A DNA stretch of 64,000 bases from Candidatus Latescibacterota bacterium (GTDB lineage: Bacteria > Latescibacterota > UBA2968 > GCA-2709665): NCBI GenBank assembly GCA_963667175.2, contig CAXXXF010000015.1, positions 256,001 to 320,000 of the forward strand. Direction: 5' to 3'. The notes beneath the pieces are model-generated. The model was not told the DNA's origin and did no database searches. It saw only the letters and a program-made list of their open reading frames with translations. How positions within the stretch are numbered: position 1 is the stretch's first letter; every line of letters begins with the position of its first letter. Shown piece by piece: positions 1 through 64,000 of this stretch. A program made the position numbers and the translations under genes.

Positions 1-478
1 CGACGTATACAGACATTCGAACCGGATGTATCCGGCTGATGCCGGCGACGATTCCGACAAATGCCCGTACGGTTGGTAGAAACCGGTTGAAGATTACAAT
101 CCGATCGCCGTACCTCGAAAATCCCGCCTCGACCCGGCCCAGGTTCTTTTCCGTGAGAATCCGGGACTTGAAGCCCAGAAAAAACGCACGCCCCTTCCAG
201 TACGCCACCGCGTAAACCAGCAGACACCCCAATGTGCTGCCCAACCACATTGCCAGATAGGCCGGCGCCAGCCGGACAATGCCCATACCGGCCAGATACG
301 CGCCGAATACGATCAGGGTATCTCCGGGAATCGGCGGTATCAGATTCTCCAGGAAAGCGCCGAGGAACAAGATAAAACAGATCAATTCCGGGGACTGATC
401 GTCCAGGTACGCCAGAAACTGCTCCCATGCCTGTGAAAGGAAAGCAAGATCGAACGGATAATCCAACAAGCCCTCCAT
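1..478 (-). CDS. dedA: DedA family membrane protein (runs off window start)
   Basis: Manual translation from ATG 478: MEGLLDYPFDLAFLSQAWEQF...FLGAFLENLIPPIPGDTLIVFGAYLAG, with a DedA-type ExxxPPxPGD motif; downstream SRFLPAIRSGIAVAAG. Confidence 0.85.
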   Translation of the reverse strand, partial: MEGLLDYPFDLAFLSQAWEQFLAYLDDQSPELICFILFLGAFLENLIPPIPGDTLIVFGAYLAGMGIVRLAPAYLAMWLGSTLGCLLVYAVAYWKGRAFFLGFKSRILTEKNLGRVEAGFSRYGDRIVIFNRFLPTVRAFVGIVAGISRIHPVRMSVYV

Positions 479-598
479 TGGAAGCGAATTCGAAAAACCC
501 ATTAGAAGCTACGAAACACGCGAAAACAACGAAAAATCCGTGGCTGAAATCAATTGCCACAAGAGGCCTGCCCGCGCGGCAGCCATATCAACGGACTG

Positions 599-1804
599 TC
601 AGCCCGCGGACCCTTTTCCGTGGTCGACGATCCCGGCGCCAGGCGAAACCAGCGCGACCGCCTGAGCGGCGATTCCCTCTTCTGCGCCCGCGAATCCCAG
701 GCCTTCCGTCGTCGTTGCCTTCACCGACAAGCGTTCCACCGCGATGCCGAGGGCCCCTGCCATCTTTCTCCGCATGTCGAAGATGTACGGCGCGAGCTTC
801 GGGCGCTGCGCGATTACGGTAGCGTCAACGTTGATAATCTCGGCGCCCGCGTCATTGACCAGGCCCGACACCCGCTTCAGGAGAACCAGACTTGAAATTC
901 CGGCATACGCAGGGTCGGCGTCGGGGAAATGACCGCCGATATCGCCCAGACCCATGGCGCCGAGAATCGCATCCGCAACCGCATGAGAGATCACGTCGGC
1001 GTCGGAGTGCCCCTGAAGTCCCCGGTCGAAAGGGATCTTCACGCCGCCCAGAATCAACGGCCGGCCGGCCGTAAGCCGATGGACGTCGTAACCCTGCCCC
1101 GCTCGCAGGTTCACGTTCGCGCTCCCGGCTCTGGATTTCAGGATCGACTCGGCCATCGCCAGATCCTCCGGCGCTGTGATCTTCAGATTGTCATCCCGGC
1201 CGTTTACCACGTGTACCGGGGCATTCAGGCGTTCGACAAGCGACGTGTCGTCCGTTCCCACGTATCCCGATCGGGCCGCCGCCTCGTGCGCCCGCCGCAA
1301 TATCAACGCGCGAAACGCCTGGGGCGTCTGAACCCGCCACATCCGCGACCGGTCGAGCGTCTGCAGCACGCGCCCGTTTTCGACCTCCTTGACCGTATCC
1401 GTTACGGGCGCGGCCAGCACCGCCGAGCCCTTCTCCCGCGCAAGATTGATGACAGCGTCGATCTGTCCGGGCAGTATCAGCGGCCTCGCCCCGTCGTGGA
1501 CCGCGATGACGCTCGCGTCGCCCGGCACCGCGCCGAGTCCCTGCGCAACGGAATCCTGGCGCTGCGCCCCGCCTTTCACGACGGCGGCGACCTTCCGGAT
1601 GCCCCACCGGCGGACCATCTCGCGGCATCGGTCCACGCGGTCCGACAGCGAGACAAGCACCACGTGGTCGACCTGACGCGCACGTTCGAATGCCGCCAGG
1701 GCATGGACGAGTACCGGACGCCCGGCCATGCTCAGGAACTGCTTGGGCAGGCCGTCCCCCATCCGGCGGCCGGCGCCCGCGGCAAGCAGGATTGCATAGA
1801 CCAT
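599..1804 (-). CDS. ispDF: Bifunctional 2-C-methyl-D-erythritol 4-phosphate cytidylyltransferase / 2,4-cyclodiphosphate synthase
   Basis: IspD motifs [21 protein letters not shown] and VQTPQAF, then IspF motifs GYDVHRL, HSDADV and KATTTEGLG. True start is MVYAIL at 1804; the track's upstream extension overlaps queA out of frame. Confidence 0.95.
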
Positions 1805-1833
1805 AGTGACCGAACCGATCCCTGGAAGCTGTC

Positions 1834-2871
1834 TTAAAGAATCAGCATCGCGTCGCCGTAGCTGTAAAACCGATACCGCTTTCGCACCGCCTCTTCGTAC
1901 GCCTGCAAGATGAACGCCCGTTCCGCAAATGCGGAAACAAGCATGAGCAGGGTCGAACGCGGCAGATGAAAATTGGTGACCAGCGCGTCTACGAGCTTGA
2001 ACCGGTACGGAGGATGGACAAATAACCGGGTCCAGCCGGACCCGGGATTCAGCGTCCAGCGATCCCGGGTTCGCAACGCCGACCACTCGAGCGCGCGTAC
2101 GGTCGTTGTGCCCACCGCCACAACGCGCCCTCCATTCCCCCGGCACGCATTCACCTTCGCAGCGGTTTCCGGGCCGACCTCGAAGTACTCCGCATCCATT
2201 TCGTGGCGCCGGGGATCTTGCGCTTCCACGGGCTTGAACGTACCGGGACCCACGTGAAGCAGCAGCGGGACGATTTCGACACCGGACGACCGGATCCGGT
2301 CCAGGAGATCGGTCGTAAAGTGCAGTCCCGCGGTGGGCGCCGCCACGGCGCCGGGGATTCGCGCGTACACCGACTGATATCGTTTCCGGTCCGTCGGGTC
2401 CGCTTCCCTTCTGATATACGGGGGCAGCGGGATGCGCCCCTGGCTCTCCAGAACCCTTTCCAGGGATGTGGCGCCCTTGAACCGAACCATCCGCCGGCCG
2501 GAGGGCAGAACCTCCGTCACTTCCGCAACAAGGTCCGCGTCCTGAAAGGCCACTTTCGCCCCCTCCCGAAGACGACGGCCCGGACGCGCGAGAACTTCCC
2601 AGCAATCTCCGTTGCAGCGAACCAGCAAGAGCTCCACGGCCCCGCCGGAGCCGGGACGGTACCCGTTGAGGCGCGCCGGAAAAACGCGCGTTTCGTTGAC
2701 GACCAGACAGTCTCCGGGACGCAGAAAGTCCGGAAATGACCTGAACACCGCATGGTCAATCCGCCCGACTCTTCGATCCAACACCATCAGACGGGCGCCG
2801 TCCCGCTCCGAGGCGGGGAACTGAGCGATCAGTTCCTCCGGTAGCTCGTAATCGTAGTCGGCGAGGTTCAT
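1834..2871 (-). CDS. queA: S-adenosylmethionine:tRNA ribosyltransferase-isomerase
   Basis: [56 protein letters not shown]. Confidence 0.98.
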
Positions 2872-2886
2872 GCAATCCGATTGGAT

Positions 2887-3111
2887 TCAACGCCGGGAAA
2901 TGAGGTTCAGGACCAGGGTCAGGACGATGCTGACCGCAATACACGTCACGATCGGGAAATAGAAGCTGAACCCCTCCCGGCGAACGACGATATCTCCCGG
3001 AAGCCGCCAGGGAAAGGAGATCCTGTTCCCGATCCATATCAGGAAGCCGACCGAAAACATCAGAATCCCCAGAATCATCAGGATCCTGCCAAAGCCGGAA
3101 AACTCGCTCAT
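2887..3111 (-). CDS. DUF2905 family small membrane protein
   Basis: RLPGDI...FYFPIVTCIAVS motif; position upstream of queA is typical for this family. Confidence 0.85.
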   Translation of the reverse strand: MSEFSGFGRILMILGILMFSVGFLIWIGNRISFPWRLPGDIVVRREGFSFYFPIVTCIAVSIVLTLVLNLISRR

Positions 3112-3174
3112 GACGACGACCCTTCAGAGAAGCCAGAACTTACGGAATTCTGTACCCGGCGTCAACAGTCCGTT

Positions 3175-3228
3175 TAAAAAACAAAAACGTGAAACACGCC
3201 GCACCGCAGCGGTGGGCCGTTTCACGTC
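3175..3228 (-). terminator. Putative intrinsic terminator of the dehydrogenase gene
   Basis: ACGTGAAAC...GTTTCACGT stem with a T-rich tail on the minus strand just after the stop at 3252. Confidence 0.5.
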
Positions 3229-3251
3229 TGGCGTTCGGCTTGCGGCGACGA

Positions 3252-4286
3252 TCAGGGCGTGAAGACGACCTTCAACGCCTCCATATTCTCCGCCGCGGCA
3301 AATCCCTTTTCCCATTCGGCAAGCGGCAGCCGATGCGTAATGATGGGATCCACGTCGATCTTTCCGTCTGCAATCATCCAGATGGTCTTGTCCCAACTCG
3401 CGTATTCCGTCGACATGTTGAAATAGAGCGTGACGACCTTGGTCATTGCCGCGTCCCAGTCCAGTTGCACGGGCCGTTTGCCGGTAAGGCCGATCGCGCA
3501 AATCCGGCCCCACTTGCACACCAGATCGACAGCCTGGGCGATGGCAGGCGGCGCGCCCGAGCACTCGATGACCAGATCGGCCCCTTTTCCATCGGTCAAC
3601 GCCAGGCAGCGCTCCACCGGATCGGCCTCCGCGAAATTCACCACGTGGTCGACGCCGAGCTTGCGCGCCGTGGCCAGGCGCAATTCCTCGTCCGCCTGGG
3701 CGCCCACCATCATCACCTCCCTGGCGCCGGCCACCCGGGCGACCTGCGCGGCCAGCAATCCGATCGGGCCCGGACCCAGAACCACCACAAAATCGCCCAC
3801 CTCAATCGCCTGCCGATCGACAATATCCGTAACCGTATTGGCCGCCGGTTCAACCAGCGCCCCCTGCTCGAAACTCATGTGATCCGGTATGCGATGCAGC
3901 AGGTTCGTGGGATATTTCATATATTTCGTGAACGCGCCGTCTATCCCCCACCCCGGAGACCTTTTCTCCAGGCAGTTCTGAATATGCCCTTTTCGACAAA
4001 GGAAGCACTTGCCGCAGTGCAGCGTATGCGGCTCTCCAACCACACGGTCTCCCACTCTCCAATCCGTTACGGCCCGTCCGACTTCGACGATTTCACCTGA
4101 AAACTCATGACCCAGGACAACCGGCGGCCAATAAGGAAACGTATCGTGTTTCACGTGCACGTCCGTGCCGCAGATCCCCGCCGCCCTGATCTCGATCAGG
4201 ACCTCCTCGTCCGTAATCTCGGGCTCCGGCACGTCGCGCAATTCCAGAAACCCGACGCCTCGTTCGGTCTTGACAACCGCATCCAT
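3252..4286 (-). CDS. Zinc-dependent alcohol/polyol dehydrogenase (MDR family)
   Basis: GICGTD, GHEFSG, CGKCFLC...C structural Zn site, GPGPIG Rossmann motif. Confidence 0.93.
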   Translation of the reverse strand: MDAVVKTERGVGFLELRDVPEPEITDEEVLIEIRAAGICGTDVHVKHDTFPYWPPVVLGHEFSGEIVEVGRAVTDWRVGDRVVGEPHTLHCGKCFLCRKGHIQNCLEKRSPGWGIDGAFTKYMKYPTNLLHRIPDHMSFEQGALVEPAANTVTDIVDRQAIEVGDFVVVLGPGPIGLLAAQVARVAGAREVMMVGAQADEELRLATARKLGVDHVVNFAEADPVERCLALTDGKGADLVIECSGAPPAIAQAVDLVCKWGRICAIGLTGKRPVQLDWDAAMTKVVTLYFNMSTEYASWDKTIWMIADGKIDVDPIITHRLPLAEWEKGFAAAENMEALKVVFTP

Positions 4287-4431
4287 AATCCGCTCCCTTT
4301 TTTCATATCAACGGCGGTTCGAACGCATCCGGGGCACTGCGAAACGGACATCCCGGGACGGGGGGTTCTCACCTGAACCCGTCACACTGCAAAATCCCGA
4401 GAAAGGCGCCCGTCCGAGACGTGAATTCCCC

Positions 4432-4460
4432 TTGAATTTCGGGGTTCGATACTGTATAAT
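4432..4460 (+). promoter_or_regulatory. Sigma70-like promoter TTGAAT-N17-TATAAT
   Basis: Near-consensus -35 and -10 boxes with exact 17-bp spacing. Confidence 0.55.
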
Positions 4461-4471
4461 CCACCATCAAG

Positions 4472-4663
4472 TCAGCCGCAATCCAGACAACGAACCTCGT
4501 CAAAAATCCGATCCTGCTCATCCGGTTCGTCGATTGAAAAATTCACGAGGCACCTTACGGCCTTGGAAGCGTCTTCCAGACGGTATCGGGCGGCGACCTC
4601 TTCCAAAAAAGCCATCTGGTGAGTTTCCAGCTGGATTTCGAAGGTCTGTTTTTCCTTGAACAC
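4472..4663 (-). CDS. Small hypothetical protein (63 aa, C-terminal CxxC)
   Basis: GGAGG RBS 7 nt before GTG 4663; sequence VFKEKQTFEIQL...SKAVRCLVNF...RCLDCG; has its own upstream promoter. Confidence 0.7.
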   Translation of the reverse strand: MFKEKQTFEIQLETHQMAFLEEVAARYRLEDASKAVRCLVNFSIDEPDEQDRIFDEVRCLDCG

Positions 4664-4730
4664 GCCAGGGCCTCCATGCGGTTTCGGATTCCACCGTGTG
4701 AACTCAATATCTCCACGTATTCGACGGTCC

Positions 4731-4759
4731 ATGATAGGATTTCCACCTCGCATTGTCAA
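4731..4759 (-). promoter_or_regulatory. Sigma70-like promoter TTGACA-N17-TATCAT for the small ORF
   Basis: Consensus -35 and near-consensus -10 with a 17-bp spacer. Confidence 0.6.
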
Positions 4760-4861
4760 TGGAGATTCAACTTCCGGCGCCCTCTTTTTCCGGAACGGCC
4801 GGTACCCGACGCGATATATCGAAGAAATCGAAACGTCTGCTGATCGCCGGCTCCCGAATTC

Positions 4862-7720
4862 ATGTCGATACTCGAATCTTTCATCGCCGTTGACCTCGAA
4901 ACCACCGGGCTCGAACCACCCGCTGCCGAAATCCTGGAAATCGGCGCGGTGCGGGTGGATAACGGTCAGATCGTCGATCGGTTCCAGACGTACGTCAAAC
5001 CCGTCGGCGCCGTCCCGGAAGAAACGACGCGGCTCACCGGGATCACGGCAGCCACGGTCCGGGATGCGCCGAGGATCGACACCGCTTTCGAGGAATTCCG
5101 GAGTTTTGCCGCCGAACTGCCCCTCATCGCCCACCACGGACGCTTTGAGTCCCGTTTTTTGAACGCCCTGGACGGTATCCCGATTGAGAATTCGATACCC
5201 AGCGTGCGCGACCTCGCCCGCGCCGCGGCGCCCACCCTGCACGATCACCGCGTTGAGACCCTCGCCGAAACCTTCTCCGTTCAATGCGAAACACCCTATA
5301 AGGCTCTTTCCGACGCGGAAACCCTGGCGGGGATTTACCTCAATCTGATTGAGCTGCTCCGATCCGTTTCTCTGGAACTCAAGCAACAGATGCTTCGATT
5401 GCTGCAGGGCTCGCAGTCGGACCTGCTTCCCATCCTGGCCGCGCTGGCCGACGAAGGCGTGAGGAAGGAATTCCTTGCTCCCAAGCCGGGCGGAGGGCTG
5501 CCGGACGCCCCGTTGTTCAACGCGGGCGGGGAGACCCCCAGGGTTCAGCGCGAGCCCTCCGACCATCCGCTGGACGTCAAGGCGGTCTGCGACATGCTCA
5601 AACCCGGCGGTTGCTTCGAGGAGGGGGTCTCCGGGTACGAATACCGTCCCCAACAGGTCGAAATGGCACAGGCCGTAACCGAAGCCATCAACAACGGGCG
5701 GCACCTGGCCGTGGAAGCCGGCACGGGCGTGGGCAAGTCGATCGCCTACCTCGCGCCGGCAATTCTGTATGCAATGAAGAACAGCGTAAGATTCATCGTA
5801 TCGACCAACACCAAGAACCTCCAGGAGCAGCTTTTCTATAAGGACCTGCCCGCGCTGGCGGCGATTCTGGACGTGCCCTTCCGCTACGCCCTGCTCAAGG
5901 GTCGCAACAACTATATCTGCCTGAACAGGTGGGCGTCCGTTCTGGACAATCCGGACGCCAGCCTCACGCCGAACGAACGCATCGGCGCGCTGCCACTGGT
6001 GCTCTGGGCGGAAACCACCAAAACAGGAGACATCACCGAGAATACGGGTTTCAACCCGCAGCGGCTTGCAGGGCTGTGGACGAAAATCTGCTCCGACTCG
6101 GGCTTCTGCCGAAGCCAGCGTTGCCGCAACAACGGCCGGTGTTTTGCCAACAACATCCGCAGGAACTCCGCAAAAGCGCATCTGGTGGTGATCAACCATT
6201 CATTGCTCTTCTCCGATCTGGTCACCGAAAACGCCATCCTCGGCGAGTACTCCCACCTTGTCCTGGATGAAGCCCACAACCTGGAGAAGGTCGCGGCGCA
6301 CTATCTGGGAACGGAGCTGAGTGTATGGCGGGTGAAGAACCTGACCGATCAGCTGTGCGGACCGGGTTCGTCGGACGCGGGGACTCTGCCTGCCCTGAAA
6401 CACTGGATCGCCGCTGCGGATCCGGAACCGGCCACGGCAAAAGCCTTTGACGCCGGCATCAAATCCGCGACGATTTCGGTTCAGGAACTCTGGCTAAGGG
6501 CGCGGACCTATTTTGAAGACCTCACCCAACACCTTCTGAAACAGGCCGGCGCGCCGAGAAGCGCACACAGGGAGAAGATCCGCTATCGACCGGGGGAGTC
6601 CGCCTTCGAGGCCATGGCCGATTCGCTGAACCCGTTTTCGCTCGCTCTGGGTGAGTTGTGCAGCCGCCTCAAGGACATTTCGGACTGGCTTCGAGACCTG
6701 CCCGGGCACACCTTTCTCAACCAGGACGAGATCAATAACGAACTGGAAGGGTGCATGGAGACCGCCCGGACCATTCTGGACGATCTGAACGACCTCGTTG
6801 CGGCAAACGATGAGAACGCCGTCTACTGGATGGAATTGCCAGGGAGCGAAAAGAGCGCCGACACCCGCCTCTTTTCCGCTCCTCTGGACGTTTCGGGGAT
6901 GTTGAGCGGTGGGCTGTACGAAGGCAAATCAACGATCGTATTTACGTCCGCCACGCTGGGAATACGAGGCAAACTCACCTATTTCCTCCGGCGCATGGGC
7001 CTCGAAACCATGCCCGAGACCCGCCTCCGGACCCTCTGTCTGGGCTCCCCGTTCGACTACGGGAGACAGGCTCTGGTGTGCGCCCCGCGCTTTATGCCCT
7101 CGCCCAAATCGGCCGATTACCAGCAGGCGGTGGACACGCTGCTGCACGAACTCATGCTCCGGACGAAACGGGGCACGCTGGCCCTCTTCACCTCGTACAG
7201 GATGTTGAACCGCACCTACGATACCATCAAGCCCGACCTGCACACCAACGGCGTACTCGTGCTGGGACAGGGCATTGACGGATCCCGCACGAATATCACG
7301 GATCGGTTCAAACTCGAAAAAACCGCCATGCTGCTGGGTACCGACAGCTTCTGGGAAGGCATCGACGTACCGGGCAACGCGCTCCAGGTCCTGGGCATTG
7401 TGCGGCTTCCGTTCGCCGTGCCGTCCGAACCTCTTGTTGCGGCCCATATCGAGGAACTTGAAAAGCAGGGCAAGAACGCGTTTCTGAATTACTCCGTACC
7501 CGAGGCCATCCTGAAATTCCGGCAGGGTTTCGGTCGACTGATCCGCAACAGGACCGACCGGGGCGCGGTCGTGGTACTCGACAGCAGGGTACTTAGCACC
7601 CGATACGGCCGCGCGTTTCTGGAGGCCCTTCCCGTGGGGCATCGTACGTTCAACACCAGGGAAGAGATGATCGGCGCCATCGCCGCCTGGTTTGACGAAC
7701 CAAACGGAACAAGCCATTGA
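4862..7720 (+). CDS. dinG: DnaQ-family exonuclease fused to DinG family helicase
   Basis: N-terminal VDLETTG; helicase Q-motif YRPQQ, EAGTGVGKS, DEAH, LFTSY, SFWEGIDVPG, QGFGRLIR; Fe-S-type Cys residues. Confidence 0.93.
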   Translation: MSILESFIAVDLETTGLEPPAAEILEIGAVRVDNGQIVDRFQTYVKPVGAVPEETTRLTGITAATVRDAPRIDTAFEEFRSFAAELPLIAHHGRFESRFLNALDGIPIENSIPSVRDLARAAAPTLHDHRVETLAETFSVQCETPYKALSDAETLAGIYLNLIELLRSVSLELKQQMLRLLQGSQSDLLPILAALADEGVRKEFLAPKPGGGLPDAPLFNAGGETPRVQREPSDHPLDVKAVCDMLKPGGCFEEGVSGYEYRPQQVEMAQAVTEAINNGRHLAVEAGTGVGKSIAYLAPAILYAMKNSVRFIVSTNTKNLQEQLFYKDLPALAAILDVPFRYALLKGRNNYICLNRWASVLDNPDASLTPNERIGALPLVLWAETTKTGDITENTGFNPQRLAGLWTKICSDSGFCRSQRCRNNGRCFANNIRRNSAKAHLVVINHSLLFSDLVTENAILGEYSHLVLDEAHNLEKVAAHYLGTELSVWRVKNLTDQLCGPGSSDAGTLPALKHWIAAADPEPATAKAFDAGIKSATISVQELWLRARTYFEDLTQHLLKQAGAPRSAHREKIRYRPGESAFEAMADSLNPFSLALGELCSRLKDISDWLRDLPGHTFLNQDEINNELEGCMETARTILDDLNDLVAANDENAVYWMELPGSEKSADTRLFSAPLDVSGMLSGGLYEGKSTIVFTSATLGIRGKLTYFLRRMGLETMPETRLRTLCLGSPFDYGRQALVCAPRFMPSPKSADYQQAVDTLLHELMLRTKRGTLALFTSYRMLNRTYDTIKPDLHTNGVLVLGQGIDGSRTNITDRFKLEKTAMLLGTDSFWEGIDVPGNALQVLGIVRLPFAVPSEPLVAAHIEELEKQGKNAFLNYSVPEAILKFRQGFGRLIRNRTDRGAVVVLDSRVLSTRYGRAFLEALPVGHRTFNTREEMIGAIAAWFDEPNGTSH

Positions 7721-9189
7721 ATCCACAGGGCGTGACATCCATCAAGGAGCCCCTGGAGAAGCTACTCGCACAGGCGCCCCGGATTAACCACCCGCTGATC
7801 GGCCATGCGTATCACCTCGCAAACGCAAGCCACGAAGGACAGCACCGCGACGAGGGGCAGCCGTTTATCACCCATCCCATTGCCGTGGCGCTCATTCTGG
7901 CATCCGAACTCGGCTTCGCCAGAGACACGGATATGATCTCCGCCGCGTTGCTCCACGACGCCGCGGAAGACTCGGTGCTCACCCCGGAGGAGGACATCCT
8001 GCCCACGTTCGGCGCGCGGGTCACCGAACTGGTAAAGGGCGTAACCAAAGTTGACGAACCCGGCACACGCAGCCGATCCGCGCGCCGTTCCGCCACGCTC
8101 CAGCGTCTCTTCACCGCCGCGCACCGCGATCCGCGAGTACTCATCCTGAAACTCGCCGATCGGGTACACAACATGCGCAGCATCACGGGGATCAAGGACA
8201 CCAAACGACAGCATCGAATAGCGCAGGAGACCATCGACGTCTACGCGCCGCTGTCCCGTCTGCTGGGCATGGACCGTATACGCAGGGAACTGGAAGACCG
8301 CAGCTTCGGCTGCCTTCACCCCAGGGTCTACGACCAGCTTGTCCGGCTTACGCAAGGCGGCCCGCCGCAATCCTATCTCGACTTTCAGACCGCGATGCGC
8401 GATATTGTAACGAACAACGGTATCCGCACCCGCATCCGACTTCAAATGAAGAGCCTGAGCAGCATCTACGGCAAGGCCATCGGCGCCCGAACGGACGAAT
8501 CGCCGCTTCCGGTAGACAACGTCCACGACCGGTACACCGTTATTGCGATCACTTCCAGTCGTTACACCTGCTACAGAGCGCTCGGAGTCATCCATCACAG
8601 GTTCAACCCGCTAATGGACGGGATAAAGGACTTTATCGCCCTGCCAAAACGGAACGGTTACCAGGCGCTGCAGACAACCGTCATCCACAATGGACAACGC
8701 TTTGAAGTCGCGATCCAGACCCCTTCCATGTACAGAATGGGAGAACTGGGCGTGGCGACCCTGCGCGGCGGGGAACTCCAGGAAGAGCGGCGGACCCGGT
8801 GGCTTCAGGAACTGGCCGAGTGGCACGAACACGGCGGTTCCGGCATTCATTTCCTGGACGAAGTCAAACGCATGCTCTTTGTCCACGAAATGGCGGTATT
8901 CACGCCCAACGGCGATCCGATTATTCTGCCGGAGGGCGCAACCCTGGCGGATTTTGCTTTTGCCGTCCATACGGACCTGGGTCTCCACTGCATCGGCGGG
9001 CGCGTCAACGGCAGACCCGCATCGCGCTTTTCAGTTCTGAACTGGGGCGATACCATTGAAGTAGATACCACGCCCCACCGGCAACTGAAACGCAGCTGGC
9101 TGCGATATGTAAAGACCTACCGCGCACGCCGCCTGATCCGCCGTTACATCGCCCGCGCGGAGTCATCCGGCGAACAGATCATCGAGTAG
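7717..9189 (+). CDS. RelA/SpoT homologue (HD hydrolase + divergent synthetase + TGS, no ACT)
   Basis: HxGQxRxxGxPFITHP, LLHDAAED, KLADRVHNMR, KDFIALPKRNGYQ, TGS motif VFTPNG...DFAFAVHTDLG. Confidence 0.9.
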   Translation: MNPQGVTSIKEPLEKLLAQAPRINHPLIGHAYHLANASHEGQHRDEGQPFITHPIAVALILASELGFARDTDMISAALLHDAAEDSVLTPEEDILPTFGARVTELVKGVTKVDEPGTRSRSARRSATLQRLFTAAHRDPRVLILKLADRVHNMRSITGIKDTKRQHRIAQETIDVYAPLSRLLGMDRIRRELEDRSFGCLHPRVYDQLVRLTQGGPPQSYLDFQTAMRDIVTNNGIRTRIRLQMKSLSSIYGKAIGARTDESPLPVDNVHDRYTVIAITSSRYTCYRALGVIHHRFNPLMDGIKDFIALPKRNGYQALQTTVIHNGQRFEVAIQTPSMYRMGELGVATLRGGELQEERRTRWLQELAEWHEHGGSGIHFLDEVKRMLFVHEMAVFTPNGDPIILPEGATLADFAFAVHTDLGLHCIGGRVNGRPASRFSVLNWGDTIEVDTTPHRQLKRSWLRYVKTYRARRLIRRYIARAESSGEQIIE

Positions 9190-9289
9190 CCGGGAATTCG
9201 CTTCCATACGAATGATACGCCGTCCGGATCGCCGACGTCGTTCGACAGTCCTTCTTTCATGTTGACCTGAATGCCCCGGGAGTCGTGCC

Positions 9290-9631
9290 TTGACATTCCG
9301 CCTCTTCCTCGTCGCGGCGCTGGTGGCCCTCACCGCCTGCGGTCGCGACGCCGAACGCTTGCAGACTGAGATCGCCGGGCAGGAAAAGAAAATCGTTGAG
9401 GCAAGGACCGTTTTTCAACTCGAACAAAAGCGCATGGGCGAGTTACGGGACAGCCTCGAAATCAACATCCGGCGGAATGTCGCACTGAAGTTGGACTCGA
9501 CCACTGCCGCGTCGATCGAAAAGGAACGCCTGGAACTCCAGGGAACGATCGTCGAAGCGGCGAAACGCAACCTGCACAGCCAGCGGGAATTCCTGGCCCT
9601 CCTGAAGAAACGTCTCCAGGACCACAGATAA
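9290..9631 (+). CDS. Hypothetical lipoprotein (coiled coil)
   Basis: GGGAG RBS, TTG start, lipobox LTAC, then a charged helical region. Confidence 0.65.
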   Translation: MTFRLFLVAALVALTACGRDAERLQTEIAGQEKKIVEARTVFQLEQKRMGELRDSLEINIRRNVALKLDSTTAASIEKERLELQGTIVEAAKRNLHSQREFLALLKKRLQDHR

Positions 9632-9723
9632 TCCCGTCGGCGCGCGCGACGGCACAATCTGCTTTTTCGAAGCCGCCGTCCTTCACTCCACGGTGTGGAA
9701 TCGATCTGCGTTAGAGGTCCAAT

Positions 9724-11973
9724 ATGAAAATCCCGATCAAAGAAATCACGGTTGCGAACCGATTCATCTATTATTACGCCAATTTTAAGGAACGCTTCTA
9801 CGGCTACGTCCTCCGCCGGGACGGCCGCAACATCCCCGACGAGCACTACGCGGGACGCTTCAAAGAATCCGGTGTAACGGCGCGTTCTCACCCCGACAAA
9901 GTGTCATCCCGACCCATTACCCGACGCAGGTGGCGGGAACTGCGTCCTCCGGTGCCGCCGGAAGGACGGGAAACCCTTGCGGAAACCGAACCCGGAGAAA
10001 TCGTGCTCTTTCTGTATCGCAAGCGCATGATGCTGGGGACGTTTTCTCATCGGGTCTGGGGAACCCGCATCTGTATTGCCGCGGAGGACGGGAGACGCCT
10101 GATCATTCGAAGAAACTCCCTGGTCTACCCTACCGGCGTCGGCGTTACGGGCAATCCCGACTTTCTGCGATCCTACGGGGCGTCTGTACGGGCGATGGCA
10201 ACACATATCGACCTCGGGGAGATCTGGAACGCGTTCAAAGACGACCAACCCGCTATCGAAATCTCTGACATCGGCGCGCTGTATTGGGGCGACGACCCCG
10301 ACCCCTCACGCTGGCTTGCCCTCTTCATTCACCTGGAATCCGATTGCCCTTATTTCGTACGGACCCGACTGTACACATATCGTCCGCTCGAAACGCATGA
10401 AGTCAAGAACCGGTTCGACCTCCTTGCCGGCAAGGAGACGCTGACTCACGAGCTGCAGGAATTCCTCCACTGGCTCGAAGAGGACGAGGAGGGTTACGAT
10501 CCGAAGACGCTTACCGGAAGGCAGCGGAACTGGCTGGAACAGATCAGACAATACGCGCTGTGGGGATCCAAATCGGAAAGCGCCGGGAACGCGCGGAAGA
10601 TGCTTCGTCAGATTTCCTTCGTGAAGGGTGATCTTCAGCGGCACGCGTTCGAATTGATGGTCAGGAAACGCATCTGGCGTCCGGATGAAAACCTGGATCT
10701 CCTCCGGTCGGATCTCTCGCCCGACTTTCCGTCCGACGTCCTGAAAGAGGCCGCGGCTGTCGACCTGTCGCGAATCCTGAGAGGCAGGCGAAGACTTCGC
10801 GGCGCGTCTTTCTGCCTGCAGACGGGTTCCGTGGACGATCCCGAACTCGCCTTCTCGCTCAGGCGCCGGTGGCGGGGCGGATACGAACTCGGTATCCACG
10901 TTCCCGATATTGCGGCCTGCGTACCCGCCGGATCCGCGCTGGACCGGTCGGCGTCGGACCGGCTGGCGACGCTCCGGCTGCCCGACCTCACGATACCCAT
11001 GCTGCCGACGCGTATCGCCGACGAAGTCGGCCGGTTCGGTGTGAAGCGGCGTCGACCCGCGCTAAGCCTGATCTGGAAGCTGGATCGAAATCTGAATTTC
11101 GGAGACATGAGGATCGTCCTCTCGTCGATCAGAATTCGGTCCCGTCTTTCCGCAGTAGAAGTCGAAAACATCGATGCGGGTGAACACCATCCCCTGGCCG
11201 GCCGCCTGCGGATCCTGAGCCGCCTGACAGACTCCCTCCGCGAACAGCGTCTGCGCCGCGGCGCATTCGAGGACTTCGGCCGGACCCGGGTCGAGGCCGG
11301 GAGTGGAGGGGCCCTCATCAGTCGGACGGACCCCGCGGACCCTGCATACAGAATTCGCCACGAGTTGGGCCTTCTTGCGGCGGCTGAACTGGCGACGTGG
11401 TGTGTACGTCACGACGTCCCGGCCATTTACATTGCCCAGGACGGCGTCGAAAACCGCCGCGAACTGGACGGAATCAGCCATTCAATTGTACGACGCCACG
11501 AAATCCGCCGCCAGTGCCCTTACCCGAAATTCAGCGCCGAACCCGCCGCCCATTACGGATACGGGATTCGAGCGTGCTGCGCGGCCGTCGCTCCCGGCGA
11601 TCGCTATCCGGACCTGATGGTCCAGAGACAGATCGTCCATCATCTGAACACCGGGGGCCCGTTCTACACAGTCAATGAACTTAACCTCGTCCGCTACCGG
11701 GCGCAGGAAGAACACGCGCACCATGTCAGCCTTCGCTCCCGCCACGAACGTCGCCTCATCCTGAACCGGCTTGCCGCATCCGAGGACCGCACGCTTTCCG
11801 CTGTCGTGCTCCATCCCCGGCGCGACGGGGCACTGGTGGAACTTACGGAATATCCTGTCAAAACCCTGGTCCAGGCGCCGCGACCCGTAAACCCGGGCGA
11901 CGTCCTTCGGCTTCGGGTCAACGGCATTGACCGCTGGCGCTGCGACCCCCATTTTCTTGTATTGCAGACATAG
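9724..11973 (+). CDS. RNB-domain (RNase II/R-like) protein with degenerate active site
   Basis: GIHVPDI, IPMLP, RPALS, RYPDLMVQRQI and a C-terminal S1-like region; RBS GAGG. Confidence 0.8.
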   Translation: MKIPIKEITVANRFIYYYANFKERFYGYVLRRDGRNIPDEHYAGRFKESGVTARSHPDKVSSRPITRRRWRELRPPVPPEGRETLAETEPGEIVLFLYRKRMMLGTFSHRVWGTRICIAAEDGRRLIIRRNSLVYPTGVGVTGNPDFLRSYGASVRAMATHIDLGEIWNAFKDDQPAIEISDIGALYWGDDPDPSRWLALFIHLESDCPYFVRTRLYTYRPLETHEVKNRFDLLAGKETLTHELQEFLHWLEEDEEGYDPKTLTGRQRNWLEQIRQYALWGSKSESAGNARKMLRQISFVKGDLQRHAFELMVRKRIWRPDENLDLLRSDLSPDFPSDVLKEAAAVDLSRILRGRRRLRGASFCLQTGSVDDPELAFSLRRRWRGGYELGIHVPDIAACVPAGSALDRSASDRLATLRLPDLTIPMLPTRIADEVGRFGVKRRRPALSLIWKLDRNLNFGDMRIVLSSIRIRSRLSAVEVENIDAGEHHPLAGRLRILSRLTDSLREQRLRRGAFEDFGRTRVEAGSGGALISRTDPADPAYRIRHELGLLAAAELATWCVRHDVPAIYIAQDGVENRRELDGISHSIVRRHEIRRQCPYPKFSAEPAAHYGYGIRACCAAVAPGDRYPDLMVQRQIVHHLNTGGPFYTVNELNLVRYRAQEEHAHHVSLRSRHERRLILNRLAASEDRTLSAVVLHPRRDGALVELTEYPVKTLVQAPRPVNPGDVLRLRVNGIDRWRCDPHFLVLQT

Positions 11974-12013
11974 CGGAAAGCGCGAGCGAGTGACGGACAA
12001 AGAGGAGACCCGA

Positions 12014-13579
12014 ATGAACGACGACTCAGCATTGATCGCACATTGGGGACTGGACGGAGACTGCCGGGACCATGCAGGCGCCAGCCACGGCGAGAATCAC
12101 GGCGTGACGTTTTCCCCCGACGGCGCCGGGTTCAACGGCCGCGGCGCTCACGTCCTCGTGCCCGCCGGCCGATCGCTGGAACTCGGCGAGGGTGACTTTT
12201 CCATTTCGGTCCACGCGCATACCGACGAAATCCTCGACGATGTGCCGGGAGACATCCTGAGCAAATACGACCCGGACACGCGGACGGGCTTCAACTTCGG
12301 ACTCGCGAACAACGCGGGCGTCACCGCGGCCCAGGCAAACTATCGCCACCTTCACTTCGGGATCGACAGCGGTCACGTCGGCGAATGGATCGACTGCGGG
12401 CGCCCCGGAAACAACCTGCGCGTCTACTCCCTGTGCGTTTTCGACGGCGATCTGTACGCCGGTACGTTCGAAACCGGCGCGGACGAGTCGGGAGGCGTCT
12501 ACCGGTACGACGGAGACGCGGGATGGATCGACTGCGGGCATCCGGACAGGTGCAATACCATGGCGTCGCTGTGCGTATTCAACGGAACCCTCTACGCGGG
12601 TTCCTCCCGCTACAAGGCCGGCGGGTCCGCCCTTCCGGAATCCGAGAACCTGAACCCGGGGGGAAATATGTTCAGGTACGAGGGCGGGGCCGAGTGGACG
12701 CCCATCGGCCGCATGGAAGGCGCGGATTCCTGTGCCGGGATGGCCGTTTACCGGGGCGAACTCTATGCCATCCCCCTCTACAGCCAGGGCGTATTCCGGT
12801 ACGAAGGCGATGACGTCTGGAGCCACTGCGGCGCCCCCGGGCGGCGGATGATGTCCCTGGGGGTGTTCAACGGCGACTTATACGGCGCCGGGAACGAAGG
12901 AGGAGGGGCCGGCGGCGTCTTCCGCTACGACGGCGGAACCGGTTGGGCGCACGCCGGCGGTCAGGAGGGCGTGACCCAGGTCTATTCCTTCGCCGCCCAC
13001 AACGGCAGACTCCACGTGGGCACCTGGCCGGAGGGCAAGGTCTTCAGGGACGACGGCAACGATCCCTGGACGTGCGCCGGGCGCCTCGGCGAGGAAATGG
13101 AAGTCATGGCGATGGCCGTGTACAATGGAAAACTCTACGCAGGCACCCTGCCCCTGGGCCAGGTGTATCGTCACGACGGAGGCGACACGTGGACCCTGAC
13201 GGGCCAGCTCGACGTGACTCCGGACGTCAAATACCGGCGCGTCTGGTCCATGGCCGTTTACCGGGGAAGACTGTTCGGAGGCACGCTGCCGTCCGGCCGC
13301 GTCTACGCGCTGGAGGCCGGCGCGAACCTGAGCTACGATCACGAACTGGCGCCCGGATGGCGGCATCTCGTGGCCGTCCGGCAAGGCAGCCGCCTCCTCC
13401 TCTACGTGGACGGAGAGCAGGTCTCCAACTCGTCGCCCTTCGATCCTTCGCAATTCGACCTCACAAACGCAATGCCTCTAAAGATAGGCGGCGGCGCCGT
13501 CGACACCTTCAACGGGCGGCTGAAGGACCTTCGTCTCTATGGCCGCGCGCTCAGTGCGGCGGAGATCGCGAATCTGTAA
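12014..13579 (+). CDS. LamG/concanavalin-like domain protein with inserted beta-propeller repeats
   Basis: LamG-like termini (HWGLDG...; WRHLVAVR...LYVDG...FNGRLKDLRLYGRALS) flank repeated 'vfnGxLYAGt...vyRYdGg..W' blades; RBS GAGGAG. Confidence 0.75.
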   Translation: MNDDSALIAHWGLDGDCRDHAGASHGENHGVTFSPDGAGFNGRGAHVLVPAGRSLELGEGDFSISVHAHTDEILDDVPGDILSKYDPDTRTGFNFGLANNAGVTAAQANYRHLHFGIDSGHVGEWIDCGRPGNNLRVYSLCVFDGDLYAGTFETGADESGGVYRYDGDAGWIDCGHPDRCNTMASLCVFNGTLYAGSSRYKAGGSALPESENLNPGGNMFRYEGGAEWTPIGRMEGADSCAGMAVYRGELYAIPLYSQGVFRYEGDDVWSHCGAPGRRMMSLGVFNGDLYGAGNEGGGAGGVFRYDGGTGWAHAGGQEGVTQVYSFAAHNGRLHVGTWPEGKVFRDDGNDPWTCAGRLGEEMEVMAMAVYNGKLYAGTLPLGQVYRHDGGDTWTLTGQLDVTPDVKYRRVWSMAVYRGRLFGGTLPSGRVYALEAGANLSYDHELAPGWRHLVAVRQGSRLLLYVDGEQVSNSSPFDPSQFDLTNAMPLKIGGGAVDTFNGRLKDLRLYGRALSAAEIANL

Positions 13580-13675
13580 GTACCACGGTTGGAAATTGCA
13601 GCCGGCATCTGACCGGGCCGACACACAGACAGCAGGGGAACCGGCGTACGAACTCGAACCTTCGGGAGAACCGAG

Positions 13676-15001
13676 ATGTTTAAAGCAGGCGCATCCAAGG
13701 TCAACATTACCCCGTTTCTGGGTGGACCGATGGCGGGTTACGGGGCGCGCGATCGGGGCAGCGAGAGCATCCACGACGAATTGCACGCGAAGGCCCTGGT
13801 GCTGGATGACGGGAGTACCAGCGTCGCGCTGATTACCACCGACCTCATCGGCATCGATCGCGAGTTCGCCGAATGCGTCCGCGGGCTCGTCGAGGAGCGG
13901 GTGGGCATTCCTCCGGACCGGGTGTGGATGTGCGGTTCCCACACCCATTTCGGGCCGGCCGTCAGCTCGCGCCGGAAGGACGGGGACGATGCGGACGCTT
14001 ATGACAGGTCGTACGCGGAGGTATTGGCCGCGAAACTGTCCACGGCCGTGAAAGTCGCGCACGACCGTCTTCGCCCCGCCCGGCTCGGCGCCGGCGCCGC
14101 CCGCGCCGAAGGCATCAGCTACAACCGGCGGCTCATCCGGCACGACGGAAAGGTGGAAATGAGCCTCACCCTGCCGCCGCCTTACGAGGGTCTGAAGTTC
14201 GGTCCTGTGGACCCGGAAGCGGGCCTGCTGAAAATAGAAGGCGACGCCGACGGCGAGTCCATCGCATCGCTCGTCAACTTCGCCTGCCATCCCGTCTCCA
14301 GCACGGACCGTATGTATGAATTCACCGCCGATTATCCGGGTTACGCCATGGACCTGATCGAATCGGTGGAAGGCGGCATCTGTCTCTTTGCCCTCGGCTG
14401 CGCGGGCAATATCGTTCCCATCCAGCGGCGGGGCCGGTCCAAACGCCAGGTCGGCCTGTCGCTCGGCGGTTGCGCGCTGAACGCGCTCCAGTGGATACGG
14501 ACGACCGACCAGGTCCGCATCCGTGCCGCCAGAAAGTCGATCGAACTGCCCCTGCGCAGATTTCCGACGCCCGCGCGAATGGAGCGGCAGATTGCAGAAG
14601 CGGAAGCCACGCTTGACAGCGCGCGCGAACGGAAAGCGCCGTCGCGTGAGATCACTGAATGCAGGGAGGCCCTGGGCCTTGCCAGAAGTCTGCCTCACTG
14701 GGCCGAACGATTCGACCGGCGGAAGACGCGATCCACGGAAATCCAGGTGTTCTGGCTCGGCGACGTTCCGATGATCGGGCTGCCGGGAGAAGTCTTCGTC
14801 GAACTCGGACTCCGGATCAAGAAAGCCCTGGATGCCGATCCGGTCCTGGTCGTAAGTCTCAGCAACGACAGCGCCGGTTACATTCCGGTCCGGCGTGCGT
14901 ACCGTGAAGGCGGCTACGAATCCAACGTATCGGCTTTCGCGCCCGGGTGCGGCGAACACCTCGTCAAGGAAGCCCTGGCCCTGGCCGAATCGATACGTTA
15001 G
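13676..15001 (+). CDS. Neutral/alkaline ceramidase-like hydrolase
   Basis: AGASKVNITP, SHTHFGP, NFACHP, LPGEVF, GYIP...GGYE. Confidence 0.8.
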   Translation: MFKAGASKVNITPFLGGPMAGYGARDRGSESIHDELHAKALVLDDGSTSVALITTDLIGIDREFAECVRGLVEERVGIPPDRVWMCGSHTHFGPAVSSRRKDGDDADAYDRSYAEVLAAKLSTAVKVAHDRLRPARLGAGAARAEGISYNRRLIRHDGKVEMSLTLPPPYEGLKFGPVDPEAGLLKIEGDADGESIASLVNFACHPVSSTDRMYEFTADYPGYAMDLIESVEGGICLFALGCAGNIVPIQRRGRSKRQVGLSLGGCALNALQWIRTTDQVRIRAARKSIELPLRRFPTPARMERQIAEAEATLDSARERKAPSREITECREALGLARSLPHWAERFDRRKTRSTEIQVFWLGDVPMIGLPGEVFVELGLRIKKALDADPVLVVSLSNDSAGYIPVRRAYREGGYESNVSAFAPGCGEHLVKEALALAESIR

Positions 15002-15038
15002 CCGGGCCGCACCACAGGGTCGGGCCCATGTCAGGACA

Positions 15039-16349
15039 ATGTCTATGTCGATGATCGCATGTCTGTTTCTCTTTATTGCCGTCTTTTTTTTCACGCGAAC
15101 ACGTGAGGCCGCCGCCGAAGTGTCCCTTTCGGCAGGCGCGGCCCGAACCGATATCACGCCCGACCCCGCGATGCCGAACTGGGTGGACGGCAGACCCTAT
15201 GACGGCGTTCTGGATCCGTTGACGCTGCGCGGGCTCGTTCTTTCGGACGGGAAGACCGAGTTCGCCCTGATCTGCTGGGACCTCATCGACGTGACGGAGG
15301 AATGCGCCGCCAGCGTGCGCCGGGCCGTCCACGGCGCAACGGGCATCCCGGATACGCACGTCCTGATGGCCGCCTCGCACACCCACTCGTCGCCCCGGTC
15401 TCCATATGCCGCGTCCACGTTTCCCGGCCGCAAGAGCGAGCGTCTCCGGGGGATTCTGGACGATCCCGTATTCCGGGCATGGAGCGAACGCCTGCCGGGA
15501 CAATGCGCCGACGTCCTCAAACGGGCTCAGGGCCGCCGGCAGCCCGTCACTTTGAACATCGGACGCGCGAACGCCTCGGAATGGCTGTTCAACCGGCGCC
15601 CCCTCGATCCTGACGGCAACGTCGTTACCATGTTTCGCCCCAAAGATCCGCAAACGTTGCCGGACGGCCTGCGTTTCGGACCTCTGGACCCCACCCTGAC
15701 CGTTCTCACCCTTCGGAACGGCGCGGGCGCGAACGTCGCCACCCTGTACAGCGTTCCCTGCCACCCCGTCTCCATCTATCCCCACCACCGCGGCGTCTCG
15801 GCGGACTGGCCCGGGCCGGCCAATGAGCGGGTCTCGGAAGTCCTGGGCGGCGAGACCTTCTTCCTGCAGGGCTGCGCGGGGGACATCGTCCCCGCAAGGC
15901 GAGGGGAAGAAGCGCGCGCGAAAATGGCCCGTTTCTTCGCGAAACGGACCATCGCGGCGGCCCGGATTTCCCACTCCCTGCCGTCGTCGCCCCTGAGAAT
16001 CGCAACCCGGGTCGCCGGCCTGCCTCTCGTATCCGAAGCGCGACAGCAGGCGGGCGCCGACGTCCGGCCGGTCGAACTCCAGGCGGTGGTGTGCGGACCC
16101 TTCGGCCTCGCCGTGATTCCCGGAGAACCCCTGAACGGACTCGCGCGTGAGATTCAGGCTCGTTCACCACTGCCCCACACGCTTGTCATCGGATATGCCA
16201 ATGGCCGCGGGGTGAGTTACGTCGGCCTTCCCGGAGAAAAAGCCAGGGGCGGATACGAGGCAGGCGCCGGCCAGGGTACCGAAGAAGCCGGCGACTTCAT
16301 CGTCCAGACGACGTTGCGGCTGCTCAGCGAAGCGGCGGAAGAAATCTGA
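15039..16349 (+). CDS. Second ceramidase-like hydrolase with signal peptide
   Basis: AGAARTDITP, SHTHSSP, PCHP, IPGEP, GGYE; hydrophobic N-terminus; start uncertain. Confidence 0.75.
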   Translation: MSMSMIACLFLFIAVFFFTRTREAAAEVSLSAGAARTDITPDPAMPNWVDGRPYDGVLDPLTLRGLVLSDGKTEFALICWDLIDVTEECAASVRRAVHGATGIPDTHVLMAASHTHSSPRSPYAASTFPGRKSERLRGILDDPVFRAWSERLPGQCADVLKRAQGRRQPVTLNIGRANASEWLFNRRPLDPDGNVVTMFRPKDPQTLPDGLRFGPLDPTLTVLTLRNGAGANVATLYSVPCHPVSIYPHHRGVSADWPGPANERVSEVLGGETFFLQGCAGDIVPARRGEEARAKMARFFAKRTIAAARISHSLPSSPLRIATRVAGLPLVSEARQQAGADVRPVELQAVVCGPFGLAVIPGEPLNGLAREIQARSPLPHTLVIGYANGRGVSYVGLPGEKARGGYEAGAGQGTEEAGDFIVQTTLRLLSEAAEEI

Positions 16350-16588
16350 AAGCGGGGTGAGGGGCCGTGGGGTGAGGGCGCTCTTGATTCAAGCTAACTG
16401 CTGACTGCTGAGAGCTGATAGCTTATTCATTTCTGTTCATCCTCGATTCGATGCTGGCGGTCGATGGAATCAAAGAGGGATCTGACGTCGAAGAACCCGC
16501 CGATGCCCACGACAACGGTGACTACCGCGAAGACAAGCAGTCCGAGAACGAGCACGGCGCCCCAGAAAGGAACCCAGAATGCCATGGA

Positions 16589-18136
16589 TCAGGCCTCCTC
16601 TTCTCTGCGTGCGCGGTCCGGAAACAGGAGGGAACCGAGAACCATCAGGACCAGCGCCAGCACGGTCGCGCCAAGGCCGACGTGGGCGCCGGTGAACGCG
16701 TCCAGCCCCAGGGCCCTCTTTACGGGCGTCAAACCGGCCACGGCGGCGGCGCCCGCGACAAGCGCGAGGTATGCGCCGGCGGTACTGGCGCGTTTCCAGT
16801 AGATCCCCGTGAGGAGCAGGGCGAACGCGCCGGTGAAGTAGATCGCGCCGCTCACCAGCATATAGTCCCAGAGGTCCTGGCCAAGCTCGTACCACAGGCC
16901 CCACACGAGCAGAAAAGCGCCGATGACAAAGATGAAGATCCGGGACATCGTCAGGCGGGCGCGGGTGGAAAGGGTATCGCCGGTGGCGGGGGCGACCACG
17001 TCGTGGGTAAGGACCGACGACCAGCAAAGCAGATAGCTGTCGTGGGTGGACATGAAGGCCGCCAGCAGTCCCGCCCCGATGAGGCCGATGAGACCGGCGG
17101 GGAGGATCTGGCTGAGGAAGACGGGCATGGCCAGAAGGGTGAGGTCCGAATTCCCCGTGGGGCCGCCGCCCGGAGAGAAGAAAACCCCGCGGGTCGTCTC
17201 GTCCTGGTAGAGAAAGACAAGAGCGCAGATGCCCAGAAACTGGGGCACCATGAACCGTACCAGAAAACCGATGGAGGACCAGGCGTAGAGTTTCTTCACC
17301 ACGGACGCGTTCTCAGCGGCGCAGGCCCTCATCACGGCGGTCTGCCACACGGCGCAGGAGACGATCCCGGCGGTGAAGATCATCCAGACGACGTACGACG
17401 GACCGAATCCTCCCCCCGCGTGAAGCGGATTGAACCCGGGCTCCCCGTGGATCGCCGCGACGGTATCGACGATTGCCGACCATCCGAGCCTGTCCACGGC
17501 GATCCCGCATGTGAGGATAACACCCACGGATAGCACGATAAACTGGACGTAATCCGTGATGACGACCGAAACCATGCCGCCGAGTATGGTATAGCACAGA
17601 ACCAGCAGGAGCATCACGGTCATGATCAGGGCGACGGACGTGGGATTCGTGATCCCGGTCAGGCCGGCGACGAAGATCGCGCCCGCCTTGAGGAACAGGC
17701 CCATGTTGAGGATGCCGGAAAGGGCGAGCAGCAGGCCGCCGAAGATACGGACGCCGCGACTGAATCGTCTTTCGTAGAATTCGGGAATCGTCATCACGCC
17801 CAGCTCGCGTAGCGGGACCACGATAAATCCGGTGAGGCCGATGATCAGGGTAACGATGCCGGCGATCAGGCCGATGTGAAAGGCCGCGAACCCGCCGGTG
17901 AATCCCTTCTGGGCGGAATACATGACGGTCACGAGCCCGAGTTCGCTTCCGATCATCGTGGCGACGGCCAGGTACGGTTTCAGTGAGCGGCCGGCGACGA
18001 TATAGTCGCTCATGCTGCGGATGTACCGGTTGGCATACAGACCGATGGCGACGGCGCCGAGCATGTACAGGGCGACAATTGCCCAATCGACGGAGCCGAA
18101 GTTGGAACTGATGCCGGTCAGGAGATCGGATGACAT
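16589..18136 (-). CDS. Sodium:solute symporter (SSS family)
   Basis: DYIVAGRSL, TIPEFYERRF, GGMVSVVITDYVQ, AAFMSTHDS; multiple TM helices. Confidence 0.92.
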   Translation of the reverse strand: MSSDLLTGISSNFGSVDWAIVALYMLGAVAIGLYANRYIRSMSDYIVAGRSLKPYLAVATMIGSELGLVTVMYSAQKGFTGGFAAFHIGLIAGIVTLIIGLTGFIVVPLRELGVMTIPEFYERRFSRGVRIFGGLLLALSGILNMGLFLKAGAIFVAGLTGITNPTSVALIMTVMLLLVLCYTILGGMVSVVITDYVQFIVLSVGVILTCGIAVDRLGWSAIVDTVAAIHGEPGFNPLHAGGGFGPSYVVWMIFTAGIVSCAVWQTAVMRACAAENASVVKKLYAWSSIGFLVRFMVPQFLGICALVFLYQDETTRGVFFSPGGGPTGNSDLTLLAMPVFLSQILPAGLIGLIGAGLLAAFMSTHDSYLLCWSSVLTHDVVAPATGDTLSTRARLTMSRIFIFVIGAFLLVWGLWYELGQDLWDYMLVSGAIYFTGAFALLLTGIYWKRASTAGAYLALVAGAAAVAGLTPVKRALGLDAFTGAHVGLGATVLALVLMVLGSLLFPDRARREEEA

Positions 18137-18199
18137 TTGCAATACTCAAGGGAGTCCGGAAAAGCACAAAGCCCTTTCCGGATTTTTTTTTTTGTCACA

Positions 18200-18817
18200 T
18201 CAAGGCCAGTTGGGGCGTTCCATCGAGAAGGAGTCGTCGACGCACACGTAGTCCAGGTACCCGAGGCGCCCCACGGGTCTCAAAGCCACGGTGTCGACGC
18301 GGCCGTCCTTTATTGCCCAATCCGCAATATGAATGCCGATCACCTGACCGAAAACGACCGTGTTCGGATCGTCCGGAACGTCGGTCGGCAGGTCCACGGT
18401 ACGGGTGTGGATACATTCCAGATGGACCGGACTTTCCGCCACGCGGGGAGGTTTTACGAGTTCTGACGGCGCCTGCGTGACGCCCGCGTACTCGAACTCG
18501 TCGACGTGTCCGGGCGCGGGCACGGCAGTGGCGTTCATCTGGGTGCGAAGCGCCCAGGTGGCGAGGTTGACCACGAATTCGCCGGTTTCCCGGGCGTTCC
18601 TTATCGAATCCTTCAGCCCGCCATGGGAGTGCGTGGTCGTTGCGGCGAACATGACCTGCGGGGGTGTGTAGGCCACCGCGTTGAAAAACGAGTACGGGGC
18701 CAGGTTGACCGTACCCCGTGCGTCGATGGATGAAATCCATCCGATCGGTCGCGGCACGACGATGGCGTTGAAGGGATCGCGGGGCAGGCCGTGGTTTTCA
18801 GACGTCCTGTAAAACAT
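18200..18817 (-). CDS. Flavin reductase family protein (DIM6/NTAB)
   Basis: PRPIGWISS, NLAPYSFFN, KDSIRN, PPRVAESP, GRLGY. Confidence 0.92.
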   Translation of the reverse strand: MFYRTSENHGLPRDPFNAIVVPRPIGWISSIDARGTVNLAPYSFFNAVAYTPPQVMFAATTTHSHGGLKDSIRNARETGEFVVNLATWALRTQMNATAVPAPGHVDEFEYAGVTQAPSELVKPPRVAESPVHLECIHTRTVDLPTDVPDDPNTVVFGQVIGIHIADWAIKDGRVDTVALRPVGRLGYLDYVCVDDSFSMERPNWP

Positions 18818-18957
18818 GCTCGCGGCCTCCCATACCGGAGGTTTACCTCAAATCGAATGATGACAACCGTTAAATTGGCCACAAAAAGCACAAAAGGCAC
18901 AGAAGGTCTCGGTGCAAAACGGCGAGAAGGTCTAGTTCGTCTTCCTTGTAGCTGGGG

Positions 18958-19959
18958 CTATTTCCATTTGAAAACGACGCCCAGCGCGTCACCGGGATCG
19001 TCGGCGAGCATGGTGTAGATTTCCTGGCACTGTTCCGGATCCGCGACGTGGGTGATCAGGTCTTCCACGGGCAACCTGCCCTCTCCCATCAGGCGCATCA
19101 CCAGCGCCCGGTCCCGTTCCTTCGCCCACCGGTAGTAGATGTGATCGGCCTCCGGCGTTTTGGGCTGGTGGGCGCCCAGGATGCTGACTTCCCTCAGGTG
19201 TACGTCGGCCAGAAAATCCATGTCGACGGCGCCGCGCGGGGAACCCAGTGCGACCACACGCCCTGCCGTGCACGCAAGCCGGACGGCGGTGGGATAAACC
19301 GCGGGTTTTCCGGTCGCTTCGATCACGACGTTGGCGCCGTCTTCCACGCAGTGTCCGCCGATCGCGTCCCTGACGTCGTCCACGTCGCCGGGATTGATGC
19401 AGAACCCGGCGCCGCGGCGACGGGCCGCGTCCAGGCGGAAACCGTCCAGGTCGACGGCGATCACCGGGAGGGCGCCGGAGAGCCGCGCGAGGGTCGCCGC
19501 GAGCTGACCGACGATTCCCAGGCCGATGACGACCACGACCTCGCCCAGTTCAATGCGCGCCACACGGATTCCGTGGATGGCGATTGCGCCCATGACCATA
19601 AAGGCGGCGGCTTGCGATGACACGGCGTCGGGGACTTTCCGATGGAAGGACCTGGGGCCCGAGAGGACGGAATGGCTCGCGTGATTCCCCTGTCCGGCAA
19701 CGCGGTCGCCGGGGCGGATGCCCTCAACGTCCCTGCCGACTTCCAGGACCGTGCCGACGTTGCAATAGCCGGCGCCGCGGGGGAAACGGACCGGGTTACC
19801 GGGTTCGCCTCCATGCGTCCAGCCGTGGATCTCGGTTCCGACGCTGACGGCGGTGTACTCGTTTTCGATAAGGACACCGTCATCCGGTACAGGCCCGGTC
19901 TCGAGGGACGCGACTTCCATCCGGCGAATGCCGGGAATGAGGAGACGTCTGGCTTTCAT
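18958..19959 (-). CDS. Zinc-binding dehydrogenase family oxidoreductase (MDR)
   Basis: SVGTE, GYCNVG, GLGIVG, IEATG; RBS AAGGA. Confidence 0.85.
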   Translation of the reverse strand: MKARRLLIPGIRRMEVASLETGPVPDDGVLIENEYTAVSVGTEIHGWTHGGEPGNPVRFPRGAGYCNVGTVLEVGRDVEGIRPGDRVAGQGNHASHSVLSGPRSFHRKVPDAVSSQAAAFMVMGAIAIHGIRVARIELGEVVVVIGLGIVGQLAATLARLSGALPVIAVDLDGFRLDAARRRGAGFCINPGDVDDVRDAIGGHCVEDGANVVIEATGKPAVYPTAVRLACTAGRVVALGSPRGAVDMDFLADVHLREVSILGAHQPKTPEADHIYYRWAKERDRALVMRLMGEGRLPVEDLITHVADPEQCQEIYTMLADDPGDALGVVFKWK

Positions 19960-20045
19960 CTGCAAGTCCTTTCATAATGGTCGATCGCGGACACGACGGG
20001 AAATGGTGACGGGCGCAGGAACCCGCCGGTCGGCGGGCGCGGTTT

Positions 20046-21083
20046 CTACGCCTGCCCGCGGTCCAGAGTCCCGCGGAAGAGTCGAAGGAAGTTGCCGCCC
20101 CAGACCTTGCGGATTTCGTTTTCCGAGAGGCCGCGGGCGAGCATGGCGCGGGTGAGCCGCACGAGCTTTGAGACGTCTCCGAAAACCGGAGTGGCCGAAC
20201 CCATGCCGTCGTAGTCGGAGCCGATGGCAACGTGGTCGATGCCCACCAGGTCCGCCACGTAACAGATATGGTCGACCATTCGATCCGCGGAAGGGTTTTC
20301 CGGATCGATAAAGCCCGGGAGAAACGCAATCCCCATCACCCCGCCGGCCCCGGCCAGCGCCCTGAGTTGATCGTCGGTCAGGCAGCGCCAGTGGTTGCAA
20401 ACGGAGAAGGCCGCGGTGTGGGTCATCGTTACCGGTAGCGAAGACTGCTCCAGAACCTGGTAGAAAGCCCTGTCGTTAATGTGGGCCAGGTCCGTGATGA
20501 TGCCCAGCCGGTTGCTCTCCTCAAGTACGGCTCTGCCAAAGTCCGTCAACCCGCCGGCGCTTCCGCGTTCCCGATCGCGGTCTTCAGGCGCGCACGGCCC
20601 GAACGGACTTCTGCTGCCCTGCAGCAAGGTCGGGTCGTTACCGCCTTCGCCGTGGGTGATTCCAATGCAGCGAACTCCCAGGCGGTAGTAAAGGCGCAAT
20701 GTGTCCATCTCTCCTTCCAGCCAGCGTCCGGCGCCTTCGATTGTAAGCAGGATGCCGATTTTGCCGGTTTCTCTCGCCCGTTCAACGTCCCGTGACGAGA
20801 ACACCAGCATCAGGTCATCGGGATAGAGCTCCACCGACGCAAGGGTCTGTTCCAGGGTAACCCGGACGTTTGCCGTGGGACCGTTGCCGACCACGAAAAA
20901 GCCGGCGTCGAACCCGCCCTCTTTCATCCGGTGAATGTCCATATGGTAGGCATCGTCCGGTTTTTTCAGGTCCATCGGACGTTCGCCCCGGTGCACGCGC
21001 TCCACGGGCGTGTCGTTGTGGCCGTCGACGATCAGGCACCTGTCGTGGACCGCCTGCGCTTCTTCAAGGGTGATTTCCGGCAT
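20046..21083 (-). CDS. Membrane dipeptidase (peptidase M19)
   Basis: DGHND, TIEG, DLAH, GSDYDG, WGGNFLR. Confidence 0.92.
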   Translation of the reverse strand: MPEITLEEAQAVHDRCLIVDGHNDTPVERVHRGERPMDLKKPDDAYHMDIHRMKEGGFDAGFFVVGNGPTANVRVTLEQTLASVELYPDDLMLVFSSRDVERARETGKIGILLTIEGAGRWLEGEMDTLRLYYRLGVRCIGITHGEGGNDPTLLQGSRSPFGPCAPEDRDRERGSAGGLTDFGRAVLEESNRLGIITDLAHINDRAFYQVLEQSSLPVTMTHTAAFSVCNHWRCLTDDQLRALAGAGGVMGIAFLPGFIDPENPSADRMVDHICYVADLVGIDHVAIGSDYDGMGSATPVFGDVSKLVRLTRAMLARGLSENEIRKVWGGNFLRLFRGTLDRGQA

Positions 21084-21153
21084 GACGAATTTCCTCTGCT
21101 GAACGTGGACGGTGAGGTTCCAGCGGGTCGGACATGCGCCGGTTCAGTACCGA

Positions 21154-22476
21154 CTACGGCGGATCGACGGGTACTTTCTGGTTCTTGCGGACCAGCGGAT
21201 CGTACGTGAATCCGTCGGAGCGTTTTTCGAACTCCGCGCGCGCCTTCTTCAGGAGATCCGGATTCCCGCAGAGATCGATCGCGCTTCCGGCAAAAACCTT
21301 GGCGGTCTGCCGGACGGCGCGTTCGGCGAAAGGCAGGGCGGCCTGCGCGGCCATGTCCCGGTGGTGTCCGGGCGTTCCCTTTGCGTAACAGACCATCTCG
21401 AAGCGACCCAGGGGCGCCAGCCATGAAACATTGTCCTCGTCGGTAGACCCCCTGCCCTGCGAGCCGCTGCCCTTGCCGATCTTCGTATTGAATCCCTTCT
21501 TGAATCCCAGGGCTTCGGCGCGCTCCCTGTCGGCTTCCGTGGGTTTGGGCGGCCCGAAGCGTTTCAGGTTTTCACGTACGATCTCACACATCGCCTTGTT
21601 GGGCAGACGGGGGTATACGGCGGTGATGCGAGACCATTTCATCTTCGTGTCCGTGGCTCTGGCGGCGCCCCGTGCGCATGCGGTGAGACGCTCGCGCACG
21701 TCGTCGACCTGCTTGCGGTCTTTCCCCCGTACGAAGTACCAGATTTTCGCATAGGCCGGCACCACGTTGGGTGCGTCGCCTCCATCGCGGATCACGGAAT
21801 GGATCCTGACGTTTTCGGGGACATGCTCCCGGAGATAGTTGGCGGCAATATCCGTGAGCATCACCCCGTCCAGCGCGCTGCGGCCCCGGTGGGCCGACGC
21901 CCCGTGGGCGGTACGTCCGAAGAATTCGTAGACGACGGAGTCCAGCGACGAACCCCCGAAATTATCGACGCCGGAAGAGTTTCCCGGATGCCAGGCGAGG
22001 CAGGCGTCCAGGTCCCGGAACGCGCCGTCGCGGGCCATATAGACTTTGCCGGCCAGCGTCTCTTCCGCCGGGCAGCCGTAGTAGACGATTTTTCCGGATG
22101 TGCCGGTTGATTCGAGAATCTTCGCAGCGGCGACCGCACCCACGGCCGGGGCAACGCCCAGGAGGTTGTGGCCTCAGCCGTGACCCCATTGCCCCTCCTC
22201 GGGACCGCAGTTGGGCAGCGCATCGTATTCGCCGAGCATCCCTACCGCCGGCTTGCCGGCGCCGCTGGTCGCGCGAAATGCCGTGGGGATATTCTTGAAC
22301 GGGAACTCGACGTCGAAGCCGCGCGAGGCCAGGTAGTCCGCGATGGCCCGGGAGGATTTAACCTCCCGGAACGGCCGTTCCGCCCAGGCGTGCACCCGGC
22401 CGGAGAGGTCCCTGGCCCGCTTCGACTCGGCAGCGACGGCGCGATTGACGAGACGCTTCTTGTCTTTCGGCTTCAT
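21154..22476 (-). CDS. M20 family amidohydrolase (AbgB-like) with in-frame UGA at 22174-22176; putative selenoprotein (440 aa)
   Basis: Track ORFs 22174..22476 and 21154..22143 are in frame. Readthrough gives EYDALP...GHG(UGA)GHNLLG...PAEE...WHP...GRSALD...GSTD. Confidence 0.85.
22135..22173 (-). promoter_or_regulatory. Candidate bacterial SECIS element
   Basis: GGGC-GUU-GCCC apical stem-loop; the loop starts 18 nt after the UGA with G then U; basal CCAC/GUGG pairing is possible. Confidence 0.55.
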
Positions 22477-22531
22477 GAGATTTCCCTTTCCATCCTGTCC
22501 ATGTTAATTCCGATTCTTGTACCGAATGTAT

Positions 22532-23440
<909 letters not shown>

Positions 23441-23443
<3 letters not shown>

Positions 23444-24529
23444 AAGACTCGCGACGGCATCGGCCACCGCATCGCCCGCCTCGCGCGTCTCGGCGGCGCC
23501 TCCCAGGTCAGCGGGGTGGTTCTTCGGACTCTCCAGCGTTCGATCCACGGCGCGGTCAATTGTCTCCGAGGCGGCGGCGGCTTCGGGATCGTTGTGGCGC
23601 GCACCCAGCCAGGACAGCATCATTCCCGCCGACAGGATCTGAGCCATGGGGTTGGCAACACCCTCCCCCGCGATATCGGGGGCGGTACCGTGGGATGGTT
23701 GAAAGACGCCGTAGCGGTCGCCCACGTCCGCGGACGGCGCCATCCCCATTCCGCCGATGGTGGCGGCGGCCAGGTCGGAGATGATATCACCGAACATATT
23801 TTCCGCGACGACGACGTCGTACCAGCCGGGGTTGCGCAGCTGGTACACGGTGAACGCATCCACGTAGGCATAGTCCCGTTCGACGTCGGGATAGGTTGCC
23901 GCGGTCTCGTCGTAGATCTGCCGGAAGAACGCCATGCTCTTCAGAATGTTGGCCTTGTCGACCGAGGTGACGCGGCTGGCGCCGTCCGAGGGCGCTCCCT
24001 TGCGCTGCCTTGCGATTTCAAAGGCGTACCGGACGATCCGCTCGGTGCCGGCGCGGGTGATCACCATGTTGTCCACGGCGAGGCTGTCACCGACGCGAAC
24101 CCCGGCGCCGCGGGAGGCATAGAGGCCCTCTGTATTCTCACGCAGGATGACGTAATCGAGCGGCGGATCTCCATCGAGAAGCGGAGGCACGCCGCGGTAT
24201 TTCTTGATGGGCCGGATCCCGGCGTAAAGGTCCAGTTCGAAGCGGAGCGTCAGTTGGGGCGCGATTTCCGTTCCGTCGGGAAAGCGGACGTCCGGATCGC
24301 CGGCCGAGCCGAAGAGCACGGCATCGGCCTGTTTGCAGGCTTCGAGCGTGGATTCCGGGAGGTCTTCGCCGGTCTCAGCGTAACACCCGGCGCCCACCGG
24401 ATGTTCGGAAAACGTGAATCGAAGGTCGGGATGCGGCTCCTCCAGGGCGAGGAGCACTTTGAGCGATTCCGCGACCACTTCCGGGCCGACGCCGTCTCCG
24501 GGGAGCACCGCAATGTTGTACGTTGGCAT
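23441..24529 (-). CDS. Isocitrate/isopropylmalate/tartrate dehydrogenase family protein
   Basis: LPGDGVGPEV, RENTEGLY, VDKANIL, NMFGDIISD, HGTAPDIAG...ANP. Confidence 0.92.
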
Positions 24530-24539
24530 TCCCGTCCTT

Positions 24540-25718
24540 TCAGGGGATGAAGTTCTGTGAAGGGCGGCGAGGACGCTGGCGATCGTGAATGCCGATGCGG
24601 AATCCGCCCTCGGACTTCACGCCCCGTTCCAGTACGTCCGGTTCGACGTCGAATCCCGCGCCGGGCGTTTCAGGGACGACCAGCCTGCCGTTTCGCGTCC
24701 GCCATCCGTCCAGGACGATGCCCGGCATGTCCGCGGGGGCCGCTTCCAGGAGGCTGAAGTTGGGAATGGACGCGGCGAAATGGGCATGGGCGTACCGTTC
24801 GATGACGCTGCCCCAGCAATGGGGCGCGCACGTCGCGCCCCATTGCTGGATTCGGTCCGCCGTGGCTTTCCACCAGGTAAGCCCCTTGTCGCGGAAGTCG
24901 TGCTGCACGACGTCAATCCATCCCTTTTCCACCATATGGAAGAAGTCGGGCGGAGGCGGCCCGGATTCACCGTCGGCAACGAGCGTGTCGTAGCCTCTCC
25001 GGTCGATGGCTTCCTTAAAGGCCTCATTGAACGCCCGGTCTTCGGGAAAGGGCTCTTCGAACCAGTAGATCCCCGCGTCCCGGCAGCGTTCGAGAATGTC
25101 CAGTGCGATATTGAGCGTGGCGCCGTTGTTGGCGTCAACGAGAATCTTCGCGTCCGGTCCCGCGGCTTCCCGGACCGCGTGGATCACCAGCACGTCCCTG
25201 TCGGCGCCTTCGCGAACCGGCATCCAGCGCGCGCCGCGCCCGATTTTGATTTTGAAATTGCGGTAGCCGGCATCGCGCCCGGTCCGGACTTCCTCGTGGA
25301 AGATTCGCCGCGCCCCGTCGTCGTTGGTTTCCAGATCGTCAATGTAGATGGAGCCGTCGTAGAGTTCCACTTCACGGGCGCCGCGCGCGCCCAGGAGATG
25401 GAAAAGGGGCGTCCCTTCACATCTGGCGGCCAGGTCCCACAGAGGCAGATCGATTGGCGCGCCCTCGGCGGTTGACCCGCCTGGAAGGTCAAAGAGCGCC
25501 GAGGGGCGCATTCCGAGCAGTGCTTCGGCGCGCTCCCTGTCAATGGCAGACCAGCCGATGCCCACGGCGCCGCCCGTGGTGCAGATGCGCACAACAGGAT
25601 CGGTGACGGCGGGACCATGGACGCCGATGCGGGCGTTGGATCCCACGACGCGCGGGCGCTTTCCGTGCAGTACGACTTTTTCGATCCTGGCGATCGGGTC
25701 GGAAAAAGCAATTGACAT
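24540..25718 (-). CDS. Mandelate racemase/enolase superfamily protein
   Basis: LWDLAAR, FKIKIG, VDAN, WFEEP, ADGE. Confidence 0.88.
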   Translation of the reverse strand: MSIAFSDPIARIEKVVLHGKRPRVVGSNARIGVHGPAVTDPVVRICTTGGAVGIGWSAIDRERAEALLGMRPSALFDLPGGSTAEGAPIDLPLWDLAARCEGTPLFHLLGARGAREVELYDGSIYIDDLETNDDGARRIFHEEVRTGRDAGYRNFKIKIGRGARWMPVREGADRDVLVIHAVREAAGPDAKILVDANNGATLNIALDILERCRDAGIYWFEEPFPEDRAFNEAFKEAIDRRGYDTLVADGESGPPPPDFFHMVEKGWIDVVQHDFRDKGLTWWKATADRIQQWGATCAPHCWGSVIERYAHAHFAASIPNFSLLEAAPADMPGIVLDGWRTRNGRLVVPETPGAGFDVEPDVLERGVKSEGGFRIGIHDRQRPRRPSQNFIP

Positions 25719-25837
25719 GAAGGGCTACCGGGATCCGGGATGGGTGTACGATCCGGTAAAGTAAGCCAAAAACCGGTGGTTGGAAATCAAAAAAGCCGGC
25801 GTTACAGGGCCTCTCAATCGCACGCGGCAATTAAGTC

Positions 25838-25904
25838 TTGACGGACGCTACAAGATGTAGTACTATTCAGACACCGCAACGGATTATTCCCCAATCTGTT
25901 GCGT
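25838..25904 (+). promoter_or_regulatory. smc promoter (TTGACG-N17-TACTAT) with tandem NrdR-box-like sites
   Basis: Boxes ctaCAAgATgTAGtac (25848-25863) and cccCAAtcTgTTGcgt (25889-25904), 41 bp apart. Confidence 0.55.
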
Positions 25905-26098
25905 ATTCCTCACCTCCCCATCGATCCCCGTCTCGTTTTTATTTTCGTGATACCAAACTCATAGCGAACGTCCTCGCGGTCCGGGTGGCGACGTGGCGGA
26001 CAGGAATGCTTGTCGTTCCTGCCGTGCTGCTGCGCCTCTTGGTTTCGTTGCGTGCGCCCGTACCGGCCGGACGTTTGTGCTTTTCAGGGGGCGGAACC

Positions 26099-29000
26099 TT
26101 GCATCTTTCGCGACTGACGGCATCGGGCTTCAAATCTTTCGTGCAACAGCTGGACCTTTCGCTGCAGAAAGGCATCACCTGCGTTGTCGGCCCCAACGGC
26201 TGCGGTAAATCCAACGTGGTGGATGCGCTGCGCTGGGCGCTGGGCGAACAGCGGGTCCGGTCGCTGCGCAGCAACAATATGGAAGACGTGATATTTTCGG
26301 GTACGCGAAACCGGAAACCGCTCGGCATGGCGGAGGTATCGATCACCATTGACAATGCGGAGCGGTTTCTCTCGACCGATTATTCCGAAGTGACCGTGAC
26401 CCGCCGGCTGTTCCGGTCCGGAGACAGCGATTACCTTTTGAACAAGGTTCCCTGCCGGTTGAAGGATATTCAGAGTCTGCTGATGGATACGGGGCTGGGC
26501 GCGCATGCCTATTCCGTGATCGAGCAGGGAATGATGGACGAGATCATCAGCGACAAGCCCGAGGAACGGCGGCGGCTGTTCGAAGAGGCGGCGGGTGTGA
26601 CCCGGTACAAGGTACAGCGCCGGGCGGCGTGGAACCGTCTGGAGTCCGTCCGGCGGGACCTGGAGACCGTGGATGCCGTCATGGGGGAAATCGAGCGGCA
26701 GGTGAAGTCGCTCGCCCGTCAGGAGCGGAAGGCCCGCCTTTACAGACAGCTTGCAGACCAGATGAAGGACCTCGACGTCCGGCTCGGTCGCCACCGGTTC
26801 TTTCGGACGTCCGAAAGGTCCCGTCCCATCGCGGACGAGATGGCTCTTCTGAATGAGGACGTCGAAGTCGCCGCCGGAGAAATCGCCCGCCTGGAGGCGC
26901 GGCTGGAAGCCGTCCGGACGGAACTGGCGGAGCGCGATCAGGCGCTTGCGGAAGCGAACGTGGAAGTGAGCAGACAGAGTCAGCTCGTGCATCGGAAAGA
27001 GACGCACATCGCGGTCGCTCAGGAGAGAATCCGATCTATCGACGCCTTCCTGGAGCAGGCCGACCGGCGGCAGGAGGTCATGGCGGCGCGGCTGGATACG
27101 GCTCGGAGGGAATCGGAGGCGGCAAAGCGGCTGGGAGCGGAGGCCCGGGATGCATTGCAGCGGGCGGAAGGGGAATTGGAGACGGAGCGAGGCGATCTGG
27201 AAGCGACCAATCATGCGCTCGACGCACGGCGAACCCGCGCGGGCGAACAGAAAACCCAACTGATCGCCGCCCTGGGTGAAATCAACAAGGGAAGCGGCCG
27301 GCTGGAACGCGAACGCGCGCGGCTGGAGGGAATCGCGCAACACCAGGCCCGCCTCGAAGCCGATGCAAAGCAGTCGGCGCTCCGGAAAGCGGAGGCGGAC
27401 GACTCCGGACGGGAGGCGGAACGGCAGATCGACCTTCTGGAACGCGAGAATGAAGAAAAGAGCCGGCTGAGAGAGACGTACGCAGCGAAATACGGGCGGC
27501 TGCTCGAACAACAGGAAGACCTGACCGGGGCGCGCAGCCGGCTGCTGGCCAGAAAAGAGGCCGACGACGCGCGGGTTGGACTTCTGAAAAGGCTTCGGGA
27601 AGGATTCGAGGGGTATTCGAGCGGCGTCCGCGCCCTGGCGGTGGACTCTCCGTTTGCGGACCGCGTGCGCGGCGTGGTTGCGGACCGGATCGACGTGGAC
27701 GGGCGGTACGCGATCGCCATCGAAGCCGCCCTCGGACGCGCGCTGGAATGTTTGCTGGTGGATGAGCCCGCCGACGCGATGAAGGCCATAGACTACCTGC
27801 AATCGGGCGACCTCGGTTCGGCGGCGTTTCTGCCGCTGGATTCGGTTTCGAACGGAAACGACGTTTCCTGGACCTCGCCGGACGCGGACGGCGTGGCGGG
27901 CAGGGCTTCGGACCTGCTGCACGGCGAGGATTCTCCGGTGCACGCGCTGCTTCGCCGGACGCTCGTGGTAAACAACGCCGAAACCGCAGTTGGGCTGTTG
28001 GAGGAAACGCGGACTCGCGGTTTGGACGTGGTAACCGAGAACGGCGTGTTGTTCTCGGCCGACGGCACGATATACGGAGGGAATGCAGCCGACGGCGGCA
28101 CGGGCCTGATCGGGCGCAGGCAGGAGATCGAAACGCTGGAAGCAAACCTGAGCGCCGCCGGCGCCGACCTGCAGGCGTTGGATACGCGAATCGAGGAAAC
28201 CTCTGCATCGCTGGTCGAGACTCAGGCGCTTATCGACGAGACGGACGGGATTCTGGCCGACCTGAACCATCGCCTGGCCGCGCATCGCCGGGACCTTCAG
28301 ATCGCGCAGGCCGAAGAGCAGCGACAGTTGCGGATGGGGGTGGACCTGCGGGAGGAAATCGCGGCTGCGATGAACGACGAAACCGGGCTGAGAGAAGCGA
28401 TCGCTTCCGAGGAGGCGGAACTCGGCGTGCTTCAGAAACGCCGGGAACAACTGGAAGCGGCGGCACGCGAGGCCGACGCGGCGCTGCGGGAGCGCGAACG
28501 TCAGCAGCGGGCCGAACAGGACGCGGTTTCCAGGAGGCTGGTGGAGATCACTTCACTGAAGGGCAGCGTAGACCGGCACGAACGCGAAGGGCAGACGCGG
28601 ACCCGGGACATGGACGAAACCGACCGGGAAATGAAACGACTGGCCGCCGACTGCGAGGAACGGCAGACGGAGAGGCTCGACCTGGAAAGGGCCGCCCAGG
28701 ATTCCGAAGAGGAACTGGAGCGCCTGCATCGCACGCAGGACGAACTGGAGGCGAAGCGGGACCGGCAGGCGGAGCGGCAGCAGGCGTTGTTGACGGATAC
28801 CCGGAAGCTGGAAGAGGAAGCGCGGGACAAGAACCGCCAGGCGAATCAGAACCGGGACCGTCTGGTTGAGCTGCAGGGAGAGATGGCGGAATTGAAGACG
28901 GGATCCGAGGTGTTGCACGCTCGAATTCTGGACGAATACGAGGTGGACGTCAGGGAGGCGGGCGCATTGGACGATCCGGAATTCGATGAAGACGCGACCG

Positions 29001-29695
29001 AAAAACGGGCAGGCGAGCTACGCGAACGGCTCCGCCGGATGGGTCCGGTCAATCTCGCCGCCGTGGAAGAATACGAGGACCAGAAGAGCCATCACGAGTT
29101 TATGGCCAAACACAGGAACGATCTGCTCGAAGCGGCGGAGATCCTTCAGCGGACCATTACGCGGATCGACCGTACGGCCCGCGGCCGGTTCATGGCGACC
29201 TTCGATCAGATCAAAGAGAATTTCCGGAACACGTTCACGGCGTTCTTCGAAGGGGGCCGGGCGGATCTCCTGATGCCCCCGGACGAAGACCCGCTGGAGG
29301 CGCCGCTGGAAATCATCGCCCGGCCCAGAGGCAAGCGACTCCAGCACATCAATCTGCTTTCCGGGGGAGAGCGGGCGCTCACCGCGATCGCGCTGTTATT
29401 CGCGATCTACCTGGTCAAGCCCAGCCCGTTCTGCATTCTCGACGAGGTGGACGCCCCTCTGGACGATGCCAACGTCACCCGCTTCGTGCGGGTGCTCAAA
29501 CAATTCGCGGCCGACACGCAGTTCATCGTGGTGACCCACAACAAGGTCACGATGGACGCGGCGGACTGCCTGCACGGCATTACAATGGAAGAGCCGGGGG
29601 TCTCCAGGCTGGTATCGGTCAGGCTGGACCACGAGACCCCGGGCGGCAACGGGCAGGCGAAGGCGTTGGCGGAGACCACGGCCGCGGACGATTGA
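26099..29695 (+). CDS. smc: Chromosome segregation protein SMC
   Basis: GFKSF, Walker A GPNGCGKSN, FEEAAG, hinge, LLSGGE, LDEVDAPLD. TTG start at 26099; the track start is too far upstream. Confidence 0.97.
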   Translation: MHLSRLTASGFKSFVQQLDLSLQKGITCVVGPNGCGKSNVVDALRWALGEQRVRSLRSNNMEDVIFSGTRNRKPLGMAEVSITIDNAERFLSTDYSEVTVTRRLFRSGDSDYLLNKVPCRLKDIQSLLMDTGLGAHAYSVIEQGMMDEIISDKPEERRRLFEEAAGVTRYKVQRRAAWNRLESVRRDLETVDAVMGEIERQVKSLARQERKARLYRQLADQMKDLDVRLGRHRFFRTSERSRPIADEMALLNEDVEVAAGEIARLEARLEAVRTELAERDQALAEANVEVSRQSQLVHRKETHIAVAQERIRSIDAFLEQADRRQEVMAARLDTARRESEAAKRLGAEARDALQRAEGELETERGDLEATNHALDARRTRAGEQKTQLIAALGEINKGSGRLERERARLEGIAQHQARLEADAKQSALRKAEADDSGREAERQIDLLERENEEKSRLRETYAAKYGRLLEQQEDLTGARSRLLARKEADDARVGLLKRLREGFEGYSSGVRALAVDSPFADRVRGVVADRIDVDGRYAIAIEAALGRALECLLVDEPADAMKAIDYLQSGDLGSAAFLPLDSVSNGNDVSWTSPDADGVAGRASDLLHGEDSPVHALLRRTLVVNNAETAVGLLEETRTRGLDVVTENGVLFSADGTIYGGNAADGGTGLIGRRQEIETLEANLSAAGADLQALDTRIEETSASLVETQALIDETDGILADLNHRLAAHRRDLQIAQAEEQRQLRMGVDLREEIAAAMNDETGLREAIASEEAELGVLQKRREQLEAAAREADAALRERERQQRAEQDAVSRRLVEITSLKGSVDRHEREGQTRTRDMDETDREMKRLAADCEERQTERLDLERAAQDSEEELERLHRTQDELEAKRDRQAERQQALLTDTRKLEEEARDKNRQANQNRDRLVELQGEMAELKTGSEVLHARILDEYEVDVREAGALDDPEFDEDATEKRAGELRERLRRMGPVNLAAVEEYEDQKSHHEFMAKHRNDLLEAAEILQRTITRIDRTARGRFMATFDQIKENFRNTFTAFFEGGRADLLMPPDEDPLEAPLEIIARPRGKRLQHINLLSGGERALTAIALLFAIYLVKPSPFCILDEVDAPLDDANVTRFVRVLKQFAADTQFIVVTHNKVTMDAADCLHGITMEEPGVSRLVSVRLDHETPGGNGQAKALAETTAADD

Positions 29696-29717
29696 CCGGG
29701 GCGGCCGACTTCCCGGT

Positions 29718-31793
29718 TCAGACTGATCCCAGGCTCTTCATAATCTTCGCGACAACGGCGTCCGTGTCGCCGATTCCGGCTCCGGACAGCCGCTCCAGGA
29801 TGATCCCCTGCGGGTCCACCAGGAAATACGCGGGTATCGCACGCACGCTATAGGCGCTGGTCGTCTCGGAACGCCATGCCCCTGGGCGCACGTGCACCCC
29901 TTCGATCTGATGTTTTTCGATGGCTTTGCGCCATGCGGCGTCGCTCGAATCCAGTGAGAGGTTGAGGAAAACCACCGGCTGACCGGCGGTTTCTTTCTTT
30001 ATCCTTCTGAGATCGGGCAAGTTGCTTATGCACGGACCGCACCAGCTTGCCCAGAAGTCCAGCAGCACGACCTTGCCCCTGAACTGGCTCAGCGATACGG
30101 GCCGGCCGTCCAGATCCTCCAGCGTGAAATCCGGCGCCGGACGTCCCGGCTGGAGGGCCATCGCCTTGTCCAGCGCCGCCTGGACCGGCGCGTTGTATTC
30201 GGGATAGGGATTGGTCGTCCGGTAGTCCCGCCACTTGCGACGGACCAGTTCAATGCTGTCACCGCCGTATTCGAAGGCACGGATCAATTCTCCCGCCAGG
30301 AACCAGTAGAGTACTTGCCCTTTCAGTTTCTTTTCGGCGAGGTCAATCCTGTGTGGAAGCATTGGCATTGACCGCTTCTTGATTGCATAGATCGAATCCA
30401 GTCTCGCCTGCACCGCCGGCGACAGACCCAGGTCCGAGAGGTCCAGCTTCCGGGACAGCCGGAGCGGCTGCCGGTTTTCGTACAGGGAGTCCAGATGCGC
30501 GACGAACTCCGACGACTGGTCCAATTCCGACAGATCCACCATTTCGGACAGTTTCTGCTTCTTGTGGATCGACTTCAACTGCCCGTCAAAGTCCGTGCCT
30601 TCTTCTACGGTCAGGCGGATAACCATCGAACCGCCTGTGGTATCGATTTCCGGTTTCTTCAGCTTGCTTGAAGTCGTGATCCTGTACGATCTGCCACTCC
30701 TTTCGTAGAAGGAATCGAGGCGGGCGTGAGCTGCCTGGGGGACGCCCAATTTCGGCAGATCGATGATGTCGGATAGTGTGGATTTGCTCCTGTTGTCATA
30801 CAGCGAGTCAAGTCTGCCTGCGACAGGTTTCGGCAGATCCGACGCACCCAGACGGATCATTTTTGACAGCTTCGGATGCCATCCGTACCGCGCGTAGAGT
30901 GAGTCGAGACCTGCCACGGTTTTCTCCGGAAGATTCAGACTCGACAGATCGTATTGATCGCTGAGCCTGTTCGACATGGGCATCCTCATCATTTCCAGGT
31001 CCAGCGTGCGGATGAGGTAGGTACTGTACGTACCCATGCCAATTGCCTTTTCGTCCACCAGAGGGACCCGTTTCAGGAAGTCGTGGAATTCAGGCGGGAT
31101 ATCCGGGTTCTCGCGGCCGGTGGCGCGCCGGTAATTTTCCGGGTATGATATCTTCAGAAAGGCATACGTGTAGTTGAAAAAGCGCTTCGCGTACTCGACG
31201 AATTCCGGCGAGAACACGTATCTCGTTCGCCGCATCTCCAGGAATTCAAGCTGGTCCGTGTGCCACCCGTCGGCCAGGCGGGAGAAGGCTTCCGCCTCCA
31301 TTTCCCTGTTTTCGCTGACTTTCTTCTGGAAATCCTGGAATCGGGGATACGATTCGGCAACAAAGCGGCTGTTGTCCGCGTTCGTGCCGCTGAACCGGTA
31401 GGACGTATAGAGACGTCCGGGATGGATCCTGATATGCAGGCTGTCGCCGGGCTCGACAAACACCACCAGTGGCCCGGGTTTGAATACGTACGACGCGGCC
31501 TGCCGCACCCATTTCCACGGGACGCTTCTGCTCTTGTAACTTCCCCTGACGAGAGTCCCGCGGACGACGGGGATCTTGACGGCGAAGCGGTCGCGGCTGT
31601 CCAGAGCCACGCGCTGCTCGGACTGTCGTCCCAGTGCCCAGGGCGAGTCGTACCGGAACGTGATTTCCCGCGACGTGGGGCTGCGCACTTCGCCGGTGAT
31701 GATCGCGACGGATGGCGGGCGGGTTTCTGACGCCGAACAGACGGTCAACATGGTGAGAATGGCGAACAGAACAATACCAGGTGTGTTCTTCAT
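29718..31793 (-). CDS. Exported TlpA/redoxin-domain thiol-disulfide oxidoreductase with long repeat-containing N-terminus
   Basis: Signal peptide; C-terminal APDFTL...LDFWASWCGPC...IPAYFLVDPQG. Confidence 0.85.
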   Translation of the reverse strand: MKNTPGIVLFAILTMLTVCSASETRPPSVAIITGEVRSPTSREITFRYDSPWALGRQSEQRVALDSRDRFAVKIPVVRGTLVRGSYKSRSVPWKWVRQAASYVFKPGPLVVFVEPGDSLHIRIHPGRLYTSYRFSGTNADNSRFVAESYPRFQDFQKKVSENREMEAEAFSRLADGWHTDQLEFLEMRRTRYVFSPEFVEYAKRFFNYTYAFLKISYPENYRRATGRENPDIPPEFHDFLKRVPLVDEKAIGMGTYSTYLIRTLDLEMMRMPMSNRLSDQYDLSSLNLPEKTVAGLDSLYARYGWHPKLSKMIRLGASDLPKPVAGRLDSLYDNRSKSTLSDIIDLPKLGVPQAAHARLDSFYERSGRSYRITTSSKLKKPEIDTTGGSMVIRLTVEEGTDFDGQLKSIHKKQKLSEMVDLSELDQSSEFVAHLDSLYENRQPLRLSRKLDLSDLGLSPAVQARLDSIYAIKKRSMPMLPHRIDLAEKKLKGQVLYWFLAGELIRAFEYGGDSIELVRRKWRDYRTTNPYPEYNAPVQAALDKAMALQPGRPAPDFTLEDLDGRPVSLSQFRGKVVLLDFWASWCGPCISNLPDLRRIKKETAGQPVVFLNLSLDSSDAAWRKAIEKHQIEGVHVRPGAWRSETTSAYSVRAIPAYFLVDPQGIILERLSGAGIGDTDAVVAKIMKSLGSV

Positions 31794-31884
31794 GGCGCGG
31801 TCCCTCCGTTCGGGTTCAGCTGAAACTCAAAAATCATCCGATCCCTCAGACATAGTTCGACACGGCAGGTCGAACCAGAGCAGT

Positions 31885-32037
31885 TATTACCTGGAGCAGT
31901 AAATAGTGGACAGTGGACAGTGGTCAGGAAGAGCAGTTGTCAGCTTCTACTTATTTTCAGGAGCAGCAAATAGTCGACATCCAGATCCAACCAAAGAAGA
32001 GTGGGAGGATGTAAACAATACGGTGCTCCCCGTAATA
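31885..32037 (-). mobile_element. MITE-like repeat family A, copy 2 (153 bp, intron-free)
   Basis: TIRs TATTACCTGGAGCA / TGCTCCCCGTAATA with terminal TA; homologous to copy 1. Confidence 0.8.
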
Positions 32038-32090
32038 CTACAACACGGTTCGGGTCGATGCAGTAATTGCGCGTCAGCGGACAAGACGAA

Positions 32091-33931
32091 TCAGACGATG
32101 CGCTCAAGTGTGAACGCGACCAATGGATCTTCTGTTTCTTCATAGTCGAATAGATCCTCCGCACTCGGCGAGACATCGGGCAGTGTGCCGTGAGCTTCAT
32201 CGCCAGCTTTAGGAATCGCGGCGTAATACATCATTGCTGAAATGCCAAACTTTATCCCGCTCACCGGAAGTAAACCCGTCAAAGCATCGCCCGTACTTTG
32301 CCTTCTCCCGCCCGTCTCTTCACCTATAAGTTGTCCCAGTCCGTAATCCTTAACAACTGCGGAAAACTCGGCTGCTGCCGAGAAGGTTTGCGGGCCAATC
32401 AGCACATAGAGATCGCCCTTAAACAGGTCCTCGCGCCGTTGAGGCAATACAGAGTCGTCCGACTCCGATATAATCATCCCGGTCAAGTCGCCGTAACGGG
32501 AGTATTCCGGATGCTGCTCGATCAGCAGGTCCGACACCTTAATGTCAACGCGAGACCACATCCTGAACGGCCTTTCTGTGAGAAACTCAAGCAGAAAAAC
32601 GACAAGGTCGGGATTTCCACCGCCATTTTGGCGCACGTCAATTATGAGGCGGCGGGTTTTCTTCGCCCTCAATTCCCCGAATAGACCTGCTATATACGTC
32701 CTTCTATTGTCGGTCTCAATGAAACTATCGCAATTGAAGTAGCAAGTATCGTTGTCATTATGGAAACGATGAAAGTCACATGACGCCTCCTTTTCAGGTA
32801 AGAGGTCGTCATATTCGCGTATCGATATGAGGTCAATTCGGTGTGTTGACGTCTTCTGCTTTTCTACAAATTGCATCGTTACCGGACTGTCATTGAACGG
32901 CGCGCACCAGGCTACATGGAATCGCTGGTTCTCTACAAATTGCGCGAGGCGGTGAGCATCCGATTCACTGGAAATCCTGCATAACGCTCGTTGTAGAAAG
33001 TGGTTGAGTGGTTGATCGCCTATGGATAGAAGTGACTTCCCTTTCAATTCCTCCAGACCCGGAATCGCATCTTCTACCACCAATTCGTCAAAACGCCGTT
33101 TCACCCGAAAGGGGAACATCAGGGCATCTGGGTTGTCCGCTTCAATCATATCTTCGGCAGGCATGACTTCCGTATGGCCGTCCCGAATGCGGGCGGCAGC
33201 TTCCGCAAGAATTCCTGAGAGTTCGGCGTACGAAATATGGCCGCGCGTCGCTTCTTTCCGCTCCAATCGAGAGCGAACTGATTTCTTTAGTTCCAGATAG
33301 TCTCCTCCTGCAACATGACGCAATGGATGGGGATGAACCCTCTCAAGTGTTGCGAAGAAATGGTCTGCATCGACCTGGCAATCATTGGCGGACAAGATCA
33401 GCGGAGAAAAATCATCATTCAGATTCCCACCATTGACGACCTCATCTTGCTGTGTGACGAAAAACGTAAAGTTCAATCTTAAACATTTCTTCATGTCGAC
33501 CAGGACAGTCGGGTCAGGCGCGCAGAATGCCGCTACGTGCCCTTCTCCCAGGGGATTGTGCCCTACAGCCGAGAACCCGATTTCGCCCTCGCGTTCGACG
33601 AGACACTTCTGTTCCTCTTCTGTTAGACCAAATGGCGTATCATTCAACGCAGAAAAGACAAGGTGGTTGGGCTTCGGCTCGAACAAGCCGTACACCACGT
33701 AATTTCCTTTCTCCAGACACGGGAGACAGTCTTTATCGTCCGTGCGCCAAAAGGATACGCGTTGAATGGAATGACGCTGCGACCATGCCCGCCAGTATTC
33801 CTTTAGAGACCGGATCTGTTTGTCCCATTCGTCGCAATTGAAATCAAAAATGACAAATAGCGAATCGCCGGATTTTTCTAATACCCGTTCCATTGTCAAC
33901 GCGGTCTGAGTGGCCGATGAAGTTTTCATCA
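32091..33931 (-). CDS. S41 family peptidase with uncharacterised N-terminal region
   Basis: IIDVRQNGGG, TFSAA, IGEETGG, GTLPDV. Start uncertain; the region appears more AT-rich than its flanks. Confidence 0.8.
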
Positions 33932-34129
33932 TAGTACTCTCAGCAAATGTATAGTCCGAATTATTCACGAAAACCGGTGGATCTTTCGTATAATCGGTTG
34001 ATTTTCAATAACATGAATGGAGAATATAACGAAAACCGTGATTCGTCGAAAGTCGAGTTGGCCGGCGTAATATTGGGGCGTCAGGTTGGCCTGAGTGACG
34101 ACGTGCGGTCTATGGTGAGTCGATTCCCT

Positions 34130-34310
34130 GCCGTTACTCGTTTTCTCGTGCAGTTCTCGCGCTCTTCGGTTTCCGTCCTGCTCCTGGTTTCTAATCCTGC
34201 AAATCCTGTAAATCCTGATCGTTTTTTCGCGTGTTTCGTAGTTTCTGATGTTCGTTTTCTCGTGCCTTTGTCGCGCTTTTTGGTTTCATCCTGTCCATCC
34301 ATGTTTGTTC
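34130..34310. repeat. Cluster of short periodic dispersed repeats
   Basis: 34130-34152 is identical to the reverse complement of 55045-55067. ~34223-34246 matches the reverse complement of ~504-526 with one mismatch. AATCCTG occurs three times with a 9-bp period. Confidence 0.6.
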
Positions 34311-34654
34311 CGTTTCATGAATTAATGGGGTTAAGTGGTTGATGACACAAAGATACCCAATTTACGTTCAGAAGCGCACAGGAATATTCGCCCGACGGTT
34401 CGAAGACATCGGATGACAGGTCATTTTCGAATCGCCATTGTATTTGACGTGGAATTTCACGCGTTCGAGCTATTGGATAGATTACACTTGGCTGAAGGGC
34501 TTCAGGACGCGTCCGTTGGCCTTCGAAAAGTATCGGTCAGCGCAGGCTTTGACTGGACACCCCAATTCAAGGGCACCCAGCGCTCGTGTCAATGTCTGAC
34601 TCTGGTTGATGAGCGCGGATTCAATCTGTGCTTCGCGACATGGCTTCTTGAAAC

Positions 34655-34689
34655 AAAAAACGGCCGCCGTTAAGCAGCCGTTTTTTTTA
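34655..34689. terminator. Putative bidirectional terminator
   Basis: AAAAAACGGC...GCCGTTTTTTTT hairpin downstream of the tlpA-like gene. Confidence 0.6.
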
Positions 34690-34759
34690 TGTTGAAACAT
34701 GATACCATTTTGGATCGCGCAGGACCTGGCGATTCCTGGTGGAAATAACCCGGACAGCT

Positions 34760-36847
34760 TCAGCCGGATCCCAGGCTGTAGATGATCTCTTCTACAATTG
34801 AATGTGTTTCCGTCATCAATCTGATACTGGAAAACCGCTCGACAATCCGTCCATCCGGGGCCACCAGAAAATAGGCCGGAATCCCGCGGACATTGTAGGC
34901 CCCGGCGGCGCCAGTACCTGAATTACCTATACGTACATGCACGCCTTCGATATTGTATTTCTCGATTGCCTTGCGCCAGGCCGCATCGCTTGCATCCAGC
35001 GAAAGATTAAGGAAAACGACCGACTTTCCTGTCACTTCTTTCTTGATTCTTCGGAGATAGGGGAGATCTTTGATGCAGGGACCGCACCAACTCGCCCAGA
35101 AGTCCAGAAGAACCACCTTGCCCCGGAACTGGCTCAACGACACCGGCTCGCCTTCCGGATTCGACAGCGTGAAATCGGGGGCCGGGCGCCCCGGCTGAAG
35201 CGCAAGCGCTTTGCTCAATGCCGCCGCCACCGCCGCATTGTATTCCGGATAGGGATTGATGGCTTGGAAGTCCTTCCACTTTCGGTTTGCCAATGCAAAG
35301 CCATCGCCGCCGTGGTGTTCGTATCCCATGATCAGTTGTCCAGCCAGAAACCAATAGAGTACTCTCCCCTCGAGTTTTTCTTTGGCCAGGTCGTATCTCC
35401 TGGAGAATTGTAAAATCCCGGATTTTCGGGCATAGATTGAATCCAGTTGGACCCGAACCGCTCGCTCCAATCCTATTTGTGACAAATTCAGCTTTTCGGA
35501 TAGCTTGAGCGTTTGTCGGTGTTTGTAGAGGGAGTCGATTTCAGCCCGGGCAGACCGTGACAGACCCAATCCGGACAGATCAACCAATTCAGACAATTCA
35601 GGCGTCCGGCGCAAGGCTCGGATCTTTTGCTCGTAGTTATCCGTGTATTCTCTCACAGGAATGTGTATTACCACGGCGCCGCCTGTCGTGTCGATTGAGG
35701 GGGTGTCGACCGTTTTCGACGTGATGAAGCTGATTCCTCGTCCACTGTTTTCGTAGAATGAGTCGAGCCGCGACTGAGCCGTGTGAGATAAACCCATCGC
35801 GGCCAATTCGTACCTCTCCGACAGTTTGGGCACTCGCCTTTTTTTGTACAGTGAGTCAAGGAGCAATCGCATCGCTTGCGGGAGTCCAAGTGCCGACATA
35901 TCAATCATCCTTGACAGATCAGGGTGCCGCCCGTGCTCTTCGTACAGGGAGTCGAGCCGAGCCCGGATCCCATCCGAGAGGTCCACACCCGACAGATCGA
36001 ACATCTTGGAAAAGGCTGGCGGTCCGGAAATGCGGCGCGACTCCCAATCAAGTTTACGCATCAAAAACGTATTATAATTCCCTACGCCTATGGCACTCTC
36101 GTCGACCAGTGGGATTTCATTCAAAAATTCGTAATATTCGCTTGTGATTTCTGCGTTTTCGAAACCGTTAGAGCGCGCGAAATTGGTCGGGTACGAAATC
36201 ATCAATCTTGCCCAGCCATAGTTGAAGTACCGGGTCGCATATTCGATAAATCCGGGAGACAGATTGTGTTCCTCACGCCATTTCTCAAGAAAACTGAACT
36301 GATCGGCGCGCCACCGTTTAACTTTTGAAATGAAATCTTCCACGGAAAGGACCTTGTAGTCAAGTCCACTCTGGAAGGTGCGGAATCGCCGAATCCATTT
36401 CGCCATAAAGCGGCTGTTGCCCGCGCTCTGGCCGCTGAAGCGGTACGAAGTCCGGAGATAACCCTGATCCACGGCAACGTGAAGGCTGTCGCCCGGTTCT
36501 ACATACATCAACAGCGGACTAGGCGGGCCGAACAGAAAGGAGCCCACCATACCAAGCCACTGCCATTTGGATCTCCGGCGATTGTACAGACACGTGACCA
36601 GAGTCCCGCGGACGACCGGTAGCTCAATGGCGAAACGGTTCTCGGTATCGAGAAGGACGCTCCGCTTGAGTTTTCGTCCCAGCGCGGACGGAGATTCGAA
36701 ACCGAATCTAATTTCGCGCGACCACGGCTCGCGAAACTCGCCCGTGATGATCGCAACCTCTTGCCTTCTGGGTGCGCTTTCCAGGGCCCAACAGGCGGTC
36801 GAAACCGCGAATATCGTGACTACGGCGCCAAAGTATGTTTTCGCCAT
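34760..36847 (-). CDS. Exported TlpA/redoxin-domain protein, paralogue of 29718..31793
   Basis: Same architecture as the paralogue; LDFWASWCGPC. Confidence 0.85.
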   Translation of the reverse strand: MAKTYFGAVVTIFAVSTACWALESAPRRQEVAIITGEFREPWSREIRFGFESPSALGRKLKRSVLLDTENRFAIELPVVRGTLVTCLYNRRRSKWQWLGMVGSFLFGPPSPLLMYVEPGDSLHVAVDQGYLRTSYRFSGQSAGNSRFMAKWIRRFRTFQSGLDYKVLSVEDFISKVKRWRADQFSFLEKWREEHNLSPGFIEYATRYFNYGWARLMISYPTNFARSNGFENAEITSEYYEFLNEIPLVDESAIGVGNYNTFLMRKLDWESRRISGPPAFSKMFDLSGVDLSDGIRARLDSLYEEHGRHPDLSRMIDMSALGLPQAMRLLLDSLYKKRRVPKLSERYELAAMGLSHTAQSRLDSFYENSGRGISFITSKTVDTPSIDTTGGAVVIHIPVREYTDNYEQKIRALRRTPELSELVDLSGLGLSRSARAEIDSLYKHRQTLKLSEKLNLSQIGLERAVRVQLDSIYARKSGILQFSRRYDLAKEKLEGRVLYWFLAGQLIMGYEHHGGDGFALANRKWKDFQAINPYPEYNAAVAAALSKALALQPGRPAPDFTLSNPEGEPVSLSQFRGKVVLLDFWASWCGPCIKDLPYLRRIKKEVTGKSVVFLNLSLDASDAAWRKAIEKYNIEGVHVRIGNSGTGAAGAYNVRGIPAYFLVAPDGRIVERFSSIRLMTETHSIVEEIIYSLGSG

Positions 36848-38805
36848 GAAACAGTTTCCTCTACATTCAACTTTACTCAGTGGGCTCTGGTGGATATACC
36901 CTTCGCATTCAGCGTGGTTCTTTTTTGTTGGATTTGTTGGGATGCGTTTTCGACATCCTGGGGTTTTCGAAGATGGCCAATTGGTTGTTCAGGAGGGCGT
37001 AGATTCGGTTGCCTCTCACGATGAACATGTCACTCGCCAGGTGATTCATCAGTGCCTTTTTGTCAAATCTTCCGAGTCCGCGCAAATACGCGTCGTAGAC
37101 CCCAATCCCCATTTTCTCCCGTGACGAAAAGGCGCCGTAGCGGGTTCTAACGTAGGTCTGAATGTCTCCCCCACGAATTGCGTATGCGGACCGTCCCAAG
37201 ATGGTCATTCCTCGAGGAAGATGCGTCCAGGGTATGTAATCGACCTCGACCGGATTCCTGGGGTCGCTAATGTCCACTACCGCGATTTCCCGTGGCAAGT
37301 GCCTCTCTATAAAGGCTCTCTCCTGCCCAACGGAAAGTGGACCCATTCCAGGCGGCGCAGGGACCACGTATTCCTGAAGCCCATCGGGTTCCAATTGCGT
37401 GATTTGCTCTCCCGGCCCTCCCGGAGACATTGTTCGGCGAAATTCTCCGACCATTTTCTCGTAATGAACGGCACGTCCGAACCGACGAAGTGAGATCCGA
37501 CTCAATTCACCAAATGTTCCAGGATCGGACAGATCAAGGACTACGAAATCGTGGCCAAGCGTCAAAAACGCATGCGGCCCTACGATGCGCATCTCCCAGC
37601 CGTTATTCCAGGCATGCTTCGTCACCTCTTCAATAGGCGAGGCTTGGATTCGTTGGGGCGGACCGCCTTTTCGAACGTCGAAACTGTGCAACTCCAGATC
37701 GTCGCTCTGTAGCAAACCGACGTACAGATGGCCATTCCATTCGCCCCACCCCACAAGTCGGGGAATACGTCGCAGCCAGGGGGTTGGGCCCTTGGCGATT
37801 TGATGATACATGCTCACGGCCTGTATGAGAGGGCGTCCGGGTTGGCTGAGATCAAACACTACCACGCCAACGCTGTCACGGACCTCGCCCCATACGTAGG
37901 CACGCGAGCCGTACAGTGCCAGACGTTCGAACCGCCAGTCACCCCTCTCCTTGCGACCCAGCTCCGCCGGCGCCCCCGGGTCGGTCACATCCACTACACT
38001 CAGGCCACGCTTCAGCAACACAACCGCCAGCCCGTCGTCTAACGCCATATCCGCCGTGTCTGACTTATACTTGAAGGTACCCAACGGCTTTGCCATCCCA
38101 CGGGAGGATGGGACGGCATCCAATCCCATGACGGCAATAGCGCCTACTATCGCGAGCGCTCCGACAACCCACGGAAAGCGCTCGCTCGCCTGCACTCCGA
38201 ACACCCTACAGGCGCAAACCAACGACCCGATAGCCAACAGAATGGTTACCCCGGAACTGGCAAGTAAGAGGGATGAATCTAAAGCCTGACGGACAATTTC
38301 CTCGTCCGCCACTATGTCCGGAACCGACAACAGCCTGAAATAGAACACGGCAATATCAGGAGCCAGCATCCTCCCAGCCATAATTAGTACGAATACAATC
38401 CAGGCGGCCATGAGGCTGCTCAACGCCGCCTTGAGCGGATGGTCAGTTAGAGTGGAAGCAAGTACGGCCCAACTGTAGGGAACCAGATAGAATGAAAACC
38501 ACAACAACCACACCCTGATAAACCCTACGTCTGCCAGAATCTCCTCCCAAGGGAGATACGTCCGCGCACTCAAGTCTATATCCAGAATATAACCGGTACG
38601 CACAAAGAACAATCCAGTCTCGGGCATTCGCAGGAATACGCCGAACCAGAACGCTGCGACCACTACCGCCAGCCCCGCAACTCCGACTGTGAATTGCACC
38701 ACCAGAATCTTCCACGGAGCCTGCGGCCGACAAAGCAGGAAAGGCAGTGTCATTTGGCTCCGCTCCCGGGAAATGAAGTCCATTCCCATCAACACAGCAC
38801 CTAAG

Positions 38806-40506
38806 GCGGCTTCGCTTTGCTCAGCCGCAACCAAAAAGGTGGTAGTCAAGAGCAGTTTGTTTTGTGGTATGAAAAACGGCGTTCGTCCTTTATGATGGTG
38901 GTCCCAACCGCCATCAACCCAAGGAGGAACGCCGTGAACGACTTCGTGGACCAATATAATGAAAAAATCAGTGGCGTGGTATCGTGTTTTGATCGGGTTT
39001 TGTTCAAGGGGTACCTGCCGCTGGGATTTGGCAATGCGATGGAGCGTTTCATGGGTAATCAGGGTTTTTTGTTGAAGGACTTCAAGCGTTTTGTGACGTC
39101 GCATTCCAAAACGATCAAAGCCCACGCGGAGGCGGTGGCGAGCAGGCACAAGCGCCCGTTCCTCTATCTCGACCGCAACACCGTCAGGAAAGAGGAGGAA
39201 GCGCGACGCATCGCCCAACGAGATGGGATCACCCGCGGCCTGGTCTGTGTGTTCCGCGCCGTGGAAGGCTGTCAGAGTTTCAAGCTGGTTCCAGGGGAAG
39301 GAAGGCCTCGCCTGCTCAACGCCCGGCGGAAGTGCCTGTGCTACTACTTCTACTATATCGACCGTGAGTTCGGGTTGCTGCATATCCGCATCCAGTCCTG
39401 GTTCCCCCTGGTGGTGCAGGTCTGTCTCAATGGCCACGAATACCTGGCGCGCAAGCTCGATAAAAACGGCATTGCCTATGAAAAAGCAGACAACGCGTTT
39501 CTATGGATCGACGACGTGGCCCGGGCGCAACGCTTTGCCGATCGTTTTGTCGAGAAGAATTGGCCGCGCATTCTCTCCGGGCTTGCCCGCAGGGTCAACC
39601 CCCTGCTCAAAGACCTGCTTTCGGGAATGGACTATTACTGGGTCGTTGACCAGGCTGAGTTCGCCACCGACGTGATGTTCACAAGCCCCCACGCCCTGAA
39701 GGTGCTGTATGAAAATCTGCTCAGACATACGGTGCTGTGCTTCTCCCCCCAGGACATCCTGACCTTCCTGGGACGCAAACTCCACGGCAACTTTCAGGGC
39801 GAAGTCCTCACGGACTTCAAAAACAAACGCCAACCCGGCGCACGGGTCAAACACCGGATGTGTGAGAACTGGATAAAAATGTACGACAAACACGGGCGCG
39901 TACTACGCATAGAGACAGTGATCAACCATCCAAGGCAGTTCAAGGTCCGCCGCTGGGGCATACGCCAAGGACAACGCGTGATGGGCTGGTATCCCATGGC
40001 CAAAGGCGTGGCCAACCTCTACCGCTATCGGGAAATCTCATTGAAGGCCAACCAACACTACCTTCATGCGCTGGCAGCAGCACCAGACACCGCGAAGAGC
40101 CGTCACAGCCTCACCACACTTGCCCGACCACGCAGGCACAGGGGGCGTACCTATCGGGGCTTCAATCCCGCCGACACCCGCGACCTCGACCTCTTCACCG
40201 CCGTCCTGAAAGGCGAACACGCCCTGATGGGCTTCCGCAATCGGGACATCCGAAAACACCTCTTCAAACAACCCAGAACCCTCGACCAGCGCCGACGGCA
40301 GGCCAACGCCGTCAGCCGACTTCTCAAACGCCTACACGTCCGAGGCCTGATCGCCAAAATCCCACGGTCCAGAAGATGGCGCGTCACACAGGCCGGACAC
40401 GTCACACTCGCGACTTCACTGACACTATACCACAAGCACACAAACCCTATCCAAGCAGCATGAACAAACTTCTACGCATCTTGCGTTGAAGTCTTACTGT
40501 AAGACT
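38806..40506 (+). mobile_element. TIR-less insertion element (1701 bp) flanked by CTAAG direct repeats, with terminal hairpins
   Basis: CTAAG at 38801-38805 and 40507-40511; hairpins at 38806-38828, 40468-40492 and 40490-40506; splits the host gene precisely. Confidence 0.9.
38934..40463 (+). CDS. Putative transposase of the element (Rep_trans-like core + C-terminal winged helix)
   Basis: AGGAGG RBS and GTG start; motifs QAEFATD and IKMYDK..VLRIET; C-terminal GFRNRDIR...SRLLKRLHVRGLIAKIPRSRRWRVT; the only ORF filling the element. Confidence 0.75.
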   Translation: MNDFVDQYNEKISGVVSCFDRVLFKGYLPLGFGNAMERFMGNQGFLLKDFKRFVTSHSKTIKAHAEAVASRHKRPFLYLDRNTVRKEEEARRIAQRDGITRGLVCVFRAVEGCQSFKLVPGEGRPRLLNARRKCLCYYFYYIDREFGLLHIRIQSWFPLVVQVCLNGHEYLARKLDKNGIAYEKADNAFLWIDDVARAQRFADRFVEKNWPRILSGLARRVNPLLKDLLSGMDYYWVVDQAEFATDVMFTSPHALKVLYENLLRHTVLCFSPQDILTFLGRKLHGNFQGEVLTDFKNKRQPGARVKHRMCENWIKMYDKHGRVLRIETVINHPRQFKVRRWGIRQGQRVMGWYPMAKGVANLYRYREISLKANQHYLHALAAAPDTAKSRHSLTTLARPRRHRGRTYRGFNPADTRDLDLFTAVLKGEHALMGFRNRDIRKHLFKQPRTLDQRRRQANAVSRLLKRLHVRGLIAKIPRSRRWRVTQAGHVTLATSLTLYHKHTNPIQAA

Positions 40507-40671
40507 CTAAGAGTCCCACCAGGTGGCTCATGATCTGGACTTCAGACCCTCCAGATAGTCCACTTTCTGCACGTGCACACAACAGCCCGACAATCATCGC
40601 CAGGCCGGCGCCGGCGGCGATTTTGTAGGCGGATTCGCGGGATTCCTTCCAGAACAGAGCGCCGATGGGGT

Positions 40672-40896
40672 TCATGGTTGTCCTCCTGATTCCGGATGGA
40701 CTTGGGCGACAAACGCCTCCTCGAGCCCGACGTCCATCACGTCCTCGATACACCCGCCCTGCCCCTGGATGCGCGCGGCCAGTTGCTCGACGGCGACGAT
40801 CGCGATCTCTTGCCTTGTGGGTGCGCTTTCCAGGACGTAACATGCGGTCGAAGCCACGAATATCGTGACTACGCCGCTAAAGCTTGTTTTCGCCAT
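40672..40896 (-). pseudogene. Chimeric remnant: TlpA-protein N-terminus fused to ABC ATPase C-terminus
   Basis: MAKTSFSGVVTIFVASTAC...RQEIAIV resembles the N-terminus of 34760..36847; AARIQGQGGCIEDVMDVGLEEAFVAQVHPESGGQP resembles the C-terminus of 43059..43958. Confidence 0.85.
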
Positions 40897-40971
40897 GAAA
40901 CCGTTTCCTTTGAATTCATCCTTCCTCAACGGGCCCGGGTGGATATACCCTTCACATTCGACGTCGTTCAT

Positions 40972-43062
40972 TTAATCGTGCTCGTTGAGATGCGTTTTCT
41001 GCATCCTGGGGTTCTCGAAGATGGCCAGGTGGTTATTCAGAAGGGCGTAGATATAATCGTCCTTTAGAATGAACATGTCGCGCCCACGAACGGCCCCTCG
41101 TGGGTCGGATCCAAAAATGCCGGGGCCGAGGCGATAGGCAATCCGTCTATTCAACCCGAGTGTCTCTCTACGCTTATACGCGCCATAGACGGTCTTGCTA
41201 TACGTTTGGACCGATTCACCTCTGAGAGCGTAGGCGGACTTTCCTTCGATCTTCATCAACGTTGGCAGACGCGTCCACGGGAGGTAGTCGACTTCCACCG
41301 GCTTCCTGGGATCGCTGATGTCCACGACCGCAATCTCGCGCGGCAGGGGTCGTTCCACATATGCCCGATCTTCCTCAACGGCAAGCGGCCCCAATCCGGG
41401 CGGTGCGGCATGCGCGTACGCATGTTTACCGTGGAATTGCATCATCCGCTCGAACACCCGTGCAAACATCGGACCCGCTTTCTCCTGTATCCTTGACAGG
41501 CGTTCAGGGACCTCGCCTGAAGCCAGTTGTCGATGGAACTTCTGAACCATCGTCTCGTAACGGACAGAACGACCGAATCGACGCAGCGGCGTCCGGCTCA
41601 AAATTGAGGGGCGACCGGAATCTGCAAGATCCAGAATCAGTAAATCGTGTCCAAGCGTGAGAAATGCGCGTGGACCCGCAAACTGCATTGCCCACTCGTC
41701 GTCCCAGGCATGTTTCGCCGCCTCTTCGAGAGTCAATATCTGAATTTGCTGCAGCAGGCCATCTTCATGTACGTCAAAACTGTGCATTTCCAGGAATTCA
41801 TCCCGGATAAGCCCCGCGTACAGATGATTCTCCCAGACTCCCCACCCTACCAGCCGGGGGACGCGCTTCAATAATGGGGTTGGGCCTTTCTCGATCGGAT
41901 GCAACCGCATCTTCGCCTGCAACCGCGCACGGTCCGGTTTGCTGAGGTCGAAACTTACGACGCCCGCACTGCCGCGAAATCTGCCCCAGACGTACGCACG
42001 CGAACCGGACAACGCCAACCGTTCGAGGCGCCACCCGCCCCCGCTGACCCGGCTGATTTGCACGGGCGCCGAGACATCCGACACGTCCACGACGCTCAGT
42101 TCCCGATCGAGCAATACAACCGCCAGATCATCCTTCAACGCCATGTCCATCACTCTCGTTTGGTAGGGCAGGCGTCCCAACGGCCCGCTGTGGGGATGCG
42201 GGTGCGGAGATCGAACGTGATCCATTCCGATGAGGACAACTGCGCAGATCAGGGCGATTCCTCCAAGCACCCACTGGAAGCGCCGCCGCAACTGCTCACT
42301 GAATACACGGCAGGACAGTGCCAGAATCCCGCCGGCCACAAGGACGGCCACCGCGCCCCTGGCAATCAGAAGAGAAGCGTCAAATGCCTTTCGAAGAATT
42401 CCGGCGTGGTCGTGCACGCCGATGGAGAACAGGAGACTGAAATAGAATGCCACGATGGGCGGCCCCCAGTTCCACGCAATCATTATACATACGTAAGCTA
42501 CCCAGGCGGCGATCAGGCACGTCACCGCAGCCTTGAGGGGATGGTTGGTAAGTGTCGATACGAGCACGGACAGGGCATAAGGAATCATGCTGGCCAGGAA
42601 CCATAGAAGTACGGTCCGTCCATACCCAACGTCAGCCAGAATCTCATCCGGCTGCCAGCCTGGCCACAGGATAAGAGACCGAGGTGGAAAGAAACCCAGT
42701 TTATCGATGAAATTTCCATCTATCGCCATATCGATGAATACGCCGCCCCAATAAGAAGCCAGGACCACCAGGAGTCCGACAGCGCCAACGAGGAATTTCG
42801 TCAACAGAGTCTTCCACAAAGCCAGGGGCCGGCATAGGAGGAAGGGCAGCGTATTCCGGCTCCGCTCCCGAGCGATCGCGTCCATCCCCATCAGCACCGC
42901 GCCAAAGAGGCCGACCGCGTGACTGACGACATTGACGTCTGCAGGGGCGAATTCCCATTGGGAGAAAACCAGCCCGACAATCATCGCCAGGCCGGCGCAT
43001 GCGTAGACTTTATAGGCGGATTCGCGGGCTTCCTTCCAGAACAGAGCACCGATCGGACTCAT
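40972..43062 (-). CDS. ABC-2-type permease with C-terminal soluble LVIVD-like repeat domain
   Basis: WKEARE, ERSRNTLPFLLCRP, about 6-7 TM helices, then repeated VVDVSD/VVDISDP..P motifs. Confidence 0.8.
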   Translation of the reverse strand: MSPIGALFWKEARESAYKVYACAGLAMIVGLVFSQWEFAPADVNVVSHAVGLFGAVLMGMDAIARERSRNTLPFLLCRPLALWKTLLTKFLVGAVGLLVVLASYWGGVFIDMAIDGNFIDKLGFFPPRSLILWPGWQPDEILADVGYGRTVLLWFLASMIPYALSVLVSTLTNHPLKAAVTCLIAAWVAYVCIMIAWNWGPPIVAFYFSLLFSIGVHDHAGILRKAFDASLLIARGAVAVLVAGGILALSCRVFSEQLRRRFQWVLGGIALICAVVLIGMDHVRSPHPHPHSGPLGRLPYQTRVMDMALKDDLAVVLLDRELSVVDVSDVSAPVQISRVSGGGWRLERLALSGSRAYVWGRFRGSAGVVSFDLSKPDRARLQAKMRLHPIEKGPTPLLKRVPRLVGWGVWENHLYAGLIRDEFLEMHSFDVHEDGLLQQIQILTLEEAAKHAWDDEWAMQFAGPRAFLTLGHDLLILDLADSGRPSILSRTPLRRFGRSVRYETMVQKFHRQLASGEVPERLSRIQEKAGPMFARVFERMMQFHGKHAYAHAAPPGLGPLAVEEDRAYVERPLPREIAVVDISDPRKPVEVDYLPWTRLPTLMKIEGKSAYALRGESVQTYSKTVYGAYKRRETLGLNRRIAYRLGPGIFGSDPRGAVRGRDMFILKDDYIYALLNNHLAIFENPRMQKTHLNEHD

Positions 43063-43958
43063 GGCTGTACTCCTGATTCCGGCTGGACGTGGGCGACGAA
43101 GGCCTCCTCGAGGCCGACGTCCATGACGTCTTCGATATGCCCGCCCTGCGCCTGGATGCGAGCGGCCTGTTCCTCGCCGTACCCCAGTACGGTCAACAGG
43201 CGCCGCGGCCCCTCGCCCTTCACCTGGCGCAGGCCATCGATATCCGTCAATCGGTCCACCCCATCCGGCAGCCGTACGCTAACCCGTTTGACTGACCCCT
43301 TCACGTCGTCCACCGTGCCGTCGGTCACCAGGCGGCCCTTTTCGATAATGGCCACCCGGTCGGCCACGCGTTCCACCTCGTGGACCAGGTGCGATGAAAG
43401 GAAAACCGTGCGGCCCTCCTCCTGGATGAGACCGATAATGCTCTCGAGGAAGTCGCGACGCACCACCACGTCCAGCCCCGAGGCCGGCTCGTCCAGGACC
43501 AGCAGACGCGGCACGTGGCCGAGGGCCAGGGTGAGCGCCAGTTGGGCGTTCATCCCTCGTGACAGGTGTTTGACCTTCTGCTCCGGATCCAGGCCGAACC
43601 GTTCGATCAGCCCGTTTACCCTGTCCTGGTTCCACGTCTCGTAGAACTGGCCGGTGAACCAGACGAGTTCCCGTACTTTCATCCATCCGTACATGACCCG
43701 GTTTTCGGCCACGTACCCCACCTGCCGCCGCAGCGCCAGGAAATCACTTGCCGGATCCAGCCCCAGGACCTCCGCCCTACCGGCGGTGGGCCGCAGCAGG
43801 TTCATGAGAATCTGGATGGTCGTGGTCTTGCCGGCGCCATTGCGGCCGAGGAAACCGCAGACCGTCCCCGCGGGCACCTCAAGCCTCAGATCGTCCACGG
43901 CCGTGAGTTTGCCGAAGCGGTGGGTCAGGCCCTCGATTGTGATCGCTGAATCGTTCAT
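43059..43958 (-). CDS. ABC transporter ATP-binding protein (YtrB-like)
   Basis: GRNGAGKTT, LSRGM, LDEPASGLD, SSH. Confidence 0.95.
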   Translation of the reverse strand: MNDSAITIEGLTHRFGKLTAVDDLRLEVPAGTVCGFLGRNGAGKTTTIQILMNLLRPTAGRAEVLGLDPASDFLALRRQVGYVAENRVMYGWMKVRELVWFTGQFYETWNQDRVNGLIERFGLDPEQKVKHLSRGMNAQLALTLALGHVPRLLVLDEPASGLDVVVRRDFLESIIGLIQEEGRTVFLSSHLVHEVERVADRVAIIEKGRLVTDGTVDDVKGSVKRVSVRLPDGVDRLTDIDGLRQVKGEGPRRLLTVLGYGEEQAARIQAQGGHIEDVMDVGLEEAFVAHVQPESGVQP

Positions 43959-43977
43959 ATCGACTCCCTATTCCCGG

Positions 43978-44367
43978 TCAATTGTCCTTCCGAAGCCTCT
44001 CGAGGCGCTCCCGGATGACCTGTTCCATTTCCTCCGGGCTCAAATCCAGTTCGACGCCCTGCACCAGCGCCCGGTCGAGCAATTCTCTCACGATCTCCAG
44101 CTTTTCTTCGCGCGAAATGGTGACGTCCCGCTCGGCGACGTACGTGCCCATCCCCCGCTTCTTGTAGATGAATCCCTCGCGTTCCAGCTCCAGATAGGCG
44201 CGCGCAACGGTATTCGGGTTGATCAGGTACTGAGCGGCGAGGTCCCTCACGGAGGGCAACTCTTCGTGCGGCTTGAGCACCCCCCGCGCCATCTGATACC
44301 TGATCTGTTCCATCATTTGCAGGTAGATGGGCACGCCGTTGGCCGAGTCTATGCGCAAGGGCAACAT
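43978..44367 (-). CDS. GntR family regulator, YtrA subfamily
   Basis: PIYLQ...LPSVRDLA...INPNTVARAYLELEREG...RGMGTYV; short C-terminal domain; heads the ABC operon. Confidence 0.93.
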   Translation of the reverse strand: MLPLRIDSANGVPIYLQMMEQIRYQMARGVLKPHEELPSVRDLAAQYLINPNTVARAYLELEREGFIYKKRGMGTYVAERDVTISREEKLEIVRELLDRALVQGVELDLSPEEMEQVIRERLERLRKDN

Positions 44368-44389
44368 GGCTGTGTTCCTGTGCCAAGAG

Positions 44390-44449
44390 TATTATTGTAT
44401 GGGTGAACCGATACAGTAATATACTAACAAAACCGATCCGGAAATGCAA
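44390..44449 (-). promoter_or_regulatory. Promoter TTGCAT-N17-TAGTAT plus palindromic GntR/YtrA operator
   Basis: Inverted repeat TATTATTGTAT-N10-ATACAGTAATA (44390-44421) lies immediately downstream of the -10 box (44421-44426); -35 at 44444-44449. Confidence 0.7.
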
Positions 44450-44494
44450 GCGCTTTTTTCGAATCGGAGAAAAAGCGGTGCGTTGAACCTCGCA

Positions 44495-44560
44495 TAAGGG
44501 CGGGCGCCTGCCTGCGCAGGGTACTGCGCTGCAGGCAGGCCCACAAGGGACGCCCCAACA
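44495..44560 (-). repeat. REP-like palindrome with nested CCTGCCTG...CAGGCAGG palindrome
   Basis: Minus strand reads GTTGGGGCGTCCCTTGTGG G[CCTGCCTGCAGCGCAGTACCCTGCGCAGGCAGG]C GCCC. Confidence 0.5.
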
Positions 44561-44878
44561 ATGCGCGGGCAGTGATGGTATCGTGGAGGCACGGGGGAAT
44601 TACCCGCACCGGGGCAGCAGGAGACGTTTCGCTAAGCTCCGGTACTTTCGAATACAGGCACGCATTTTGCATCCGTTAACACCAGGCGTGACTGCGAGTT
44701 TCGGTTTCGCGGCGGAACCTCGGATCGAAGGAATTGCTTTCGGGCTGCCTCACGAAAGACACTGTTGTGCGCCGTATGCTGAGATTGGGTCTTTAGCCTC
44801 ACGATAGCATTTCCCATTGACTGCACGCGACTTTTATTCTTAATTTTATATCATTGGTGCGGGAAGGGTGAGACCGGA

Positions 44879-45456
44879 GTGAAGTGGGTGTCCATCTGGA
44901 GCGTCAAGGAATCTGACAGGGTTTTGTTTGGTGCTGTGTCGGTTCTGGTGTTCTTCTTTGGCGCGTGGGATCTGGTTTCCGGAAAGAGCTGGTCCAGCCT
45001 TTATTTTTCCGAAGACGTAGTCATATTGGGCGCCTGGTCTGTCACTGTCGCCTACTTCACCATACCAGCCCGTTGAAAAAGTCCATCCGGGCTACGTCCG
45101 GCCCTTGTGACCGAACTACGGCGTTGCGCTCCCTCCCCGAATCCAGGGATTCGCGTCGGTCACGCGCCTTGTCTTCGGCCACAATGACTCGGCCTCGCCT
45201 GCAGAGCGACTTTTCCATCGGACTGTTAGGGGCAATTGACATCATGGGTATGTTCGTTGGGACGATGACTGAATTTGTGGCCGAATGGTATAAAAACAGG
45301 GTTCTCGAAAACGCGCGCGAAGAGATCCGGGAACAGGTGCGCGAAGAGATCCGGGAACAGGTGCGAGAGGAAGTCCGAAATCAGGTTCGAGAGGAAGTCC
45401 TTCAGGAACTTCGGGAGGGCGGGCAGGACAAGACAGATGCGGGTGAAGTAAATTGA
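44879..45456 (+). pseudogene. Membrane protein with C-terminal REEIREQV repeats, disrupted by a MITE
   Basis: Removing 45065-45228 (element plus one TA) joins ...VAYFTI to GAIDIMG... in frame, giving 137 aa. Confidence 0.75.
45065..45226 (+). mobile_element. MITE family B, copy 1 (162 bp, TA duplication)
   Basis: TIRs CAGCCCGTTGAAAAAGTC / GACTTTTCCATCGGACTG; homologous to 57763-57982. Confidence 0.85.
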
Positions 45457-45591
45457 ACATCCCGTTCCAATAAACCTGCCCAGCTGTAACCTCCGGACCG
45501 TGTTGATATTGAATTTCACGTAGGCGTTTCGTGCCGCGAAATTGCAATGTGCCAAGCACATTGCCCCCCGGAGGATCGTATTCTCCGGCCG

Positions 45592-45629
45592 ACGCTCCTG
45601 TCCGCGGCAGGGGCGTTTTTTTTTTTTTG
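45592..45629 (+). terminator. Intrinsic terminator upstream of modB
   Basis: ACGCTCCTG-TCCGCGG-CAGGGGCGT followed by a long T run. Confidence 0.7.
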
Positions 45630-45712
45630 CAACTTCAAGCATGCCGCGTACCAGGAAAGTGATTGGCCTGATTTCGTCAAGAGTATCCGATGCCAGTTTA
45701 CGTGGCAGCCTC

Positions 45713-46405
45713 ATGGGAGCCGACGTCTTGTTGACCTCGGAAGAATGGATGGTGCTTGGCCTGTCGTTGCGCGTGGGGCTGGTCTGCGTGCTGTTGAGCC
45801 TGCCCGCGGCGGTGATCCTGGGTTGGGTGCTTGCCCGGCGCGAATTCAGGGGCAAAGTGCTGCTCGACGGGTTATGCCACCTGCCCCTGGTGCTGCCCCC
45901 CGTGGTGACCGGCTACGTGCTGCTGCTGTTGTTCAGCCGTCGAGGTGTTCTGGGGGGCTTTCTGGAACAGACTATGGGTTTCCAGGTGGCGTTTACCTGG
46001 AAAGGGGCGGCGCTGGCGTCGGCCGCGGTCGCATTTCCCCTGGCGTTGCGGGCCATCCGGCTGGCCATCGAGGCGGTGGACCCCAGATTGGAACACGCGG
46101 CCCGCACGTTGGGCGCCGGGCGACTCAGGGTCTTCCTGACGGTCACGCTCCGGCTGGCCGCGCCCGGGCTGCTGGCAGGGGCATTGCTGGCATTCGCGCG
46201 AAGCCTGGGAGAGTTCGGCGCCACGATCACCTTCGTGTCGAATATCGCCGGGGAGACGCGGACGCTGCCCCTTGCGATCTTCACGTACATCAACCGGCCC
46301 GGCGGGGACGCGGCCGTCGCCCGTCTGGCGATTCTGTCCGTCATCCTGTCCTTTGCGGCGCTGGTGGCCGGCGAGGTGGTGGCCCGGCGAATGAGGAGAA
46401 CCTGA
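45713..46405 (+). CDS. modB: Molybdate ABC transporter permease
   Basis: LPLVLPPVVTGY, EHAARTLGA, FARSLGEFGAT, GETRTLPLAI; start uncertain. Confidence 0.95.
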   Translation: MGADVLLTSEEWMVLGLSLRVGLVCVLLSLPAAVILGWVLARREFRGKVLLDGLCHLPLVLPPVVTGYVLLLLFSRRGVLGGFLEQTMGFQVAFTWKGAALASAAVAFPLALRAIRLAIEAVDPRLEHAARTLGAGRLRVFLTVTLRLAAPGLLAGALLAFARSLGEFGATITFVSNIAGETRTLPLAIFTYINRPGGDAAVARLAILSVILSFAALVAGEVVARRMRRT

Positions 46406-46406
46406 C

Positions 46407-47486
46407 GTGCTCTCCATCCGCGTGAAACGGTCGCTGCCGGGATTTGCCCTCGAGGCGGCGGTCGAGTGTCCCTATCCCGTGACCGCGATCTTCGGGCCTT
46501 CCGGCGCTGGAAAGACCACGCTGCTGGACCTCGTGGCGGGCCTGCTCACGCCGGACGACGGGGAGATCCGGCTGAACGAACGCGTGCTCTTCTCGTCTGA
46601 AACGGGCCTGAATCTGCCGCCCGAACAACGCCGCGTGGGGTACGTGTTTCAGGAAGACCTGCTGTTCCCCCATCTGACCGTCATGGAAAATCTGCGGTAC
46701 GGTTACGACCTCCTGTCTACGGATTCGCGCCGGTTCGAGGTGGGACCCGTTGTGGATCTGATGGGGCTGTCCGGGCTGCTCGACCGGCGTCCGGCGCGTC
46801 TGTCGGGCGGCGAGCGGCAGCGGGTGGCGCTGGGTCGGGCGATTCTGGCCTCGCCGGAGCTGCTCCTGATGGACGAGCCCCTGGCTTCGCTGGATCAGGA
46901 ACTGAAAGACCGCATTATCCCGTACCTGCGGCACATCAGGTCGGACCTGGGCATCCCGATTCTCTACGTGAGCCATTCGGTCGCCGAGATCCTGGAGTTG
47001 ACCGGACAGGTGATTGTCCTGAAAGCCGGACGCGTGCTTGCGCACGGGGACTTTTTTCACGTTGTCCGTCACCCGGAGGTGCTGCCGTTGGCCGAGGCGC
47101 ACGAGTTCGAAAACGTGCTGCCGGTGGAGGTGGTGGCGCAGGACGGGGCCCGAAAAGGCTGCCGCGTGCGTTTTGGGAATCAGGACCTGCGGGTACCCCC
47201 CTGCGACAGACCCGTGGGAAGCCGGATCTTCATAGGCATTCGGGCAAACGACATCATCCTGAGCAGGAAACAGCCGGAGGGGTTGAGCATTCGCAATGCG
47301 ATGCGGGGCCGTATCCTCGATATGCAGGACGTGGACGGCAAGCAACTGGTCTACGTGGACGTGGGAAAACGGCTGGCCGTGGAGGTGACACTTGAAGCGC
47401 TGGAGGAGTTGGGCCTGGAGGTCGGCGACCCGGTGATGTGCCTGGTGAAAGCCCACTCGATACGAATCGGCCCGAACGCGGACTGA
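46407..47486 (+). CDS. modC: Molybdate ABC transporter ATPase
   Basis: GPSGAGKTT, LSGGERQRVALGRA, SIRN and TOBE domain. Confidence 0.95.
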   Translation: MLSIRVKRSLPGFALEAAVECPYPVTAIFGPSGAGKTTLLDLVAGLLTPDDGEIRLNERVLFSSETGLNLPPEQRRVGYVFQEDLLFPHLTVMENLRYGYDLLSTDSRRFEVGPVVDLMGLSGLLDRRPARLSGGERQRVALGRAILASPELLLMDEPLASLDQELKDRIIPYLRHIRSDLGIPILYVSHSVAEILELTGQVIVLKAGRVLAHGDFFHVVRHPEVLPLAEAHEFENVLPVEVVAQDGARKGCRVRFGNQDLRVPPCDRPVGSRIFIGIRANDIILSRKQPEGLSIRNAMRGRILDMQDVDGKQLVYVDVGKRLAVEVTLEALEELGLEVGDPVMCLVKAHSIRIGPNAD

Positions 47487-47520
47487 AGGAGTCGGGTGAC
47501 GGGGTCCGATCCGATGCCCT

Positions 47521-48489
47521 TCATCCTTCCCCGGCTTCCTCGCCTTCATAGAGCAGCCTGAGAAGGGCAAGGAAGAGCCGGTCGCGCCGGTTTCGCGCAC
47601 GATCGATGGATTCGGGCGTGTACTCGTGGAAACCGCGGCCGGTCTTGACGCCGTAGTGTCCCTCTTCAACCAGCTTCCCGACGTTGCGAGGAAGTTCGGT
47701 GTCGGACCGGATTTCGGAAACAAGAATCCGGTAGACGAGCGCCGAGACGTCAAGCCCTCCGAAGTCCCGCACCGACAGGGGTCCGATGGCGGCCAGACGG
47801 AATCCGACGCTGGCTCGGACCGCCCGGTCGATATCCTCGGGCTCGGCGACGCCTTTGTCGAGCAGGTCCCAGATTTCACGCTGCATGGCGACCTGGATGC
47901 GGTTGACCAGGAAGCCCGGAAGTTCCTTCTTGAGGGGCACCGCCGCCTTGCCGATACGTTCCAGGACGTCTACGGCGGTCCGTACCGTGGACCCGGTCGT
48001 GCGCTCTCCGGGAACGACTTCCACGAGCGGCACCAGGTGCGGCGGATTGAACCAGTGGGTGACCACGGCCCGCCCGGGACGTAAGAGATCCCGGGCGATG
48101 CCGGTCATGGGAAAGGAGGACGTATTGCTGGCCAGAATGGTCTCCCGCGAGACGACGGCTTCGACGCGGGCGAAGCATTCCCGCTTGACGTCGAGGTCCT
48201 CGCGAACGGCTTCCGTAACGAAACCGGCGGGTTCCACGGCCTCGCGTTCGCTGTTGAACACGGCGATGCGTCCAAGTGTCTCCCCGACCGATTCCGGCGT
48301 GTCCATCCCCGCCTGAATGCGTTGCCGAAGATTGGATTCGATCCGGCGGTGCAGGGACTCACGGGCCGCAACGGACTCGTCGTAGCAGCGGACCGGATGT
48401 CCCGCCGCCGCGAATGCCTGCGCGATCCCGTGGCCCATCGTGCCCAGGCCGATGACGGCTATGGTCTGGAATTCCACTTCGTTTTGCAA
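47521..48489 (-). CDS. 3-hydroxyacyl-CoA dehydrogenase family protein
   Basis: GLGTMGHGIA, ASNTSS, HWFNPPHLVPLVE, PGFLVNR, GVKTGRGF; start uncertain. Confidence 0.92.
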   Translation of the reverse strand: MQNEVEFQTIAVIGLGTMGHGIAQAFAAAGHPVRCYDESVAARESLHRRIESNLRQRIQAGMDTPESVGETLGRIAVFNSEREAVEPAGFVTEAVREDLDVKRECFARVEAVVSRETILASNTSSFPMTGIARDLLRPGRAVVTHWFNPPHLVPLVEVVPGERTTGSTVRTAVDVLERIGKAAVPLKKELPGFLVNRIQVAMQREIWDLLDKGVAEPEDIDRAVRASVGFRLAAIGPLSVRDFGGLDVSALVYRILVSEIRSDTELPRNVGKLVEEGHYGVKTGRGFHEYTPESIDRARNRRDRLFLALLRLLYEGEEAGEG

Positions 48490-48509
48490 GTGTCCCGTCC
48501 CCAAATTAC

Positions 48510-49100
48510 CTCACCAGTCGGTCGCCGATTCATCGCGTCTCGCTGCGTTGCTTGCACTGCCGGTGCTGAGCCTGTCGAAGCAAGCTTACCGAAGTGCCTT
48601 GTCGAAGTTCCCTCGCTCGCCGACCCTGCGCAGGTCGCCATTCGTCGGACAAAACCCCTTTGGAACTAAACTACTGGGAGAGAACGGCTTTATCTCTCCC
48701 ACCAACTTTCATTTTCTCTTCGTCCTTTTTCTTGTACGCCCAAGAAAAAGGACCAAAAAGAACGGCGCCGCTCGGCGCGGGGCCGGTTTTTCCGTGAACC
48801 ACCTCAGTGGCGTAAATGGAAATTGGTTGCCCTGTCACCGACCCAGCCTACACCAAACCATGTTGCTGAACGGATTAGCACGGAAAAACCCCCCACTCCC
48901 CAACCGTCCGCTTTATAGGAACCCGCGAAGATCCGAAAACGATGTTATTACACCATGGAGCGCTTACAGCCCCTGCAAAACCACCACCGACCTACCCCCT
49001 TCCCAGCGGGAAGGGGGGAACTGCGATCCCCTCGCGGTGTCCTGGTTTGCTCCCCCTCTCCCCCCGGGAGAGGGGGTTGGGGGGAGAGGTCTGCGGCCGA
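48510..49100. repeat. Intergenic cluster of palindromic REP-like sequences
   Basis: TTTTTCTTG-TACGCC-CAAGAAAAA; CCCCTTCCC-AGC-GGGAAGGGG; CCCCCTCTCCC-CC-GGGAGAGGGGG; GGGAGAGA...TCTCTCCC. Confidence 0.55.
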
Positions 49101-49129
49101 ATTCAGGCAACTTATTTCCGGAAAGAACG

Positions 49130-49870
49130 TTAGATTGTCTTGCCGCCGTCCACCGCCAGGACCTGCCCGGTAACCATTTCGTTGACGACCAGGCCCAGAA
49201 TCGCATTGGCGATATCTTCGGGTTCCGCGACACGCTGGAGGGGAGTGGCTTCGCGATTCACGCGAACGAATTCTTCCCATCCCTTTACCCAGCGTGTGTT
49301 TACGATGCCGGGGGCCACGGCGTTTGCCCGAATGCGGGGCGCCTGGCTGACGGCCAGGGATTTGGTGAGGGAGATCAGCGCCGCCTTGGAGGCGCAATAC
49401 GCGATGGAACTGCCCTGCCCGCAGGCGCCGGCGATCGATGCCACGCTCACAATCTGCCCCCCCGCTTCGGGCATTTTGGCGATGGCCGCCCTGGCGCAGT
49501 AAAAGGCGCCTTTGACGTTGACGTCGAAGACGGGGTCCCATGCGTCGTCGGTGAGGCCCTCGAGGTCGGCCAGCGGCACGAAGACGGTGGTGCCGGCGTT
49601 GTTGATCAGGACGTCCAGCCGGCCCAGTTCCCCGGCCACGCGGTCCACCATTTCGCGGACGGCGCTCTCGACCGACACGTCGGTGCGGATTGCGATCGAG
49701 TTTCGGCCAAGCGCACGGATTTCGGCGGCCGTGGTTTCGGCTTCGGTCCTGGAACGCGAGTAGTTGACGGCCACGTCGGCTCCTTCCGAGGCGAGCAGCA
49801 GGGAGGTCGCTCTTCCGATTCCCGTGCCGCCGCCGGTCACGAGCGCGACTTTTCCGTCCAAACGGCCCAT
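49130..49870 (-). CDS. Short-chain dehydrogenase/reductase
   Basis: TGGGTGIG, NNAG, YCASK, NAVAPG. Confidence 0.95.
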   Translation of the reverse strand: MGRLDGKVALVTGGGTGIGRATSLLLASEGADVAVNYSRSRTEAETTAAEIRALGRNSIAIRTDVSVESAVREMVDRVAGELGRLDVLINNAGTTVFVPLADLEGLTDDAWDPVFDVNVKGAFYCARAAIAKMPEAGGQIVSVASIAGACGQGSSIAYCASKAALISLTKSLAVSQAPRIRANAVAPGIVNTRWVKGWEEFVRVNREATPLQRVAEPEDIANAILGLVVNEMVTGQVLAVDGGKTI

Positions 49871-49912
49871 ATAGGATCCTTTCGATTTGGTGTATGGGGC
49901 TGTTCTGAAGAA

Positions 49913-51184
49913 CTACGGATCTGCAAACGGGATGGCGACGACGTCGCGGACGTCTGCTGAGTCGGAAAGCACCATCAGCAAACGATCGACGCCGAGGGCG
50001 ATGCCGCCGGCCGGCGGCATGCCGGCTTCGAGGGCGCCCAGAAATTGTTCGTCGATCGGATAAGCCGGACGACCGCTGTCCCGTCGTTGCGCGGCTTCGT
50101 CTTCCAGCCGGGCCCTCTGTTCGGCGGGGTCGTTCAGTTCCGTAAAGGCGTTGGCGAGTTCCACGCCCGATACATAGAGTTCGAACCGCTCCGCGACGTG
50201 GGGCGCATTCTGTTTCAATCTGGCAAGAGCCGCCATCTCCGCGGGATAATCCACGAGGAAGGTTGGGGTTCCCGCGCCGAGGCGTTTTTCCACGGCATCC
50301 AGAAACACCTTGAAATAAGCGAGCTCAAACGCGTCGCCGGGAACGACCGACCGGTGGCCCTTCCGGCGGGCTTCTCGGACGAACGCGTCGGGATTTTCCG
50401 CGGGATCGGCGTACACACCGGCGTACCTTGCAAATGCCTCCCGCACGCTCAGGCGTTGCCACGGGGGGGTGAAGTCGACGGTTCGACCCCGGTACACGAT
50501 GGATGATTTCCCGGTGAGTTCGCGTACCAGGCCGTGCATCAGATTCTCCGTGTCACCCATGATGGTGGTGTAGTCGGCGTAGGCCCTGTACCATTCGAGA
50601 AGCGTGAATTCGGGGCTGTGCATGGGTCCTGGCGGGTCCTGGCGGAACGACTTGCAGATCTGGAAGATGCGTTCGTACCCGGCCGCCAGAAGGCGTTTCA
50701 TCGCGTACTCGGGTGAGGTCGGCAGATAAACCTGTTTCGCGCGCCCGTTCGCGCGGTAGTGGGTTTCGAAGGCGTCCAGATGGGGTTCCATACCCGGGCT
50801 GCGAACGAGCAGCGGCGTCTCGACTTCCAGGAATCCCGCGTTCTCGAAAAAACGCCTGATGTACGACAGAACCCGGGCGCGCATCCACAGGATCCGGGAT
50901 GAGGGTCCTGATTCGGGCGGGCGCAGGGCCGGCGCCAGAACCCGGTGGCTTCGGACCCGAAATGCAGGAGGCCGCCAGAGGCCCCGAACCTCCACCACGT
51001 GTCCCGGCCGAAGATTTTCCTGCGCCGCGAGGGTCACCTCGCCCGACTCGTCAACCAGCCGCGGATTGTCCGCCCCCGTGCCGGCAGCAACCCGACCGGC
51101 CAGAATCGCTTCGTCGCCCGGCGCAAGGTCCGCGACGCGATGGGTACGGGCGCACCCCGCGGGATATGCGTTAGCGTCAGACAT
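49913..51184 (-). CDS. epmA: EF-P lysine aminoacylase EpmA/GenX with N-terminal OB-like extension
   Basis: FLEVETP, PGMEPHL, YLPTSPEYAMKRLLA, HSPEFTLLEWY, ERFELY..GVELAN, GIALGVDRL. Confidence 0.88.
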   Translation of the reverse strand: MSDANAYPAGCARTHRVADLAPGDEAILAGRVAAGTGADNPRLVDESGEVTLAAQENLRPGHVVEVRGLWRPPAFRVRSHRVLAPALRPPESGPSSRILWMRARVLSYIRRFFENAGFLEVETPLLVRSPGMEPHLDAFETHYRANGRAKQVYLPTSPEYAMKRLLAAGYERIFQICKSFRQDPPGPMHSPEFTLLEWYRAYADYTTIMGDTENLMHGLVRELTGKSSIVYRGRTVDFTPPWQRLSVREAFARYAGVYADPAENPDAFVREARRKGHRSVVPGDAFELAYFKVFLDAVEKRLGAGTPTFLVDYPAEMAALARLKQNAPHVAERFELYVSGVELANAFTELNDPAEQRARLEDEAAQRRDSGRPAYPIDEQFLGALEAGMPPAGGIALGVDRLLMVLSDSADVRDVVAIPFADP

Positions 51185-51418
51185 TCAAGCACCCATGGCG
51201 CCGGTTGGCGCCCTGTGACGCGTCAACGAATGGTAAATCTGTGCGGAAACGGTCAGTCGGAATATAGGTCAACCGGCGTCCGGGAGCAACAGGCATCCGT
51301 GCGGGACGGAATTCCCGATGGAAAAACTCCTTGCCGACGGTTGTTTTGCCGTGATATATTTCGGGAATACATTTCCTCAGCGAAACTCTTGCCGCGATAT
51401 TGGGAGATACCGTCAGCC

Positions 51419-52000
51419 ATGAATCGTCGAACAACCGCCCGTGCGATTTTCCGTTCGCATGCCTTTTCTGCAATTACAATGCTCCTGCTCTATTGCGTTC
51501 CGGCCTGGGGCGGCTCTTTCAAAGCCGGCGCCGGAATCTTATTCAACAATAATGAACCCGGGGGAGGCGTATCCGTCGACCTGAGCGACGCGGGACCGGG
51601 GCTTTCGCCGTTTGTGGACTATTTCGGCAACTCCGGCTCGCGCGTCGTCGGCGGCGGGCTCAACGTCGTCGCAAAACGCGCCGGGGGCGCGCAGTCGCAA
51701 CTCTATATCGGCGTGGGGGGAGGCATCGCCTCGGTGGAGGTTGAAGAAACGTCGGCCGGTATCACCGGTTCGGCGTCAAAAACACAGGCGATGGCCGACT
51801 TCGTGCTGGGTATCGAGTTCGACTTGCACGAAAACGTCGGGGGGTTCCTTCAGGTGAAGTGGCTTGGGACCTTCGGCGGCGGCAGGGTGGACATTACGGG
51901 TGAGGTTGAGGGACGAACGGTTACGATACCGGACGCGATTGACCTGGATCTCGGAAGCTTCGCCGCCCAGGCCGGGATTTCGATCGGCTTCTGGAAGTGA
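51419..52000 (+). CDS. Outer-membrane beta-barrel protein (OmpA-like/porin family)
   Basis: Signal peptide, alternating beta-strands, YIGVGGG, C-terminal aromatic residue. Confidence 0.7.
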   Translation: MNRRTTARAIFRSHAFSAITMLLLYCVPAWGGSFKAGAGILFNNNEPGGGVSVDLSDAGPGLSPFVDYFGNSGSRVVGGGLNVVAKRAGGAQSQLYIGVGGGIASVEVEETSAGITGSASKTQAMADFVLGIEFDLHENVGGFLQVKWLGTFGGGRVDITGEVEGRTVTIPDAIDLDLGSFAAQAGISIGFWK

Positions 52001-52081
52001 GTGCCGTCGCTGTCGGGGGAAGGCGCAGTCCGCAATGACCTGAAACTGAACTTCCATCCCCACGAAGAGAATCGGTCATTG

Positions 52082-52123
52082 GAAACCGCCGGCTTGTCTC
52101 CAGAGTTTCAGCCGGCGGTTTTT
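52082..52123 (+). terminator. Putative intrinsic terminator
   Basis: AAACCGCCGGCT...AGCCGGCGGTTTTT. Confidence 0.6.
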
Positions 52124-52227
52124 CGGTTGATTTCCTGCCCTGTTTTGGCGATTATTGTTGAGGTCATCCCCTTCATGCTATCCTGATTTTCCAGAACTCG
52201 ACGCCGCACCAGACCCGGGAGGCTTTA

Positions 52228-52833
52228 ATGCACGCGTTGACGCGCGTTCTCATTGCCATCTCCGTTGCCGCAATGCTTACGACTTCCGCCGCATGGGCGC
52301 AGCACGCGGTCAAGCTGGGCGCAGGCATACACTTTGACGAAGAAACACCCGGTATTGGACTCGCGTACGACGTCAATGCCTCGGAAGGTCTGGTCGCGTT
52401 TTCACCGTTCATCGATTTCTTTACCAAATCCGAAGCCAAGGTGTACGGGGGCGGGTTGAACCTGGTCGTGAAGCGTCCCGTGGGGGAAAAAGGCGTCTTC
52501 TATTTCGGGGGCGGAGGCGGCGTAGGCAGCGTGACGTCCGTGAGGGAATTCGAAATTGAGAGTGAGACGGAGACCACGGCCCCGGCCGATGAGAGGGTGG
52601 AAGCATCAAGAACCCAGGCCATGGTCGACGTGCTGGTCGGCCTGGAATTCGCTACGACCGAGAGAGCATCGGTTTTCCTGCAAGCCAAGTGGATTGGCAT
52701 GTACAGTGGAGATCCCGAAGTCTACACGCTTTCCGACGGCAGAGAAGTCGCACCTGAACTGGACGTGAAGAGTTTCGCGTTCCAGGTTGGCCTGTCCATC
52801 AATATCGGCCAGTCCGAATATGAAGGTTATTAG
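52228..52833 (+). CDS. Outer-membrane beta-barrel protein, paralogue 2
   Basis: Signal peptide ending AWA; SPFIDFF, GGGLNLVVKR and TQAMVD are shared with paralogue 1. Confidence 0.72.
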   Translation: MHALTRVLIAISVAAMLTTSAAWAQHAVKLGAGIHFDEETPGIGLAYDVNASEGLVAFSPFIDFFTKSEAKVYGGGLNLVVKRPVGEKGVFYFGGGGGVGSVTSVREFEIESETETTAPADERVEASRTQAMVDVLVGLEFATTERASVFLQAKWIGMYSGDPEVYTLSDGREVAPELDVKSFAFQVGLSINIGQSEYEGY

Positions 52834-52883
52834 TTACACCCGTCGCGCATGGAATTGCGATGACCGCGCGTATTGGAGGCATA

Positions 52884-53387
52884 ATGAGAATTCGACTGGT
52901 CGCGTTGCTGTCCGGCCTCGCCTTACTGACGGCCGCGCCCGCCGCCGCAAGAGATTTCGCGGTGAATTTCGGGGGCGGCACGCTCTTCGATTCGACTCGG
53001 CCGGGCGGTCATTTTTCGTTCGAGATGTCGCTCAGCGACGAGTATCCCACCCACCTCGCCCCTTTCTTTGAAATCTACAACGATTCGGGCACAAGGATTA
53101 TTCCGGTAGGCGTCTCGCTGCTTTACAAACCGCCCCTGTCGGAATACGGAGGCACGATATATTTCGGCGCCGGCGGCGGCGCATTGCTTATTCGGGGACA
53201 ACCCAGTCCCGGCCTTGCAACGGGAACGGACGGAATGATCACGGTGGCGGGCGGACTGTCGTTCGGCGTGGGTACCCGCGCGGGCGTCTTTGTGCAGGTG
53301 CGCTGGTTCCGATCGTTCGAAGATCAGACCGCGGAGAATGAAATCGGCGTTCAGGCGGGCTTGCGATTCTATCTGTCGGAAGGCTGA
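52884..53387 (+). CDS. Outer-membrane beta-barrel protein, paralogue 3
   Basis: GGAGG RBS, signal peptide, YFGAGGG, QAGLRFY. Confidence 0.72.
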   Translation: MRIRLVALLSGLALLTAAPAAARDFAVNFGGGTLFDSTRPGGHFSFEMSLSDEYPTHLAPFFEIYNDSGTRIIPVGVSLLYKPPLSEYGGTIYFGAGGGALLIRGQPSPGLATGTDGMITVAGGLSFGVGTRAGVFVQVRWFRSFEDQTAENEIGVQAGLRFYLSEG

Positions 53388-53422
53388 TTACAATACGGCA
53401 AACGGGTGAACCCCGGGAGTTC

Positions 53423-53461
53423 AAAAGCGCCGGAATCCCTCTTCAGGTTGCCGGCGCTTTT
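53423..53461. terminator. Bidirectional terminator between convergent genes
   Basis: AAAAGCGCCGG...CCGGCGCTTTT. Confidence 0.7.
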
Positions 53462-53486
53462 CCTTTGAAGGACCGTCGCGGCGGCG

Positions 53487-54986
53487 TCAACCGCGGTTCC
53501 TGAGCAGATCAACCAGAAGACGCACGCCCACGCCCGTGCCGCCTTTCGGGACGTGCGGCAGGTCCTTTTGCGCCCACGCGGTGCCTGCGATGTCCAGGTG
53601 CGCCCACGGAAACTCCTTCACGAAGGCTTCGATGAACGCCGCGCCCGTGATGGCGCCTCCGGCCCGGCCGCCGGTGTTCTTGACGTCGGCGACGTCGCTC
53701 TTCATCTCCTCCCGGTGGCCGTCCAGAATGGGAAGGCGCCACGCGATCTCGCCCGTTCGTTCTCCCGCGGCGGCAATTTCGGAAGCCAGTGCGTCATCGT
53801 TGGAAAAGAGCCCGCTGGCCTCGTGTCCGAGGGCGATGACGCACGCGCCGGTAAGCGTTGCCAGATCGATGGCGGCCGACGGCTTGTACGCCGCGGCCCA
53901 GGCCACGGCGTCGGCCAGGACCAGGCGGCCTTCGGCGTCCGTGGACCGGATTTCGATGGTTTTTCCGAGCAGGGACCGGATAATGTCGCCCGGCTTGAGC
54001 GCGCGGCTGCCGGGCATGTTTTCCGAGGCGGCCACGAGGCCGATCGTGCGGACCGGCAGATTCAGCCGCGCCACCGCCTGCATCGCGCCGATGACCGCGG
54101 CGGCCCCGCCCATGTCGAATTTCATATCCCACATGCCCTCGGAGCCCTTGATGGAAATACCGCCGGAGTCGAACGTGATGCCCTTGCCGATAAGCACGAC
54201 CGGCGCCCCTTCCGGATCCCCGCCGTCGTGTTCGAGCACGACGAACCTGGGCGGTTGCGCGCTGCCCTGCGCCACGGCCTGGATGGTGCGCATGCCTTCC
54301 TCTGCGATCCGTTCCTCGTCGAATACCTCGCACCGGAGGCCTGTTTCGCGAGCCATCGTTTCCGCGCGATCGGCGAGTATGGCGGGCGTCATCTCGTTTC
54401 CCGGATGACTGCCGAGGTCGCGGGCAAGGCAAACAGCTTCTCCAATGATTCGCCCCGTCTCCGCCCCCGTTTCGATGTGAGCCTGTTTTTCCGCCAGGAA
54501 TTCGACCAGCGTGAGACGTTCGAGTTCACCGCAATCGTCGTCGTCTCCGCTCTTGTACGGTGTGAATCGATACGTGCCCAGAATGGCGCCTTCGACAATG
54601 GCCTGGGCGGCCTCGCGAACGTCCATCCCGCCAACCCCGGCTCCGTGAATGATCGAAGCCAGATGTCCCGCGCCCAGGCTTTGCGCGCGCTTCGCCGAGA
54701 CCGCGGAGACCTGTCGGACCCGGTCGAGGGTGAAGTCCTCGCTCTTGCCCAGACCCACGAGAATGACGCGCGTCGCAGCGACGCCTTCCTGTGGATAAAG
54801 GACGGCCACCTGCTTGAACTTGCCGGTGAAATCCCCGGCGGAAATCAGACGCCGGATCTGACCGTTCAGGGCCCTGTCCGCTGCGCCCGTGGCGCCACCG
54901 GGCTCGGTGACGCCCTCGAAGAGATTCAGCACAATGGCATCCGCGTCGAACGCCGCGACGTTATCAATCGCAACCGATACGTTCAC
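53487..54986 (-). CDS. pepA: Leucyl aminopeptidase (M17)
   Basis: GKGITFDSGG, MKFDMGG, STDAEGRL, ATLTGA, HLDIAG; GGAGG RBS before GTG 54986. Confidence 0.95.
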   Translation of the reverse strand: MNVSVAIDNVAAFDADAIVLNLFEGVTEPGGATGAADRALNGQIRRLISAGDFTGKFKQVAVLYPQEGVAATRVILVGLGKSEDFTLDRVRQVSAVSAKRAQSLGAGHLASIIHGAGVGGMDVREAAQAIVEGAILGTYRFTPYKSGDDDDCGELERLTLVEFLAEKQAHIETGAETGRIIGEAVCLARDLGSHPGNEMTPAILADRAETMARETGLRCEVFDEERIAEEGMRTIQAVAQGSAQPPRFVVLEHDGGDPEGAPVVLIGKGITFDSGGISIKGSEGMWDMKFDMGGAAAVIGAMQAVARLNLPVRTIGLVAASENMPGSRALKPGDIIRSLLGKTIEIRSTDAEGRLVLADAVAWAAAYKPSAAIDLATLTGACVIALGHEASGLFSNDDALASEIAAAGERTGEIAWRLPILDGHREEMKSDVADVKNTGGRAGGAITGAAFIEAFVKEFPWAHLDIAGTAWAQKDLPHVPKGGTGVGVRLLVDLLRNRG

Positions 54987-55086
54987 AAGACCTCCCTTAC
55001 GACAAAGGCGCGAGAAAACGAGGAAAACCAAAAGGCACGACAAATGCACGAGAAAACGAGTAACGGCGGTGACGGCGTAACGGGAA

Positions 55087-55725
55087 CTACCATCCGCCCG
55101 AACGTCCCGCAAAAAAAGGATTGGTCGACTTCTCAACGCCCACGGTGGTGAAGGGACCATGGCCGGGATAGACCCTCGTCTCGTCGTCCAGAATCAGGAT
55201 CTTCTCCCGTATCGTTCGGAGCAGAAGGTCCGCGTCACTGCCCGGCAGGTCGGTGCGGCCGATCGAGCCGGCAAACAGGGAATCGCCCACGATCGCGTGC
55301 CCAGGCCATTTGAGGGTGATATTGCCGGGTGCGTGGCCCGGCACGTGGACAATCGCGAAGGTTTCTTCACCCATCCTGACGACGTCGCCCTCTTCGAGAA
55401 ACCGGTCGATGCGCGGCGGCGGCTCCGCGTTCAGGCCGACCGATCCGGCGATCTCAACGAGGTTTTCGACCCTGAGACGGTCGGCCGGATGGATCGCGAA
55501 GGGGGCGCCGGTTTCGCGGACGGCGGAGGACGCGTGCGCGATGTGGTCGTAATGCCCGTGGGTGGCGATGACTTCCACGATTCGAATGTCGTCTTCATGG
55601 ACGAGTTTCATGACGTCCGGTATGTTGTCGCCCGGATCCACAATGATGCCTTCGAGGGTCTTTTCACAGGCCAGAATGAAGCAGTTCACCTGCAGGGGTC
55701 CGACGACGATCGATTTGAAAATCAA
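55087..55725 (-). CDS. MBL-fold metallo-hydrolase (glyoxalase II-like)
   Basis: THGHYDH, PGHAPG, GDSLF..SIGRTD, PGHG. Confidence 0.92.
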   Translation of the reverse strand: MIFKSIVVGPLQVNCFILACEKTLEGIIVDPGDNIPDVMKLVHEDDIRIVEVIATHGHYDHIAHASSAVRETGAPFAIHPADRLRVENLVEIAGSVGLNAEPPPRIDRFLEEGDVVRMGEETFAIVHVPGHAPGNITLKWPGHAIVGDSLFAGSIGRTDLPGSDADLLLRTIREKILILDDETRVYPGHGPFTTVGVEKSTNPFFAGRSGGW

Positions 55726-55882
55726 GAAACACTCCTCCTGGGCAGGCGATAAAAGCGGCGAGACGTGAGACGGTAGATGACGTCATTGCCCGAATGGCTA
55801 TTCCTTTATGCCACCGGCAACAGATGTAACCGCATGAGGCAATCACATCATCTCACGTCGAACGTCTACCGTCTCCCCGCTT

Positions 55883-57208
55883 CTATGCCAAGCCTTCCTC
55901 CCCCGCGTGGATGGACGCGAGCACCCACGGATCCCGGGTCTCGACCCGGAACGCCTTGACCTTCCGCCGCATCGCCTCCGCGATATCCGCAACCTCCGGA
56001 TTGTGAATCAGATTGGTCGACTCCGCCGGATCGGCTTCAACGTCGAACAACGCTTCCGCATCCTGATGCAGGAATCGTTCCGTGGGGCGCCGCCCCATCA
56101 TCCCGATCCCCTCCGACAGGACCGCCTGCCACGTCGGGGACGCCCACAGATCGCCCGGTATCGGCGTGGTCAACTCGGGGTACAGGTTGCGCACGTATTT
56201 GTACTTTCTCCCCCTCAACACGCGATAAGGATAATAGTTCGTCACCTCGTGGAACGAATGCGAAAAGAACGTCTCGTCCCATCCTTCCGGATGCGTCTCG
56301 TCCAGAATCGGAATCAGCGAGCGCTCTGGAAGCCCGACCGGCGGTTTCACGCCACACCACTCCAGGACCGTGGGCGCGATATTGCACCAGTTCACCAGCG
56401 CGTCGCACCGGACGGACGGCGCGTCCGGCCGCACCAGGATCAACGGACAGCGATGGCCGGAGTCGAACGACGATCCCTTGGCGCCGGGAAACGGCATCCC
56501 GTGGTCGCTCATCACCACAATCAACGTATCCTTCGCCCGGCCGGCGGCCTCGAGCGCATCCACCGCCATCCCGATCCCCTGATCCAGCCTGGATATGGAC
56601 TGGTAATACTCCGCGAGTTCCCGCCGCACGGCGGGGTGGTCGGGCAGGAAATCGGGCGCCACGACCTCGTCCGGCGAATAATGCGCCTCCTCCACCCCCG
56701 GATAGGTCCCCTGATTTCCGAAATCGCGATGCGGATCTCCGAATCCCATATGCAGATAGAAGGGTCTGTCGCCAGTCTGCGCGAGAAACTCCCCGGCCCG
56801 TCCGGCCATCTCGGCCACGTTCCGCGTACCGCCGTGGACCCGTTCGGCGTTGTGCGTCCACGGATAGACCTCTTCGGGTTGCACGTGCAGCTTGCCCACA
56901 ATCCCGGTGGCAAATCCCGCAGATCCGAGGGCGCCGGGGATGGAGGGCATGGACAGGTGGGTATGAAAATTGTGGATCCCATGCGTATGCCCGTACTGCC
57001 CGTGGGTATGGCTGTAATGCCCCGTCAACACACACGCCCTGCTGGCCGCGCAAGACGGCGTCGTACAGAAGGCCTCGCCAAACACCGTTCCACGGGACGC
57101 CAGCGCATCCACGTTCGGGGTCCTGATCACCGGATTCCCGTAACATCCGGCAATCGGGCTCCAGTCGTCGGCAATCAACAGGAGCACGCTGCGATGTTCT
57201 GTCGCCAT
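55883..57208 (-). CDS. Sulfatase (sulfamidase-like)
   Basis: IADD, TPNVD, CAASR formylglycine motif, GKLH, SDHG. Confidence 0.92.
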   Translation of the reverse strand: MATEHRSVLLLIADDWSPIAGCYGNPVIRTPNVDALASRGTVFGEAFCTTPSCAASRACVLTGHYSHTHGQYGHTHGIHNFHTHLSMPSIPGALGSAGFATGIVGKLHVQPEEVYPWTHNAERVHGGTRNVAEMAGRAGEFLAQTGDRPFYLHMGFGDPHRDFGNQGTYPGVEEAHYSPDEVVAPDFLPDHPAVRRELAEYYQSISRLDQGIGMAVDALEAAGRAKDTLIVVMSDHGMPFPGAKGSSFDSGHRCPLILVRPDAPSVRCDALVNWCNIAPTVLEWCGVKPPVGLPERSLIPILDETHPEGWDETFFSHSFHEVTNYYPYRVLRGRKYKYVRNLYPELTTPIPGDLWASPTWQAVLSEGIGMMGRRPTERFLHQDAEALFDVEADPAESTNLIHNPEVADIAEAMRRKVKAFRVETRDPWVLASIHAGEEGLA

Positions 57209-57248
57209 GACGCTCCCTCTTCGAGCTCCACAAGGGTGAATCGGCTTG

Positions 57249-57713
57249 TCAGGCCGGACGGGATCTCTTATCTTGGAAGCCTGCGGCGCGAACGGGGATC
57301 CCCAGCATCCTGCGTTTCAACGCCGCGTTTTCCCCGTGCCTGATCTTCCATAGCAAATAAACCATCAGCAAAATGCCGGCGCCGTCATACATCACGTCGG
57401 TCCAGGTTCCCAGGCGCTCCGGAACGGAATTCTGATGGATCTCATCGGTCACGGCGTAACAGGCGGAAAGCGCCGCGCTCCATGCCAGACATGGACTGAA
57501 TCGCCGCCTTTCCGTCCAGACTGACCGCAGCCAGAGATAGGTCAGAATCGCATATTCGGTCAGATGAGCGAGCTTGCGAACCGCGTAGTTCAAGACGCCG
57601 AAATAGATCTCCGTCGCATCCGCGGACATCCCGAAAGCCATCCATCTGCTCGACGTCAGAAAGATCAGTCCCATCCAACCCGCCAGCGCGATTCGCCACC
57701 GTATGACCGTCAA
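57249..57713 (-). CDS. VanZ family membrane protein
   Basis: RKLAHLTEYAIL, YAVTDEIHQ..VPER...DV..D. Confidence 0.85.
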   Translation of the reverse strand: MTVIRWRIALAGWMGLIFLTSSRWMAFGMSADATEIYFGVLNYAVRKLAHLTEYAILTYLWLRSVWTERRRFSPCLAWSAALSACYAVTDEIHQNSVPERLGTWTDVMYDGAGILLMVYLLWKIRHGENAALKRRMLGIPVRAAGFQDKRSRPA

Positions 57714-57762
57714 TCCAACCTCGATTCGCCTATGGCCAGTGCGCCAGTTGAATTGGCCTCTA

Positions 57763-57982
57763 ACAGACCGTTGAAAAAGTCGCTCTGCAGGCGAGGTCGA
57801 GTCATTGTGGCCGAAGACAAGGCGCGCCTGTCTGCGTGCGGACACGCACAGGCAGGCGACCGACGCGAATCCCTGGATTCGGGGAGGGAGTGCAACGCAG
57901 GTATTCGGCCACAAGGGCCGGACGCCTGTCTGCGTGCGAACGCACAGGCAGGCAGCCCGGATGGACTTTATCAACGGGCTGC
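57763..57982 (-). mobile_element. MITE family B, copy 2, with two nested palindromes
   Basis: TA-flanked; TIRs CAGACCGTTGAAAAAGTC / GACTTTATCAACGGGCTG; inserts at 57827-57856 and 57925-57952. Confidence 0.85.
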
Positions 57983-58073
57983 TAAGATCGCCTTTTGACA
58001 GAATCGCGTCAAGCACAAACGCGGCCGCAACGGGATTTCGCGGGCCCGGCGCCATCCATCAGGAGTCTCCTCG

Positions 58074-58748
58074 ATGCAAGCCTATCAGCGGGAATTCATC
58101 GACTTCCTCGTTGAGACCCGCGCCCTCCGCTTCGGCGAATTCACGCTGAAGAGCGGGAGAAAGTCACCCTATTTCTTCAACGCGGGGCAATTCAACACCG
58201 GTACGGAAATCGAGCGCCTCGGCTATTACTATGCCTGCGCCATCCGCGAGTTGGACGCAGCGCCCACACTCGTCTTCGGGCCGGCATATAAAGGCATTCC
58301 CCTCTGCATCGCCGCGGTCATCGCGCTCCGGCAGCGGTTCGACGTCGATACCTGCTATGGCTTTGACCGCAAGGAGATCAAGGAACACGGCGAGGGGGGC
58401 TGGCTCGTAGGCAAGGAACCCGATGACCGGGACCGCGTCGTGCTGGTTGACGACGTCGTGACCGACGGCGCCACGAAAATCAGCATGATCGACAGACTGA
58501 AGGCAGCCTGCAGCGCCCGGCTGTCGGGCCTGGTCATCGCTCTGGACCGCAAAGAGAATAATCCCGACGGGGAGGACGCCGTCGCGGCCCTGCAGTCCGT
58601 CACGGGCGTACCGGTGCGATCCATTGTCACCATCCATGACGTCCTGGAATACCTGCCCGGCCGCTGCATCAACGGCCGGGTCGCGCTCACCGCCCCCCTG
58701 AAGAGACAGATCGAGACTTATCTCGACGAATACGGGATCCCCGTGTAA
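58074..58748 (+). CDS. pyrE: Orotate phosphoribosyltransferase
   Basis: FGEFTLKSGRKSPYFFN, FGPAYKGIP, KEHGEGG, VDDVVTDG. Confidence 0.96.
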   Translation: MQAYQREFIDFLVETRALRFGEFTLKSGRKSPYFFNAGQFNTGTEIERLGYYYACAIRELDAAPTLVFGPAYKGIPLCIAAVIALRQRFDVDTCYGFDRKEIKEHGEGGWLVGKEPDDRDRVVLVDDVVTDGATKISMIDRLKAACSARLSGLVIALDRKENNPDGEDAVAALQSVTGVPVRSIVTIHDVLEYLPGRCINGRVALTAPLKRQIETYLDEYGIPV

Positions 58749-58770
58749 CGAGACCCTTCGATTCCGACGC

Positions 58771-59961
58771 CTATCCCGTCTCCCCGCAGTACCCCGCCGC
58801 TGTCATCGCGTACACCCGCGCCACCCGCACCAGCTCGTCCACGGACACAGCTTCGGACAGCGTATGCGCCCCTTTCGCGTCCGGTCCGTGGGTCAGCGCC
58901 GGGATACCCGCGAGGGCCGCGTACGCATTGCCGTCGTCCACGAACGGTTTCCCGCCAACCTGCAGTTCTCCTCCCGCAACCGCCGCGTACGCCTTTTGAA
59001 ACGCGTTGACGATTGCGTCATCGCGCGAGATCCTGAACGCGTCTCCCTGTACCTGGAAGTCGACCGCCGCCGGCGTCCCGAACTCCTGCTCGAGCGTGTC
59101 AACCAGCGAACGAAACTCCCTTTCGATCGCTTCCGTACGGCCGGGCGTGACCCATCGCCTCGTGCCCCGAACAGTGCACGCCACCGGCGCCTGGTTGTAG
59201 ATCTCACCGGATTCCATGAGCCCAACAAATACCGTATCGCATCCGGACCAGGGGTCGGTACTTTTTTCCAGCGTACGGTTGAGGTCCCGGAGGCGGCACA
59301 CCAGTTCCGCGCCCGCCCCCAGGACGTCGGGTGTATCCGGCGCTCTAAGGACCTCGTGCACCGGGTCCCCGTCTCTGTGCAGCCCAACCTCGAAAATGGC
59401 CATTCCCCGGCCCGCAAGAGGCAGTCGATCGGCCAGATACTCAGGCAGCATCACAGCGTCGCCCACGTAGCCTTCCGCAACCAGCGCCCGCACCTGTCGA
59501 CGATCTCCCCAGGGTCCTTCGTGGTGGTCGTGCGCGGTGAGCAGCACAGCCCCGCCGGAAAGCGCGTCCGTCTCCCGCAACGCGCGAAGCGCCTCGACCG
59601 CCGCCGCGATGCCGCCCTTCATATCCGAGGCGCCGGAACCGTACAGGACGCCGTCTTCCAGCATGGGCGGCACAAAGGGCAGATGCACCGTATCCAGGTG
59701 CCCGTCGAACTGCAACGTGCGTCCCGGCCGCCCGGTGTCCAGCCGGGCCACGACCGCGGGCGCCTCCGGCCAGTTCGCGTCCGGTCGTTCGACGTGGAAT
59801 CCGTCGCCGGCCAATATGTCTGCCAGGCAATCCGCCGCGGCGCCGGCGCTCCGCGTGGGACTGGGCGCCGCCACCAGCGCCATCGCCGTTTCCACAAGGC
59901 GTTCCCGATTCACCGCGGACCGAATCCTGTCCGTCCGGCCCGCATCCGACGTGTCGTCCAT
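58771..59961 (-). CDS. M20/ArgE-DapE family metallopeptidase/deacylase
   Basis: DGHLDTV, GASDMKGG, GP...AHTLSE; start MDDTSD at 59961. Confidence 0.85.
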   Translation of the reverse strand: MDDTSDAGRTDRIRSAVNRERLVETAMALVAAPSPTRSAGAAADCLADILAGDGFHVERPDANWPEAPAVVARLDTGRPGRTLQFDGHLDTVHLPFVPPMLEDGVLYGSGASDMKGGIAAAVEALRALRETDALSGGAVLLTAHDHHEGPWGDRRQVRALVAEGYVGDAVMLPEYLADRLPLAGRGMAIFEVGLHRDGDPVHEVLRAPDTPDVLGAGAELVCRLRDLNRTLEKSTDPWSGCDTVFVGLMESGEIYNQAPVACTVRGTRRWVTPGRTEAIEREFRSLVDTLEQEFGTPAAVDFQVQGDAFRISRDDAIVNAFQKAYAAVAGGELQVGGKPFVDDGNAYAALAGIPALTHGPDAKGAHTLSEAVSVDELVRVARVYAMTAAGYCGETG

Positions 59962-60212
59962 GAAGCCCTCCCCGTCCAATGCCCCGGTCTCCTGTACAGC
60001 GCGCGAAAACCAGACGTCGGGCGCTGGAGAAAACGGGAAAAATGGTTGCGCCATACGTAGCGAATGTGGTATACATATACCCTGCCCGCGGCACGTCGCC
60101 GGGGGATCGATGGACAATATAGAGCAACTCCGGCGCACTTCAAGCACACAACAGGGCGCCGCCCGGCGGACCGACCGCCGGTGACCCATTCTTTCGGATT
60201 CGAGGAGGCAAC

Positions 60213-61379
60213 GTGACGCGAGGCAGAGCCGACGACCCCCTTGCGATAACCCTGGGTGTGGAGGAGGAATTCTTCCTGATCGATCCGGCCACGGGCGATC
60301 TTCTCCCGGACCCGGACCGCCGGATTTTCGAGGACTGCGAGAACAACCGGGGCCCCCACAAGGTGGTGGCGGAATTTCTCCGGTCGCAGATAGAAACCAC
60401 GACAAGAGTCTGCCGGTCCGTCGACGAGGTCCGTGAAGCCCTGATGCAGACCCGACGCCTCGTCATCGATGCGGCGGCAAGCCACGGAGCCGCGGTCATG
60501 GCCGCCTCCACACATCCCTTTGCGGCCTGGCACAACCAGGTCGTGACGGCAGGCCGACGCTACGAACAGTTCGCGATGACCTATCAGCAGGCGGTTCGCG
60601 AACTGCTCGTCGGCGGCATGCACGTCCACGCGGGATTCGGCGACGCGGACAGCCGCGTGAGGGTCATGACGGCGCTGCGCCAGCACCTTCCGCTGCTTCA
60701 TGCGCTTTCGGCCTCATCCCCGTTCAGCAGCGGTCGGGAAACCGGGTTCAAGTCCTACAGGATCACCCTGTTCAGCAGTCTGCCGCGCACGGGCCTTCCC
60801 GGCCCGCTGCGCTCCTGGGAGGAATTCGACCGCCTGGTATCGGAATACCAGCGCATGGATTTCATTCGGGACAGCACGGAACTGTGGTGGCACATCCGGC
60901 CGTCCCGGGCCTTTCCCACGGTGGAATTGCGCATCTGCGACATTTGCCACACCATCGACGAGGCGGTTTGCGTCGTGGCTCTATATGCTTCGCTGGTGCG
61001 TCACCTGCTGCGGCTGGACGTGGAGAACCGCCTTCCGCCGGAACCGCCCACCGAGTTGATCGCCGAGAACTGCTGGCTCGCGCAGCGATACGGCGTCCTC
61101 GCGTTCCTGGGCAATACCGGGGGCAAGGGTCGCACGGACATTGACGAACTCGCTCACGCGCTTGTGGACGATCTTGCAGACGATGCACGGGCCCTGGGCT
61201 GCGAGCCGGAACTGCGCCATGCTCTGGACGTGATACGGAACGGTACGGGCGCCGACCGGCAGATCGATCATTTCCGCCTGCGCCGCCTGGAAGGCGATTC
61301 GGAACCGGAAGCCCTGCGGGAAGTCGTCGAACTCGTGGTGGAAGACACCCGGCGCGGCATCCCCGGTCTGACGGCCTAA
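60213..61379 (+). CDS. Carboxylate-amine ligase (YbdK/GCS2 family)
   Basis: TLGVEEEF, HVH, SASSPF, WWHIRP, TVELRICD. Confidence 0.92.
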   Translation: MTRGRADDPLAITLGVEEEFFLIDPATGDLLPDPDRRIFEDCENNRGPHKVVAEFLRSQIETTTRVCRSVDEVREALMQTRRLVIDAAASHGAAVMAASTHPFAAWHNQVVTAGRRYEQFAMTYQQAVRELLVGGMHVHAGFGDADSRVRVMTALRQHLPLLHALSASSPFSSGRETGFKSYRITLFSSLPRTGLPGPLRSWEEFDRLVSEYQRMDFIRDSTELWWHIRPSRAFPTVELRICDICHTIDEAVCVVALYASLVRHLLRLDVENRLPPEPPTELIAENCWLAQRYGVLAFLGNTGGKGRTDIDELAHALVDDLADDARALGCEPELRHALDVIRNGTGADRQIDHFRLRRLEGDSEPEALREVVELVVEDTRRGIPGLTA

Positions 61380-61396
61380 CAAAAAGGAAGCATCCA

Positions 61397-62209
61397 TTGT
61401 CTTACCAGGAAGTGATCGCCCAACTCAAGGCGCAGGTCCAGCAAATCGTCCATCAATTGATCGATGCCTCGCCCCGGATCGCCGGCGCGCTTGCCCTGGC
61501 GTTGCTGGGCCTGGCGCTGGCATACCTGGTCCGCGCACTGAGCCGCAGAATGATCGCGGGGCTGGACCGGCTGGTCCCGCGTCTCAGGCTGCTCCGGGGA
61601 CGCGGGGCGGAAGTCATGAACGCCGCCGGCTGGGCCGTCGGTCGTGTGCTCTTCTGGCTGGTTCTGCTCTTTTTTCTCACCGCGGCTACGGAATTGATGG
61701 GGCTGCCGGTCGTGTCCGTCTGGCTGAACGGTATCGTCGCCTATCTGCCGCGGTTCCTTGCAGCCGTCCTGATCGTGTTCGCCGGTCTGGTCGGCGGGCA
61801 GTTTCTCAGGGACGTCATCATGGCGACGGGCTTGTCCTACGCGACGGCCCTTGCCCGCCTCGGCCAGGTGGCGGTGGTGGTCGCAAGCGCCTTGATCGCC
61901 GTGAACCAGGCGGGGCTGAACGTCGACCTGCTGACCAGTGGGCTTCTGCTCGTTTTCGGAATCGCCCTCCTCGGCAGCGCACTGACCTTTGCGCTGGGCG
62001 CCCGTGACACCGTAGCCAACATACTGGCCTCGTACTACCTGCAGAAAACCTACCGGGTTGGCCACCGGGTCAGCATTGAGAACTACCAGGGAGAGATCGT
62101 TCAGATCACAGCCACCGCTGTGGTGCTGGATGCCGATGAGGGGCGGATCTCGGTTCCGGCTTCGGTCTTTGCCGAACAGGCGTCAATTCTGCTCGTAGAG
62201 AGGAAATGA
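61397..62209 (+). CDS. Small-conductance mechanosensitive channel family protein (CmpX-like TM repeats)
   Basis: YLPRFLAAVLI, FALGARDTVANILA, YRVGHRV...GEIVQI. Confidence 0.8.
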   Translation: MSYQEVIAQLKAQVQQIVHQLIDASPRIAGALALALLGLALAYLVRALSRRMIAGLDRLVPRLRLLRGRGAEVMNAAGWAVGRVLFWLVLLFFLTAATELMGLPVVSVWLNGIVAYLPRFLAAVLIVFAGLVGGQFLRDVIMATGLSYATALARLGQVAVVVASALIAVNQAGLNVDLLTSGLLLVFGIALLGSALTFALGARDTVANILASYYLQKTYRVGHRVSIENYQGEIVQITATAVVLDADEGRISVPASVFAEQASILLVERK

Positions 62210-62213
62210 GGCG

Positions 62214-63056
62214 ATGGACCGGACGTCGAATGTGATTCATCATTTCATCCGCGCCCATGCGGCGGAAGCCGCCCGCGTATTGGAAAACTGCTCTCTGGAC
62301 GATCTGGCGGCCTTTTTTCTCGAGACCCCGACCGATCTGGCGACCTCCCTGTTCAACACGATGGAATCGAGCATTGCGGTGGCCTGTCTGGAGCGTATGC
62401 CGGCGGGAGAAGCCGGCAGCGCCATGGGCGGGTTGCCGGCGGACCGTGCGGCGCACCTCCTTCGCCGGATGAAGCAGGAGACGAAGGAGGCGATTCTGGA
62501 AGCGTTGCCCGCCGAATTCACCAGGCATCTGAATCGCCTGCTGCGTTACCGTGACGAGACCGCGGGCGCCCTGATGGAGTCGCTGGTTTTCACGGTCCCG
62601 CCGGAAATCTCCGCCGGCGAGGCGCTGGACCGATTGCGGACAAGCCCGGCCCGCGTTCTGTATTACCTGTATGCGGTGGATCGAGACCAGACACTGGAGG
62701 GCGTTATCAGTCTCAGGGAACTTCTGGGCGCAGACGAAGGGAGTTCCGTCGCTTCGATCATGCGCAGGGAGGTGATGTTCCTGCGGACGGAAGATTCGCT
62801 GGCTTCGGTGCTCGTCCATCCGTCCTGGATCGAAGTTCACACCCTGCCCGTACTCGACGAGCAGGGCCTGTTCGCCGGGGCGCTGCGCCACAAGACCCTC
62901 TGCCAACGGGCCGGGCACACGGATCGGCTCTTGCTCCCCGGCCAGGCAGGAACGGCGCTGGGAGAATTGTATCGCATCGGACTGTCGGCCCTGGCCAAAA
63001 GCGCCCTCGGGGCGGAAGACCTCCATCCGTCCGTTGCAGGTCATCCGGGGCGTTAG
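62214..63056 (+). CDS. MgtE N-terminal + CBS domain protein (no TM domain)
   Basis: LLRYRDETAGALM, YYLYAVD, GVISLRELL, LPVLDE. Confidence 0.8.
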   Translation: MDRTSNVIHHFIRAHAAEAARVLENCSLDDLAAFFLETPTDLATSLFNTMESSIAVACLERMPAGEAGSAMGGLPADRAAHLLRRMKQETKEAILEALPAEFTRHLNRLLRYRDETAGALMESLVFTVPPEISAGEALDRLRTSPARVLYYLYAVDRDQTLEGVISLRELLGADEGSSVASIMRREVMFLRTEDSLASVLVHPSWIEVHTLPVLDEQGLFAGALRHKTLCQRAGHTDRLLLPGQAGTALGELYRIGLSALAKSALGAEDLHPSVAGHPGR

Positions 63057-63087
63057 CGCGCTGTCCCGGATTCGAAAGGAGTGCCTG

Positions 63088-64000
63088 ATGTTGGAAAACA
63101 CGAAGGCCTCTCAGGCCCTTATTCGCGCCTTTTTTCGACTCCATCCGGGAGAAGCCGCCCGTGCGCTGGCCTCGACGCCCGTCCCCGAGGCTCTCGACCT
63201 GCTTGAAACCCAGGCTGGCGACCGGGCCGCGAAGGTCTTCGAACGCCTGGATCCGGATCGAGCCGTGGCACTCATGGAACACATGGAGGAACCCCTGTTC
63301 CGGAGGCTCTGGGGGGCGATGGACGAAGGGGTCGCCGCCTCACTCCTGGCCCGGCTGTCGCCGGAGATCCGTTCCGCGCGTCTTTCTTCGCTGCCCGTCA
63401 GGTTGGCTGACGAAATGAAGGAGCTGATGAGCTACCCGCCCGGGTCGGCCGGCCAGATCATGGATTGCTCGGTCACCGTCTTCAGCGCCGAGGAGACCGC
63501 GGAGGAAGCGCTCACCCGCATCCGCTCGTTTCCGGAGCGCCGCATTCTGGATCTGTGTGTGGTGGATGATGACGGGAAGCTGACCGCGGTGCTTTCGCTT
63601 CAGGAAGTCGCGGTCGCCCAGCCCGACGACCGACTTGGACAACTCGCGCATGGCCCGCCTGTCTGCGTTCAGGCCATGTCATCGCGGGAGGAAGTCGTGG
63701 AACTGCTCGATGCCCACAAATTGGCCTCGCTGCCAGTGATCGGCGGGATCGACGGCCCGCTTTGCGGAATCATCCGGCACGATGCCCTCGTATCGGCCGC
63801 CCGGCACGAGGCAAGCGAAAACGTGCAGACGATGGTGGGCGCCGGGAGGGACGAACGCGCCCTTTCCGGGCCGGCGCTTGCCGTGCGCAACCGGCTGCCG
63901 TGGCTGCAGGTCAATCTGGGCACGGCCTTTCTGGCCGCCGCGGCGGTCGCCCTGTTCGAGGATACCATCGCCAGGTTTACCGCGCTGGCTGTTTTTCTGC
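63088..64000 (+). CDS. mgtE: MgtE family magnesium transporter (runs off window end)
   Basis: AAGGAG RBS and ATG 63088; YPPGSAGQIM, CBS pair, RNRLPWLQVNLGTAFLAA. Confidence 0.88.
   Translation, partial: MLENTKASQALIRAFFRLHPGEAARALASTPVPEALDLLETQAGDRAAKVFERLDPDRAVALMEHMEEPLFRRLWGAMDEGVAASLLARLSPEIRSARLSSLPVRLADEMKELMSYPPGSAGQIMDCSVTVFSAEETAEEALTRIRSFPERRILDLCVVDDDGKLTAVLSLQEVAVAQPDDRLGQLAHGPPVCVQAMSSREEVVELLDAHKLASLPVIGGIDGPLCGIIRHDALVSAARHEASENVQTMVGAGRDERALSGPALAVRNRLPWLQVNLGTAFLAAAAVALFEDTIARFTALAVFL

Follow-up and report, generated by a model that had tools for sequence, protein, structure and literature searches.

A conserved in-frame UGA codon at the metal-ligand cysteine position of an M20D amidohydrolase from Latescibacterota, probably read as selenocysteine

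The locus raises the question of whether a TGA codon in an otherwise open frame for an M20-type amidohydrolase ends the protein, or is read as selenocysteine (Sec) at the position where related enzymes carry a metal-binding cysteine. The gene lies on the minus strand of the window, i.e. the whole stretch of 64,000 nucleotides from a Candidatus Latescibacterota bacterium that was analysed. Comparisons of its sequence with those of its relatives point, with a probability of about 0.9, to a genuine and conserved UGA-Sec gene, for which we infer Sec insertion itself. The gene and the codon were placed as follows.

21154..22476, minus strand: candidate M20D amidohydrolase with Sec, coding sequence of 440 codons closed by TAG at 21154-21156 (open frame, TIGR01891, PF07687, AF2 model, match to HmrA 3RAM)
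22174..22176, minus strand: UGA codon 101, candidate Sec, in the metal-ligand Cys column of GH(G/A)-C-GH(N/D)

In frame 22476..21154 (minus strand) the TGA at 22174-22176 was the sole interruption, in the context ...EEGQWGHG-U-GHNLLGVAPAVGAV..., which bears out the claim of the sequence-only reading that a 440-codon frame holds one TGA, at GHG-U-GHNLLG. Independent sequence had been proposed as a check on this TGA. A contig of 2287 nt from a public DNA run covered the whole gene, and the 40 of its 94 difference rows that were listed included none at 22174-22176. Two contigs from RNA libraries (X18 and X19) covered 16 and 14 of 30 bins of the gene, none of them bridging the UGA by 31 nt on each side; these contigs do not prove expression and are not counter-evidence. 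Among public gene calls, a protein search found the Sec forms only as truncated proteins of 320-336 aa. The enzyme is thus mis-annotated in dozens of Latescibacterota genomes, and one such call (P0092) bears the name 'peptidase dimerization domain-containing protein'.

Exactly one TGA was present in 37 of 37 orthologues from 41 related genomes (E of 1e-30 or better). The phylum search was done on 168 genomes, 73 of which had a match at 1e-60 or better, yielding 76 match rows. All 55 rows at 69-100% identity contained one TGA, and the 21 rows at 35-67% identity were stop-free. The orthologues that keep the TGA came from 55 genomes in at least three GTDB families, so that the codon is not specific to this assembly, a concern raised in the earlier reading; Cys codons were found in the more distant homologues. 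The TGA held the same column throughout, both in 20 of 20 orthologous loci and in each of the 54 distinct Sec-type sequences. Over 80 loci the codon at this column was TGA in 23 and TGC or TGT in 53, the motif being absent from the remaining 4. TGA and TGC/TGT at one column among homologues make a classical Sec/Cys pair.

Selection was estimated by the Nei-Gojobori method against nine orthologues. dN/dS was 0.07-0.17 on either side of the UGA, with pS up to 0.65-0.8. Both parts of the gene are therefore translated and under purifying selection, yet the TGA was constant throughout. A pseudogene or an assembly error, by which a TGC became TGA and the enzyme was truncated, would take one base change and would agree with the short public gene calls, P0092 among them. 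Against this stand the TGA in every one of the 55 orthologues, spread over several families, the low dN/dS in both gene parts, a block of synonymous constraint directly past the TGA (described below) and the independent DNA contig over the gene. We consider the probability of such damage practically negligible.

The translated protein scored 186.2 bits on TIGR01891 (cut-off 153.75), and from Pfam only the M20 dimerisation domain PF07687 was reported. None of the NCBIfam selenoprotein models matched it. An AF2 model generated from a 60-sequence alignment (pLDDT 95, pTM 0.92) showed a two-domain M20 fold as a single continuous unit. The top Foldseek matches were 3RAM, 7YH4 and 6SLF, followed by 4EWT, YxeP (1YSJ), the AbgB-like 3IO1 and ILL2 (1XMB). 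TM-scores were 0.93 to HmrA (3RAM) and 0.85 to PM20D2, at 24-27% identity to solved structures. Judged from the alignments and the predicted fold, the protein belongs to the M20D metallo-amidohydrolases, in the HmrA / PM20D2 / AbgB-like branch. It has in common with HmrA (3RAM), PM20D2 (7YH4, 8ZEI; the human beta-alanyl-lysine dipeptidase) and CsAga (6SLF; an N-acyl-glutamine aminoacylase of Corynebacterium) the fold, the motifs GH(A/G)-x-GH(N/D), PAEE and WHP, and the dimerisation domain. It differs from all three, to which it is 24-27% identical, in residue 101, which is encoded by UGA here and by a Cys codon there.

H99, C/U101, H103, E138, E139, H163 and H371 were invariant in 60 sequences. 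All of these but H99 probably correspond to the M20D metal-ligand set (Cys-x-His, the Glu of the EE pair, the His of WHP, a C-terminal His) and the general-base Glu, and they aligned with the equivalent motifs in HmrA, PM20D2 and YxeP. The U column aligned with the Cys of GH(A/G)CGH(N/D) in HmrA, PM20D2, the AbgB-like 3IO1 and YxeP, and the proposal that Sec would occupy the conserved M20D Cys column was upheld by this alignment to solved structures. We take the same Cys to be a metal ligand in HmrA, PM20D2 and YxeP themselves. For CsAga (6SLF), a bridging Cys at the metal centre is described in PMC11511702.

The invariant residues and the model also bear on a split enzyme, in which translation would stop at the UGA and the C-terminal 329 residues would be made separately from a GTG at 22141-22143, where an ORF of 329 aa does begin. 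Only 15 of the 54 distinct Sec sequences have GTG here, the others having GCA or GCG (33) or GTA (6). The product from GTG would be without the invariant H99, U101 and H103, and the AF2 model is one continuous fold at pLDDT 95. Two separate polypeptides are thus highly improbable, and a single full-length product is preferred.

Sec insertion requires its own genes, which the earlier reading had noted as missing from the window and had proposed to search for. This caveat was resolved by the rest of the genome, which contained selA, selB, tRNA-Sec(tca) and selD. selA (551 bits), selB (355 bits) and tRNA-Sec (73 bits) adjoined one another on contig C6, and ARAGORN identified the tRNA as tRNA-SeC with anticodon tca. 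selD (360 bits) was found on contig C13 and had one in-frame TGA of its own. A formate-dehydrogenase-like (Fdh-like) gene on contig C16 also had one in-frame TGA (...CSRA-U-HAP...). A genome-wide scan for UGA followed by a hairpin gave 596 candidates, and ranking these by coding score recovered the present gene (rank 4) and the Fdh-like gene. TGA terminated 1377 of 2354 open frames of at least 400 codons. It is the main stop codon and is thus not reassigned genome-wide.

The RNA directly 3' of the UGA was compared among the Sec forms. Its elements are listed with distances counted from the UGA.

22149..22159, minus strand: hairpin H1, GGGC-GUU-GCCC, 4 bp, nt 15-25 past the UGA, loop start at +18
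22131..22148, minus strand: hairpin H2, CGGCCGY-RGGU-GCGGUYG, 7 bp, nt 26-43 past the UGA, tetraloop at 22138-22141, loop start at +32
22129..22161, minus strand: block of suppressed synonymous variation, spanning H1 and H2

Both hairpins were set against the bSECIS model given in section 5 of PMC13188914. This model asks for 3-9 nt in the apical loop, with G as the first or second of them, and for 4-16 bp in the upper stem; the UGA should be 16-37 nt away and the MFE no higher than -7.5 kcal/mol. H2 passed (7 bp, RGGU, 32 nt, and -9.3 kcal/mol as computed for the window's own copy), and its loop, stem length and spacing agreed with the model in 54 of 54 distinct sequences. H1 alone passed in spacing and failed in energy, at -4.6 kcal/mol. 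The H1 stem was invariant in 54 of 54 sequences, with a loop of GUU, GUA or, in one of the 54 (L064), ACA, which has no loop G. The sequence-only reading had set GGGC-GUU-GCCC beside the known features of bacterial SECIS elements. Its position, its loop at +18 and its conservation stood; taken alone the hairpin misses the bSECIS energy, and the ACA loop of one sequence departs from it. The broader claim of an element directly 3' of the UGA likewise held, except that the adjacent 7-bp hairpin with the RGGU loop had been overlooked and fits the model better.

Pairing was kept in 99.7% of the paired cells of H2 and in 99.8% of those of the whole 11-pair structure over 41 distinct rows. One H2 pair runs through G-C, G-U and A-U, and the lone A.C mismatch was in L156. 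The U of the H2 loop was kept in 53 of 54 sequences. Paired third-codon positions were invariant or wobble-compatible, and the unpaired nt 21, 33 and 45 varied. In the covariation analysis, both partners changed in 1 of the 11 pairs (3 cells), and a score as high as the observed one came from 14 of 500 shuffles, so that the structure rests on conservation and weakly on covariation. The single-sequence fold of the 91 nt past the UGA was no better than chance (z = 0.19 against shuffled sequences). With this value, and with a 4-bp H1 at -4.6 kcal/mol, the case for the element rests on comparative evidence. An outer helix including the UGA, proposed by RNAalifold for the -6..+60 region, was dropped, since its partner columns vary without keeping the pairs.

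Synonymous-codon entropy was calculated in 12-codon windows along the whole gene for 54 Sec sequences and 19 Cys relatives. In the Sec forms, the 8 lowest of 425 such windows started 1-8 codons past the UGA, with values of 0.46-0.65 against a mean of 1.17 (sd 0.155). In the Cys relatives, the same windows ranked 342-376 of 398, i.e. of above-average variability. Cys forms L165 and L167 have the identical peptide GVAPAVGAV in different codons. A synonymous constraint confined to the Sec forms, together with other codons for the same peptide in Cys forms, places the constraint at the level of the RNA rather than of the protein.

The two other UGA-containing genes of the genome served as controls. 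The SECIS hairpins of selD and of the Fdh-like gene both have stems of 7 bp; the loop is GGUC at +17 in the former and GGUCU at +18 in the latter. These hairpins are like H2 in stem length and GGU loop and like H1 in loop spacing. Sec could accordingly be inserted with H1 as the SelB-binding hairpin and H2 as an auxiliary helix, a reading favoured by the +18 loop of H1, which matches those of selD and the Fdh-like gene, and by its invariant stem. Its 4 bp and its energy above the -7.5 kcal/mol threshold speak against this, as do the ACA loop without G in L064 and the stem length and GGU loop of the genome's other SECIS hairpins, which are those of H2. We regard a SelB site at H1 as rather unlikely, though far from negligible. 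The assignment that we favour is of H2 as the SelB-binding hairpin, with H1 as a stacked spacer; H1 would then be a compact spacer or a stacking helper beneath H2.

The history of the Sec codon was examined in two trees. The first was built from GTDB representatives (105 rows, L120 having been dropped for N). In it the 54 Sec forms made one clade (SH-aLRT 99), which adjoined the Cys form of another Latescibacterota genome and was nested among Cys forms of Planctomycetota, Kiritimatiellota, Armatimonadota and Lentisphaerota. Metagenome proteins included many full-length Cys forms of 440 aa at 66-77% identity. The second tree included 56 metagenome proteins, and 27 sequences represented the 54 Sec rows. 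Here Sec and Cys forms were interleaved, with 5 changes, at least 3 of them forced by well-supported branches. The single Cys-to-Sec change of the first tree was thereby overturned, and the 5 changes indicate that Sec and Cys were exchanged repeatedly. Separately, a metagenome scan aimed at the genes of P0003 and P0004, two nested Cys forms, gave their Sec relatives L163 and L166.

Repeated interchange in the clade implies that Cys is functional at residue 101, and this would suit read-through in which Sec is not inserted at the UGA or is not the sole residue inserted there, be it by a near-cognate Trp, Cys or Arg tRNA or with Cys on tRNA-Sec when selenium is scarce. The genome, however, has the Sec system in full and two further selenoprotein genes with a UGA, the SECIS-like element is conserved in the TGA forms only, and TGA is the main stop. 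Decoding other than as Sec was therefore given a small probability, and recoding to Sec is the reading retained.

Sec forms elsewhere were searched for by pattern in 185,579 species genomes. G-H-(G/A)-TGA-G-H-N-(L/M/I/F) gave 78 matches, 49 of which belonged to this orthologue group (at least 250 bits on the profile of alignment A2). The other 29 were rejected as chance matches in short frames, and in this pattern search of the 185,579 genomes no Sec form of this subfamily was found outside the orthologue group. The pattern M-H-A-TGA-G-H-D gave 44 matches. In 38 of these, the frame of an M20D gene was open before and after the TGA; the genes came from Planctomycetota, Dehalococcoidia, Methylomirabilota, Poribacteria, Armatimonadota, Bacteroidia and others. 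In 27 of these 38 genes a hairpin of -7.5 kcal/mol or better was present. Its loop was in most cases of the GGUC or GGGU type and situated at +22 to +24; a typical hairpin is GGCCAUC-GGUCU-GAUGGCC, 22-24 nt past the UGA. These YxeP/ILR1-type genes have their TGA at the same metal-ligand Cys column, which points to replacement of the metal-ligand Cys by Sec in two distant M20D subfamilies. They are 26-29% identical to the present protein, belong to another subfamily and to other phyla, and have one canonical hairpin where the present gene has two.

The neighbourhood was annotated on both sides of the gene.

20046..21083, minus strand: M19 membrane-type dipeptidase, downstream neighbour (PF01244, 270.6 bits)
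23441..24529, minus strand: isocitrate/isopropylmalate-dehydrogenase-family gene (Iso_dh), upstream neighbour (PF00180)

The order of the cluster is an enolase-superfamily gene (MR/MLE), Iso_dh, the Sec gene, the M19 dipeptidase, a Zn-dependent dehydrogenase, a small ORF and a Na+/solute symporter (SSF). Iso_dh was upstream in 19 of 23 Sec-form loci, and the same 19 had a Zn-dehydrogenase match downstream (weak and partial in two). The M19 dipeptidase immediately followed the gene in 14 of the 23 Sec loci, those nearest to the window (75-95% identity); in the other 9 no M19 match adjoined the gene. The dipeptidase is likely to be in the same operon as the Sec gene, and the neighbours hint at catabolism of peptides or N-acyl-amino acids.

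An M20 hydrolase of the YgeY type is known as 'selenium metabolism-linked'; it adjoins genes for selenium-dependent molybdenum hydroxylases, is not known to contain Sec and belongs to a different M20 subfamily. Table 1 of a 2026 review (PMC13188914) has no M20, peptidase or amidohydrolase entry among its 119 prokaryotic selenoprotein families, and the text of the review does not mention amidohydrolase, hydrolase, M20, peptidase, PF01546, PF07687 or TIGR01891. The main texts on deep-Sep and BSepDB contain no amidohydrolase, hydrolase, M20 or peptidase. Full-text searches of literature outside subscription journals found no report of an M20 selenoprotein. Relative to the main texts of the articles searched, the gene represents a selenoprotein family that is new, inside an enzyme family that is well known. 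Sec would be inserted by the usual bacterial mechanism, and the two-hairpin arrangement is unusual.

Bacterial enzymes with Sec as a metal ligand, namely formate dehydrogenase alpha (Mo/W) and the [NiFeSe] hydrogenases (Ni), are described in section 7 of PMC13188914. The present gene resembles theirs in UGA recoding, in a SECIS within the coding sequence directly 3' of the UGA, in having Cys homologues and, presumably, in placing Sec in the first metal shell. Unlike these redox enzymes, it would have a hydrolytic di-metal centre without redox turnover. The candidate SelB hairpin also lies at 32 nt here, against 18 nt in the Fdh-like gene of the same genome.

The mechanism that we propose is as follows. 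A full-length M20D metallo-amidohydrolase would be made by recoding of UGA codon 101 to Sec by the cell's own SelA, SelB, tRNA-Sec and SelD, the signal being an mRNA element directly 3' of the UGA that consists of the two adjacent conserved hairpins. Sec would take the place of the Cys that ligates or bridges the active-site metal ions in Cys-type M20D enzymes, so that at residue 101 a selenolate may act as a metal ligand of a hydrolytic, non-redox centre. The advantage of Sec might lie in a stronger and always-deprotonated ligand, in a changed metal preference, or in ligand oxidation that is reversible rather than irreversible.

In its widest form the proposal is that Sec is the metal-bridging ligand of a hydrolytic di-metal centre, making a non-redox selenoenzyme that arose independently in two M20D subfamilies (26-29% identity; Latescibacterota and several other phyla) and flips with Cys, here with a tandem-hairpin SECIS whose SelB loop lies 32 nt from the UGA. 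We lean slightly towards this combined proposal. Redox proteins make up nearly the whole catalogue of prokaryotic selenoproteins, Sec being in them either redox-active or a ligand of a redox metal such as Mo, W or Ni. The present gene and its Cys forms at 66-77% identity offer a natural Sec/Cys pair for probing selenium at a metal site without redox cycling. If the proposal is true, independent and reversible replacement of Cys by Sec would point to a recurrent selective advantage, in metal affinity, in metal choice or in protection of the ligand from irreversible oxidation.

Selenocysteine machinery and two further selenoprotein genes were located in G000, the genome that holds the window, as follows (C numbers are its contigs).

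C6:264741-268256, minus strand, selA, selB and tRNA-Sec in a single cluster
C13:163286-164209, minus strand, selD, itself a selenoprotein gene (CG-U-AAK)
C16 around 77568, plus strand, formate-dehydrogenase-like gene with U in SRA-U-HAP

The SECIS of selD has a 7-bp stem and a GGUC loop at +17, and that of the formate-dehydrogenase-like gene has a GGUCU loop at +18. A total of 596 UGA-plus-hairpin candidates were obtained from G000. At several further in-frame TGA sites among the top-ranked of these, the flanking sequence scored well as coding both before and after the TGA, and a hairpin followed. Such sites, of which three are given below as examples, may be selenoprotein genes or just neighbouring genes that share a frame.

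C7:157147, minus strand, candidate in-frame TGA site
C2:35833, minus strand, candidate in-frame TGA site
C14:232164, minus strand, candidate in-frame TGA site

The Sec amidohydrolase gene lies within a conserved cluster in the order MR/MLE enolase-superfamily, Iso_dh, Sec amidohydrolase, M19 dipeptidase, Zn-dependent dehydrogenase, 181-aa ORF (no Pfam match) and SSF Na+/solute symporter. The gap between the Iso_dh and amidohydrolase genes is 964 nt in the window, compared with about 95 nt in L044 (the closest orthologous locus), and contains two Rfam group II intron matches, with no large ORF between them.

16589-25718, minus strand, conserved gene cluster
22656-22794, plus strand, group II intron domains D1-D4 (RF02003, 100.7 bits)
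23243-23321, plus strand, group II intron domains D5-D6 (RF00029, 40.9 bits)

An ORF-less group II intron appears to have been inserted here, and in this genome alone.

Contigs X3, X18 and X19, from three independent sequencing runs, stop at 22201/22202 or start at 22173, and these ends coincide with the UGA and the conserved SECIS block (two adjacent hairpins). They may reflect branching of the assembly graph at sequence identical across many strains.

Matches to an MHA-TGA-GHD pattern in other phyla (L222-L265) included L239 from Acidovorax sacchari HC-19, which is a cultured strain; with its weak score and poor hairpin, L239 may be a pseudogene. Among these matches are 38 M20D genes of the YxeP/ILR1 type with TGA at the U of MHA-U-GHD, and the majority of the 38 have a strong, canonical SECIS hairpin. 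The source groups of these 38 genes are Planctomycetota, Dehalococcoidia, Methylomirabilota, Poribacteria, Armatimonadota, Bacteroidia and others.
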